Shown: one piece after another, positions 1 to 64,000 of the stretch
Position numbering within the stretch: position 1 is the stretch's first letter
Layout of the letters: each line of letters begins with the position of its first letter
Source of the DNA: Moniliella sp. 'wahieum'
Lineage: Eukaryota
DNA: 64,000 nucleotides
Reading direction: 5' to 3'
NCBI GenBank assembly: GCA_003971905.1
Contig: RSEE01000038.1
Span: 186,001-250,000 of the forward strand
The notes under the pieces: model-generated
Seen by the model: the letters and a program-made list of their open reading frames with translations, nothing else
What the model was told of the DNA's origin: nothing
Databases searched by the model: none
Made by a program: the position numbers and the translations under genes

Positions 1-858
1 TATATGGCGCGTATACCGATGTGGATGCCAATACAGGGGAGTGCTGGCCAGAGGGGGGCAGACGGGGGACGCTGACTGTAACGAACGTTGAGCGACACAC
101 CTTCGCTCAGCGGCTCAGCTCAGCACAGCCTGAATATGGGAGGCAGTGTAGAATACCGACCAGCGCTTGAGCTAGACGCTAGAACGCAGCACCTACTGTA
201 GCCACGCCCCACCCCGAAGGGCCACAGGGGCAGTGTGCTGGCGCAGGCGGGGGTAGGGTTTGGCTCGGTTCAACTTGAACGTTCAATGTTCACGCGTGCA
301 CGCGTTCACGCGTACGCGTGGGCTCAGGCTCAGCAGCCAGCCGGCGTGCCTAGTGCCAGCGCAGTGGATCTGGGTCTGGTCTGGGGCAGCGGCGCAGTGC
401 ATTGACCCTGTGCTCTCTGTACGCGCCACGCGTGTTCGTACGCCGCCCGACGGGCGTCTGGGGACGCGGCCACGAGGGCTGGCGGCAGGGGCGACAGGAG
501 GGGGCGTCGGCGGGTTGGAGGAGCGGGCGGCCTGGAGCTCTGCGGTCCCAGGCGCCAAGGGAAGCTGGAGGCTGCAGGCGGGAGGAGGTGCCAGGCAGGC
601 ACAGGCACAGGGGCAGTGCGCAGCCTGCAGGCGGGAGGCGGCAGGCGGAAGGGCTGCTCGTGTCTTGGAGGCGGGATCTAAGACCTGCGGGTCGGCCGCT
701 GTGCTTTCTCTTTCTTTCTCCTGGGCGCCTGCGGGCTCTGGCCGGTGATGCAGATGCATGGATGCACCCGGCCTGCGTCCTGCCCCCCCGCGGCCGATCT
801 GCCGTGGCAGAGCCTAACCAGCTGCCCAGCCGCCCCAGCCCGCCTCGTTTGTTCTTGC

Positions 859-885
859 CACCACCACCACCACCACCACCACCAC
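859..885 (+). repeat. (CAC)n trinucleotide microsatellite
   Basis: caccaccaccaccaccaccaccaccac seen directly. Confidence 0.85.
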
Positions 886-909
886 TACCCGCGCTCCCCG
901 CCCCCCGCC

Positions 910-3900
910 ATGGCGCGACGCAACCCCCCCGCACACGCTCCGCCTCCCACACCTACCGCCCCACCACGGAGCCCGACCCACCCGACCCCCACCCCGTCTC
1001 CTCCCGACCCGTGCTGCCACCCGCACCTCCGCCCATCTCCTCCACCCGCCAACAACCCTCGGCCCCCGCCTCCGCCTCCGGCCCATCCACACGCGCGTCC
1101 GCCTCAGAGACCGCGTCTGCATCTGCCTCGGGGTCCACATCCGTCCCCCCTTCCCCCCGGAACGCGAAGCGTCGCCGGACGACTCGGATTCCGCTTCCAA
1201 TTCCGGTGCCGACACCGAGGCTGGGCCCCTCATTCTCCCCCCCCGCGACGCGAAGCGGATGCAGCAGCGCAAGGCTCGTCTCGCCGACTCGGTCAAACGG
1301 TTCGCTACCTGCTCGGGCAGACGACTGTTCCAGCACTTTATCGACATGAAAAAGTCCAAGGATCCTGCTTTTGCCGCTTTGCTTGAAAATGTCGCGTCAA
1401 CCCGCGGTGGTGGCGCACGCAAGTCGGCCCGCGGCGGACGTCGTCGGAGTGGCGTGGATGACGACGAAGGGTTGTTCGAGCAGGACGAAGATGACGCGTT
1501 TGTTTTTGAGCAGTCGCCTGGGTATGTGAAAGGAGGTCAGCTGCGCGCGTACCAGATTGACGGGTTGAATTGGATGATGTGAGTCCCTGTTCAGTTGCTT
1601 TTTTTTCCTCTTGAGAGATGACCTGCTAACCATGAAGCATTGTGCAGCTCGCTCTACCACCACGGCATCAATGGCATTCTCGCTGACGAGATGGGGTTGG
1701 GCAAGACGCTGCAAACGATCTCCTTTCTCGGTTACCTCAAGTACGTGTGCAACAAACCAGGCTTCCATCTCGTGGTCGTGCCCAAGTCAACGCTGAACAA
1801 CTGGCGACGCGAGTTTGACAAGTGGGTTCCCGGTTTCCAAACTGTCGTTCTCCAAGGGGACAAGGAAGAGCGACGGCAGATTTTGCGGGAGCGGGTACTG
1901 GCCGAAAAGTTTGATGTCCTGATTACGACGTATGAGATGTGCCTTAAGGAGAAGGGTTCGCTCCTGCGCCTGTCGTGGGAGTACATTGTGATTGACGAGG
2001 CACATCGGATCAAGAATGCCAACAGTATGCTGTCCCAAATTGTGCGCGCGTTTGATTCGCACGGCCGTCTGCTCATTACTGGCACACCGCTGCAGAACAA
2101 CTTGATGGAACTTTGGGCGCTGCTCAACTTCCTTCTTCCTGATGTTTTCAGCGATGCTTCCGATTTCGAAAATTGGTTCGCGGGCAAGACGGCGGAAAAG
2201 GAAGGAGAGGGAGGGGCAGAGGCCAAGGCCGAAGAGCAAGATGCCATCGTCAAGCAACTCCACAAGGTTTTGCGTCCTTTTCTCCTTCGCCGTGTCAAGG
2301 CCGACGTGGAGAAAAGTCTGTTGCCCAAGAAGGAGATCAACTTGTTTATTGGCCTGACCGAGATGCAGCGGACGTGGTACAAGGCGTTGTTGAAAAAGGA
2401 TGTGGATGCCGTGACGGGTCTCAATGCCCGCAAAGAAGGCAAGTCGCGCCTGCAAAACATTGTGATGCAGCTGCGCAAGTGCTGCAATCACCCCTACCTC
2501 TTTGAAGGTGCCGAGCCCGAGGGGATGGAAGACGAGCAACATTTGATCGACAATGCAGGCAAGATGGTAATCCTGGACAAACTGTTGGCTCGAATGAAGG
2601 AAAAAGGGTCTCGGGTCCTCATCTTTTCCCAAATGGGCAGGATGCTTGATACTGTCGGATTACTGTGCCTTTCGTGAGTACGAGTACTCCCGCATCGATG
2701 GTAGTACCGCGCACGAGGAGCGGGTGGCAGCGATTGATGAGTTCAACGCACCCGACAGCAACAAATTCATCTTCCTTCTCACCACCCGTGCTGGCGGCCT
2801 GGGCATCAACCTCACCACGGCCGATGTGGTGGTGCTGTATGACTCGGACTGGAACCCACAAGCGGACTTGCAGGCTATGGACCGTGCCCACCGCATTGGC
2901 CAGACCAAGCAAGTGTATGTTTTCCGCTTTGTCACTGAGCACACGGTCGAAGAGCGTGTGCTGGAGCGAGCGACGCAGAAGTTGCGTCTGGACCAGCTCG
3001 TCATCCAGCAGGGTCGGCATCAAGAGAAGCAGAAGGCACAGCAGAACAAGGAGGATCTGGTGGATGCGATCAAACATGGAGCAGACAAGATCATCAGTGG
3101 CGAAGGAGGCATGTTGATTGACGAGAACATTGACAATATTATTGCCGATGGCGAGAAGCGCACGGCGGCGCTTCAAGCACGCTACCAAGACGTGGGCATC
3201 GATGTGCTCAACTCGATCCAGAATGGCGAACGGCCCGACTGGACCACTCAGACAGCCGAAGACGAGGCGGATGAGGAAGCACTCAACAAGTTATGGATGG
3301 AACCCACCAAGCGGGAGAGGCGCACCAACTACACCGAGTACTATGGCGCTGGCGACCCAAGTTCCAAACCGAAAGCTGCCACGGTTAAGGTGCCCAAGCC
3401 ACCGAAACAAGTTCAGACGCTCTTCTTCCAGTTCTTCCCCAAGCGCCTCCTTGAACTTCAGAAGAGGGAGGTTGCTGCGTTTCAGCGCAGCTTGGGGTTC
3501 CGTGTACCACGCCAGGAGGCCGCCGAGGGCCAGACGGCCGAGGAGGTGGAGGCGGAACGAATGCGCAAGCAGGCGTTCATCGACTCGGCCGAAGAACTGA
3601 CGGAGGAAGAGTTGCGGGAAAAGGAGCAGTTGGCCACTCAAGGGTTCGTTACTTGGCAAAAGAGTGACTTTTGGAACTTTGTTCGGGCGAGTGAGAAGTA
3701 CGGTACGGCGGCGCATGCGACCATCGCCGAGGAACTTTCGTCGGGCCATCGTCATAAGCGGACGGAGGAGGAGGTTCGTCGCTACAGCGAGGAGTTTTGG
3801 TCTCGCGGCCCAGACGAAGTACCGGACTGGGATAAAATCGCTGGGCATCAAGGAGGGCGAGGCGAAAGTGCTCAAGGCAATTGAAGATGAACGTCTACTT

Positions 3901-4320
3901 CGAGCAAAGATGAAGCAGTACAGCGATCCGCTGCGGCAGATCAAGTTGACCTATGGATCCAACAAGGGCCAGAGGTACGCGCCCGATCAAGACAGGTGGC
4001 TTCTCCTTCAATTGGCCGAGCATGGACTGCAAGATGCCGAGGTGTTTGAAAGGATTCACCAAGAGATCCGCATCACTCCTCTCCTCCGCTTTGACTTTTG
4101 GATGAAGTCGCGCACAGTGCAGGAGATCACAAGGCGATGCCACAAGCTGATCCCTATTTTCCTCAAGGGGGAGCCAGGGTATGTCGATGGCGCAGCAACC
4201 CGTAAAGGTACCAGGGAAAGAGGAGCTGGGGCCGACGCCGAGGCGGAGGCTGAAGCAGACGAATCGGCCGAAGAGGCGGAAGCAACCGCTCTTCCGAGCA
4301 AAAAGCCCAAGCTCTCCTAA
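910..4320 (+). CDS. ISW2: ISWI-family SNF2 chromatin-remodeling ATPase (ISW1/ISW2-like); intron ~1579-1648; apparent frameshifts near 1300, 2645 and 3845; start approximate
   Basis: SNF2 motifs [65 protein letters not shown] motif ([11 protein letters not shown]) and [12 protein letters not shown]-terminal SANT/SLIDE-like region ([29 protein letters not shown]). Confidence 0.92.
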
Positions 4321-4926
4321 TTCGGTACTACTGCCCACCCTTCCCTTTGTTGTTTCACTATACTAGCAGTATATCATGTCTGGTACCTTCACGTGTACAC
4401 TCTGTGCCATAGCGAACATAGTACAAGTGAAGATATCGTCGAAGAATCGGCCTGTCGGATCCTGTTAAACAAGGGAACTAGTCGATCACTAAATGCAGAG
4501 TCCACCTATATTTCGTCGTGTGGTCTCGGTTTCCAGTGTACTTTTAGCAACCGTTTTGGGGCCAAAAAACAAAGTCATTGTCGACCGGGAAAAGAGATAG
4601 AGGGTAATAGGGAACAGCAGCAGGGATAGTATAGCGTCCACGATGATTAATGGATGGCGCGGTTTTTGTCAAGCTTGGGATTCAGTTCAAACAAGAATCC
4701 AGTTGTTGCACCTCTCTTTCTATTTGTACACTGCAGGAAAGAAAAGGTGTAGAAAAACAGAGAGCAGGCATTTGGTGGTGTATTGCTTTTGCACATGAGC
4801 CGCAGCAGAGGCTCGAGAATATTCTTTTGTCCGCCAAAACGGAATATTGGAAGGAATGAGGCGGATGGACCCGGGCTTGAGCTACCGGCGCTACTACACC
4901 AGCGTGGCACTGCAAAAGGAAACGAA

Positions 4927-5850
4927 CTAAGGTGCCGTTTTGGACACCTTCATATCGTGGATGAGACCAGTGGAGATGTTATAGTACCACCTGTTAGCAC
5001 GAAAAAGGTATTCGTCAGTTACCCTCATCCCCCCGTCCCACAGGTCTATAAGAAGTAGCAAGACGCACCCGTGGATGGTAACCTTGTCCATCACCTTACC
5101 CGTCAAAGGCGACGGAGTAGAGTTCCAATTCCCCTGAATGATGTCGGTCTGGATGAGGTTGTTAATCTGTTGCTTGACGTTGGCCTTCATCACGATGTTG
5201 GACAATTCGGCGGTGTCGTCGTAGGATGGCGGGAGATGACACCCTTGGCAAGCGAAACGAGAGGAGAGAGGTAATAATCCAACGCAGTGGAGGGACTCCA
5301 CCCTGTCTTGTTGGCATACGTGAGTGCAGTTGCCACGCCGCCGCAAGTCGTGTGGCCCAACACTACAACTGTTGTTCATCATCGACAGTCACCAAAGTCA
5401 TCGAGTCATCTGTGCGTCAGTCTCTTGTTGCCCCATTCGTTGTGGCTCGGTCCCCGACAATAGAAGGGCGATTGCAATCGACGTACCATCCGTCACACCA
5501 ACATCCTGCACCGCATATGCCAGTGCAGAAATGGTGGTATTGTCGCTACCTTGCACCTGGTTGGCCACGTTGCGCGCCACAAAGATTTCACCTGGCACAC
5601 TCTGCGTCATCAGGGCCGGATCGACACGGCTGTCGCCACAGCCAACGAGGAACACCTTGGGCGTCTGCCCTGATTCGTTGCTTTTGATCAAAGCTGGATC
5701 GAGCCGCTGAGCCCAGTGCGTGTTGCGCTTCAGCAACTTGCTCCCTGAGGGCTGATGCGGGGGGTGCTGCGCGCCACAGCTCCAGTGGAATGGGCGGGCT
5801 TGGGCTAGAGCTAGCGTTGCAACAGAGATGAGGAGGAGGGAAGGGCGCAT
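4927..5850 (-). CDS. Beta-class carbonic anhydrase with predicted signal peptide; introns ~5371-5486 and 4991-5068; one apparent frameshift near 5225
   Basis: Zn-binding motifs GCGDSRV (CxDxR), EIFVARNVANQ, VVLGHTTCGG (HxxC) and C-terminal VTIHG|WYYNISTGLI. N-terminus MRPSLLLISVATLALAQA is hydrophobic. Confidence 0.9.
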
Positions 5851-5945
5851 GGCGGATGGGTCAGATAGGAGCCAGGTGAAGTTGTCAATGGCCAACGTCC
5901 AATACGGGGGTTGGGGGTAGGTCAACGGGTGGGGCGGGCGATGCC

Positions 5946-5956
5946 AATTATATATC
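5946..5956 (-). promoter_or_regulatory. Putative TATA box of the carbonic anhydrase gene
   Basis: TATATAA on the minus strand ~100 bp upstream of the ATG at 5850. Confidence 0.5.
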
Positions 5957-6932
5957 TCCCCCTCCCTATGCCAGAAGCATTGGCTAAATACGCAATTGCG
6001 GACAGTGGCCCTGTGCCCTGGGGTGCGCCGCAGTGGGGGAGCAGTGCGGGAGAGCAGTGCGGCACAGCCGGCACACTCCTAAATTATCTACTGTGTTGTT
6101 CCTTGAAGCTAGCTTGACGTATACATCTGAAGCCCCTGAGGACCATCGTCGGATGTGTGGGTAACTTACAGAAGTTCTTGGCGTGTGGCTTTAGATTGAG
6201 AGCGATACTAGTTGCCCAACCAGCAAAACGAATTGGACGGGCTGATGCGCTGATGCGTCGATGCAGTTGATGTGGTCAATGACCAGAATGACCGACCCTG
6301 TACACGATGTTTCGCTGTGGGGGTGTGGAGAGGCTGCATTTACTGGCATCCGGCGCGCTACTAGATCTGCATTCCCTTTTTTCCCGCAACTCCCAATATT
6401 AAGCCGATGCGCAGCCTTCCGTTCGTTCACCTTACCGGTTACCGGTTTCACCCGTCCCATCGTCCGTCCCCACATCAGCCACAGAACAAAACACTCCACC
6501 GGATAAGAACTAAGTACAGTGAAAAAATGCAGGTGTACCAGAGTGTACCTGGCTCGAGAAGTGGAATATTTATGCCATCGATATATTCAACAGAGGGTGA
6601 ACGCGAACGTTTAACGACGTTGACGCGCGCGCGCGTAAACGTCAAGAGGACCTGCGGTTCGCCATCAAGCATGACGCACGTGCACGACGGCAGTGCCCGA
6701 GGCCTTTGTGAACAAGGGTCCCCCCGAAGGAACGAGTGATCGAGGACCCGACACGGCGACCTGATGATGTATGATGCCCGGGACATGTGGCGACCGCAGC
6801 CGCGAGTAAGGCGCCTGTGGCTTGACCTTCATAATATTGATACAGAGCCGAGGAGGAAGCAAGTTACAAGCACGAAGGAGCGAGGTTGGGTAACGATGTT
6901 GAGGAGATGTGAGAATGAGATGATCGGATGGA

Positions 6933-7494
6933 TCAGTTGGTGGTTGCATCGTACCGTGCTTTGGATTGGGCAAAGAGCATCTCTTGGTGTTGCAGCAGTT
7001 CCTCGGGTGACATGCCTGTGTCTTTCATTTTGCGAGACTTGGAATCACGCTTTTTGGCCATCGCTTGGTGACTCTGCAGTGCCTCTTGGACCGCAGGGGT
7101 GAACTGATCAAACCCCAGATCATTCAGGGCTTGGAGAACATGATCTGGGGAAATGGTTTTACGGGATTCGCGCTCGCAGATCTCGTTCGACTCGCTCGAG
7201 AGGAGGTGAATAAACTCAACGCAACACTCGATCAACAGATCGCGGGTGTCGCGTGCGTAAGACAGCTCGGGCGGGAGATATCCTGGATCGAGTACCGCAA
7301 CCCACAAACGCGGGAAGCAGACGTGGGGTTAGTGCTTGGGACACAGTAGAGCACATGTATGGCAAAAGACGGGCCCAGGAGAGGGAAGAACAATACGTAC
7401 CTTGGATGATCTTCTGCACCGTTGCCTTGGGCAGCGACAGCTCGTCCTCCCCTGCGCCGGCCGCAGCAAAGGCCTCGTCGTCCGACGCTGACAT
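6933..7494 (-). CDS. NCB2: Negative cofactor 2 beta subunit (Dr1/NCB2), histone fold; one intron ~7283-7400
   Basis: ELSLPKATVQKII|...RDLLIECCVEFIHLLSSESNEICERESRKTISPDHVLQALNDLGF and SPEELLQHQEMLFAQSK. Confidence 0.93.
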
Positions 7495-9084
7495 GCTACC
7501 GGGAGGGAGGGAGAGGATGTGGGCGAGGACTCAGACTGAGGGCGGATGTGGATGTGGATGCGGGTGTGGAGGCTGGGGTAAACTAGCCAGGCAAGCAGGT
7601 CTGAACGTTTCAAGGGGGAGGCGCGAGAGGGGATCGCTGGGCCGGCGCGGCGGGGGGGGGGGCTATATACCAGCGGACGCGCATAGCAGGCCGCAGCCGC
7701 TGCAGCTGGCACATGCGCCGGCACACTGCCCCCGCGCTGCCGCGTGGCTGGCCAGCGCAATGCCGCTGCGCTCCACCCCGCCCCCCGCCCAGCACAGCGC
7801 CAGTGCCGCGTACCGATGATGCAACGCCAGACAATGGAATCACTAATCAGAATCCGTGGTCACCGATCGCAATCATCCATCAACTCAGCCTGGCTCCGCT
7901 CCAGCGCTCATGCACGCGTGGTATCACGCTTCACAGCTTCTCACCTCGAGCTTCCGCTTCGGCGTCACGCGCCAAGCCTGAGCCTCAGGCTGAGCAATGC
8001 CTCAACTCTCCAGCCCTCAGGGCCTGAGCCTCAGGCCTGGAGCTCCAGGCGCCGGCTGGCCGGTGCTGGCCGACACACTTCCCCCCTACCCCTTGGGCCA
8101 GGGGCACAAGGCCAGCCATAGCCGGAATGCACTCACAGCGGAATCACTGTTCAGCCCCTGCCAATCACGGCAGATCGGTGCAAACGGATGCGCCCAATCT
8201 GGCCTCCACATCGCTCGCCATTTTCTTTTTCTTCGGCCTGGTCCTTCGCAAACCAGCTTAGCTCTTTTCCACCACGGTCTTGACCCGGGCGTGTTCTGCA
8301 CGCTGTCCAGCTCCACACCAAGGGGGCCTGGGCTGAAGGCTTGCGCCTTGTTGCGCATTAGCCAGGACCAAGAGCAAGCCCACCCGGTCTGGACTTGCTT
8401 GCAGGCAACCTGGACTTGGGCAACCCCAATTTAAGCCGGCCGTTCGCCCAGTGCTTGGCCTGCCCTTGGGCGGCCGAGACGTGGCGTTTGGTGACTTTGG
8501 GTTTGTTGGACACTTTTATTCTCTCTCTATGCATTTCTGGTTTCTACTTACATGCCCGCAAGGGTTGCTCAAACGGGCTGCGGACAGGATTGGGAACAGT
8601 GCAAGACGGCGGATGCGAAAGTGACCCCACCATCATGTCAAGCTTTGGATCGGGGCATTCGCTCCTTAATGGTCCTATGGCTGTTACGATCGTGGAAGAG
8701 GAACGGCGTGGGTCAGCGGACTTCTTTGTTGCCTCTCCTATTTGGGGGAGGCGGCCCGCTCTGATGACCCTATCCCGCCGGTAAGGGCGCAGAGATGGGA
8801 AGCCCCGCTCCCCGCGTCGGACTTGTGGTATGAGTTGATCCATGCCCAACCCAGGGCTGGGTCGTAGTTCTGCGAGGAACAATTTTATTCTCATTTGATC
8901 GTCCCTTATGTTTGGCTTCACAGGCCATGCGTAGTTAACGTTTAACGTTTAACAGCTACTGCACTTACATCGATGCAGCTCCGTGTCATGGATGTCTCCC
9001 TATATAGATCCAGAGGTCAAGCGCCTGAGCCAAGCCCTGAGCCAGCCTGTCTTGGTCCCCCGGGACGGTTATGTGTTTAGCCAG

Positions 9085-9220
9085 CGACCTTCTGACGGCC
9101 TCGACTATCGCTACCTCGGCCCCTTTCCTATTGTCTGCGCCGTGGACCGCGCCGCGTACCTGGTCCTCCTTCCCGACTACCTACCTACCCCTCCATGACG
9201 TGTTTCATGTGTCCCGCTTG
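9085..9220 (+). mobile_element. Degenerate Ty3/gypsy integrase C-terminal (GPY/F) fragment
   Basis: RPSDGLDYRYLGPFPIV...AAYLVLLP...LHDVFHVSRL (one frameshift), matching the GPY/F module of Ty3/gypsy integrases; no flanking pol or LTR seen. Confidence 0.75.
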
Positions 9221-10691
9221 CCTAAGCGCCTGGGCGACGCCTAGTGACAAGGGCCACCCTATTGCATGTTGCGCAAGTATTACGTCACGTGACGCATGAG
9301 GTTATCGTTACCGCGTTACTGGTTACCGGTTACCGGTTCCGTTATAGGCGTTACGCGTTACGGCTCACCCTTTGCGTTACTTTCCCGGTAAATCATTCTC
9401 AGGCCTCCGGCCAGCATCAGCCGGTCGCGGGGCCGGTTGGTGACCGGCGGGGTTAGGCTGGGGCGCGCTGAGCTCAGCCGCTGAGGCGCTGAGGCCTCAG
9501 ACTGAGGGTGATGGCCTCCTATTTTCTCCCTCTCTCGCATTCTAGCATGCCGTAGAGGTTTTTGTGGAAGAGCTAATGGTTTTTGTTCTTCCGACTGTAT
9601 GTGGAACTATCGAGCCTCGTGGGTGGACCAACCGTCGCTCCAGTGCCCCAGTGCGGGGCGGGAGCGGGGCAACAACCAGCGGAGCGGGATGGAGCGGGGA
9701 GACAGGAGCGAAGCACTACTGGGTGGCGGGAGGGGATGCTTTCAGTTGGATATAAGCCCGTCTTCTTCAAGCTTCAAGCTCTTTAAGCTTTAGCCCTCCA
9801 AGCCTCAAATATCAAGCTTCACGCTTCAGCGCTCCGCGGCTCAACCTTCACGCTTCATTCAGCTTCAACCAGCGCTCAGCAACGTCAGGTGTCAGAGATA
9901 ATCGAGATGAGATCGATAAGCGAAGATAATCTGGGTGCTGGTGCTGGGCAGTGTGGGGTGGAAGATGGCTTGCATTCGCATGGCTTGACATGAGGACAGG
10001 GGAACTCCCATCACAGCACGCGGGGGGGCAGCTTGGCAGCGTGGAGGGCAGGCGGGCCAGTGCGTATGCGGGCCACTAGCCACGACTGTCCTCCCGACGG
10101 CCCCCAGCCCGTCCAGCCACGCTCGGAGCAAAAAGCGAAGACTACATTCCGTATCAGCAACTGCAGCAACAGCCGCTCACACAGTGTATGGGTGCACGCA
10201 GCCCAACTGGAACACTATATTTCCTGCCGTCGTCATCGAATCCATCGAGCCCATCCAGGTCGCTAACCAACCACCTAGGTGCATTACTGCCTCTCCAATT
10301 GATTCTGTAACCACACCTCATCGCTTCTTGATCTTCTCTTCTTCTGTCCTTTTCCCTTTCCTTTCCTGCCCCGGCCTATTCTCTCCTCATCCCCATCTTC
10401 CGCCACCAACAGTAAGTGTTTCCTGTTATCCACCGAGATACTGTACAGAAAACCCCGTTTGGCCCTCTTACTAGCGTCACACATCAAAGCCAATTCAGCC
10501 ATCAATCCTCTGTGCACCACCCTCCCCGCGCTTCCCATCCGTCCCCATTTTCTTCCCACGCTACCCAGCCTCTCAGGCCCACAGGCTTTAGTATTGCCGT
10601 TGGTGCCGGGCCGGATCCTTTTCTTCCACGTTGCCACCCCCCACCCCCGTTGTCTTTCGACACTCCCACTGCATCCATCATATATGCCAGC

Positions 10692-11911
10692 ATGTCCAAC
10701 CGTACGTCTTCCCCTCCCCCCCCTCCCTGCGCCCCACTGCCACTGCTGTCCTCCCGCACCCCGCCCAATGGCTGCTGCATGAATAGTAACGGAATCCCGT
10801 CCGCAGACATCGCCCACCCAGGCTCTGATCCCTCTCCTTATCCCCTCTTCTTTGGTCCACGCTTCCAAGAAAACGCAGCGTCCGAGGCTAATCGGGCAGA
10901 GCTAGGTGCTGAGCCTGAGGTTGCCTCCGCCGACGAAACCCATAAAGGTGGCTTGCCTACTGAGGCCTTGCCACTCGCGCCATGCGTTCCGCAGCACCGT
11001 ACGCTTCCAGCACCGGCCTCCTGCCTCAAGAAGGACGGCGTTACAGGACAAGGTAGCAACATTGTTCTTAGTCACACGGCCCAAGTGGGCTACCCACTCG
11101 TCCCACCCCCTTTTCATTACTACCCCAACCAATCGAACGCAGTAGTGCGCCGGCGTCCCCGCAGCGTCAGTTTCCACTCAGGCTCGACCACGCAAGTATT
11201 CACCCATTCCTCTGACGCATACGATCGTACTCCCCTCCAATCCACTCAGGGGCGTGGCTCGTCGCTCGACCTCAGCATGCGCAGGTGCCGCTCACTCCGC
11301 GGTGACGAGGAGGATATGGAAAATGTTGATAGATTCCATTGTCCTCTGGTCATTCGAGTTGCGAAGGCCAGCGCTCATTCAGACTACTTTGGTGCATCTT
11401 GGTCCACGCGCCTCCAAGCAGGACAGGTGATTAGCTTTGACACCTCCACACGTCTCCGCCCTATCTCTTTCCCACAGGGGGGCCACAGTTGGGACCCTGA
11501 GGCTTTCTCTCGCCGAGGACGAGGTGCCCACCAGATTGCACCTCCCTGTTATCCGCTCGGTGGGAACCCTCTCTACGCCTACACTGGAAGGATCCAAGTC
11601 ACCTCCCCTGGAAGAAGACGATCTTACCCCAGTTTCCTCGCCCTCGGCCCAATCGAGCCTGTTTGGTAGCTACTTTACCTCCTCTTGCCTCTCCTCCCCG
11701 TCCTACCTTGGAAAGGGATGAGGAGCTACACAGCATCGTCACCCTGGCTCCTCTCTCCACTGAATCTGTATCTTCCACCATATCCTCCATCTCCTCCAAC
11801 TCCTCCAGCACACCCAACAGCACCTGCCACTCCTCCTGTCGCTCTTGTGATACTTCCTCCTTCTCCACCAGCCCGAGCGCTACCGAGCCACACCATTCTC
11901 TCCTCCCCTAA
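10692..11911 (+). CDS. Low-complexity protein with candidate PP1/Glc7 docking motifs; boundaries uncertain; frameshifted
   Basis: Long Pro/Ser-rich ORF containing SCLKK, RSVSF and QVFTHSSDAYDRTP. Confidence 0.5.
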
Positions 11912-12490
11912 TAGCTGGATCGAGCGGCCCACCGCTCTCGCACCCCCCTTGCGCATCTACCCCGTCCAATACCACCCCCCCTCATCCCCCTTCATCTCCC
12001 ACTCTCTCCCTCCCCTCAGTACCCTCAGTGCCAAAGCGCACCAAACGATCCAAACGCCGTACTGCTGCCCCAGCCCCCCTCATAGCATGGGGGGATGACG
12101 GAGAGGGCGTCTTGGGGGGCTTCTAAGACCCCAGCACCTACCCTTTTCTCGTCTGTCGTATCTCCCCGTTTTCCTTTTCAATGTCGTTCGCCTCATCCCC
12201 CCCCCCTCCACCTCTTTCCCCGGTCTCGCATAATGCCTCGGGGGTTAACACAATTTCTACCATCCACCCTTCCATTCCATCAAACTAGTCCTTCCATTCC
12301 ACATACTATCCTATTCACACATGCCGTCCTATATTTACTACCTTATCACAAACACACAGGAACTCAAGTGGTGCAGGGATCAACAGTCTTGCCCAATCAT
12401 GAAGGCAGAAAGATATAAAAAAATAAAGGCATCCGAAGGGGGGGGGAAGAAGGGAAAGCGAAGTACGTGCTCATTCATCACGGTGGGGCA

Positions 12491-15400
12491 TTAGATCTGG
12501 GGGACGAGGGGAATAAGCGTTAGGATGTCCCAGAGAGGGTATGAGACGCAGCAGTGGTGTTGGACGGCGTGGCAGCGCCGTGGTAGCCTCGATGGCATCC
12601 ATGAGGGACCGGGAACCTTAGGGTTCGGCCTTAATGGGCTCGACCGGCGCGAGCGCATCGTCAGTAGACGGTGCCACCTTGGTCTGATCGAGGGGGGGCT
12701 TGTCACCTTCCGTCTCCTCAACTGCATCGTGCTGGACAACCTGGGCCTCCTCGACCGTAGGTTCGACAGGCTCGACAGGCTCGACAGGCTCGACCGGAGG
12801 AGGAACAATCTTGTTTTCCTCATGGTGGAATCGGCAGGCGTGGCCTCCTCGACTTCCGGCTCGGCGAGGGTGGGCTTCTCGGCAACAGGACCGTCGACAG
12901 GTTTGACCTTTTCCACAAAGGCTCAGCATCCTTCGCCTCCTCAACAGCAGGCTCGGTGGCCGCAGGATCGGTGGCCGCAGGCTCGGTAATGTTGGACTCC
13001 TCAACAGCGGGCTCGTCAACCTTGGCCTCGGCAGGGGTGGGCTGAGGAGTCTTGATCTCTTCAGCTACCGGCGCGACGGGCGTAGGTTGCACACTAGTTG
13101 GTTCGGAAGCGTTGGCTTCTTTGAAGGCAGGTTCGACAGCCTTGGTCGCTTCGGCAGTGGGCTCGCCAGCCTCAGCCTTGTCAACCGACACGGCAGAAGC
13201 GGCTTTCGTCGCGATAGGTTCGATAGGTGCGGGTGCCTCGACGGGGGGGTCGGCAGGCTTAGCCTCCTGAACGCTGGGCTCAACAGCCTCCACATCCTCA
13301 GTAGTCTCGAGGGGTACAGGATGAGAAGGCGTAGCTTCCTCCACATGGATCGGCAGGCTTGGGCTCCTCCAGAGCAGGCTCGGCAGCTTGGTCATCCTCA
13401 ATAGAAGGATCAACAGCGCTTGCCTGCTTCGTGGTAGACTCGATGCGCGGCCTCTTGAGCGGCAGGCTCAACAGACGCGGCCTTCTCGGTCGAGGTCTCG
13501 GCCGGCGTGGGCACCTCAACACTAGATTCTTCGGTGGCGGTTTCGGCAGGTTTGACCTCCTGAACCGTGGACTCGGGGGCAATGGGCTCTACGGTTGCAG
13601 GCTCGGAAGCATGAGCCTCCTCGACGATGGGGTCGACCCCCGTGGCCACCTCAGTGGCGGGCACGGCAACGTTGGCCTCCTCAGCAATGGGCTCGGCCAC
13701 CTTGGCCTCTTCGACGGTAGGCTCAGCCACCTGCTCGTCCACCTTAGTTTCCTTACCAGCGGGCTTGACAACCTCCGTCTCCTCCGTTGCAGGCACGGTA
13801 ACCTTGGCCTCCTCGACGGCTGGTTCGAGCGCCTCAGTCTCCTCGGTGGCAGCAACCTTGGTCATCTTGCTCTCCTCAGCGCTCGGGGCAACAACCGCAG
13901 CCTCCTCGGCAGCAGGCTTGGCATCCTGAATCTCCTCGACGCCGGGTTTGACAACCTCGGTCTCCTCCACAGGGGTTCGGAAACCTCTGCCTCTTCCGCA
14001 ACAGGCACAGCATTCTCGACGTCTTTGACGGAAGGCTCAGTGGGCTTCAGGTTCTCGAGGGTGGGCACGGCAACCTCGGTCACCACCGCAGCAGGCTTGG
14101 AAGTGGTGGCCTCGTCCACATGCTCAACCTGGGCCTCGGCTGGAGCGGGTTCCACAGGCGTGGGTACTTTGGTGGTGGACTTGCTAGGTTCGATGGGTGG
14201 GAGTCCTCCGCGGTAGGCTTGGAAGGGTTAATCTCATCAATAGTGGGCTCGTCGACTTTCTCCTCTTGAACGGTGGGCGCGGGGATAATGGAGTCCACGG
14301 CAATAGGATCAGAAGACTTCGCATCCTCAGCGATGGGCTCGGCAACCTTGGCCTCTTGGGCTAAGGGCTCGGCAAGATTGGTGTCCACAGAGGGACCAGC
14401 CACCGTCGCTTCCTCGATCGTGGGCTTTTCAACCTCGGTCTTCTGCGTAGGAGGCGCGGCCACCTCGACCTCCTCGACATTTGGCTTAACAGCCTGGGCC
14501 TCCTTGTTGGTAGGCTCAGCCACCTTATTCTCCCCAATCGCTGAGTCAACAACTTTAGTCTCCTCCGTAGCAGGTTCGGCAACCGGGCTTCTTCGTCTGC
14601 GGCTTGGGAGCGATGGCCTCAATGGTAGATTCAGTGACAGTGGCCTCTGCTGCAGCGGTCTCCTCAGGCGTGGCCGCCTCGGCGGTGGGATCAGCAGTTT
14701 TAGCCTTCTCGACTGCGAGGTCGACCGGGGTAACCACCTTGGCGGCAGGCTCGACAACCTTGGTCCCCTCACCGACCTCCTGGACATTCGTGGGGTCAGC
14801 AGCTGGCTCGGCAGGCGTGGCCCCGATGGACGTGGGCTCCACGGCTGCAGACTCTGCTGTTTCACCTCCTCAACGATGGGCTCTGCAACCTTGGCTTCCT
14901 CTGCGACCGGCTCGGTGGGGGTGTCCTCCACCGTCGCAGGTTCAGCAGGCACCGCATCCGGGCGATAGATTCGGCCGGCATTCCTCCGAGATGTCTTGCT
15001 TGACCGCCTTCTTCTCCTCGGCAACAGGCTCGACGGGCTCAGAAAACTTAGACTCCTCAACAAGGGACTCGACGGGCGCAGGGTCCGCGGTGGCAGGCTC
15101 AGACATCTGAGTCTCCTGCGCTACCGGTTCGCTATGCAAGGGCTCCGCCGGAGCGGCCTGCGTGGGCATAAGCACTTCAGTAGGGAGTTCGGAAGGCGTA
15201 GCCTCCTCGGCGGCAGAATTGGCAAGCTCCGAGACAGCGGGCTGGGCAGCGATGGGTTCCTGGATAACGGGCTCGGTCTCCTTGATCTCCTTGGTTTCCT
15301 CGAGGGGGGGTTGACAACCTTCGTCTCTTCCACCGTGGGTTCGGCAGCTTCGGTTTTCTCCCTGTGGGCTCGGCAGCTTTGATCTCCTCCACCGCGGACG

Positions 15401-18051
15401 GCAGCTTTGGTCTCCTCCACCGTAGGCTCGGCAGATTTGGTATCCTCCACCGCGGGCTCGGCAACAGTGGCTCCCCCTACAACAGGCTCGGCAGCTGCAA
15501 CCTTGGCATCCTCCATACCAGGCCTGCAGCCTCGACATCCTCGGCAGAAGGCTCAGTGGCTTTGGACTCTTCGATGGTGGGCTCAGCATGTTCAGCCGTC
15601 TGTTGCACGATAGGCGTAGCCGCGGCCGCCTCCTCAACAACTGGCGTAGCAACCTCGGCCTCTGTCGCTGTGGGCTTGATAGGTGTGGTTTCCTCGGCAA
15701 TGGACCCAGTCGGCTCGACGGGAGTGGGCTCCTTGGCGACGGTCTCGGAAGCCTTAATTTCCTCCACGGTGGGTTTGGTACCCTCAGCCGCCTCCACAGC
15801 AGGGGTGGCAGGGGGGACCACTGTGACGGCCGCTTCAGCAGGTTTGGCATCTTCTGAAGCAGGTTGCGCAAGCGCAGGCTCCTCGGATGCGGCCTCTGCA
15901 GGTTTAGCCTCCGGAACAGTGGGCTCAGAGGAAACGGGCTCCCGGCTGCAGGCTCAGAAGACTTAGCCTCCTCGACGCTGGGGTCGACAGCCGAGTTTGC
16001 TTAGTGGCAGGTTCAACGACCTTGGTGTCTTCGATGGCGGGTTCGGCCACCTTGGTCTCGGTAAGGGTGGGATTGACAACTTCGGGCTCCTCCGTGGTAG
16101 GCTCGACCAACTTGGCATCTTCGAGGGTAGGTTCAGTAACTGCAGCCTTCTCAACGGCAGACTCGGATACCTTGGCCTCTTCGACAGCCGGGTCAACCGT
16201 AGCCTCCTCCGTAGTGGGCTTAGTGATCTGGGTCTCCTTGACGACGGGTTCCAAAATATCGGTTTCTTCCTTAGTAGGCTCAGCCACGTCGGCAATGGGC
16301 TCGGTTGCCTCAGTCTCCTCCGCTGCAGTCTCAGCGGTGGTGGCCTTGGCCCCGGGGTTTCGACGGGCGTAGGTTCCTGGACGGCGAGTTCACGAGCCTT
16401 ATCCTCCTCGACGGCTTTGTCCTCCTGGACAGCGAACTTGGCATCCTTAGTCTCCTCCACAGAGTGCTCGGCAACTGTGGCCTTCTCGACAACGGGCTCA
16501 GAAGCCTTGATGTTTTCGCCGGAAGACTCCGCGGGATTGGGCTTTTCCATGGTGTGCTCGGCAACTTCAGTCTCCTCCGCAATAGGCTCGGCAGTGGGGG
16601 CGTCACTAACAGCAGGCTCAACAACCTTGGCCTCTTCGTCCGCCGCGGAGGGCTCGACGGGCATCGGTTCCTGGGGGACGGGCTCGGTGAGCTCGGCAGG
16701 CATATGCTCCTCGACGGTAGCGTCAGAAGGTTTGAGCTCATCAACGGCGGGCTTGGTAACATTAGGCTCCTCCGTGGTCGGCTCGGCACGAGTGGCCTCC
16801 TCGACCTCAGGTTGGGCACCTTTGGCTACCTCAACTGCGGGCTCTGCAGTCTTGATCTCCTCTGCAACAGGGGCGGAGGGCGTGGACACCTTGATGACAG
16901 GATCGACAGGTGCCACCTCCCCCAGAGGTACAGGGGGCTTGGCCTGCTCTTTTGGCGTGGGCGTTGTCGTGCCAAAGGAACGCTCGGAAGGAGCATCTTC
17001 CGGAACGGTAACTTGGGGCGTGGGAAGAGCAGTGGCGCTCGTCGCCTCAACTGCATCCTTTGTCTCGCTCTCTTCGGTGGGCCGAAGTGGGTCGTCCTTA
17101 GCCTCAGCGGACATGTAGCCCTGCAGACTGCTCCCAGAAAAGGAAACGTGCGGGATACGTCCCAGCTCCGGAGGGCAGTGGATTCTCTTGCAGCTCCTCC
17201 TGTCCGCCTCCTCAGATTTCTTGGCCTGTCCCGTCTCACGCGAACTTCCGAGACGACCAGCGCGGCGCCAGGGAAGCTGGAGCTTCTTTCCTTCCTCTTT
17301 GGCGGCGAGTCCTTGCCTGCAGGAAGAGGGAATTTGTCCAAGGTCAAGTCTTGGTCCCCGAATTGATCCAGGGCACGGTCAAGCTGCTGCTCCAACGGCG
17401 CGGCGTCCTCATCTGACTCCGTCACGCGGTGCAGGCGCGGTGGATCTGTGTGCATCGCCTCTGGATGTGACTGTTAATTCATCGTTCTGACGTCTAAGGG
17501 GAGAAGGAAAGAGGTACGTACTCAGCCAAAATACGGGCGAGATCGTCGTGTGCACTGGGGTGTTTGGGGATGGGGCTGTCATTGGGGGAATCGGTTTGCT
17601 CCTCCTCTGCATGCTCATCCACGGTGGCATCGGCCGAGGTGAGAGTCTCCTTGGCCTTGGACGGAGCCATGGCACGACGCATCAACGGCTGATGCTGCCT
17701 GTGGTAGCATGGCTGCGTTTCTTGCCCGTCGTCTCGGTAGGCTTTGCGGCCGAATTGTCAGGGGTGTAGACGCCCGCTCGCCGATGCGGTGCCCCGTACG
17801 GACGCGGCCCGCTTCAGCCCCCCAAGAGGGTGGACGAGGCCGAGTTGGCACGAGGGGGATCGGCAGCGGGCGGTTCCGGGGCATCGGAAGAGCCAGTGTG
17901 GGCCTCTTCGTATGCAGACTCGGACGCAGCAGGCGTTGGGATGGACGGCTGCGGGGCATCGGTCGTCGCCGCGGGCACGGGGGCGGGGGGGCGAGGCGGG
18001 CTCGGTTTGGTTGGCGGTGGCGCGGTGCCACAGGCGGGAGAAGATGCCCAT
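12491..18051 (-). CDS. Very large acidic E/P/A/V/T-rich tandem-repeat protein (units of ~10 aa such as EPAVEEAKVA); multiple frameshifts and several short introns
   Basis: Overlapping minus-strand ORFs all show EPxVEExKxA repeats across ~12.6-17.1 kb. Candidate start MGIFSRLW at 18051; intron-like GTACGT and GTATCC donors near 17520 and 17158. Confidence 0.7.
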
Positions 18052-18759
18052 GGAAGGGGAGACGGGTATGGACGGGGACGCGGGTGGGGGTATTGGGGGT
18101 GCTGGTGGGAGGGGGAGGGGGCAGCTGGCGTGTCGGCCAGCCTCGATGTGTTGAATTGAGGTTGACGTCCTGAGGGCTTGACGTCCTGGGGCCGGCACGA
18201 GGCCTGAGGGGCCTGAAGCTGACCGCCTGAATGTGCATCAGACACAGCGGTGTAGCGCTGAAAAAAAGCAGGCACGGACGGTGCTCTGCGGTGCTCTGCT
18301 GCATCATACATCTGTGTCACCGGTCACCAGCCACTTGGTCATGAGAGTGATGCAGATGCAGCACGGCGCAGCACTGTCTGCACACTCGTCCCCTGCCGCA
18401 CCCACGCAGAAGAGAGCAACACCTCGCGTGGGGGCAGTGTCAGCATCTGCCGCGCATGCGCGCTCCCCGTCTCTTGTGCATCTGATGCATGATCATCGAT
18501 CCTCCTACATCACTCACACCTTGCTGGTGTATGGCATGGACTGCACCGCATCCGACCACCCTTGTGCCCCCTTGCCTTGGCCATGTGCTCCCCCACATTA
18601 CGTGTTGCATGTAGAAAGCCAGCCGTTGGGAGTCAATTGCATTGTTTACATGGGCAACAGAGGCTAGAGAATATTTCGACCCTTCCAGAAATATGATCCT
18701 CTGGGAAGCAGTGCCTCGGGGAGGGAACCGAGGGAGTTGCGCTTGAGCTAGCCACGGCC

Positions 18760-19575
18760 TCACAATCTCGAGCTTGCAGAGGGACTGACGTTGGCCGAAC
18801 AGGTATGGTTATCCTCTCGTCCAAGCCCAGGTTCACGCCTGTCAGCGTTTCCAACTTGGCTAGCGCCGCCGTCAGGTTAGACGAGTCGACGAGGATGGTC
18901 TGCATTCCCATCCGCCGTGCAGGCTTCAAGTTGGCTCCAATGTCATCCAGTAGTACCGTGTCCACTGGATCACCTTGGATTGTTGTCAACGCATGCGCGT
19001 AGAACCGTTCTTCCGGCTTGCGCATGCCTAGCTCTGCCGAGTCAAACCACCACTCGAATTCCTTCTTCAGCTGGCTGTGCGGTCAAGCGAAACGCCAATG
19101 TGCTGCGCCTCAGTCTCGTTGGCAGGTGGGAGGAAGGTGGGTTAAGGCGGCAACGTGCAGTCCAGCTTGGCGCAGACGCCGGATCGCACCCAGCATCCGT
19201 GGATTAGGTGTCCCTGCACGACGCATCATGCTACCTACTAGCTCGCGCGCGTTGATGTACACGGGTTTGAAACGTCTCTGCTGCGATCCCTTGCGTCTGC
19301 GTCTGCCCCCGACGGGCCAGATAGGCTTGATACGCGGCCCGGATGAACGGAACGTCGTTCAGTTCTTCCTCCAACAGGCCATATGCTTCGGGCAGTCTCA
19401 GTTCCCCGCGCTCCAATCGAGCCCATACACCGCTGGACCCACGCGAACCGATGGCGACCCCGATCCAGTCAGGTGGAAGGCCCAGTTGCCGCTCCACATC
19501 GGTAGCGCCGTGGATGGGACTTCCCAAGACGACGCCACCAATGTCGAATAGCACCGAGCGTACAGGGAGCGGCAT
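18760..19575 (-). CDS. HAD-superfamily hydrolase (epoxide-hydrolase N-terminal/ACAD10 N-terminal-like); frameshifted; C-terminus possibly -SRL
   Basis: Motif I VLFDIGGVV; later WFDSAELGMRKPEERFY and VLLDDIGANLKPARRMGMQTILV. Confidence 0.85.
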
Positions 19576-19896
19576 GCAGCGGACTGGTCTGATACGGCCG
19601 GTTCGGGGCAGAGATCAGCAGCGGAAGAAAGGACGGAATGAGTGGACCGGCCAGCAGCGTGCGAAATAGCAAGTAACCGAGGGCGATTGGTGTGGTGAGT
19701 ACTGAGTGGGTTGGAACCCCACAGGTGGGTGATTAAGATTGGGGTTGGGTTGGGGCCCATGACGTAATCATCTCTTCATCATTTCTATGTGGTGACGGAT
19801 GGCAGCTTTCGGTGGCCTCCACGGTGACCTTTCTAAACCAGAAAATGATTAGACTGTCCTCGGTGGCAGCAGTCAGGCGCCAATTTGCACCATGCA

Positions 19897-21927
19897 TTAC
19901 CTACGTTGTCCTCTTCCCCACGTTAATCCGTGGAGCATCGCTCCAGGCTTGTTCGTTGTCGGGGACCCCAACGGGGAGGAGCCCGTTGTGGCTGCGTCCC
20001 ACCCGCTGCGCCGACGCAGCTTTCCTGCCCGGTTGTAAGTCGCAGATGTGCCCTGTGGGGTGAGGGGAATGTCCAGGTGCTCCACGCTTGGGTCCGAGTC
20101 CTGCATGAGCTCTGATACAGGCACTGCCGCTTCTTCCACCTTGGCATCCAGCAGAGGCAGCACCACCGCATCCCAATTAGTGTCCCAGGTATCGCACCCC
20201 TCGTGTGCTGCGGGGAAAGCACCACCCATGGTGATTCCTGCGCGGAGTGAGTTGGAGTCTGATTGAGGGAACCCTGCTAGGACTGATACCAGCGCATCGC
20301 TCAACCCTGCAGCGTTGGAAAACTTGATCCCGTTCCGCCCTTCTTGCACCAGCTCGTCCAAGCACGGAAAATCAAGTGCAGCACCGGCAACCACACCCAA
20401 GCATATCTACCACCTTCATCGGCAAATCCAGCCCGGACGAGGAGCTGTGCAACGAAATACCAATGTCGGCCGATCCTGAAACGAGTTAGCCTTCCTTCCA
20501 ATTAGATGGCGCGGGGCGTACCAAGAAGTATGGGATATTCTTCCGGCTCAAGCCACGCGGTGCGAATCCGGACCCATCGATACTGTTCTTGATGTTCGCG
20601 GAGGTCAATCAAGCGTTCGTAGTGTGCCCTTAAATCTCCCTTTCCCGTCACGACGACCAACAGCCGAGGGAGACGGAGGGAAGAGGAGGCGGAAGAATTG
20701 GCGTGCCGAGCCTGTTTCTCGTATGCATCAACCGCAGCGAGCAGCATGTCAAAGTCCTCATCTGCGGTCCAGCTTGTTGAGCTCACAGCTAAAGCAGGAC
20801 GATCGTTGCGGAGAACCACCTGGTCTTCCTCTCTTCCGTGAACATCCGTCTCGCTCGGGTCGCAGGGCGCAGGTTGGCATGCCTTCTCCGGAGAGAGGTG
20901 AGCTGGATCGACGTATGGGTACAGTAGGTAAACCAAAACGTTCCTCTTCCCCGCCCTGACTGGGCCTGCTTGAAGGAGTAACAGAGGGGGTGATTTTCGA
21001 TACTACTGCTTCTGCGCCGGGTAAAGGGGGTAGAAGAAGGGACGGAGTAAGCAGGCCAGAAGGCCGACATGCCCACTGACAGAGACTGTTCTCAGCTTGA
21101 GGGAGGGATTGGTCGCTGGCCGTGCGGGACAAGGCCAAGGTACCAGGCATGGGCCGACTCAGTCGCTCTGAAAGTGATAAAAAGAGATGGTGGGTCTCCT
21201 CGACGGTAGCCCTGTGGAAATTCGAGGGAGGACGATCATAGAGGAGCGCGAGCGTGCCCGCGCAAATGCCAATCCTGACGCAAGTGATCCCGCATGGCCC
21301 GGGTGACAAACAAGTGAGCAAAAGCAAATGTGCCCCCAATTCGCTCGAGGAGCGCAGCAAATTTGACAAGCGGAGATGAGGCGCCGAGACGTAGACCAGA
21401 ATGGTGTACCCTAGGTTGTGCCAGTCGATAATGATCCTGGAGCCAAGAAGGATAGCAACGAATTGGACAAAAAGAGGGTTGGTAGGGCAGGCGGATTTTG
21501 CACCAATATCACCTCGGGAGGTGGGTTACTGTACACGGCCAACGCAGAAAAGAGACCCCAAGTCTGCCAAGCCAGCTTAAAGGGGGCAGCGAGCACGAAA
21601 AGGACTTTGGGCAGACGGGTGATCCACCGGGGGGTGGGAGAAGAGGGTAGTGCTTGATGTTCGCCCTGCGCAGTGGGGGGGCAAACCAACGCCCGCATAC
21701 GCCACCACTGATACCTTCCACCCGTGCGAGGCAAGTGACGAGACGTGGTAGCACATCCGCGGACTGCGCCCAATGTCGCCCAGCACCACAACGGCGGCTG
21801 AGCGCTGTGTGGAGCCGGGCCTGGTGGTGCGACGGGAGCCGACGAGGACAATGTGAAAGAGGAAACCGACGACCAGCACAGACGCCAGCAAGGCGAGGCC
21901 GATCAGGACCAGGGCCAGGGCCAGCAT
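19897..21927 (-). CDS. ALG1: Chitobiosyldiphosphodolichol beta-1,4-mannosyltransferase (GT33); intron near 20480-20520; several frameshifts
   Basis: N-terminal [78 protein letters not shown]. Confidence 0.93.
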
Positions 21928-22178
21928 GCTGGCTGGGATAGAAGAGGTGGTGGAGTCCTTGTTTGTACACCGCGCGCTGCCACTGCCGTCGGCCCACCGT
22001 ATGCTCTGTCTGCCCCTTGCACTTTGTACATTTCAACCAAGAATGTGGGGTTAATTTCAATCGTTACGTTGCACTGGATATTGAAGGCTGGATTCAGGAT
22101 TCAGTACACTCAGCCAGTCAATCGGACTTGGGCGGCAACGCAGGCAAGCAGCGTACCCCACAGGAGGCGGCCACCACC

Positions 22179-23328
22179 ATGTGCATCCTGCTCTCTCAAC
22201 GAGCCATCCCGACTATGCTCTGTGCGTTTTCTCCCCAGAATCTTGTCTCTCAGTGCTCCTGACTCTTCTTCCCTAGCATTGCCGCCGACAACCGGGACGA
22301 GTGGCTGGAGCGACCCTCGACGCAGGCTGCCTGGCACAACTTTCCCCCTACCGAGCTCCTGGTCAAGCAATCGCACCAAGCCGCCACAAGCGAGTTTCAA
22401 CCGGCGTCGTTCTCTGCGTCCTTTCCAAGCCAGAATCTCCGCGTAGTCAGCGGTCTCGATGCCCAAGAAGGCGGGGGCGGGACTTGGTTTGGCGCCACCG
22501 TCTCCGGCTCATTTGGGTTCCTGACCAACGTGGAGGAAGTCCTCGGTCGCCCTCGCATGAAGACAAGGGGCATGTTGGCCAAGACCTGGCTTGAGCGTGA
22601 GGCATCTCTTACTGCTACTATGGTAGGTGCAGAGAGGGTGAGCGCCTACTTGGAAGAACTGGCCCCCAGCGGGATGACTATGCAGGATTCAACCTCCTGA
22701 TCGGGGCGTTGGAGTTGGACGAGACAGGCCAGAGACGGGCGGTGCTGGGGTACTTGACCAACCGCCATGCCGAACATGGGGAGGGAAGACATCCGTACCC
22801 TACCCATACGCTCTTACCCGAAGGGGGGAGGATACTCGCCACTGACAGTTCTACGACCCAAGTATCAGGGATGAGCAATTCTACCCTCGATGACCCCTGG
22901 CGCAAAGTCCTCATCGGGCAAGAGGCATTACAAAGTGCCTTGGCATGCCCCTTAACAGAGGAACAAATAATCGAGAAAACATTCCGGGTGATGGATACGG
23001 CTCACCCAGATCATATTGGTCCCGACGCCCCTCCACCAAATTACTTTCCCGTTCGCCCTGAGGCCCGACATGAATTGCATGCCAGCGTATGTGTACGGCC
23101 CATGTTCACGACCCCCCTGGAACAGTGGACGAGGCGGAGCAGCGGAAATGGTACGCAACGCGCGTATCGACAGTGCTTCTTGTCCCTCGTGAACCGACGA
23201 AGGAAGCAACCTTTGTCGAGCGAGACGTGTACCGGTGCCCTCCACCGGAACCGGGTTCGTTTCCTGTGCGGGTGGATGAAAAGGATGCTCAGGAGACCCA
23301 GCGCCTCTTCCGGTTCCCGTCGTATTGA
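22179..23328 (+). CDS. TANGO2/NRDE-family (DUF833) protein; intron ~22223-22277; frameshifted
   Basis: Starts MCIL; after the intron IAADNRDEWLERP; later FLTNV, YAGFNLLIG, GMSNS..DDPWRKV and WYATRVSTVLLV..EATFVERD. Confidence 0.85.
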
Positions 23329-24346
23329 CCTGAGATCAATCAAGGCCACAAAGAAGCCCCGCGGACCGATCTTGATTCACTGCCTCCTTCTTCCGAAAAT
23401 TTCCCAAACCCACCAACTCGTCTACAGAAGGCAGGAGGCAGGGAGAGCCTCCTCCTCCGGGAAGATATCTAAAAGCGTGTAGTTGCTCACCAGGATTGCC
23501 CTTGTCAGAGGCAGGGAAGAGAACGGCGCGAGCTACCGCGCAACAGGGAAATATGGTTCTCCTTTGGTGTAATTGATGGGTTTGGGGGCGATCTTGTACC
23601 CGAGTCGAAGCCCCTCTGAGCCAACTGTTGCCTTATCCGCTTTCGTTCCCCCCCCTTTATCTTCATAGTAGGCGAGCCGGGCCAAGTCAATCGCGATAAC
23701 AACAGGCTAGGTGCTCCTCCTGTCATCTGATCCGTGTGTGGCACGGCGCTGTGACGCAAGGGGATGGTCATGTAGTCTTGCCTCAGCTCCGGTAATGTAT
23801 AGCACTGTGGTGCCTGCACATGGCCATAACGGCTTTTTAAAGTGAGCAGAACATCAAATGTCATTGCAGTGGCGCTGGGGGGGGGAAAACAGCCCTGACG
23901 AAAACAACAGTGGCTGCAGTGTCGATAAGGCAAGGGGGTGGTGTAGAAAGACCCACCACCCGCCCATGGGCGAGTTTCTGGCACCAACTGCCGACAAAGG
24001 ACAGGAGAAATAGGATGGTTCCACCAGCATCCCCCGCAACTCCGTAGAACGTGTGGGAAACGAGGCTGCTTCATATTTAACCGGCAGCCAGCCACCTGTT
24101 CTCTCTTGGCGCTCTTGGGGCGGCGCTGAAAGCCGTGGGGGTGCCCATCTCAGTCGTCTCAGGCGTCACCTGACGTCACCTGTCACCTGACGTAATATGG
24201 GTGGCATCAGCGGAATCCCCCCAAAGGGCGGAAGCACAAGAAAATTTCCTCCCGTTTTTTTTCTGGTGGGAAGTGGATAGGTGGGCGGTCTGGTAGCGTA
24301 CCTTGCTCTCCCTTCGACATCGTCACCGGCGTTCTCCTTGGCCACC

Positions 24347-26047
24347 ATGGTTCTCGTCCTCTTCGAGACGGCTGGTGCGTAGCTACCGGAATGTAAAAGT
24401 GTGCAACTACTAACACTTCCCCTCGTCTCTCCAGTGGGCTTCTGCCTTTTCCAGCTCGCTTCCCCACATCGGCAATCAAGAACGGTGACCTGGCCAAGAA
24501 ACTCAAGTCGGCCGACGATGTTGCGAGCCTGATCAAGCTCCAGGCCATTCACCGCTTCACCTCCACTGCCGAAGCGGTGCAGGATGCCTCTGATATTGGC
24601 GAGGGCAAGGTGTCCAAGTCGCTCAAGAAGTTCCTCACCGCTGAGATCAAGGACAAGGCGGCCAAGGGTGGGCCGGAGCAGCTTGTGGTGATTGACCCCA
24701 AGCTGGGTGGTGCAATCAGCAAGAAGGTAGGTATTGATGTCTACTCGGACTCATCCGTAATGGACATGTACCGTGGCATTCGGGAGCACCTTGCTGGCCT
24801 CCTGTCGGCTCGGGTGCCGCCGATGGATCGGGCACCGTCGACGCTCGGGACATCGACTATGGCGTGGTCTGTCCCACAGTCTGTCTCGCTACAAGCTCAA
24901 GTTTAGCCCGGACAAGGTGGACACGATGATTGTGCAGGCCATTGGCCTGCTGGACGACTTGGACAAGGAAGTCAACATTTATGCCATGCGTGTCAAGGAG
25001 TGGTACGGCTGGCATTTCCCTGAAATGGGCAAAATTGTGAACGACAATGTAGCCTACGCCAAGGCGATTCGCGCCATGGGATTCCGCACCAACGCGCACT
25101 CGACTGACTTCTCTGAGATCCTGCCCACGGAGATTGAGGAAACGAAACGTCAAGGCCGCTGCCGAGATCTCGATGGGCAGGAAATTTCCGACTCGGATCT
25201 GGCGCACATCCAAGAACTTGCCGAACAGGTGATCAACATCTCGGCCTACCGTGCACAACTGTACAGCTACCTCCAGCAACGCAGTCGCACATGCACCCAA
25301 CCTCACCGCGCTCGTTGGCGAGCTGGTGGGAGCACGTCTCATCTCACACGCGGGATCGTGATGAACTTGGCCAAGGCGCCCGCTTCGACGATTCAGATTC
25401 TTGGTGCTGAGAAGGCTCTCTTCCGTGCGCTCAAGACAAAGCACGATACGCCCAAGTACGGTCTCTTGTACCATGCCTCGCTCGTTGGGCAAGCACCCAA
25501 CAAGCTGAAGGGCAAGATGGCGCGGATGGTGGCAACCAAGACGGCCCTTTCGGTTCGCCTTGATGCTCTGGCCGACGACCAGACGGACGAAGCTCATGCT
25601 ACGTCCACAGGCAACGACAACACTGGTCACGCCTCGATCGGTATTGAGGCGCGCAACGTTTTGGAGCACCGACTCCACGCGATGGAAAGTGGGAACTTTT
25701 CGGGTGCTCTCAAGAAGGACCGATCCTTCGGAGCAGCAAAGCAGAATGCTTACCAGCCCGAATTTCCTCTGCCCACGGACGTACAATGCGGGTGTGTTGA
25801 TGCTCCTGTCACACCACGTCCGGGGAAGAGAGAAGGAACTTTCCAAAGAGGAGCGCAAGGCCGCAAGAAGGCAGCTAAGAAGGCCGCTAAGGAAGGCGAC
25901 GTCTCCATGGCAACTTCCGAGGCGGATGAGAGCAAGAAGCTTTCCAGGAGGAGCGCAAGGCGGCAAGAAGGCGAAGAAGCGTGCTGCCGGCGAGGAGGAG
26001 ACGAGAGTAAAAGCGAGAAGAAGAAGAAGAGCAAGCACAGTGCCTGA
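24347..26047 (+). CDS. NOP58: Box C/D snoRNP core protein Nop58; intron ~24377-24435; frameshifted
   Basis: MVLVLFET, GLSHSLSRYKLKFSPDKVDTMIVQAIGLLDDLDKE, MRVKEWYGWHFPEM, APASTIQILGAEKALFRALKTKHDTPKYGL, KGKMARMVATK; Lys/Glu-rich tail. Confidence 0.95.
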
Positions 26048-26813
26048 GATTTCCCTTCAACCCCACTCTCTACAACCGTTCTATTTGTCTTCATATCTCT
26101 CGGCCGCCGCGGCTCTTTGGCCAGGCCAAGCCCACCCCGAACATCTAACCTCAACGCCTCAACCAAGCCGTACCAAAAATCTCAAGGTGGCTCCGTGAAC
26201 GGGCCGTGCATGCCCGTGTAATTGTACCAATGTCTAGCCAATGGCATTGACCTTGCCATAGTCTCAGCTAGCAGTGTCTCTCAGAAAGATCCCAATACCA
26301 CGGAAGAGCAAGCTGGTGGGGACGGCCGCCACGGGAGTTGATAATAAATGGTCCTTCATGAGTGGTCTACTAGTTAGTTAAACTCAGTAGCCAGAGCCTC
26401 TGAAGAAGAGGAGGTGCAAGCAGAAAAGTCAGAGGGCCATACCAAACCATGGCCGCGCAGCTCAAGGGCCAGATCGGCACGGGTCACGTCTTCGGAGATC
26501 TGTGGTATGGCCAGCTGCAACCTCCTTCACTGATCGCCTCATCGACTCATCGTACTACTGGTACTCAAAATCATCCCCGTCGATCATGGATCCCCACCAC
26601 CGGCACCTATCATCGATCTTCTATCGTCCCAGGCATGTCTCGGGCACTTTTGGGAAAAAGCAAGATAAAATGGCCGACGCCGGGAGTCACGCGTACGCTT
26701 GCCTAGGCAAAGGGTTTCCACTAACCACAACCCACCCAGAAAGCGACGCCTCGCATTGCTTCTCCCTCCTTCCAACCCCTCCATCACCACAACCGCCACC
26801 ACCTTTGGGCACC

Positions 26814-29211
26814 ATGGACCATCCCCATCAGTAGCTCTGGCCCTGTCCGGGCGCCCTTGGCCATGCCTCCCCTGCCGAGCTGCCAAAATGCGCTGCATTG
26901 GTCTGATCCGCCCGATGTGTGTGGCTGCCGTGCAACAGAGCGTCCGGCAAGGCCAGCCCGCCATCCCGGCTGAGACGCCGTGTCCGCGTTGTGCTCAGCA
27001 CGGTATTACCTGCACGTGGAAGCCTTGTTCTCGGACGGGCCGACCACGCAAACGCCCCCGCTCTCCATCTCCTGTGGAAGACGCATCAGCCAGTGCCCGC
27101 CAAGGCCTCCTGCGCTTCCCCCCTTACATCGGCTTCTACTTCCAGGACAGCGACCTCGACCACGCCAGACCTCAGCCCGCCGTGACATCCACCCCTAACC
27201 CTGTCATGAGTGGATCAGAGTTGCTCCAGACGGACAAGCCTTGGCGGGAATGGGAGCTAACGGCCCTTTCTACACTCTTACCGGAAGTCGGTACCGCCCC
27301 TGCTGGCTCCTTGGCCCCAGCTACCCGCTGGATGGAGGCCAACCCCCAAGTGGACCTGCTCCAGTCTCTGTTTTGGCCTACCCCCGACACATTCTCTTCT
27401 CTGGCCGTCCCAGATGCCAGGACGGGCGTGCCCTCCATGCCTCTCTTCCCCGCCACTGCGCCAGGAAACGAAAATGGACCTTCTCCTGGTAGCGCTTCCT
27501 CCAGCACATGGAGGAAAGAGAGCGAATCGCCAATGTTGGGCCATCCTAGCACGAGAACAAGCCACGATCTTGGTTTGTCCGTTCTTTCCACTTTATCCAA
27601 GGGACGGCGGAGAGTTGCCAGACGCAACTGCAACCGTCTACACCACTTACCTCACCATCAGCAGAGGAAACGGATTCCGGCCGCGCTGCCTCACAGTCTA
27701 ACCCTCTCAAAGCACTGCACGAACGCATCCTCGCTGTCGGAGCTCTCTCTACCCCTCAGGCTCTGCAGATCGGATCAGATGACGAGACCAGTACAGGGTA
27801 TGTCTTTGTCTTCTGTTTGTTCCCTTTGCGGACACACTTACTCATGTGCCCTTATTAGAATCGACCGTTTTTCAGCAGTTTTGCTCTTTCCCTCCCCATC
27901 TTTGGCTCTCAGTCTGACTTTCTGGAGTGGGAGGAGCGTGGATTGTCTACGCTGGCCATTGCGTTTATGGGCCATAACTGTGTCCTCGGTGCCGAAGCAC
28001 CGGAGACCAAACAAGCCCTTATTTTGGCACATGGGCAATGGAGTCGGTTGGTACAGAGCCCACAATGGGGGCTGCTCTTCACTCTCCCTGACAAGCGCTA
28101 GATGCTTGCTTGCACACTGTCCTGGCATACGGACATTACGGCCGACACTCGCTTGCAGAGGCGGAACAATGCATGGCACGGTTCCTCGAACTTGCCCTCG
28201 CTTGTCGTTTGACTCAGCTCGACGACCCAAATGAGCAAGGGGAACTTGCCATCTGGGCTCATCGGACGGGGATGGACCTGACTGCCCGTCGCCTTTGGGC
28301 CGACTTTTTCGCCGCCGACGTGATGATGCACATTTCGACGTCGGGGAGGATGGAACGGCAGTTCCTTCCTTCCGAGCAACAGGCGGTCCGTATTGATGGG
28401 GCGCTGGATGTGGGATTTGAAAAAGACGCAGACGATGCCGATGCGGCGTACCGCGCGCTCGACGGGGTGACGATAATGTACGAAGCGGTGCGCGGTCCGA
28501 GCATGTTCCCATCGGGCGCGCCCGATCTGGGTCGACTTGCCTCCCTGGACCGCATGCTACAGAACTTGATCAGCGATGCGCAGCAGGGCTGGATGGCGTG
28601 TGTACGGTCACCTCCCAAACCGGACTGCATGCACATGGAACGCGCAAGTAATTCTGTTCGATTCCTTGGTCGCTGCCCATGCTAGCCGCATTCATCTCCA
28701 CCGCCGTGCTTGGTTCGGGCGTGCCTTTGGACTTGGATAGTTGCTCCTTCCGCTGGAAGGGGGAGGCTGCTCCGGTTCAGGGAGATGGGACGTACGTACC
28801 AGACCCCAAGTCGCTCCAATCCAGCGTCCAGATCATGGTGGAGGCAGCGGATAGCATCCTCCTCCTCACCCAACTCGACTCACAACGGGCCTTTGAGCGG
28901 GTCACCGCGCAGGCAGCCAATCCTTCCGACTTGAACTTCCTCCCGATCCATTGGCCGATCTGGGGCTGCTGCCAGATGGTGGCATCCTATGCGTATGTGG
29001 TCATGGTTGCTGCCAATACCTCGCGCCCGGGAGAGATGAGTTCGGCGATGCGCAAGGGTACCTGGCGCAAACGCGAGGCTGTCAGCAATATGGCGTTTTG
29101 TGAGGCAACCCTCGGTCACGGATCCAAGGTCTTCCCCCTCTACCGGCTCTTCCGCACAGAGATCATCGTTGTCGCTTGGCTGTCGACGCCAGTGCCGGCC
29201 AAGCCGACTAG
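26814..29211 (+). CDS. Zn(II)2Cys6 fungal transcription factor; likely intron ~27798-27877; frameshifted; ends approximate
   Basis: CLPC-RAAKMR-C-x28-CPRC-AQHGIT-C followed by the basic RTGRPRKR; long downstream coding region with a middle-homology-like RRLWADFFAADVMM segment. Confidence 0.75.
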
Positions 29212-29986
29212 AAAGCCTACTTGTGCACTGTATTTTATTTGTTGCGTTTTAGCCACTATCGAGCGACATACCATGTCCGTTTTCGACACCACAGATTGCA
29301 GGCGAAGCAAGATTGGTTGGGCTTCCTTCAAACGGTTAGTATGTTACAGCTTGCAGCTCACGCTCATATAGTCCAGTGCAAAGGGGGTTGATGTCAACCA
29401 TGGCTTCCCCCGTTCCTTCTACAGACTCCAGCCGCCAAGTTCGTGGCCCTATCCACCTCCTTGACCATCATATGAACTGGTAGGACATGGAAGAATTGAG
29501 GTCCTCACGAAAACACACCAATGCCATCGGGAGTCTTCAAAGAAACACGCCAATAGTGGTGCCAGATTTTCGCCGAGTGTATTTGTAACAGGGGGCGTAC
29601 TTTAGTGCACAGGACTTCAGCAGCACTGCAATTGATCTCATAATGGGCAACCGGTTCCTAGCGCCCGCCGCACTACAGGTACCTATGGAACAACATTTAC
29701 CAAAGAACAGAGGAACTTGGTGAAAAAAAAAGAGCTAAGAGCAACGGGGACCCTAAGAAAGTGAATCAAAGGGCGTTCTCACAAAGGATGAACTATCAGA
29801 TGCCCTGTAGCTGTGCAAGCAAAGGTCGGCTCAAGTCAGTGGAATGTCGCGAAAGTAAGGGCGTTGATAGCCACGTACCCATCATCCATGGCACATGCTC
29901 CTGCGTATTCATAGCCTCCTGAGGAGACGCTGGGCACATCTAATCCATAGTGAACGCGCTTCTAGAGCGTGTAGATTAGGAGGTTC

Positions 29987-30262
29987 TTACGCCTTCCTGT
30001 TCTTGTTCTCAGGAGCGACAGCCCACGAGCGGCAATGTGCTTGAGGATGGACTTGGCCTCAAGGTCGGGATGCTCCGCCTTGATGATCGGGTACGTCTTC
30101 TTGACGAAGAGGTTGTACTGTCGGCTCGCGCTTGGGCTTGGCGTCGTGGGCGTCGACGCTGGCGGCCTTCTTGGGCAGAAGCGCCGGAGCGGAGAGGTGG
30201 AGGGAGCGGACGGCGGCAGGCGTGGCGCGCGCGGTGGAGCGAAGAGCAGGGGCGAAGAACAT
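29987..30262 (-). CDS. Small HMG-box/YABBY-like protein with mitochondrial-type presequence (two apparent frameshifts)
   Basis: MFFAPALRSTARATPAAVRSLHLSAPALL followed by KPKR..QYNLFVKKTYPIIKAEHPDLEAKSILKHIAAxWAVAPENKNRKA*. Confidence 0.7.
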
Positions 30263-31648
30263 GGCAGCAAGGTCAACCGGAGGTGAAAGTGGTGGTGAGG
30301 AGGGTACAGGCTGCCCGCCGCGGCTGGCCTGTTGTTGCTCTGACGATCCAATCGGCCCCCGCTGAGAGACGCGTCGAGTTGTGACGTAACCCACTGTCCC
30401 CGTGCTGTGGGCAGCGCAGGGGCAGTGTATCGTAAGCCTCAGCGCGCAGGCTGGGCCTCCGCCTCGGCCAGGAATAATAGCCGAGCGAGCTACATTCCTC
30501 CCATCGCTATTCCGCCCTTCTCCACTTGGCCTGTTGGGGCCGATAGGGGCCGGTTATGCGTGCATCAATGGGATTTGGTATTGATAAACGCGCGGTTAAA
30601 TATCCATCCCAGCGCAATGCTGGGTGGTTTTGGTGGCGGTCTCTGGTCTTTCTGCCGCCGTCGGCCATCCCTCCTCTTGGCTTGATGGTGATGGATGAGG
30701 TGCTCGAAAGCGCCGGTGGCGTTGGTATCCATCGCGTGCTGGATCCTGGCCTCCTCACCGGTCACCCCCAGCTGTACGAGACATGGGCGCGCCAATCCGG
30801 CGATGGTCTCAGCGTGACCTCTTCATGGACATTTGGCGCCGCCGATGCGCTTAACGGCATTGGTGCCTTCCCATGGCTCACGCGCTCATCCAGATACTTA
30901 GAATGCCTTGCGCAAAACGCCAATAGCAAGTTGCCCTCCTCTGAAGCAACTTGAAGCTGAAACCTAAAGCTTGAAGCTCGAAGTCACTAGTCAATATTGA
31001 AGTCAATATTCAAACAACTCAATGGCCTCAGGGGTGTAAGGGTAGGGCGATACGCGTGAGACCAAGTAACCAAGGGAAGCAAAGGATGCACTGGTAGCGC
31101 CGGTAGCGGGAAGGAGAACATTATCGGCGAAGAGGAGAGAAACTAGTAAGATCAGAGATCTGAGAAATTTTACTGATTAGCTAAGAGGACCGTGACAACG
31201 GGGAAGGCCAACTTGAACATGCCAAACGTCACGCCGTCACGCGCGTCAGTACGCGCCAACATCCAATGTATTGAACCAACCCATGGAGTTCCAACAACGC
31301 TGAGGGTGAGGCGGGTGGTGGGAAGTGAGAATGGTGGGGCTCACATCGGCCGATTGTGGTCGCCCCCCCTGGCCCGACTATTCGCCAGTCACCAGCAGTC
31401 ATTAATAATGAAATTAATGGTTCCAGCACGGCGCCAGTCTCCCGTCGTGCTTATTTCCAACCCACAAGTGAAATTGCGCGGCAGCATCATGCATCATGCA
31501 TCCTGAATCATTGATCACCAACTGCTTGCACCGATAGCGTGTGTGGTGCAGTGCGCATTCCCCGTTCCGTTCTACTAGCCTTGACTCTTAGCCGCGCGCC
31601 TGGGACCCAGCTGCCTTGCTCTTTCCCCCACCACCCAGTACATCCAAC

Positions 31649-32185
31649 ATGGCCACCAAGATTGCCGCATCGTCCCTTGCGGAACACAACAAGGCGTCCG
31701 ACTGTTGGATGGCGATTCATGGCAATGTGTACAATGTCACTGACTTTATCGACGAGCACCCGGGGGGCGATGAGGTGCTGCTGGCCGAGGCTGGCAAGGA
31801 CGCGACCGAAGCATTCGACGATGTGGGCCACTCGGATGATGCGCGGCAGTTACTAGACCCGATGAAGGTGGGCCAGCTGGATGGCGTGGCGGTACGTTTT
31901 CTGAAAATATTGGGAGACCAAACAAAGACCTGTATGGGATACTGATCTCTCTTTTCCGTTTCCTCTTTACAGAAGTCCGGCCCTTCCCCACGGTTGCCAC
32001 GGCTCCCAAGCAAGGTGGATCGTACGTCCCCTTTCTCTCTCCCTTTCTCTCACCTCCTCTCTGCATCAAGATACTGACCCTTCAATTTCCATCCCCACAG
32101 GAACTCGTTGCTGATGTTCATTCCCATTGGCATTCTCGCTGCGTACTATGGTTACCAGTACTACCTTGCCCAGCAGGCCAAGTGA
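31649..32185 (+). CDS. CYB5: Cytochrome b5, tail-anchored; introns ~31892-31971 and ~32022-32100
   Basis: [44 protein letters not shown]; last exon encodes hydrophobic [20 protein letters not shown]. Confidence 0.93.
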
Positions 32186-33299
32186 GTACGAAGTGCCGTA
32201 TGTATGCACCTTTTCTATCTTGGACTTCCCCATCGGCTGTACTTGGCCTTTGAAGCTTGATGATTGATGCCTGATGCATGATGTGCATGGTGCTCGATGG
32301 TGGGGTTCGTTGGCCTACGGCCTGACAATGCTACGTGATGCTTACGATTTACCTAGTAACTGGCCATACCTGTCTATGCGACTGAAGAAAGGCTGGAACA
32401 GGTTCTCGCGGTAGGATTACTTACATGGTGCCATTTGGGAGGGAACCAGACGGTAGTCGATGAGCTGATCGGACTAAGCCAAGCAAGAAACCGGCGTGGC
32501 ATGCACAGCCATTATTGCCAGAGTTGAACGTGAAAAAAGTAGCTACCGTCGGTCTTGATCCGACGACCTGTGGGTCACACGACAACTTATGAGCCCACCG
32601 CTCTTCCGCCTGAGCTAGGTAGCTGCTTGGAAGGAATTATTTTGTCTGCAGAGGCCCAAGGGGAAGTCGACTCTCAGGACTGAGGTATTCGTGGACCATT
32701 TCCCCTCTCACAGCCATCCTTAACCCCAACCTCTCTCAACCACAATATTCTTCGGGGTAAACGACTAGAAGCACTGCCACTACAGTGGGAATGGGCGCGG
32801 CTAGGGTGATGGTCACTGGGAAAGAAGGGATCTTGCGTGGGTCCGTCGCTGTGGTACTGGCCAAGGGATCCTCATGAGTACTGAACTGAGTCCTCTAGGT
32901 CCTCTTCCTCACTTGCACGAACGAGAAAAAGAACGCATCCGTGTCGTGGTACAACAACAATTCGCGACATTATAGGTATGCGTAAGGAATTGAAGAAACA
33001 AACAGTGACCTCCCCAGGCAAGTCATATAAGGGGTGGGTGGGGGAAAGTATAGGCACAAAAAGATGAGGATGGGGGGTGGACGGAACAGCAAAACAGCGA
33101 AGAGATGCGATCAACCAACGACAAGTCGATGAAAGGAGGAGGAATTGGGGTAACACGCGGTAGTAGTACTGATGTACTGAAGGAGACAGGGAGAGTGGGG
33201 CTCTGGCATCGGGATATGCCGGTAAAATAGTGATGTGGAGAAACAAAGGACCGACCGGGATGCATGATGTATGGTGCCTTGTTTCACGGACGTCAAGGG

Positions 33300-35027
33300 C
33301 ACATGTGGCCCCCTAAGTAGTTGATTCTCCCTTGCGCGGCCCTTACTGGGGCTGCGAAGCGTTCGCCAGGGGGTGAGTGAAGTGGTCGGGCTGCAGGGGC
33401 GGGAGCGAAGCAAACGCCGGCGTGGGCGGCACACCTTCCAACGAAAACGATTGAATGCCACACGACGAGTTCCACATCAACCCCGCCACGTGCCCTACAT
33501 CGGGAACGACACAAAATCGGTGCCGGAACAAGTGCGCACGCGTACGCACGTCACTCACAGGCGTATGGGCCGTATACGTATAGCCGGCCGTCTGGTTGAG
33601 CAAAGCACCCACGGGCAAGGTGGAGTTTTGCAATGACGTATGAGGAGGGAGGAGGGCTCGCAGTTCGTTGTAAAACGGGAACTGGGTCACGTTGGTGGGG
33701 GAACCGGCAAGCAAATTCTTGTAGACCCACCAGGCATAGTTCCGGTCCCGTCGGTCGTCTCCACCTTGGGCTTCGACGGAGCAAGCGTAGTCCCCGACAG
33801 GGAACCAACGACGAGTGTCCATGTTGCCCTGGAGGGCGATGATGTCCCGAGCGAGGTAGCGCCTAAAATAGGTGGATGGTTAGTTCATCGGCCAAAAGGG
33901 GCCATGTGGTGGGGTTGTAGGCGGAGGAAGGGGGGGAAGGGGAGGGCATACCTGTAGAGCCTTGACTCGGGCAAGGTGAGCTTGGAGGCCATGTAACGCG
34001 GTCTTGGTTCCTTGCACATAGTCCCAATCATCCCATCCTGGGCAATTCTCCGTATGGGTAGCATTGGGCCGTTGGGAGGTCCAGTAGGCAAAGTTGGGCG
34101 CGTTGGCATGGACAAAGCGGAGGGTGATGTTGGATCCATGGGGCGGGTCGGAACTGACCATGGCGTATCGGCTCATGAGCGCTGCACCGCCCGAATGGCC
34201 AGCAAAGACGATGCGTTGCATGTTGGGGTAGAGGGAGGTATTGGTAAACAGGTCAAAGAAGCGGTCATGCACATCGTATGTGCTGCATGCCGCACCTTTC
34301 CCCACCACCTCGGGGGAAGCAGCGACCGAAGCATTGGGCGCCACTGGATCCCCCGCCCACCCAAGAATCAAACTGGTCCCACGCCAGCGTTTGCGACGCA
34401 TTAAACCAGTTGGAGTAAGCGCCATTCTTGTGCAACCGAGGCACGTCGGTAGGGTAATAAAAGTTGGGCGAGACGAGCACCGTCGTGTCAAGGTCAAGAA
34501 TGGGGGCCAATGCGGCAAAGGCGACATCAAAGTTACGCCCAATCCCATGTTGGACCACGACAGCCATCGTTGCGTTGGGGTGCTGTGCCTTCTGGGTCGG
34601 CCCACAGGGAGGAGTGCATGAGGGGCACAGTGGCCTGGGTGACGTTAGGGCACGGGGCGAATCGCAAAAACGTGGCTCCCACCGGAGAAGGGGGCAGAGA
34701 ACGTTTCGGGCTGGAGCCAGGGCGATGTTGTTCATCCGAATCTTTGTGTTTGTGGTGACTCAGTCCAACCCCCAGACTACACCCAGCGCGATGGCCAGCA
34801 CAATGACGGTTGCGACAACCGCTGAGAAAATGTAGATGCGCTTGCGCCGGGTGGGTGGAGGCCGAAGGGCGTGTGCCTTGCTCCGTAAAAGGAGAGGAGG
34901 CCGCACCATCCGCGTTCAACGGGTCTAGATGGAGCAAGCCGACGTTCGACGTCGTTTTGTCGCCCAGGTCGGTGGTAGTGCGAGGTGTGCCGTCGGGAGA
35001 CGAGCCTTGTGAAGGGAAGGCCGACAT
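33300..35027 (-). CDS. Membrane-anchored alpha/beta-hydrolase-fold protein; intron ~33875-33950; frameshifted; 3' end uncertain
   Basis: TM IFSAVVATVIVLAIALGV, VVVQHGIGRN, nucleophile elbow IVFAGHSGGA, candidate catalytic His in VPDVGH; several N-glycosylation sequons. Confidence 0.7.
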
Positions 35028-38000
35028 GACGACGGGAACGGAGGGAGTGTGGGGGGCGGAGGGAGGTGAGAGAGCTGTGGGGCTGAACAAGGTGGCGGCA
35101 AGACGGAGCCGAAAAGGGCACGCCGCTTTGCTGGAGGTTTCGCGTGTACCTTGAAGTTGGGGGGACTATTGAAGGCTAAAGCCGTTGAAGCGTGAAGCTT
35201 GAAGCTGAGCTGAGGCGCTGAGGCTCGACGGTTGAGTTGAAGTGCCATGTGCCTGGCATGGCGACTGGCCCATCGGAAGTCCGAAATCAGATCTGGGTTG
35301 GTAATAACGCAATCATCCATCCTGAAAGACGCGAGCATCCACGCGGGCAGCAGGGTGGGCAAATGTGTGTGTGACCGGATGCCGAGAGCAGACAAAATGC
35401 GCGCTCTGGCGCTACGGCAGGAGTTGCATGGATGTGGCTTGTGCAATGCTCGATGATCGATGAGCCCGAGATCGAGTCTGAGATGGGATGGGATGGCAAC
35501 CCAAAGACGAAGGAGGGGCCGTGGGAACGAGGCAAGCAGGAAAAGAAACGGGACGGGGGTGTGTTGGACACGTTGGACGGTTGAGTTGGACAGTGGCAAC
35601 ATGTGGCACCCGCTAGGTAGCTAGAACTAGGCACTGCATCCTGCCAGTTGGGGCAACGTCAATGTGATGGCCCACCCAACCCCGCCACCAGCACTGTGTG
35701 AAGGCAAGCCGGCAGAAGAAGTGAGCGCTGAGCTGGAAAGCGGAGCAGGACTGGCGCCGTGCCCCTCGTGCCTCGGCCCTTTGCATCGCCGAAGTTTAGC
35801 ATACGTTGAACGTGTAACATGCAACCTGCAACGCGCGCCGGGCGCGGTACCGGTTACCCTTTTGAGAAACAAGGAAGAAAAACCCAGGGGCACTTCATGT
35901 ACATAACACCGGTCACCGATCAGCGCTGGCGCTGAGGCCCTGAGGCATCAGGCGCGCTCAGGGGTCACGCATCACGCGGTCACACGTCACACGCGTCACA
36001 TGACATGCCTGGCACCGCTGTTGCATTCTGGGAAGGTGGCAGGAGGCCGTAGCAGGTAGGCTGTGTGGGCTGGGTGGGCTGGGTGGCCGCTAGTCGCATG
36101 TCACATGTCACATGTAACATGTCACAGTGGCTCTAAAGCTAGTGCTGGTGAGTACGTTGAGTGAGCACGAACGAGCGTCAAGCGCTCAGGTCAGGCGCAC
36201 CCTGCGCGATCAGCACGAGCACACAGGCAGTGCCGGATGGCCTGCGCTTCCAACGTTGCAACGCCCAAACCGCGCAGGGATCCTCGTCTCCTTGTCTGCC
36301 TTCTCTGCCCTGCCGCCTCCAAGCTCCCTGGCCACTGCTTCCACTGCCTTGAAGCGGAAGTAAGCGCTAAGCTACGCTGGAAGCTTCATCGATCATCCGG
36401 GTAATTGGATCATCTCGATCATCAGATCCAGCCGCGGCCAAACAGCGCGGCATCTCCTGGCATCTCGTGCCGCCAGGGTCTGAAAGGCCTTGAAAGCACA
36501 CGTGTCAAGTATCAACCACGTGACCAGGGTTACGTTCAAGGCTGCTAGGCGCCAGAGGCATAGCAAGCACGCTAATGACTCGGACTATATTCCAGAGTAC
36601 TGGCCGGTGGTGGCATAGGTGGAAAAGGGACGCCACTGATTGCCAAAAATGACATGGGACAAGTAGACGCGGATAAATCGATCCCGGCGAGAGTCTCTCT
36701 AGATACAATGCCTTCTTTCTATCAGATCTGGAGCCAACTTCAACTCCACGTTCCCGCCCTGACTAGCTTGACTGCAGCCGTCCCCATGATGACATGTTAC
36801 TGATAGCCTGAGTACGGGGCATATGGCACGGTTGCGTTGCAGTCGGGTGAAGCACGTCCAGTGTTTATTAACTCGTGCGCGAGGCCGCCCCATTTACGAC
36901 CTCGAACTTTGTGCTCCGCCCCGCCCCCTGTGCTGGAGACGCCTTGCGCGCGCGCCTTCCCTCGGTTGCATTATCACCACTTGCGTTCGACGGCACCCCT
37001 CTGTCATTTTGGGACCGCATACCACCGTGCCCACTGGCCAGTTCATCAGCCCTTTGACACATATACCACTTTTAGTTTGCAGGACTGACTCTGCTCTGCG
37101 CGTACCTTTTTGTGATATGTGTGTAATAGGAACGAGATTGCTTTGGATGTCGATGGTATTCATTCAGGGTGCATATGGAATCGTGCTTTATATCCCAGAG
37201 GAAAAGGAGAAACAATCGTACGGTAAACCACGCTTGATGATGGAGAGAGGCACAAAAGGTCAAGGAGGATCTGGAACAGAGGGTCATACGCACACCCGGT
37301 GGGTAAGTGTGTGTGACCCCTTCACTCCCACCGGTCGCCTTTGAGGATTTGGATCTCGACATGGCCAAGACAAGCAAGGCGAGGCTCCTCCCCGATCCAA
37401 TGGATCCGGGAGACGGAAGGGTTAGAAGATCATTGCAGTGGAGAGAGAAGGAAGAGAAATCAGCATCCTTACAAAAGAATCATGCCATGGGTGCGCTGAA
37501 GAAATGGACGAGGTAGCGCCTTGGTTAGCACATCGCGGCATTTGGCGGCGCCAGGTATGTGCTCAAGAGTGGCCCGACGCATGGCAGCCCGGTATAATCG
37601 ATGTGGCGCAGACGACCCGTTTCGTGCCACACGGACAACATCATCGTAAGCGGCTTGGCAGTCGCTGCAGATGTGAATGGGATGAGCGGGAGGTAAGACA
37701 TCAAACTCGACTAGGACGTTGCGGAGGTACTAAGCCTGTTGCAGACCCTCGCCATTCGCCACATACTCTGCTGCGGTGGAGTAAGTGAGAAGGGTATGAG
37801 GGTGGCTTGCCCACATGGCTGGTACCCCCAGACGAATGTAACGCCGACGATGAGCACATTGGCAATTGCAGGAACAATGACCGCCTCTCCTCAACCAGAG
37901 CATGTGCTGTCTTCACCACACAGCGTGGAATATTTACCACACCACGGTCCGTTCAAGTAATCGCCGGATCCATGTCCTATAGTCGCACGGGGCACTGCCT

Positions 38001-39663
38001 ACATTGCGCCGGGGGGATGGGTTCCTGATCCTTGACGTACTTTGGAGATGAGACTGTACTCCAGCCGCCACGGGAGAGAGTCCACGGTGCAGCGCGCATG
38101 CTCCGGGTGTATCTTTTGATGAACTTCGATTGGCGAACGCACTCGAGCCCCACCAAATGGTGTCAGACTGGATGAGTGTGTTTTGTCCGTCGTCCTGTCA
38201 TGGCGCCTTGGGTACGGTGGCTCAAAAAGGGGCGCGCAAGGGGAAGCGGCGGTACAGCACAACGTTAAAACGCACTTGAAGAACCCCCCGCCATCATCCT
38301 GGGGGATGGGAAGTAAGCTACCTAATTCTACCAAACAGCTCCGTCATCATATTGGCGATGACCTGATACGGCCGGAAAACCAGACGGGGGGGCTGTGGCA
38401 AAACATTGCCATCAACAAAAGGGCCGATTCCCAACATCACGACGGTACTAAGAGGCCGCTTTATGCCCCTCTCCTTTAGGCTATCGACGGAAATGCGACG
38501 ATCTGGCCTGCCCTCTCTGAATATCCGGATTGGTTTCTCCATTTCTCTCTCTCTTCGGTATATTCAATCTAAAGGGGGGGAGGGCCATCTATGGGAGTTA
38601 AACGATATGCTTCAGATTGGGGGGGGGGGGGCATTCGCTAAGCATTCTCCTCCAACGTTGTTAACCCTCCCTCCTTAGGCTGGGGCGGCAGAAACGGACG
38701 CTTGGAAGAGCAATGAACAACGGTGCAACACTTGCCATGGGAGCAGAAGGAATCTCCTCCCCGCGCTCCATCTCGAAATGACTGTGTATGTTCCATTCTC
38801 AGGAAGGTCGCACTTTTTGGCATACCACACATTCGTTAAATGTGAGAGACCTAGACCATTGTGGGTGCACCATCGTTGTCCTTTGGTTTGTGGTGAGCCA
38901 ACCAAACGGAAGGGAAGGTCTTGTAAACCTTTGCATTTGTGACTGCGCTATTGATTACTCTCCCGCACATCAGCCCTCGCCCCGCGGATATTTTCTGTCG
39001 TTTCCCACCGACTCAAGTGGCAAAAACTCATTCTGGTGGCAGTCGAGATGGAGCAGAAGATAGAACAATCATTTGTCTTCGTCGCTCGCATGGGAGGAAG
39101 AGCAAGAGTTCCAGGCTCTGTGCGGGCACAGTGCACATCATAGCGAGTTCTCTGTGCGTGTGGTCTGCAGAGAGTCTCGTACTACTATAATTTGTCCGAA
39201 GCCCCATTTTTTGCTGTCGAGATACATTATGCTACAGAGATCGAAGAGGACAGAAGGGGAGGGGAGGAGGGGAGGCGAAGGGAGCGCTGCTGTATGCAGT
39301 GGGGCCAAATGCCGTGGGGATGGCCGCAACACAGAGGGAGGAGGAAGCAGGAAACCGAAGGCGGGCCGAGAGGGACTCTGATGGAGACTGCGGGGCGATG
39401 GGGCGAGCGGTGAGCATGCTGATCGCCGATCGCTGATCGGCCATCGACGCATGAAAACCCAGTCGGGGAAAGAACGGCCGGCAGTTGCCGCATGCGATGG
39501 CCGCCTGTCACGCACATCATGCTTCACGTCAAAAGCATTACCTCAGCAGTCCCATGCTGTCGCCGGCAGACTCCACTCTTGGTTTTCAACGTGGTCTGTT
39601 CCTGCCACCTGAGAACTGCCTCCCCCTCTCCGCCGGGCTGCTCCAAGGTACGGTGAGAGCAGG

Positions 39664-42254
39664 ATGGACCACGTGCCCCCCTCCGCCCCGCCCTTTGGTG
39701 TGCTGGGCATGTCGACCACTCTCCCTCCGCATCCGCAGCGGCATCCTTCGACCTCGTCCGCGGCCTCGGGCAGTTCCCGCGGCGGGCCTAGCAGTGCCTC
39801 CAACACCAAACACCGCTGGACCGATGCCGAGACGCAAGCGTTGGTGGACGGATGCAACAAGCACGGTGTCGGCCAATGGAAAAAGATTTGGAAGACCCGC
39901 AACTGCGCGCGCACTTTGACCACCGGTCTGCTGGCGACCTCAAGGACCGCTTCCGCACCTACTTTCCCGATGCGTACCACGAACTTTACCCGAATGCCAA
40001 AACGCATCATGGACACAAAGTCCGTGGCCGCAACGCCCAAGGCCGATCGATTTTTGAGCGTGGCCTGTTCCGCCCCAAAAGGGCGTTCTCGTCCGAAGAG
40101 ACACAAGCATTGTACGATGGGTGGAAAGAACATGGTTCCCATTGGAGCAAGATTGCTCGATTGCCACCGTTTGAAGGGATGCGAACTGCGACCGACTTGC
40201 GCGATCGGTTTCGAAATGCCTTTCCACAGGAATACGAACAGGCTGGGTTTAAGGCGCGTACACGGCAGCGGCGACGCGGTGCGGCTCGCTCCGAGGCCCC
40301 CCCCCCTCCCTGGACCAACAGGGCGATGCGGCGGCAGCCAGCTTGGTAGCTGCCTTTCCTCCTGCTCCGCCTTCGTACTCCGACTCGGGATCGGGATGGA
40401 TCTCCTCCTCGTCCGTGTCGGGTGCGTCGGTGGGAGGATCGGACTGGGCGGCAGTACTGTCGGATGCGTCGGGCGACTCGCACTTGGCTGCCCTGGCCGG
40501 GTCCGAACCTGGGTCCCTTTCCCACGAGGCGACACGCGCGTTGCAAGGTCTTTCGCTCCAGCCGCCTGCAGCGGGCTTGTACCCCGCCAAGGTTGATGTC
40601 GACTCGGCTGGTGGGGAATGGTTCTCGGCTTTGTCCGATGTGGCCCCGAGTGGAAGTGGAAGTGCGGGCTTGGGGCCCTCGGGGCCTAGTCGTTCCTCTG
40701 GGAGCAACAAACGACGAAAACCGCATACACTTCGTTCGGGCGGCTCACCCATGGGATCCGTCGATGCGCCGCCGGCGGGTGGATTCCCGTGGCTAAGCGA
40801 GATGCAGATGCAGATTGCCATGCAGCTCCAAGCGCAACTCCTCGATGGCTTGGATGACGCAGGCGAGGAGGAACAACATGGATCGGGAGAAGAGGAGGAT
40901 GACGAGTACGACTCGGATGGTGAGGATGACGAGGCTTGGCACCAGCGTTCTTCCCAAGCGCACGAATTGCGCACGCGCACCCTCACTATGCAAGGCGAGG
41001 GTGATCGCAAGTTGGCGCGACACGCGACGGCCCACTCGCTCGAACGGGCGGATACCTTCCTGCCCTCGGTTCCTACCGTCGTGCAGCCTCCCCCGGCCAG
41101 TCCTTCCAGGAGACCCAACCCGCTCGGTCCTGTACGCGCGGGGGAGACAACCGATGGCACCGATGCCGGAGGAGGAGCGAGCTGGAGCATGGGCATGCGA
41201 ATGGACGAAACGATGCTCGACTTTTTCGCAAGAATGGCGGCTGAGATGGGACTTACCCCTACACAGTTTGCTGCGACGTGGGCTGACGCCCACCATGCCG
41301 ACGCTGACCCAGGCTCCGACGCAGGGGAGGTGGTAAGACACGATGCGTTGGACCTTGGTCTTGCCCGAGCCGGGCTGGGCCAACCGGTGTCCAGCCAACC
41401 AATGCCTAGCCAACCAGTATTCGAGCCTGGACCATCAATACCTGCACCTGACGTCGTTTCTGCCGTGCCTGGGCCACCTGGCGTGCCAGTCGCTGGGGAC
41501 GACGAAGCACTGGTTGCTTGGATCGAACGGATCCAAGGAAAGGACGAGATGGACGCGGTAGGAGCAACACTGGCCGCGGTGGGATCGCACGTTGCCCCAG
41601 AAGGCAGCTCAGCGCATCCGGCTTCGCAAGCGGACGCTGTTCTCCCTACCAATCCAGACTGGCTGACGCACATGTCCTCGCTACCCCCATGGGAGGTACA
41701 GAGATGGTACCATCGCCGCCGTCGGCGGGAGAGACGAGGTCTCCTGGGTCGGGTTCAGGCTCGGGGTCGGTGGCCGCAGCACCGCCTTCGTCACATGCGT
41801 CGCCTTATCCTCCCCATAACCACTCTCACTCTCACTCTCACTCCCTACTCCTTCTCACTCTCACTCTCACTCTCATTCCCACTCCCACTCCCACTCCCCC
41901 TTTCCCCCGCACACGTCGCCCTACGCCACTTCTCCATTTACCCCGGGCGCTTCACACGTCTCCCCGCCTGCATCGGTGCCTGAGGCCCAGCTGGTAGCGG
42001 CTGCCGCTGCCCAAGCGCAAGTGCAAGCGCAAGTGCAAGCCCACGCGCAAGCCCAAGCTCAAGCCCAAGCCCAAGCACAAGCCCAGGCCCAGGCCCAAGC
42101 ACAAGCCCAGGCCCAAGCTCAAGCTCAAGCCCAAGCCCAAGCCCAGGCCCAAGCACAGATACATGCGCAGATGCAGGTGCCGATGGGCTGGGCGGGCGAC
42201 CTGCTGTGGACTCCGTTTGATGGATCGGCGCCGTCGGATGGCCATCCCGGCTGA
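39664..42254 (+). CDS. TAY1: Tay1/Teb1-like double-Myb telomeric dsDNA-binding protein with long low-complexity C-terminus; frameshifted
   Basis: Myb1 [53 protein letters not shown]; Myb2 [40 protein letters not shown]. Confidence 0.82.
41820..41897 (+). repeat. (CACTCT/CACTCC)n hexamer microsatellite inside the Myb gene
   Basis: cactctcactctcactct...cactcccactcccactccc. Confidence 0.8.
42009..42158 (+). repeat. Coding (CAAGCC)-type hexamer repeat encoding a poly(Gln-Ala) tract
   Basis: [18 protein letters not shown]... in ORF 41976-42254, with synonymous codon variation. Confidence 0.85.
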
Positions 42255-42983
42255 GCGCCGCTGAGGCTGTCGACGGCGTTGGGGCGCCGGCGGAGAAGAG
42301 GCGCGGGACGGGAGTGGAATGGCATGCGCACTGCCCCAGACTGCCCCTGTGCCCCCAGTGCCTGCAAGGGGGCAAAGCTAGCATTTGAAATTGCACGTTG
42401 CCCATGGGGCACTGACGTCATGTGCTGCGGAGAGACCGGTGGGGGGAATGCGGTATGTATGCTAGTGCTAGTAGCCAGCGAAGCTGTTCGTTATTAGTGG
42501 TGACTAGTGGTGACTACGACTCGCGATCCGAGACGTGACTTTTTTTGGTCGTGCTGGTGACTGGGCTGACTCTGAGGGCGGGAGGGCGGGGACAAGGCCA
42601 GTGTCCCCCAGATGCCAGCGCCCGAGCGGCGCGGCGTTAAGCTCGAGCTGGGAGTCTGCCTATCCTTGTCGGCACTGCAAGGCTCCTCGTGCCCCGGCCC
42701 GGCAGGGGCAAGGAGCGCACGGCGCCAGTGTGGGTGGGGCAGCCGCAGCGGGCGGGGGGCTGCGGGCTGGCGCTGCTATCGACTATCGGGGCATATCAGC
42801 GCTGAGGCGCTGACGCTCCGCCACCCACACTCTGCCTCCGCCGCCAGCCGAGCCAGCCGAGCCCCTGTCTGTCTGTCGTCTGTCTGTCTGGCCGGCTGGA
42901 AGAACAGCATCCAGCACGCGTCGCAGCTGCGCTTCTTCTGCCGCCACCACCTTCTCCTGCGCCCCCCCCCCCCCCCGCCCGCC

Positions 42984-44920
42984 ATGCACCCGCTCCTCCC
43001 CGCCCACACCCCCCCGCCCAGCCGCCCCATCCCCTCCCGCCAGCCCCGCCGGCACCGTCAGCAGCACCGTCACCGTCACCTACGCCGGCCCCCACTCCAT
43101 CCCGCGTCCCATCCGCGGCGCGTTGCGCAGCCCCCGCTCCGGCCGCTCCTTGCCCTCCTACCCCTACCCCCGCGCCGGCAGTCTGGGCTCCTCCCCCGTG
43201 TCCTACCTCCCCAGCCTGGGCGAGTACACCCCCCCCTTCCGTGGGCACCGCTTCAAAACGTCTGCCATGCGCGGCCTATGGAGACGGAGGACGAGGTGGA
43301 TGCGCTCGAGTATGGCTTGGAGGGCATGCAGATCGAGCCCGACGACGAAGAACCGCTTGTGAGTGTGGAGGAGGAGGAGGAGGACTGGCCTCGCTCCTCG
43401 GCCCAGCCGATAACATACCGTCGTCCCTCGTACCCTGGCTGGGGCCTTTCTGTCTCCCCCGACCGCGGAGGACGGAGCGAAAGCAGTACCACCCTCAGCT
43501 TCAGTGCTGGCTCGCTCGGTACCCCAGGCACGTCGGTGCCCAAGCGCATGTCCTTGTCGCGCAGCCTTCGTGGCCCTGGATCGCCTTCGTCATACGATCT
43601 GCTCCGGGGTAAAGAAGTGAGCTATCGGTTGTTCAAGCAAGGCAAGCGCCCTAGCTATTCCAACTACAAGTACCCAGCCCCATATTCCCCACGGCGCTAT
43701 TCCTACGCTGGATGCAGGGGCATCCCGTCCCCCGTGACCGCCGATGCAGAGGCCATGTCGGCAGCCACCATCTTGGCCAGTTCGAGTGCACGGCGGTGCA
43801 CCTCGCTTGACGGTGATGAGACGGACGAGGAGGTGCCCGTGTGCCTTGGGAACCGATCGGATACCGAGACGGTTGCATTGGCGCGACACCCTAGTGCCCC
43901 GGCTCACCCCAACGCCCCACCCACCCCTACTTGGAATTACAGCGCAACACGGCCCTCGGGGTTGTCGCATTCGCTCAACTACCCTGCTTCCTCTTCCTCC
44001 TTTGCCTCCATCCCTGCTCCGACTCCTGGATGCTTCCCCCCCCAGAGCGAGGACGACAGTGACTCCATTTCGGGCAGCGAAGAGTTCGTACCTCTTCCTG
44101 GAGCTCCTCATCCTCCCCTCGTTGGCACCACAAGTGCCCCCGCCCCTCCGCCTGCACAGGCCGACTCGGCCAGTGCGGCCAAGGCAGTCAATGCACTACG
44201 ATCGGCCATGGGGGGCAGCGCCAACTGCCCTGCGTTTGTAACCAAGTTGTGGTATTTGCTCGATACGCCAGCGTCGTACCAAAAGTACATTTGTTGGTCG
44301 CATGCTGGCGACAAGATCTTACTTGCTGCCGATACCGCGACGAGTGCCGAATTTGCTACGCATGTCCTTCCCACCCTCTATCGTCACAATAACAATGCTT
44401 CCTTCATTCGTCAGTTGAACGTACGTCCCTCCCTTCTCTGTTTACGCTTGTGTTGGGGGGTTATTATGACCTGTGCAGAGCTTAGTGCTGACCGTCAGGG
44501 ATCTCTCTTTTTGATGGATATCAGCTGTATGGCTTCCAACGAATCAGCAACACCCGTGCGCTCGATCCTGAGGAGATTCACTTGGCAGTGAGCAAGAACT
44601 TGCTCTCGCCCTCGGCGGCGCCAGCGGCGGTCGAAGCGGCGGTACGTGCGCACACTGCTCAAAGCAAGGCCGATGCCGAAGCTGCATTGAACCCGCTTTC
44701 GGCTTTGACTGCCACCTTGGCGTCGGAAGCATCCACCGCACAGAGCGCCGCCGCGGCCCTCACCCCAGGCTTAACGGCCGCTACGCTCTATGGACCCCAC
44801 CACTGCTTTGCCCACCCCCGTTTCCAGCGTGGACACCCGGATTGGTTGCCGCTGCTCAAGCCCAAGAGCAGTAAAAAGCCCAAGCGGACCGAGGAGGAGG
44901 AAATTACCCCTCACGCGTAA
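42984..44920 (+). CDS. HSF-type DNA-binding-domain protein with the domain at the C-terminus; intron ~44421-44524; start approximate
   Basis: PAFVTKLWYLL..YICWS..EFATHVLPTLYRHNNNASFIRQLN|LYGFQRI...FAHPRFQRG. Confidence 0.8.
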
Positions 44921-45436
44921 ACGCCAATCTGTAATCAGGCGTGTCGTGCGCAGCACGACGGGAGAGCGTGGGATGGTGGGATCCTGTGACGTGTGACGAT
45001 GTGGGATGGACGTCAGACGCACGCGCCACCGATGTACTTTTAAATGTTACCCCGCGGAGCGAGGAGGAAGAGGAAGAGGAAGAGAAGAGGAAGAGGACGA
45101 TGGACCTGCCGAGTATGCTTGTTTGTGAGATGCGAGGGGCCGATGCGAATGCTATGTTTTGTTTTGTTCTCCAGCTGGAAGCGTGAGGCTAAGCGCAACT
45201 CGATCTGACGGGACCGAGTCAGTAGTACGCAGTACGCAGAACTCCGGATGATGCTGGACGTCCTACTCGGCGTGTTCGCGTGTTTGAGGAGATGGAGGCT
45301 GTGGTGGCGTTAGTGACGTCACATGTCACGTAGCAGACGAGGGTGGCGTTGCATTTGAAATGTCACTCACATGCGGGGGTGATGAAGCTCGCGATTCCAC
45401 TCAGTACTCACCCCACACCACCACCTGCGGCCCAGC

Positions 45437-47673
45437 ATGGCCCAGGCCGACCTATCCTCGCCGCCCGACTGGGCTCTGCACCTCCCCGCTACGCCGTACG
45501 CAGAAGGGAAGGGCCTGGTATTCGACTGGGACACTGGTCCTGTCTTTATCCCCTTGCGCGAGCATGAGGAGCGCATTGGCACCGTGCGAACCCGCGCGGA
45601 CCTCCACCTGCTCAGCGAAAGCTTGCAGGACCAACTCCGAGCTTGCTCTCAGGCTCGCGGCGCGGGTACCTTTCATATTGTCCGTCCCACTCATCTGGAA
45701 GGGACAGACTCTTCTGCCTCTTCCGCTTCCGATCCGGCGCAGGGAAGGGACATGATCCTCCTTGTCTGGCGGGGCGGCAGCTCGGTGTTGACCAAGTACC
45801 ACCGCACCATCCTTCGCAACATGAGCGTATGCGCCACGTACTTTCCTGTCACCTTCCTTCGTAAGATGGCCGCACGCAAGATTGAGCAAGACACGGATGC
45901 CAAGCGTCCGGGGAGCGATTTATGGGCCGGAATTCCATCCGCCTGAGCTGGACCAGCTACTTTGTCCCACCCTTCCACGACGGTGGGACGTTCGCCCAAT
46001 CGCCACCTCCTTGTTTGAGCTGAACATGAACAATGCAAATCTCGCTTCCGACGCACTTGAATCGCTTGCCCGGTTCCTTATGGGCAACGCTACCCTCAGC
46101 ATACTCAGTCTGAGTGCCAACAGCGAACTCTTTGTACGTCCTTTTCTCTCGGAGGGTAGGGGTATAGGGATAGCGGGTCAAAAGGAGGAGGGCCAGGCAC
46201 GAGGTACGAGGTGGGTTCTAATTCTTTGGTTTTTTTTTTTGCCACAGACCGACCCAGAATGCGTGCCCAGTTCAGCAACGCAATCGGGTACTCGGCACTG
46301 CAGACGCTCAAGCTCAGCTCACTGGGCTTGACTGGCAAGCAAATCCCATCGCTCGAAGCGTTTCTCGAGAACCTGCATGCCTCCACCCTCACTCATCTTC
46401 ATCTGAGCAACCTTGGCTTCGAAGACCGGGACAACGTCCTACCCTCTCCCCTAGACGGAAACGGGGATGTGCCTACGCATCTGACCACGGTGGGGGGGTA
46501 CGTCGCCTACCTCTTTGCCATGTTCATCTTGCGTTCTAGCCCCATCGATCCTCACCTAGCCTTGCACCTCATGGCCGGCCGCTCCACGCCCACAGCAGAC
46601 ATTTGCCCCGCTGTTCCGTCCTACATCCCCTTTGGGCTGGGGGGAGCACTTCGACCTGGATGTCCCCGCCTTCGCGCCCTCGTGCTCCAGGGCAATGATT
46701 GGACCCGTGCCGAGGTGGCGTTGATGATGGCGTGTATGAGGCTGCGGTGGTGGGGAAAAGGGGATGGTGATGGTGATAGCGATGGCGACGACGATGGCTA
46801 TGGCCATGTCGATGGCGATAGCGAAGCAAGTGTTTTGTTGGGCAACACGACGATCGAATGGGCTCCAAATTCGCTTCCTACCATTGTATATGGTCCTGGA
46901 GTAGTGTTGGGCGCCGATACTGGTCCCGAGATGGACTCGGCGTCCCTGTCGGAACACAAGGACGAATACTCCTCTGGTTTGAAGGAACCTTCCGCTCGTC
47001 TCTAGGCTGATCGCAAAGGCCTACCATATCCTGCGTCCTTCCAAGGCCCGAGCGCAACCTATCAAGAACCAATCCGAATGGTTGGACAAGCCTGCACGCA
47101 TCCTCCAGAAACGTTTTGACTTTCTTTTGTCTCCCGGTACTCGCTTACCGTACTACATCCGCACGGGCTCGTTCAACGCCAAGGCGAGCAGCACGGTGCG
47201 GTCCGAAGCATTAAGCATGGCAGGCAAAGCGCGAGTATTGGGCTGTTGCGTTCGTTCTGCTGGTGCCACCCCCTCGTGGTGGGTTACCCTCCCGCCTCAC
47301 GTGCGTGCTAGTGTTCTTTCGTTCCTCGCTCCCCACTTGAGCCAAGCAAGCGCGTAGTGTGCTCTCTTTCGCCTCGGACAGGAGAACGATTGGGTACAGC
47401 GCGCAGAGGGAGGTGCTCCTGCTTTCTGCCCGCTTGGCGCAAGAGGCTCACGGAACGCAAGAAGCGCACACAGCGCACCAGGAGCCCCGTAATGCCTCCA
47501 GCGTGCTGCAGCCACAAGACCAATTCCTCAACCAGCCTGCCTTCTCCTTTATCGAGGCGTACTTGCAGCATGGGCCACCGCACGCAGAGTATCAGGGCGA
47601 GGAGAAGCTCGGCACAGATGCCTGCGCCAGCTCCTTCCTACGCCTTACCGGAACAGATGTGTCTAATTGTTAA
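45437..47673 (+). CDS. RNI-like leucine-rich-repeat protein; intron ~46133-46247; frameshifted
   Basis: LRR-type segments LFELNMNNANL, LSILSLSANSEL, LQTLKLSSLGL, LTHLHLSNLGF and LRALVLQGNDW. Confidence 0.6.
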
Positions 47674-48546
47674 GAGCGTATTGCATCGGATCACATGCCT
47701 GTTGGGGAACGGTGGTGGGCGGGTCTGTCTCGTCCCGCGTGCTGAGACGTGCGAATTGGAAAAAAGGCGGGGGAGTTGGATGTGTCGCTGTGCTCCTCTC
47801 TCCACATAGCACCCTCGCTAGTCCCTGCTCTAAGAGCGAATGAGAAAAAAGGACCGATGCTATGTCCTCTTTCTGGCTCCTTCGACTGATGCTACAAACG
47901 CTCCTACAAACACTGTATTTATGACGTAGTTGGCTAGTTTCTCCTACCACACTAATACGGCACCACAATTCTATACATGCCTTCGCTCGTGTCCCCCTAT
48001 TGGATTTGCGTGGCATGCCACACTGAGGAGATGACACGAGTCAAGAGGAGGGGGTCGTCTTAAGTTCTCTTAGAAAAATACACTGAATAAGTTCGTTTCC
48101 CACCCTCTCTTCGTTCCTCCGCGCCTAGCTGTACCCCTCGGACAGGTATGCAGAGGGTGCAGGGCGGCTTGACCGTGATATGTGCCCCACGAAGCTCGAG
48201 GAAGTAGAGCCCATCTGCAATGGTAAACTGCCTAACCACCACCTGTCTGTAGAACGACTATAATACGACAGGGAAAAATGCAAAGGAGAAAACAGAACGT
48301 GCAGTGCGGATCGTTAAGAGCAGTGTCGTCGTAAGGTATACTGTAACCTGGGATTTGGGATCAATGATCCATAGGTCCCTAGGGAATGGGAATCGTATGG
48401 TACGAATGAACCACGACGTCCCACGTAGAGATGGCAAGGGGAAGAAGGTGGAGAGTGCAGCAAGGTTGTAGATACGAGAAAAGGGAGTCGAAACCAATAA
48501 AACGGCTCATGCTTCCGGTGCTAGAGGCCGTTTCGAATTCGCTCCA

Positions 48547-50514
48547 TCAGGTTGGTAGCCCGCTTGAGAGGAAAGCCAAGCGGGGTCTTGTTGACCCCAT
48601 CCATCCCTTTCCTTCCGCTACCGGTGTCTCGTGCGGGGACGACTGACGCGGGTGTGGCGGCATGGGTCGTGCGCGCTTCAAAGGTGGTTCCGCGCTGGCC
48701 GCGTTGGCCGTGCTGCCAAACGGTGGCTGTCCAGCCACACCAGACGAAGCAAGGGATTGCATCGCATGCGCCATCTCTGGTGCGATCAGTTCGAGGTTCG
48801 GGTCCGTGGGCGGCAGGGCAAAGCCCATGTCACAGGAGGTTTGGCTTGCTGTGCCGTTCGTCCCGCCACAGTAGGGTCGAATGGTGGAGAGCGGGTGTAG
48901 GAGCTAACAAAGGGGAAATGAAAGAGGCGAGAGTGGGGTTAGGCACAGGCACTAGACCAACAGATGGGTAAAGTACAGCGCAGGGGGTGGGGGATAACTA
49001 AAGACGTACGTTGGGACTTAATGTTGTTATTGACATCGGTCACTGTGCCAGCTCCAGCTCCAGCTCCAGGTGGTCGCAACACTCCACTGCGCACCATCAC
49101 ATCCGATACACGACGGATGCACCCGACCAGCACGCGCAACATCTGGAACATATCCTCAATATCGCGTACCGAGCTAACCCCGCCTTCTTCCGCATTGAGC
49201 AGCTCGGAATGCGCGTGGACAGCTTGCATCCGCTCTTGCACGCGCGCGACCCAGGCAGCGTCAAATTGGTTTTGGGGCGGGATATGGCCAAGGAGGAGAA
49301 GACACATGTACCCTGGTAGCCGTTTGGGGCGAAGGTCCTGAAGGTTGAGGAGGAGCAGGGGCAGAGGGGAGCGCGTTGAGGTTGGCCGACTTGGATTCGG
49401 CCTCGGGCGCTGCTTGGTCAGACGGCTTGGGCGAGTCGGGCTGGGTAGGGTAGCGCAAAAACTCGACTTGGAGGGTGCGGAAGATACGAAAGAGCAACGT
49501 TTGGATCGTCAGTTCCACCGGCCGCGTGATGGTCTCAATGCGAGAAAAGATGTTGCCCATCTCTTGCGGTGGGGTGGATTGTGGCGCGGCCGGTTGCGAC
49601 ACGGTATACCTCGTATCTTGGATCGTAGGCAACACGGGTGAATGAGGTGTGGTGGTGAAACGGAGGACGAGGCACGGTCGTCGAGCGTCGCACGATTCAT
49701 CATCTCGGATACGGACTCTTGTCGTGATCCAGCGCGAGACCGGGGCTTGTGGTACAACCCCGTCCCGGTAGATGTCGGTTGGAGGTACCGCTGCAGTAAA
49801 CCGGGACAGGTCCGAAGGTGAGGGAAGGACGGGGTGTGGGTACGAAGAGCGCCGCACCGCTGGGGGCGAGGTGGGTGCGAGAGGCAGACGAAGAAGGTGC
49901 TGGTCATGGAGAACGTGTTACCGCGTTTGCGGTTCGGGTGCAAAGTTGTCGTCGCCGTAGTGCGGGGGACGGCATTGTAAATGTTCCGCAACGAAGGAGG
50001 GGGAACAATAGAGGTGGTGGCACTGCGCGGGCGGGTGCGAGTGGGCGCAAGGGCTGGGCCGGAAGGGACATTGTCGCGCAACGAGTAGGCAGCAAGACTG
50101 GGCGTGGCAAATTTGTCGCCCATTCGACGGGGGAGGCCAGCGGCGGAGAAGGGGGGGAGGTGTGATGGCTTGTGCTCATGGGGATGATGGGGTGGTAGCG
50201 GCAGCGTCAATGCTGGTGGCGGTGGGAGTGGCGGGGAAGACAAAGGGAGAGCAAGAAGAGAAAGATGTAGAAAAGCAGGGGGTACTTACTCGGCAAAATA
50301 ATCAATTGTCGCTGGACAAACAGGCCATTTCTTAGGCCAGTCTGCCCCTGGCACAGGGGCAGTGTGGTAACCCCCTGTGTCTTGCACCTCCCCAGCTGCG
50401 GGCTGTTCCGGAGGAGGGGGCGGGGGCAACAGAGGCGCTGGTGTCTGTCTCGGGTTTGGCTGACCTACCGGCCGCAGGAACATACTCCAAGGAACCGACA
50501 GGCACTGCTGCCAT
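48547..50514 (-). CDS. Hypothetical Pro/Ser-rich protein (multi-exon, frameshifted)
   Basis: Chain of overlapping minus-strand ORFs; GTAAGT donor at ~50289; helical segment VARVQERMQAVHAHSELLNAEEGGVSSVRDIEDMFQMLRVLVGCIRRV; no family recognised. Confidence 0.45.
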
Positions 50515-51250
50515 GGCCAGCGCGATGTGGAAGAATGGGTTGATCGCATCACTAGGGTATAATAGCAGGGTGAGTCCGGTGAGTATTGAGTACTGGCTGT
50601 TGGGCATTGTGAGTATATGGAGTACTGCGAGAGTACACTCAGCTCAGTACACCGAGTTCAGTACACTGAGTGGGTAAACATTAAAGCGCCTCGGACGGCG
50701 ACACAAATCGCGAACCTCCACCCTATGCCAACCTCTGTCGATGTCCTTGAACTTTGGGGTGAAGCCGGTGAAGCTTGAAGCGTGTGAAGTCACGGAAGCT
50801 TGTGAAGAGCTTGAAGGCATAAAGCTCCTCCCGAAGTCCCGCGATTATACGAACTGTTACATGTTACTTGAAGCTTGATACATCAAGCTTCAAGCTTCAA
50901 GGGCAGTAGCGCCGTCACGGGTCAGCGCGTCAGCCTCAGTCAACACTATAGCCACTGTGACTATAGCCAGCCAACCCCCGCAATCAGTGCCTCAGCATCC
51001 GCATCAGCACTGAGATTGAGAGATCTGAGATCTGAGTGAGAGCTTCCTCAGTATCAGCGCAACTGTGGCTCTGTGCATATCTGCTGGGCGTCTCAGCGCG
51101 TCAGCCCTCCTGACACAGTCTCCGCCATCGCCCATTCTCCCATTGAATATTGAATATTGACCGATTGACCCCATCTCCATCCATCGACGATCCCTGTCTT
51201 CCGCTGAAAACCTCATCTCAAGCTTCAAAGCTTCAAGCTTCAACACGTTC

Positions 51251-51490
51251 TGTTGACTGTGATCCTCTGGCTCCCAGTCGGTAGACCAGGTTCGCCTCGG
51301 TTCCATCGGCTTCCACGCTGACGTCCCTGCGTGTCACTGTCCCTGTGCCCTGCACTCTCTCCTGTGTGACTCACTGTCCCTGTGCCTAGTCCAGCCTCCT
51401 ATATAGATGCCTCTGTACCCAGACCCAACTCTGGCTCCAATCCATCACCTTCTCCTCATCCTTCTGCCCGTCCGGCTCCCTAGGCCAACA
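51251..51490 (+). repeat. 5' LTR (240 bp)
   Basis: Identical by eye to the 3' LTR except one extra C (ccacgCtgacg vs ccacgtgacg); contains TATATAG. Confidence 0.93.
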
Positions 51491-51610
51491 GAGCTACAAT
51501 CTGATCCCCCCGGAAGGGGAGCGCTCTTCAAGCAAGCCCACCCCCAAGCCTACAAGCCCAAGCTAAGCCGCCAAGCCCACAAGACACACCGTCCTCCCGC
51601 CCAACAACAC

Positions 51611-51690
51611 CACCGCCACAATCGGCACCTTACCGCCACAATCGGCATACTACCGCCACAATCGGCATACTACCGCCACAATCGGCACAC
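51611..51690 (+). repeat. 4 x 20-bp tandem repeat inside the LTR element
   Basis: (Y)ACCGCCACAATCGGCA(YMY) x4: caccgccacaatcggcacct, taccgccacaatcggcatac x2, taccgccacaatcggcacac. Confidence 0.9.
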
Positions 51691-52410
51691 TCGTCCCCCA
51701 CAGATGGGGCAATGATTTTTAGGGACAACACACGACGGAACAAAACGTGTCGGGTATCGTCAACGAGACGAAATTCCTCCAACGACAAAACGGCGCAGGC
51801 GAATCGCAGAAAGCGGGGGTGGCTGCTCATCAAGTGCCCCACCCACGGCTACACGCCCCGGATTGCCAATTCATCCGGGGCACCTGGGGAAAGGATGGGG
51901 GGGGGTGGTCACCCAACTTCTTCCACTCCTCTTTTTCAACAACAAAGAGAACCCAAACAGATCAAGACGGTTGACGCATAGCGCCCGTTCATTTCCCATG
52001 CCCAATGGACCCCACTGGCACCAGGCATGCGGAACCAAACAACTACCAAACGCATCCAATTTTGATGCCAAACGACCTTGGACCGCATTTACTCCAAGTT
52101 TCCAATTTTCTTTCACTACACCTATAACTGGTGCTTTTTACTTTTGCCCACCAAATCGCTTCGGGGCGCAACCCCTACTACTTTTACTTCTAAGACTTCT
52201 ACAAGCATCTGGCGGTCGCACAATACACCAACCACAAGCGCTCGGCTCGTTCAGGTGTCATCCTGGACAGCGGGGGTGTAGGCCAGTCGTGTGGCCATGC
52301 ACAACTCCAGGCCATTCGTCCCGGTTGCCACTCAAGTCCTCCCCTCTCTACATCCACTGGCAGGAGCTCATCCCACAACCGATGTCTCCGGGTTCCCTGG
52401 CCAGCGGGGG

Positions 52411-52649
52411 TGTTGACTGTGATCCTCTGGCTCCCAGTCGGTAGACCAGGTTCGCCTCGGTTCCATCGGCTTCCACGTGACGTCCCTGCGTGTCACTGTC
52501 CCTGTGCCCTGCACTCTCTCCTGTGTGACTCACTGTCCCTGTGCCTAGTCCAGCCTCCTATATAGATGCCTCTGTACCCAGACCCAACTCTGGCTCCAAT
52601 CCATCACCTTCTCCTCATCCTTCTGCCCGTCCGGCTCCCTAGGCCAACA
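52411..52649 (+). repeat. 3' LTR (239 bp)
   Basis: Matches 51251-51490; followed by the TSD CGTTC. Confidence 0.93.
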
Positions 52650-53537
52650 CGTTCACTATCACTCCCCCTGCGTATACCACTCATTCCCCACACCCATTGG
52701 ATGGGCCACTAACCACTGCCGCTTTGCAGCATCCCCAAAACTTTTCTACTTTTCGAAACGGGCGAGTCTCTGAGGCTGAAGTGATCGGTGACGTTGAGGG
52801 TGACGTGTGACGTGTGAGGCCTCCTAGGCCTCAGGGGCAGATCAGGTTGATTGATTCACAGAGTATATTCACAGAAGGAGGACCGAGGACCAGAGTCGTG
52901 CGATTCAATTTTTCTTACAGGCTGCACCCAGCCAGTCACATGTGACGCGTGACGTCGCGCATCATGTCAACGTTGTCAACATTGCCAAAGACAAGCTGAC
53001 CGGCCCCTGCTGTGACCGCTGACCTTGAAGCTTGACATCTGCTGACCGGACTGACCGTACTGAGCTGAGCCACTGTCCCTCGTCGACGACAGGCAGCACC
53101 AGGCAACATTCCGCGCCCCCCGGTTCCTCCCGGCCACTGCCTCGAGATGGGTCCATGCGGCCATTGCCTAACATTGCGTAACATGTAACAGGCAACACCC
53201 GGCTCATCTGGTTTTCCTGTTCCCTGTCCTCCACGGCGTCAGAGCCCGCAACAAAAATATGCGCCCGCCACGTGAGACAGACCGCACTCGTGCAACATTG
53301 GGTTAGAGTCACATGTCACACGTCAGTCACATGTGGGGGCGGCGGTCACGTGCTCGACGTGCTCGGGTGAAATTGCAAGAGCTGTGGCGGGTGGATAGCT
53401 GGCAGGCGGGCAGGTGGGTACCCTGCTGGCTGGCGCCGCGGGCGCAGCAGCAGCTGCCGATCGGCGGGCCAGAGGCGCGGCGCCAGTGGGCGATCCTTGT
53501 CCCGCAGGATGCGTCTCGCCACCACCACCACCTTCGA

Positions 53538-54959
53538 ATGCGCTGCGCATCCTCCCCTGTTGCCGCTGCGCTTGCTCTCCTCGGCGCAGCAGCCCGCGCT
53601 GCTGCTGTCCAGGCCGGATTTGCCAACACCACCACTACCCTCTCTCAGACCGCCGGCTCGGCACCGCATCCACCCTCTCCCAGCGTGGCATCGCCCCCAA
53701 TGGCTGGGCGTGGGACCTGACTGCCTCCGCTCCCGCCTCCCGGCGGAGTCTGAGCCCACGCGCCGCGAACCAGTCGGCTGAGGACTGGGCCAAGAGCAGC
53801 CTCAACCTGTTCAATGGCCGCTTTGCTTCCAACCCTGGCAACCTCATTCTCACACCCGATCCTGCCGCCTCCAGCTCCAGCTCAGGGAGCGACAGCCAAG
53901 TCCTCTCTGTCACCTATGGCGCCAATTCATATGGCCTTCATTCGAATCCTACTGGCGGCACTGCATTTTACCCCCAGCCTTTCCTTGGAAGTAACGGTGG
54001 ACCTTCCTCCAGCAGCACGCCCTATGTCGTTGCTTCCCACACTGCTGGCCAGACCAATGCGTCCGACCCGTCCCGTCCGCAACTCGCGCTTACCTACTCA
54101 GTCTATCCCCTCAGACTTTAACTTTGTACAGGGAGGTAAGCTGCCCGGACTGTACTCCTCCGTCGGGGCATCAGGCAATGTGCCGATCAATGCTTCCACC
54201 TCCGGCTGTGAAGGCGGGTCGCTCGACGGGACCGGCACCTCCTGCTGGTCGGCTCGGGTGATGTGGCGCACAGGCGGCCAAGGCGAGATCTATGTCTACA
54301 TCCCCCAAAAGTTGGGGGAGGGTACAAGCTTTGCCCAGCCAAGAAGGCAACGCCCAAGGGTACCAGCATCATTTGCAATTCCGACTATGGCGCGTCTCGC
54401 TCGGACGTGGCTCCTTTACGTTCAGCAAAGGCAGCTGGACCAACTTGGCGCTCTACGTTCAGGTCAATGAGCCCAACGTTGCCAATGGTGTAATTGAATT
54501 GTACGTCAATGGAGCTTCCACGTCCGCTGTTTCGCTCAGTGGTGTCGTCTTCCGCACTGCCACCATCAATGCCGGCTCGGCCTCCTCACCGAACAATATC
54601 GCCTCCCACGCACGACGTGACATGTGGGATAACAACGGTCAGACGTGGGTAGACAAGATCATGTTTACTTCATTCTTTGGTGGTGCTTCGTCTTCATGGG
54701 CCACACCTAGTGCCACCCAAACTTACTTTAAAGATATCGCGGTACGTCCCTTTGACACAGTTTTTTTCTTCTTTTCCCTGCTTAGCGAATTGGCGATTGG
54801 GATTTGGAGTTGCTGATGTTTGCTTAGCTGTTTGCCGGAGACTCCTTCTCCTCTGTCAAGGGCAAGTCGTTCACACTTAGCCCAGCAAATCGCCTGGCCC
54901 AGTCCTCTTGGGGCCCCATCGCCCTCCTCATGGTGATAGCGATGGCCATCCTTCTTTAA
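53538..54959 (+). CDS. Secreted polysaccharide lyase family 14 (alginate/glucuronan lyase-like), possibly GPI-anchored; intron ~54742-54828; frameshifted
   Basis: Signal peptide MRCASSPVAAALALLGAAARA; FNFVQGGKLPGLY, CWSARVMWRTGGQGEIYVY, CNSDYG-SLGRGSFTF, NGVIELYVNG, FTSFFGG..SSWATP..QTYFKD; hydrophobic tail IALLMVIAMAILL*. Confidence 0.85.
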
Positions 54960-57900
54960 AATACCTCACACATCACCTTTAATGGGGGGCCCAACATTTA
55001 CCTTCTACGCACCCCGCCCCCATTTCTTTTCCCCCTCAGTGCCTTAGCTGAATCCTCAATCCTTGTTCTCTCCACCGTTGTGCAACACGCGTCACTCGTC
55101 ACTAGTCACAGGACCCCCGCCTGTGCTTTGTATCCTCTCCCGCCTCTTCGTCAAGGAATGTCGGCTGTTGGATCCAGCACGTCGATCACAATGGGGTCAT
55201 CCCTGCTTTTGTTTTTCTCTTTCGAGCGGAGGGTGTTGGTTGCCTGCATCTTTCTTTGTACCTCTTCCTCGGGCGATCTATCTCCAAAGAAACATGTACT
55301 CCGCTCAAAGTTTCCTTTGATACGTCTCTGTCGTTGCACGATCAATGAGGATGAAGCTTGAACGAAGCCTCACGCCTCAGGCGTCACTGTTTCCGCTGTG
55401 GGACGGTAGCCTTGCCGCTGTCTCTAGTCGCGGGCGTGCCCCTACATGCAAGCGCGTTGTTTACGGAGTGCCGGGTACCTGATACCCAGCGTATCTGATG
55501 TAGGGGTAACCGGTAACTGGTAACGCGGTAACGGGCCAACCTAACCCAAATGCGTCGGTTACATCATGCATATCACCTGATATCCTGGCAAACTAATAGA
55601 TTACTTGACGTGAACGTTGGTTGACACGAGCAGCGTGGCGCCGGCAGCCAGGGCCAAAAGCGAAACCAGGACGTAGCGAAACCAACCGGGCGCCAGTGCG
55701 CAGGATTCGATCCCCCCCTCCCTACCCACAGATCCGGCGCCCAAATTGCACGCCAGCAGGATTTATTTGTTCTAAGGCAACCGATACCGACAGGTAGTCA
55801 GTGCGCCACACGAGAGCAACCGCCAAGGTCATGAGTGCGGTCACCTCCTGGCAGTGCCCACGATCAACCCCATATAAAGCCGCTGTGGACTAAGAATGCA
55901 TTGGAGGCGAGCGACCAATCGTCTTGTTCTACACCCTCCCTCAATACCAGCCTCGCTAGGACTCAGCTCGGGGATGATATATGATACCTCTATTATAGCA
56001 ACTACATAAGGAACAGGGACGACGACTCTTTGGTCCGAAGCTCGAGCTTCAGGCCTACGTCTGTGGTCCCGTTGCCCGACGAGCTAAAGGGCTGCCTCCC
56101 TCTCGGCCTCCGTCAGGCAAGATAGTCATTTCCCTGGAAACCACCCCGTTTCACCTGGCGTACCGCCCCTCATTTTCCACATTTGCCGTCTCTCCCTGTT
56201 GCATTCAAGATTGGACTAGCGTCCGCGTCAGGCCGCATCAGGAGCTTTTTTACAAGAGGTTCTTTTGCTGACTGTTTCCTTCTCTTCTCTTCGTGCACAA
56301 TGTACAGATCGCGTCAGTCACGCTCCTTGGCAATTTGGAAGTTCGTAATGTTGAGACCCCCGCGGTCCTGTACACAGGCCATCAAGGCACTTTATCATCC
56401 TTTCCCCTGGATTTGACCTCCGAAGCTCCCACGTGTATATCCTCTCGGGCTTGTTCGAACCCCTGTCCCTTCCAGGTGTGGCAGAAGGCTTAGAGCTGAA
56501 CTGAACAACCACCACCATCGCGATTGCATTGCTACATCTCCAGAGGTTCACCACCCAAACAATCATGGGTTCTTCCGGTCTTACACATAGCTGTTCTCTG
56601 GCGTGTGACGCACAGCCGCGGTCAATCTTCAGGGAGGGAGCGCTTTCTCGTGACTGCCTCCTCGTCCACACATCCGCCGATCCCTCCGAATGTATTATTC
56701 CTTGTGTTTTGCCCCATTATTGCGGGCTGGTACTTACCAATTGCCTGGCCGTTGTCCAGTCTTGAAGTATAAGTCTCGAAAGAATCTCTCACTTCTCATC
56801 CCAAAATCGAATGACCTACTTCCGCCCTACTCCCACCCTCCCTTCTACTCTACTCCTATTATACTAGCCACCGTTGGGCATGGGATCGAGGCTAGACCCG
56901 CCCTTTCTTGACTCCTCTTCATCGACTTCATCCATCTGTTTTCAAGCTTCACTTCAAGCTGCATCTTCGTTGTGCGTCTTCATCATTTTCGCACATGCAT
57001 CAGGGTGGATAATATTAGCGAGTTTTATTATGACGCAGTGCGCGTTACGCGTTACGCTATTCATACGCAGTAAAACGCGTGACGCGGGACGTGACGTGGC
57101 GCATGCGACTGCAATCGGTGGATCTGAGGCTTCTCTGAGAGGCCTGAAGCTTGAAAGATTCAGAGCGTAAGAGCTTGGGGCGAGCATCCCCGATATCCCC
57201 GGTGGGCTAGTGCCAGGGAGGCGGGTGCTCACCGGTCACTGGTGATTCAACTGGATATCGTTTCTTTTACATTTCACTTATTATCGACGCCCCCAATCAA
57301 TCGATAACCGATAACCGGATTCATCACCGGTCACGGATCACCCTCCACTCACCCACTCGATCCCACTTGGGACATGTGACGATGCGACCAGTGAGAGTGA
57401 AGCTAGTGACCGGTGAAGCTCGAAGACCACGCATTAGTGCCACCTGGCAGATCGCAGAGCTGGCGGTGCACGGGCCACATGCAGGTACAGGAGTAGCAGG
57501 TGCACGGGCCCACGGCTGCGTTGGCTGCATGGAACCGGGACAGGGGCAGTGGTGGGCGAGGCGGTGATGAGGCTAACATACTGTGGAGTTTGAGGCAGTG
57601 CTTCGCGCTCGGCTGGCGTACCTGCCGGCGATAGCACGCTATGCATGATGCGAGGCTAGGCGGCTATGCACGACGCCATGCTGTGAGGCAGTGCTAATGT
57701 TCGTGGCTATTAGTGGGTAGTGACTTGCTGCCCACCAGTCACCGGTCACCTCGTATCCCTTGCGTCACCGCATCATGAGCAGCAGAGCAGCACGAGTGGC
57801 AGGCAGTGTGGGATGGCACTGGCGAGCGTCCACATACAACAGCCTCGTCTCCTCGCTACGTCACGCGTCGTTATGCTGTTGGGGTTGGGAGACGGGACAG

Positions 57901-58945
57901 ACGAGGGACCTGGCGGTCGGCCGAGACTCGGCGTCCGTGCGCAATTTGTGCTCTGGTCAGAGGCATGGGTGCGCTGTCCTCGTTGCGCACGTCTCGCCTC
58001 TCCCGTCGTTCATCCACATCTCACATCTCAGAATCTCAGATCTCATCATCAAATGCATCTTGTCTGAGATGTGCAATCGGCCTTGGGCGCTTCGTTTCCG
58101 CGTTGCCCACGGTACCTCAGTACGTCCTCAGTCCTCAAGCCAGTTCTAGTTTACTCAGTACCTCAGAACTCAGCACACTCAGTCCCATCGCCTGCGATCC
58201 ACCACTGTGCACTCGCACACCGTTCCTACCACGCCGCCCAAACACGACCGAGTACGCCCTGAGGCCTCAGAGTTCGATCCGCACAGCGCCCTTGTCCCGC
58301 GACCCGCTGGAGCCACATGTCGAGCCAAGGGAACAGCCAACACGCATGGCGGCACCATCCAACTGCTGCTGTGCGTGCTGTGGCTGCGGTGGCACGGCCA
58401 TTGTCTGCTACTCTGACAACAGTATACAGACTAGTCACATGTCACAGTGGCAGTAACGGATACTCGCTCATCGCGCACGCACTCACTGCCCTCACGCTGG
58501 AGCGCTCCGCGGTGCCGGGCCTGCACCGCATCGCATCGCAGCAGCTCTCAACGTTCTCAGATATCCAACTACGTGTCTACTCCCCCCCTTCTTGTCTTTC
58601 CAGAACGGCACCAGCCGGCATCCCAACGATGCCTCTTCGGAATCTCATTGATCATCATGCATCACATGCACAATCCCGTCGCCATTCCACCCCATCCTAT
58701 CCCCCCGCGCCTCACCGCATCTTCGTTCTCCATGCAGACGTCCGTGCGCCCCGGGCGATGGCGTCAGGAAGATCACAAAGCACTTCAACAGTCTCAACAC
58801 ACTGGGCCTGTGCAGGCTGAGCATGCTTGCTTCCCCTGATGCACAGCCTGCTCCAATCCCCGTTGAACGTTGAAAGCTGGATGCTTGGGGTGCAATGCAA
58901 TGTACGCTTTCAGGGGCCCAGGGACCAGCTACCGAACTGGGGAAG

Positions 58946-58955
58946 CATATATAAC
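58946..58955 (+). promoter_or_regulatory. Putative TATA box of the Gly-rich gene
   Basis: CATATATAA ~90 bp upstream of the ATG at 59044. Confidence 0.55.
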
Positions 58956-59043
58956 CCCCTCTTCCGCACGAGCCCCACTCTCATCACCTCCAACCAACCC
59001 CCTCTACCACCCCTCACTTCCTCTTGAACCAACACAACTAATC

Positions 59044-59701
59044 ATGGGCCTTTTCGACTCTGTACGTTACTACCTCCGTGGCCCTTTACCTTCCTTTCCA
59101 TCCGCATTCATTTCTTCCTTCCTTGCCTCCCATCGGTTTCCCTAACCATTTCCTCTTCTCTCTTTTTCTCTTTAAGGCTAAGCAATTCGCCGAGAACAAG
59201 GCTGAGCAGCAGTTTGGTGGTGGCAACAACAACCAATCTGGGGCTTTGGCGGCAACTCGGGCTCTGACTCGTACGGCTCGGGCAACCAGGGCGGTGACTC
59301 GTTCGGTTCGGGCAACCAGTCGGTGGCGGCTTCGGCGGCAACTCCGGCTCGGACTCGTACGGCTCCAACGACCAGTCTGGCGGCTTCGGCGGCAACTCGG
59401 GCGGCGACTCGTACGGCTCGGGCAACCAGTCCGGTGGCGGCTTTGGCGGCAACTCGGGCGGTGACTCGTACGGCAACGACCAGTCGGCGGCGGCTTCGGC
59501 GGCAACTCGGGCGGTGACCCTACGGCTCGGGCAACCAGGGCGGTGACTCGTTCGGGGGCAACCAGTCGGGTGGCGGCTTCGGCGGCATCGGGCGGTGACT
59601 CGTACGGCAACGACCAGTCCGGCGGCTTCGGCGGCAACTCGGGCGGCGACTCGTACGGCTCGGGCAACCAGGGCGGCTACGGTGGCAACGGTGGCTTCTA
59701 A
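59044..59701 (+). CDS. Small Gly/Ser/Asn-rich tandem-repeat protein (GGFGGNSGGDSYGSGNQS repeats); intron ~59062-59176; frameshifted
   Basis: MGLFDS|AKQFAENKAEQQFGGGNNNQSG, then repeated ggcggcttcggcggcaactcgggcggYgactcgtacggc units. Confidence 0.8.
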
Positions 59702-61199
59702 GTCATGCTTGTTTGCTGTGAGACCACTTAGCTCGTCTCTTGTTAATCGTTCACTATGTATCGATCTTTCGGGTTTGCATCGTTGTAGTCCTGGTTTGGA
59801 GTATAGAGGTGGCAGCCGCCGCTACCGACAGACGTGGGTCTCCTTACCAACGCCCAACACCTTCAGGTCCACGTGCAGGTCACCCCACGTTTCTTGCTGG
59901 TTTCATGTGTTGAACGTGTTGAACGCTGCAGCTTATGGCCGCATCAGCCCCAGACTTTCCATCACTGCATGTGCCTTTTCTATACTAGGCGAACTCAGGC
60001 CCTCGAAAGATGTGCATTTGGCGTCCATACTTATCAAGCCTTTGGAAGGGCTGTGAAACGGTCGATGCTTCGATTGGTCGGTCTCTTCAAGCGAAGTGAG
60101 CGTAGTGAGCCTCCCCCGCCCTCACCCAGGTCGAATCAACAACGCTAGCCAAGCCTTTCCATTGGCCGCTACGACTAGGGGGGCATTTGTAATTAGGAAA
60201 TCGACGCCGCGCACGTTGCCAATCTGTCCCCTTATATCGAACAAATTTCAATTTTTGGGCCTCTGCCGACCAAGTCTGCCGCCATTGAAAGACTCAGCGC
60301 CATTATGTGGCGCGACGTTACTAGTTACTACGCCCGCTGTCCTCAACGTCCTCAACACTCCCAATGCCCTCAGCGCCAGCCATCCCAAACAAAATAACAT
60401 GTAACAGCGCAATCTTATACAAAACAAAAGATCCAGATCCTGGATGAGAAAGCGAATCGACGCCAAAGCCAAGAGGGCACCGAGTCACGCGGTTGTGTGG
60501 TTATCCGGTCATATGAGAGTCGTGCGGTCGAAAGAGAGAAAGAGAGAGAAATTAGATGGACGATGCAGGAGTGCGGCGATTACGGCGAGCCTTCTCCAAC
60601 TTTCCTCTCTTCGTCGGCACTTGACCCGGTTGGAGGGCGTGCCAAGTGGGCGCGGATTCCATCAGCAATGGCTTCCCGGGGGCAGGCGTCTTTGGAGGCA
60701 AGAGGGACATCAACACAGTGAGAAACTACTCCGGGTTTGGATGTGAAAACCCATCGCGAGACAAGGCAGATTCTCGTTAGCATATCCCACCAACGAGACG
60801 ATTCCGCATCCGCCGGTGCGGGTCCCCTCGATCGACCGACCACAGCTTGAAACAGAAGCCTAGGAACCTACTTGGAAATGGAAAGTCGCTAGAGGTGTTT
60901 TGCACTTAAACGCAGGAGGCATGAGAGGACGAAGGTTGCGCTTGGGGAAGCGCTTCTTGCGCCAGATGGCTGTAGGCAACGCGCGGTGGCGATAGGCAGC
61001 TGAACTGCGACGTGCCTTCTCTAGCTTACCGGGCCGCATGACGAAAAAGGGGTATTGACTGGCCGGGCTTGGGTGATCGGGGACGATGCTCTGGATGGTA
61101 GGGGACGAAAGGCATTGTGAATGGAGAACCATTGCTGATATGCTGCTGTGGTGTGGAGATGAAGGTGGGGATGGATAGATGGTTGGATAAATGAAGGGA

Positions 61200-61255
61200 T
61201 GGCTGGCTGAATGGCTAAATGGCCGAATGGTTGACTGGCTGAATAGTCGAATGGT
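61200..61255. repeat. Degenerate 8-bp tandem repeat (TGGCTGAA-like)
   Basis: tggctggctgaatggctaaatggccgaatggttgactggctgaatagtcgaatgg. Confidence 0.6.
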
Positions 61256-62604
61256 GGGGTGCAATCAAACAACACTTCGCTTGATAGGTGAGTGAGAGGG
61301 GTATCGGTTATGTATATAGTGGGCTGTTGCACCCCCGCAAATTGGTCCGATGACGCGGATGACGATGTGTCTCGGAAACCCCCACACCAATTGGCTGAGA
61401 GCAGGCGCACCAAGAGAGGGTCCTGAATCCCTCCCTGCGCACAGACAGCGCATCAGTTCTCCACACAGTGCCGTATAGCTCTGCGTCAATGATGTGTGTG
61501 TGCCAACCCCCTATATTGCTATCCGGAGGCCCCTTCTTTCCCCTTTCAAGCGGTATCGCCCTACAGCCTCCTGTACTTCGTATTGAGCTGGTGACTAGAG
61601 TGACCAGTGACCCTGAGTCACCCTAGTCACGCGCTGCAGTAAGATCTGAGATTAGAGCGCAGCCATCCACTTGTTTGTGTGGGGTCTGGCGACTGCCTAC
61701 TGCCTCTGAATCGATATCGATCCTTGGCATACTCGGACAGAACTGATTCTCGATTCTGAGCGCTGCGTTCACTACGCTCAGTTCAGGCGCTCTGGCTCCC
61801 CTCCTATCACTGAGTCAAGTGCGTAAGTGCGCCTGGGCGCCGAGTGTCTGGAGCCAATGCCCAGATCTCAGGATACTCAGTCTATTCAACTCATTGCGTT
61901 TTCATTGAACGCATTCGAACAATCCACAAGCCAAAAGCCAAGGTAGAAATGGGATGGAGTATAAATTGCCTCCTACCTACTACGGCTCGCGGCCTGCTCA
62001 GCCTGAGCGCCTTTTAGGGCAGCGCTCAGCCAGCCACTCAGCTCTATTATAGGTAACGTTTTTGCCATATATCATGCACATCATGCATCATGGCAGTAGT
62101 GGCGCCACTAACACCTCCCATAGCTTATCCGGTTCCCAAAACACGATATTATTTCCACCGATTCTCAGCCCGAGCAGACACGGCTCACACCACAGCAGCA
62201 TCCCGGTCGCCAATTAGTAAAGACGCGCCGCAGTCAGCAAAACTGCGTCATTATAAAAGCGCTACCACACACTGTTGGCCCCAGCCGGGGAGGCCCTCCA
62301 GCTCGACTATCTGTTCGATCACCTCTGCCCGCGCCGAGTTCTGTACCGTTGCCACCATTGAGTTGAGTCCACCTCATTTTTGGAGGGAAGTTAGTACTTA
62401 GTGCCTGCAGCACGAGTGGGCCGTATGCAACTCATCATCTTTTGAGTGCTGCTTCCGAAGGGCCAACCCTAGTTGACGACTATAAATCTGACACGGGAAG
62501 GACAGCTTACGTCAGTCGCCCTTTCCGCCCCTGCGGGGGGACAGCGACGCGATGTCGTTAAAATCGATGACCGTATCTCCCTTCCTCCATCTGTCCTGCA
62601 CAGA

Positions 62605-63482
62605 ATGGCGTCACATCTACTCCGCCAGGCGGTTGCGTCGCCTGCCAGCCGCTTGCCGGTCCACATGCACATCCGTTTGGCCCACGGGTCGGCTCGGATG
62701 CTGGCCGCCTACTCTTTCCCCTCCTCCACAGCCCCTGCTGCATCCTCCCCCAGCAGCCGAGCCAAATCCGCCGCCGTCACCACCGCCAGTCAGGCAGGTC
62801 CTTCGGGTACCCAGCCACCTGTGTCCCACGCCCAAGGGCCTGAGTGGGTTGCCAATGACTTTTCCGGCATGTCTCAGCAACCCTTTCCGCGCGAAACGGC
62901 CGATGTGCTGATGGCGCCACTCGATTCTAAGGATGTTGAGATCACGCCCGGTACGTTGCCCGCCGTGTCTTGTCCTACTCAGCTCTGCCTTGCCCAAAGC
63001 TAACCCTTTGCTGGTGGTGGAACTGCGTCCTGTGCCATACAGACGGCCTGCTGTACCTACCGGAGATCAAGTACCGCCGCATCCTCAACCGCGCTTTCGG
63101 TCCGGGTGGCTGGGGCTTGGCCCCGCGCGGTCAGAGCGTGGTGTCGGCCAAGGTGGTAAGTCGGGAATGGGCAATGCTCTGCCTCGGGCGTCTGGTTGCT
63201 GTGGCCCGTGGGGAACAGAATTACTTTGACCCGGATGGGATTCCTACCGCGGCAGAGGGAGCCAAGTCGAACGCGCTGATGCGCTGTTGCAAAGACTTGG
63301 GCATTGCGTCAGAACTGTGGGACCCACGCTTCATTCGTACCTTTAAGGGGGCCATGCGGTCCAGGTCTGGACCGAGAGCCGCGACGGTAAAAAGAACTAC
63401 TGTGGCGGCGTAAAGATAGCCCCCGTTTACTTACCCGTGGCGGGAACAGTGGTTGAGTTTGTACGCCATTACATGCCATTGA
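62605..63482 (+). CDS. MGM101: Mitochondrial genome maintenance protein Mgm101 (Rad52-like); intron ~62951-63042; 3' end frameshifted and approximate
   Basis: [88 protein letters not shown]; presequence-like N-terminus. Confidence 0.95.
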
Positions 63483-64000
63483 CTACCACCGCTCTACTCG
63501 CCTTTTCTGGACAGCAGTTCGAACCACACTCTCCATGCGAAAGGCTATAGTGTCGCCAGATAGAGCAATGTAAGGAGGTTTGCGGAGCCTGCCGCCCGAC
63601 ACCGACTGAATGTCGACGGGTCGGCCTACTGGGGATGGACATTCTGTAGGGCTCAAGCCGCCTATTAGCCCTATGTTTTAACACGGATAAGAAACAATCT
63701 TGGTGACGTGGGGCACGCAGCACTGATGAAGCCAAGGAAGAGATGTACTAACATGGACCTGAGATTAACTGTCTTGATCCCACCAAAAGATGTTCGTAAT
63801 ACGCTCTCAATACATTTTGAGATGGGCAATCCTGCCGCAACTTATACACATCATCACACCAGGTCGGTTGGCTTCACTGGATCGGAAGCAGAAATCGCGT
63901 GAGATAAACGTAATGCAGGATTAAACGTTCCAGTGATGCATCCAAAAGAAAGGTCAATCTTGGTGGAATCTCGTTGCAGAGAGAGAGTGGAATACGCCCG

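Follow-up and report, generated by a model that had tools for sequence, protein, structure and literature searches.

Palindromic heptamer units at TNA sites in a Moniliella genome: probable excision footprints of an EnSpm-related DNA transposon lineage

What produces the patches of short palindromic heptamers that lie between genes in the genome of Moniliella sp. 'wahieum'? The question arises from a window of 64,000 nucleotides (contig C38, positions 186001-250000, in a 69.5-Mb assembly; contigs are written C plus a number), in which one such patch occupies positions 50740-51245. Six strings had been quoted from the patch in a sequence-only reading; all six are present, at 50855, 50867, 50883, 51021, 51142 and 51231, and the four coordinates which that reading gave agree with the sequence. 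The patch is part of an intergenic region (50124..53509) that runs from a minus-strand ORF with no Pfam match (start at 50123) to a plus-strand polysaccharide lyase 14 gene (Pfam matches at 53814-54816, inferred start at 53510). The latter gene and that of an ISWI ATPase (1640-4320) are broken across frames, probably by assembly indels or introns. Four copies of the window region are present, in two close pairs (C38/C9 and C89/C49); the pairs are about 70-80% alike in coding DNA and are rearranged relative to each other. This arrangement has the appearance of a phased allotetraploid, or of two diploids assembled together, and the best named relatives of the Nop58 encoded in the window are mostly smut-related basidiomycetes (60-65% identity). 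Other repeated stretches of the window, at 37120-37330, 41990-42180 and 59250-59700, are a dispersed repeat of 200 bp whose many copies are about 81% alike, a coding-like repeat of hexamers, and a repeat protein rich in Gly/Asn/Ser that has copies in the other subgenome.

The units obey a simple rule: a site xyTNAzw becomes xyTNA-y'x'xy-TNAzw, or the mirror form, with a gain of 7 bp that includes two inverted (P) bases. The sequence-only reading had described the head-to-tail copying of a pre-existing palindrome; we find instead a direct copy of 5 bp plus two inverted bases, so that the palindrome is created by the unit itself. Unit counts and haplotype comparisons were read from the assembly sequences. 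In the patch, the +7 unit GG-TGA-AGCT-TGA-AG (50767..50780) lies in an 18-bp stretch missing from the second haplotype, C9, and the +7 unit CT-TGA-AGCT-TGA-TA (50867..50880) faces a plain CT-TGA-TA site there. An array at 51142..51170, with two +7 units and one +8 form, stems from one AT-TGA-CC site, which is single in C9 (alignment read by eye). Conversely, the CG-TCA-CG site at 50910..50921 is single in C38 and doubled in C9, by one 7-bp unit. Common to both haplotypes are the +7 units TG-TTA-CATG-TTA-CT (50855..50868) and TC-TGA-GATC-TGA-GT (51024..51037), as well as the three-core array CA-TCA-AGCT-TCA-AGCT-TCA-AG (50881..50901); a last +7 unit, CT-TCA-AGCT-TCA-AC, is found at 51231..51244. 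The same intergenic region carries four further units (at 52941, 53024, 53177 and 53307, within 52941..53320), the second of which differs between the haplotypes. They lie beyond a 1.4-kb non-coding LTR-type element (51251-52649) that is unrelated to the units and missing from C9; it has LTRs at 51251-51490 and 52411-52649, TG..CA ends, a 5-bp duplication (CGTTC) and many near-identical copies in the genome.

Is the TNA core special? A comparison of TNA with other centres against a null, which the earlier reading had proposed as a check, shows enrichment at TNA and nothing comparable at the other three centres: the window holds 265 TNA-centred palindromic 7-mers against 162 expected from 20 order-2 Markov simulations (1.63-fold), and 215/181, 255/324 and 300/330 observed/expected for the rest (0.79-1.19-fold). 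Within the window, TNA-[flank-derived 4-bp palindrome]-TNA units occur 50 times, 9 of them within 50740-51245. Over 310 kb of C38, both strands, xy-TNA-y'x'-xy-TNA occurs 242 times, plain tandems excluded, against 3.0 expected, and the same form at 15 other 3-base cores 6-29 times against 4.3-16.3; in 100 kb of C89 the TNA count is 72 against 1.0 expected, with other cores near chance. Moreover, of 161 matches to a pattern of five direct plus two inverted bases, 95 have TNA exactly two bases inside the duplicated segment, and each other offset accounts for 3-7.

For a stricter classification over 410 kb, only sites with non-palindromic arms at either position were counted, and the gain classes are therefore unambiguous. 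The +7 class with one whole 4-base palindrome then stands at 127 at TNA against 0.7 expected, and at 0, 5 and 5 at the control cores GNC, CNG and ANT. Rarer classes at TNA are +8 (10 observed, 0.2 expected), +9 (16 and 0) and +10 (3 and 0); the +3 and +5 forms are not enriched (+3, 308 against 330). Since the +9 form carries a whole 7-mer on each side, the duplicated unit is 7 bp long. Plain duplication reaches 13 at TNA (0.8 expected), below the 39, 29 and 32 of GNC, CNG and ANT. These figures bear on generic replication template switching combined with heptamer slippage. Short switches are known to make inverted copies (10.1101/038380, in the part covered here), plain 7-bp tandems are gained or lost between the haplotypes at all cores (6-25 polymorphic), and slippage may extend fully palindromic arrays; template switching, however, should be confined neither to TNA nor to one offset, which is at odds with the P-type +7 counts, and plain duplication is lower, not higher, at TNA. 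As a source of new units this explanation is largely refuted, and as a general account it is very improbable; a part in the growth of arrays remains plausible.

The junctions also speak to the way in which the DNA was cut. Even symmetry is found 470 times against 3.8 expected, and the odd symmetry of the hAT type 3 times against 1.8, that is, at chance, in counts where ambiguous sites entered several classes. Judged from these junctions, the symmetry appears RAG/Transib-like rather than hAT-like. The earlier link to PIF/Harbinger, elements with a 3-bp TWA target duplication, is not borne out: the duplicated target is 7 bp and not 3 (as the +9 and +3 classes show), the middle base of the core is C or G in 346 of 434 cases, and Harbinger DDE_Tnp_4 (PF13359) has no candidate in the genome, although divergent or spliced genes could escape this search, whose control matched in 1 of 14 prokaryote genomes.

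Do the units come and go? The proposed alignment of orthologous intergenic regions, carried out here between haplotypes, shows that they do, also inside the patch; outside the C29/C53 case described below, each difference may be a gain in one haplotype or a loss in the other. The within-pair alignment covers 342 kb with 10,623 substitutions and 8763 difference blocks. Their net lengths show a peak of 126 at 7 bp, with 81 at 6 bp and 48 at 8 bp to either side. Of the 42 pure 7-bp indels that have clean flanks, 10 are duplications of exactly five bases, 16 are plain tandems and 16 have other structures; in nine of the ten exact 5-base duplications, the two added bases read as the flank's inverted complement, with TNA two bases into the copy. 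In the aligned parts, the other haplotype shows a clean short allele for 45 of 555 P-type +7 readings at TNA (0-5 at each of seven control cores), and 114 are unchanged, together with their flanks; the flanks of the remainder are too divergent for scoring.

A sequencing or assembly artefact, the least probable of the explanations we considered, could draw on the many 1-3 bp indels and frameshifts of the assembly, in which 3248 of the 8763 difference blocks are indels of 1-2 bp. Against it stand the 114 readings that are identical in a separately assembled haplotype, the equal density of units in two diverged subgenomes (0.94-1.09 per kb in each of the four haplotype stretches), their depletion in ORFs, and their match to the target duplication of a real element, described below. 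On C38, ORFs of at least 250 codons contain 24 of the 338 units but 3181 of the 12527 TNA sites, and unit arrays are clustered, with 107 gaps below 200 bp against 33 expected. This distribution, together with the C or G at the middle of the core, could also suit arrays of transcription-factor sites maintained by selection, with bZIP-like TGA/TCA half sites. Yet all 16 arm dinucleotides occur in the units, the inner bases are copied from the adjoining flank, and units present in one haplotype are missing from the other, so that we regard selected arrays as highly unlikely. Supported from the sequence-only reading is a set of accumulated scars of insertion and excision by a TNA-centred transposase, with repair of the hairpin type, variable between haplotypes, mostly non-coding and clustered; its link to PIF/Harbinger is not supported.

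If the units are scars, an element that duplicates 7 bp around TNA should exist. Such an element is present outside the window, in a family with CTCACTG ends (CACTG begins at base 3) and copies on C11, C20, C23, C29, C34, C35, C66 and C149, in addition to remnants. A 14-base end pattern has 6 matches in the genome, four of which are element ends, and a 93-base end used as query finds 19 TIR matches; the pattern TNANNCTCACTG was dropped as an unspecific probe (412 matches, 238 in the control). Five copies measure 4.85-4.97 kb and are 96-98% alike, and one further copy, on C20, is a 378-bp derivative. The 78-bp TIRs are about 90% alike, and subterminal arrays of 10-11 bp repeats accompany them. 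Next to 18 of 19 element ends, TNA occupies the predicted NN-TNA-NN position, and identical 7-bp direct repeats flank 5 of 7 two-ended copies (C35, C29, C34, C23 and C20). The C11 copy has unlike flanks, since C11 lacks 67 adjacent bases that C54 has; on C38, a 173-bp remnant has flanks that are unlike each other, each NN-TNA-NN. Because the 7-bp repeats differ between copies, and because of the empty sites described below, the boundary of the element is fixed: the CTCACTG family duplicates the 7 bp xyTNAzw on insertion. No element of this kind came from a de novo scan of 850 kb for TIRs with 5-9 bp duplications, and none of 32 large haplotype differences, judged by eye, has a 7-bp TNA duplication. 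At C8:478694, target and TIR of an old element end are separated by two additional bases, CT, that the twin copy on C23 lacks; they could be P bases of an aborted excision, or a slip. Two elements of other kinds were seen on C9, one of 4.25 kb (about 337.5-341.7 kb) with CACTA ends, an apparent 2-bp duplication and nested repeats, found on C9 only, and a 115-bp MITE at about 586.1 kb, which has ends of the sequence CATAGCTAATCGAAA, shows a TT duplication and occurs in one haplotype.

Nine element sites were traced to the other haplotype, and four are informative; the C34 site has no orthologue, the orthologue of the C23 site is deleted, and the C66 and C38 sites are uninformative. Three informative empty sites (on C46, C22 and C49) are single unmarked 7-mers, one with a substitution and one with 13 bases differing alongside, which confirms a true target duplication. 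At the fourth, GTTGATG flanks the C29 copy (72.1-77.2 kb) on either side, and the orthologous position on C53 (392.2 kb), without the element, reads GTTGATG-CA-TGATG. Both repeats are kept, and the inner two bases of one are replaced by the inverted complement of those of the other. C53 thus carries exactly the scar predicted, at the site of the C29 element, in one of four informative cases. Insertion into a pre-existing scar cannot yield the C29 flanks. Between haplotypes, a difference of this kind is found at just 52 of 13684 comparable TNA sites (0 of 840 non-palindromic sites of the C53 arm type), so that one match in four by chance has a probability of about 1.5-2.3%. A single element/scar pair is nevertheless not a series, and this counts against the excision reading.

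With a probability of about 0.8, we interpret the units as healed excision footprints of a cut-and-paste DNA transposon. The element would insert at TNA by strand transfer with a 7-bp stagger, duplicating xyTNAzw as seen in the CTCACTG family. On excision, the even symmetry of the junctions suggests that each flank of the departed element would close into a flush hairpin where the duplication ends, in RAG/Transib style. Nucleases of the Artemis type open hairpins two bases off the tip. A host nuclease acting in this manner would leave 4-base overhangs, zw-w'z' and y'x'-xy. End joining would mostly keep one whole overhang and lose the other, giving +7, and would retain more in the observed +8, +9 and +10 classes. 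Repeated hits and later slippage may then lengthen units into arrays. Several other cutting schemes were rejected by geometrical reasoning only: hairpins of a tyrosine recombinase would leave a first copy in which the entire 7-mer is reverse-complemented, two Top1 cuts at TNA would give a y'x'-w'z' junction, and a 3-bp duplication with filler does not fit either.

Possibly, no element is needed. An element-independent host activity might nick two bases 5' of TNA, or cut with a 7-base stagger; strand displacement would copy five bases, a switch from TNA to TNA would move synthesis to the flap, two bases would be added up to run-off, and ligation would follow, with the transposon merely sharing the target. 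This scheme yields the dominant +7 form without a donor and agrees with the scarcity of elements and the broad arm spectrum of the scars. Flap-based duplications with inverted spacers, described in yeast work, also count in its favour. It does not easily produce the +9 form with a whole 7-mer on each side (16 against 0), however, and it needs two coincidences, an element with an identical 7-bp NN-TNA-NN duplication and an exact scar at an orthologous site; the analysis yielded no enzyme of that kind. We consider it unlikely, though less so than template switching, selected arrays or an artefact.

To which family does the element belong? The coding part of the CTCACTG element is in pieces, no intact transposase for it was found in the genome, and a genome search with an element fragment returned only six copies. 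Ten element fragments have no Pfam match, Transposase_21 included, and tblastn with the core of the two Tnp2 genes of the genome has no match in the element copies. A homologue of an element fragment was found neither in a word-indexed protein database nor in metagenome contigs; a weak protein match on C41 is not a transposase. One fragment matches three library proteins at E values of 3e-4 to 9e-4. One of these proteins has a sub-threshold DUF4218, and for another, pairwise alignment with the element gives an E value of about 1e-10 and alignment with a Tnp2-like gene on C34 gives 3e-15. Atlas gave 0.95, with DUF4218 on 11% of one cluster. The remnants also contain CRPC and HNTLH (C-x2-C and H-x3-H) in the expected order, in separate frame fragments. 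These protein remnants suggest a weak link to EnSpm-type transposases. Regarding the proposed search for DDE transposases and for elements with a 7-bp duplication, the CTCACTG family answers the second part, and no Harbinger, hAT or MULE domain appeared in the genome: the MULE domain PF10551 has 0 candidates (control matched in 3 of 14 prokaryote genomes), and neither the hAT dimerisation domain PF05699 nor the KDZ domain PF18758 has a match, their controls being likewise silent. A Transposase_21 search of the genome gave two loci. The Tnp2-like gene on C17 has no TIRs and has a syntenic twin on C62; over four frames they differ at 29 synonymous and 106 non-synonymous codons, and selection on a domesticated transposase is rejected because these differences are neutral. 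The gene on C34 (513.2-516.7 kb) is a single match in the genome, without TIRs within 10 kb, between HAD-phosphatase-like and transporter-like genes, and may be a fossil or domesticated.

Comparison with known systems, drawn from the parts of the cited papers covered here, places the family close to the CMCT clade (EnSpm/CACTA, Plavaka and ESTA, PMC12730594; CNIRT6 and CNEST of Cryptococcus, PMC12810828). Common to both are CACTG in the TIRs and short subterminal repeats, as well as, in the fragmentary transposase remnants, weak DUF4218 links and the putative C-x2-C and H-x3-H motifs, which in the clade lie, as C(2)C and H(3-4)H, between the second D and E (PMC12730594). In contrast, the clade has CA..TG ends and duplications of 2-5 bp (PMC12730594), 2-3 bp in the Cryptococcus members (PMC12810828), whereas the CTCACTG family has CT-CACTG ends and 7 bp, and its copies lack a Transposase_21 match or an intact gene. 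As the family resembles a CMCT element but departs from the clade in its ends and duplication length, we term it EnSpm-related. Duplications of 7 bp are also reported for hAT7 of rust fungi and for the fungal Kyakuja (KDZ) of Laccaria, the latter with CA..TG ends and, as described there, no TIRs, unlike CTCACTG (PMC12730594). Duplications of the hAT type are 7 or 8 bp long, and those of MULEs 8-10 bp.

Hairpins on the flanking DNA have been demonstrated for hAT, Transib, MULE and RAG (PMC5499845), and P nucleotides are taken as evidence of nick-hairpin cleavage (PMC4840297). The hAT elements share hairpin-derived P insertions with the units, but the palindromes left by Ac/Ds in Candida are centred on a base complementary to the one that adjoins the element, with odd symmetry (PMC5873905), which is not enriched here. 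As in V(D)J coding joints and Transib, the inverted bases come from the very end of the flank, with even symmetry and variable trimming (PMC4840297, PMC5499845). Transib, however, duplicates 5 bp and not 7 bp with a TNA core, and in the present case the +7 outcome dominates and scars occur genome-wide at about one per kb. In Ustilago maydis, a smut-related fungus, many small intergenic repeats have likewise been suggested to be transposon footprints (PMC4081816); they are 10 bp long, and the part of that paper covered here describes neither a P-nucleotide rule nor an element. Our literature search found no description of this signature, although the supplements of PMC12730594 could list similar ends, and no paper on the cutting chemistry of EnSpm/CACTA transposases.

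Did this lineage make the scars? The CTCACTG lineage or its relatives probably made most of them, the C29/C53 pair being one direct case. The targets of surviving copies read S-W-TSA-W-S in 8 of 12, against 12% of 185 isolated scars and 8% of the background, and W adjoins the core in 37% of scars and 47% of the background. Because its target arms are narrower than those of the scars, the present family cannot be shown to be the maker of most; either sister families made them, or copies with such flanks may excise slowly and persist. About 12 element sites must, moreover, explain tens of thousands of scars, which weighs against the attribution. From the surplus of 7-bp differences, about 64 in 342 kb, we estimate some 4,000 scars per haplotype pair, for which, over 3% divergence, a modest hopping rate would be enough. 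On balance, we lean, by a little more than an even chance, towards an unreported EnSpm-related lineage with CT-extended ends, a 7-bp TNA-centred duplication and RAG-like flush hairpins, a hit-and-run mutator that from a handful of copies left about 70,000 scars in 69.5 Mb, as palindromic heptamer microsatellites in intergenic and promoter DNA. Such a mutator would add about one new scar per 170 substitutions, and poor excision from their flanks may be the reason why a few copies persist.

Excision footprints are usually met singly, in marked genes; here they form a mutational signature that can be counted genome-wide and that records transposon traffic without the transposons. Now that element ends and target are defined, an excision assay is directly possible. 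If confirmed, the signature would provide natural evidence on cutting by EnSpm/CACTA-related transposases, extend the duplication length of the clade from 2-5 to 7 bp, and reveal a route for the birth of microsatellites and of palindromic sites of the TGA/TCA type in regulatory DNA.

Follow-up and report, generated by a model that had tools for sequence, protein, structure and literature searches.

How would reverse transcription of an LTR retrotransposon be primed if the sequence that follows its 5′ LTR resembles the middle of a tRNA and not the complement of a tRNA 3′ end? This question is raised by a 1,399-bp element at 51251-52649 of the 64,000-nucleotide stretch of DNA that we analysed (64 kb; hereafter the window). 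By structure, the element is an LTR retrotransposon, with direct terminal repeats, TG..CA ends and a target-site duplication (TSD). The 5′ LTR (240 bp, TGTTGAC...GGCCAACA; 51251..51490, + strand) and the 3′ LTR (239 bp; 52411..52649, + strand) constitute the one LTR pair that a repeat search found in the whole window. Both run from TGTTGAC to CCAACA, and a repeat comparison gives 99.6% identity between them, with one single-base indel. The same five bases, CGTTC, adjoin the LTRs on the outside as the left (51246..51250, + strand) and right (52650..52654, + strand) copies of the TSD. A divergence of no more than this indel indicates a young copy, whose primer site is probably still in working form; judged from these features, the element is a recent insertion.

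The 920-bp internal part appears to have no gag/pol coding capacity, as none of its five longest frames has a Pfam match at E up to 1. An internal part without a protein-like frame, together with the LTR pair, marks the element as a non-autonomous LTR retrotransposon, and at 1,399 bp it lies above the size range of TRIMs (<1,000 bp; Kojima, 2024). Immediately 5′ of the 3′ LTR stands a G/purine-rich tract (CCAGCGGGGG, 52401-52410), as LTR elements have at this place; it belongs to a polypurine-tract region that adjoins the LTR (CTGGCCAGCGGGGG; 52397..52410, + strand). A second, internal copy of this region (CCTGGaCAGCGGGGGTGTaG versus CCTGGcCAGCGGGGGTGTtG; 52262..52279, + strand) agrees with 52396-52413 at 18 of 20 bases and lies 134 bp upstream of the real tract; it could serve as an internal site for plus-strand priming or be what is left of a former LTR border. 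Within the 5′ LTR, we read TATATAG (51400..51406, + strand) as a candidate TATA box, which would place the transcript start near 51425-51435. Palindromic repeats of the AAGCTTCAAGCTT type occur upstream of the insertion site, at 50760-50900 and 51215-51245.

The window is eukaryotic and encodes ISWI-type ATPase, Nop58 and HSF domains. The Nop58 frame points to basidiomycetes, and its nearest named matches are mostly from Ustilaginomycotina (Exobasidium, Sympodiomycopsis, Tilletia, Violaceomyces), at 54-69% identity; a close relative did not turn up. Two low-complexity coding regions were also seen: a 6-base (GCNCAR), Ala-Gln-rich repeat with periods of 12 and 18 bases at 41985-42182, in a frame upstream of the HSF-type DNA-binding frame, and about seven imperfect 54-57-bp repeats at 59215-59676, which encode a Gly/Ser/Tyr/Asn-rich stretch of the GGFGGNSGGDSYG type. 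The sole host tRNA gene in the window is that of the initiator tRNA-Met (32539-32624, - strand), with A1:U72, three G:C anticodon-stem pairs, A54 and the arm GTGGG CTCATAA CCCAC. Its anticodon loop is followed by a 12-base intron; according to Kojima (2024; PMC10886601), intron-bearing genes encode the tRNAs, initiator tRNA-Met among them, that serve as half-primers in rust fungi.

The 14-mer GAGCTACAATCTGA (51491..51504, + strand) begins at the first base 3′ of the 5′ LTR, and no TGG occurs in the 25 bases following the site; half-tRNA sites likewise adjoin the LTR and lack a TGG start. With up to 2 mismatches allowed, it is found a single time in the 64-kb window, where 0.22 matches are expected by chance. 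Read together with the LTR-terminal CA, its reverse complement is TCAGA TTGTAGC TCTG, an arm with four Watson-Crick stem pairs and a 7-base loop that carries T at loop position 2 (U33) and G at position 6 (R37). Of the 9,016 CA dinucleotides that the two strands of the window contain, 3 pass a test for this anticodon-arm shape, the primer site counted among them, which makes a chance origin of the shape unlikely. The register follows from a eukaryote-type tRNA-His gene (locus L058), in which the same arm starts at base 27. The primer 3′ end would accordingly correspond to tRNA base 40, and the candidate site is complementary to tRNA positions 27-40, namely the anticodon 5′ stem, the loop and the first two bases of the 3′ stem. 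The original prediction had described a site without TGG directly after the 5′ LTR, complementary to an anticodon arm that ends at tRNA position 40, and each of these points is borne out.

In Rfam, no family matches the site, and the whole element gives weak, chance-level matches only. The pattern CAGAGCTACAATCTGA occurs at 17 loci in viral contigs, a count similar to a rough chance estimate, and none of these loci has LTR context or a polypurine tract. When the arm and the site were sought as strings in the literature, the one paper returned was bacterial and unrelated.

Relatives of the element were found in metagenomes. Three metagenome runs from three studies (X1, X2 and X3) share words with it, each to a small share, and no RNA run was listed. 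Contigs from all three runs include pieces of the same family (95-99% identity). Run X3 further contains a contig of 5,089 bp whose matches to the element are confined to two places, both without differences, on the same strand and about 4.8 kb apart. At the first, contig bases 160-177 equal 51487-51504, that is, AACA and the entire 14-mer; at the second, contig bases 4998-5018 equal 52397-52417, which comprise the polypurine region and TGTTGAC. The neighbouring letters of the contig (...CTAGGCCTGT before AACA and CACTAGTGG... after TGTTGAC) resemble diverged LTR ends. Two exact, collinear matches at both LTR junctions are the pattern expected of an autonomous-sized relative with common cis signals, and we infer that the contig is such a relative, sharing with the element only its cis-acting replication signals; by a rough estimate, the probability that both matches arose by chance would be negligible. 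A comparison with an autonomous partner had been proposed as a check on the site; the autonomous-sized contig has an identical 14-mer and polypurine tract next to an otherwise unlike LTR body. A contig of run X1 that covers 51361-51511 has two differences, one at 51414 and the other maybe near the contig end that bears the site, and we do not count it as evidence for an identical site. In a 143-base contig of the same run, LTR base 113 is joined to LTR base 1 (51251-51363 and 52411-52440), which may be due to LTR rearrangement or tandem LTRs in that other sample, or else to misassembly.

These matches bear on whether the 14-mer has a priming role at all. The element might instead be a dead relic, or the hairpin might serve, for example, packaging, with the likeness of the 14-mer to a tRNA arm due to chance, and the presence of one element copy in the window would fit this. 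However, the near-identical LTRs and the intact TSD point to recent transposition, the 14-mer and the polypurine tract are the sole stretches common to the element and its 5,089-bp relative, as expected of cis-acting signals, and the arm shape is shared by just 3 of the 9,016 sites tested. A 14-mer without a priming role is therefore improbable in our judgement. Half-tRNA priming, by whichever tRNA species, is the probable function of the site as far as sequence comparison can tell.

A primer might also come from the element's own transcript. In self-priming of the Tf1 type, the transcript start folds back on the site and is cut to form the primer; TGGCTC at 51432-51437, about 32 bases past the TATA-like box, can indeed pair with GAGCTA at 51491-51496. 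Yet this run amounts to 6 pairs only, one of them G:U, as compared with 11 pairs in Tf1. The best duplex between R-U5 and the site reaches -8.8 kcal/mol, and 294 of 500 shuffled sites do equally well or better. With a best run of 6 pairs and a duplex no better than those of shuffled sites, we rejected Tf1-type self-priming as very improbable.

Two further candidates were rejected. A half of the initiator tRNA-Met would pair poorly, the host initiator arm giving a predicted -10.6 kcal/mol at the site versus -21.7 kcal/mol for the tRNA-His arm. Membership in Helenus, whose LTRs are tRNA-derived and carry box A and box B, was considered because of what the 5′ LTR contains: TGGCTCCCAGTCGGTAGA at 51268-51303 is similar to a tRNA D-arm/box A, and two GGTTC motifs come after it. 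The motifs TGGCT (51268-72), TCGG and GGTTC (51289-93) leave box A and box B just 8 bases apart, which is too close. No tRNA model match was obtained for the LTR at E up to 10, nor any ARAGORN call, and the LTR is thus probably not tRNA-derived.

Which tRNA would supply the half? The arm read from the site is one base away from the tRNA-His arm TCAGA-TTGTGGC-TCTGA, and the difference would give a G:U pair at anticodon base 36. The cost of this pair is small, as the predicted duplex energy is -21.7 kcal/mol for the site with the tRNA-His arm and -22.0 kcal/mol with a perfect complement, a difference of 0.3 kcal/mol. A pattern in which anticodon base 36 could be G or A, and which left room for an intron of 0-30 bases, matched at least 118 loci in metagenome contigs. 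The arm TCAGATTGTGGCTCTG[AG] is uninterrupted in 117 of the 118 matches listed, the remaining one being a chance match, and ARAGORN calls the genes that bear this arm tRNA-His(GTG). Most of the tRNA-His genes among the matches listed are bacterial in type: they encode G-1 and end in CCACCC. One of the 117 (locus L058, among the matches listed) bears the marks of a eukaryotic nuclear gene, namely A73, a G-1 that is not encoded and a T-run downstream; its arm lies at bases 27-40. Across loci L018-L135, the tRNA-His genes that bear the arm TCAGA-TTGTGGC-TCTGA vary widely in their acceptor and T arms: the matches listed give 77 distinct strings, of which a few are merged records of more than one gene, and the G+C content of the contigs is 16-65%. 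Many bacterial tRNA-His thus conserve this arm strongly. Two points weigh against tRNA-His as the donor: among the matches listed, just one gene of the 117 looks eukaryotic, and the tRNA-His arms of yeast, human and plant have a stem different from TCAGA/TCTGA.

A second feature of the element relates to the same arm. Downstream of the site, at 51610..51690 (+ strand), lie four tandem 20-bp units, each with a copy of the 9-mer GCCACAATC; it complements GAUUGUGGC (tRNA-His arm, positions 30-38) without a mismatch. The copies start at 51615, 51635, 51655 and 51675 on the element's sense strand (+), and the sole other copy in the window starts at 49577 (- strand). The four copies represent one tandem event and may be due to chance, the probability estimated post hoc for this exact 9-mer in 920 bases being about 0.004. 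In the copy from run X3, the fourth 20-bp unit has A in place of its initial G, and there are three base differences in the spacer that precedes it.

On these points, the lead toward tRNA-His has gained substance: TCAGA-TTGTGGC-TCTG[AG] occurs widely as the arm of real tRNA-His genes (117 of 118 among the matches listed), the single G:U costs 0.3 kcal/mol, and the internal repeats do carry the perfect GTG complement, four times over. A tRNA-His(GUG) half in particular is a tentative assignment, for which the odds fall somewhat short of even.

Read literally, the site would call for the same mechanism with another tRNA, whose arm is exactly UCAGA-UUGUAGC-UCUGA, that is, a tRNA-Tyr(GUA) that forms 14 Watson-Crick pairs. 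The element and the diverged 5,089-bp relative both have T opposite anticodon position 36, and the site including this T is identical in the two, as expected if the primer has A36. The plus strand normally copies the primer. Copying of a tRNA-His primer should therefore turn the mismatched T into C over time, and its persistence means either that the primer really has A36, as would a tRNA-Tyr(GUA) type with an unusual loop, or that copying halts at a modified G37 before base 36 is reached; for a tRNA-His primer, such a halt would have to be assumed. A further point in favour of tRNA-Tyr is that anticodon-loop priming by tRNA-Tyr-GTA, with several origins, is reported for basidiomycete Copia elements and Helenus TRIMs by Kojima (2024; PMC10886601). 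Moreover, a phage contig (L009) has the arm TCAGATTGTAGCTCTGA next to the T-arm-like GGTTCGAATCC, so that such an arm can exist. The sequence in question, at 4345-4370 of the contig end, is a truncated tRNA-like gene with anticodon GTA beside called tRNA-Gly and tRNA-Thr genes.

Several observations speak against tRNA-Tyr. The contig end truncates the L009 gene, and neither ARAGORN nor the Rfam tRNA model calls it; GTA appears in 0 of 118 metagenome loci among the matches listed. A loop of the form TTGTnGC is of the tRNA-His/Asp type. The Tyr-type sites of rust fungi (gatttacagtctcg) imply a CTGTAAA loop and a CGAGA/CAAGA stem, and the present site matches that arm at only 9 of 14 bases. Yeast tRNA-Tyr has the same loop and stem that these rust sites imply. 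A primer of the Tyr(GUA) type is, in our estimate, somewhat unlikely, without being far-fetched. Hence the prediction of a cleaved tRNA-His or tRNA-Tyr stands as far as a site for a tRNA cut in its anticodon stem is concerned, as supported by shape, register and the shared 14-mer, while between its two species tRNA-His keeps the tentative status given above and the Tyr-type the lower one.

The proximity to a known arm also bears on a primer of another kind, either a different host small RNA or tRNA region that folds like an anticodon arm, or a tRNA-like RNA from a repeat family. Repeat-borne tRNA-like genes do exist in fungi, some of them predicted as tRNA-His (Kojima, 2024; PMC10886601). However, the arm shape is rare (3 of 9,016 sites), no Rfam family matches the site, and since the arm is one base from that of a real tRNA-His, an unrelated RNA is an unneeded assumption. 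We regard such a primer as quite unlikely.

Returning to half-tRNA priming, we propose that minus-strand synthesis of this young, non-coding LTR retrotransposon, which would be mobilised in trans, is primed at 51491-51504. That the primer is a tRNA fragment, where it is cut and from which tRNA species it derives are all things we infer from the site. The primer would not be a tRNA 3′ end but the 5′ portion left when a mature cytoplasmic tRNA is cleaved within its anticodon stem, behind position 40. Its bases 27-40 would pair with the 14-base site, and reverse transcriptase would then extend it from base 40 into U5; the G-run 5′ of the 3′ LTR would prime the plus strand, and integration would produce the 5-bp duplication. 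With either anticodon, the primer would read UCAGAUUGU(G/A)GCUC at bases 27-40. The likeliest donor would be tRNA-His(GUG), with the arm UCAGA-UUGUGGC-UCUGA, the sequence UCAGAUUGUGGCUC at bases 27-40, and a pairing of 14 bases with one G:U at anticodon base 36. A joint reading would make the family the first LTR family primed by a 5′ tRNA-His half, with the G:U at base 36 conserved because plus-strand copying stops at modified G37, and with the four internal complements acting as extra primer-capture sites. Taken as a whole, this conjunction is unlikely. The contact between the anticodon and the A-rich loop in HIV-1 is comparable to the proposed extra capture of the tRNA.

To our knowledge, initiator tRNA-Met (copia, Ty5) was for a long time the one tRNA on record as a half-tRNA primer. 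Halves of tRNA-Arg, Ile, Tyr and Asp/Asn have been added by later surveys, and a further class would widen this picture and show that the choice of the tRNA half is evolutionarily labile. With anticodon-loop priming published for basidiomycetes in 2024, the site described here is best seen as a new primer-site class of a known mechanism, as judged by its sequence. The original prediction had called either primer choice uncommon. This no longer holds for the mechanism and the tRNA-Tyr option, both of which are already in print for basidiomycetes (Kojima, 2024; PMC10886601), but a tRNA-His half would be new: within the literature searched, we found no tRNA-His half-tRNA primer site in print. If tRNA-His is the true donor, this would be the first known case of wobble pairing by the anticodon itself, and 5′ tRNA-His halves would be tied to retroelement replication. 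LTR annotation tools that check tRNA 3′ ends only will score elements of this kind as having no primer site.

Among known systems, the self-priming Tf1/sushi elements are alike in having no TGG site, whereas the complementarity between transcript 5′ end and site is absent here. Candida LTR elements have sites that match internal regions of tRNA-Arg(UCU) and tRNA-iMet, as listed in a Candida review; they too are fungal and primed by an internal tRNA region, but their host is an ascomycete yeast and their tRNAs are others. In plants, Neumann et al (2019; PMC6317226) found half-tRNA sites in Ty1/copia only, for 1/2 tRNA-Ile in the Bianca lineage and for 1/2 tRNA-Met in the Osser, Bryco and Gymco-II lineages, and the tRNA-Ile case pairs via inosine 34, which is non-Watson-Crick at an anticodon base (PMC6317226). 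The half-tRNA site is common to these lineages and the present element, whereas hosts and tRNAs differ and the wobble would here be a G:U at base 36. The Drosophila copia element has a "half-tRNA" primer, and yeast Ty5 starts from an internal cleavage of tRNA-iMet, both according to a review. As in copia and Ty5, the cut would fall in the anticodon arm of the tRNA, and a site without TGG adjoins the LTR; unlike there, the tRNA would not be initiator Met.

The closest parallels are found in basidiomycetes, where Kojima (2024; PMC10886601) describes anticodon-loop priming of Copia elements and TRIMs by tRNA-Tyr, Ile, Asp/Asn and iMet. Internal parts of rust-fungus elements start with ggttatgagccca, gatttacagtctcg, cattatcagtacgg and cgattaacagtcgaa in the published consensus set (Kojima, 2024; PMC10886601), and the reverse complements of these starts end at tRNA base 40, one class at 41, compared with 40 for the present site. 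The element differs from the rust elements in that GCTACAATC is absent from the supplementary archive of that study, consensus file included (PMC10886601), and from their Tyr-type members in its loop, TTGTAGC here and CTGTAAA there. Unlike Helenus, it has no detected tRNA-like sequence in its LTR and exceeds the 1,000-bp limit with its 1,399 bp, and the named protein matches of the window point to Ustilaginomycotina and not to the rusts (Pucciniales). With the rust Copia elements and Helenus TRIMs (e.g. Copia-50_PHord and the Helenus families starting gatttacagtctcg), it has in common a basidiomycete host, the form of a short non-coding LTR element, LTRs of the type TGTTGA...ACA, a 5-bp TSD, a G-run polypurine tract, and a primer site that adjoins the LTR, ends at tRNA base 40 and is shared with an autonomous-sized partner.
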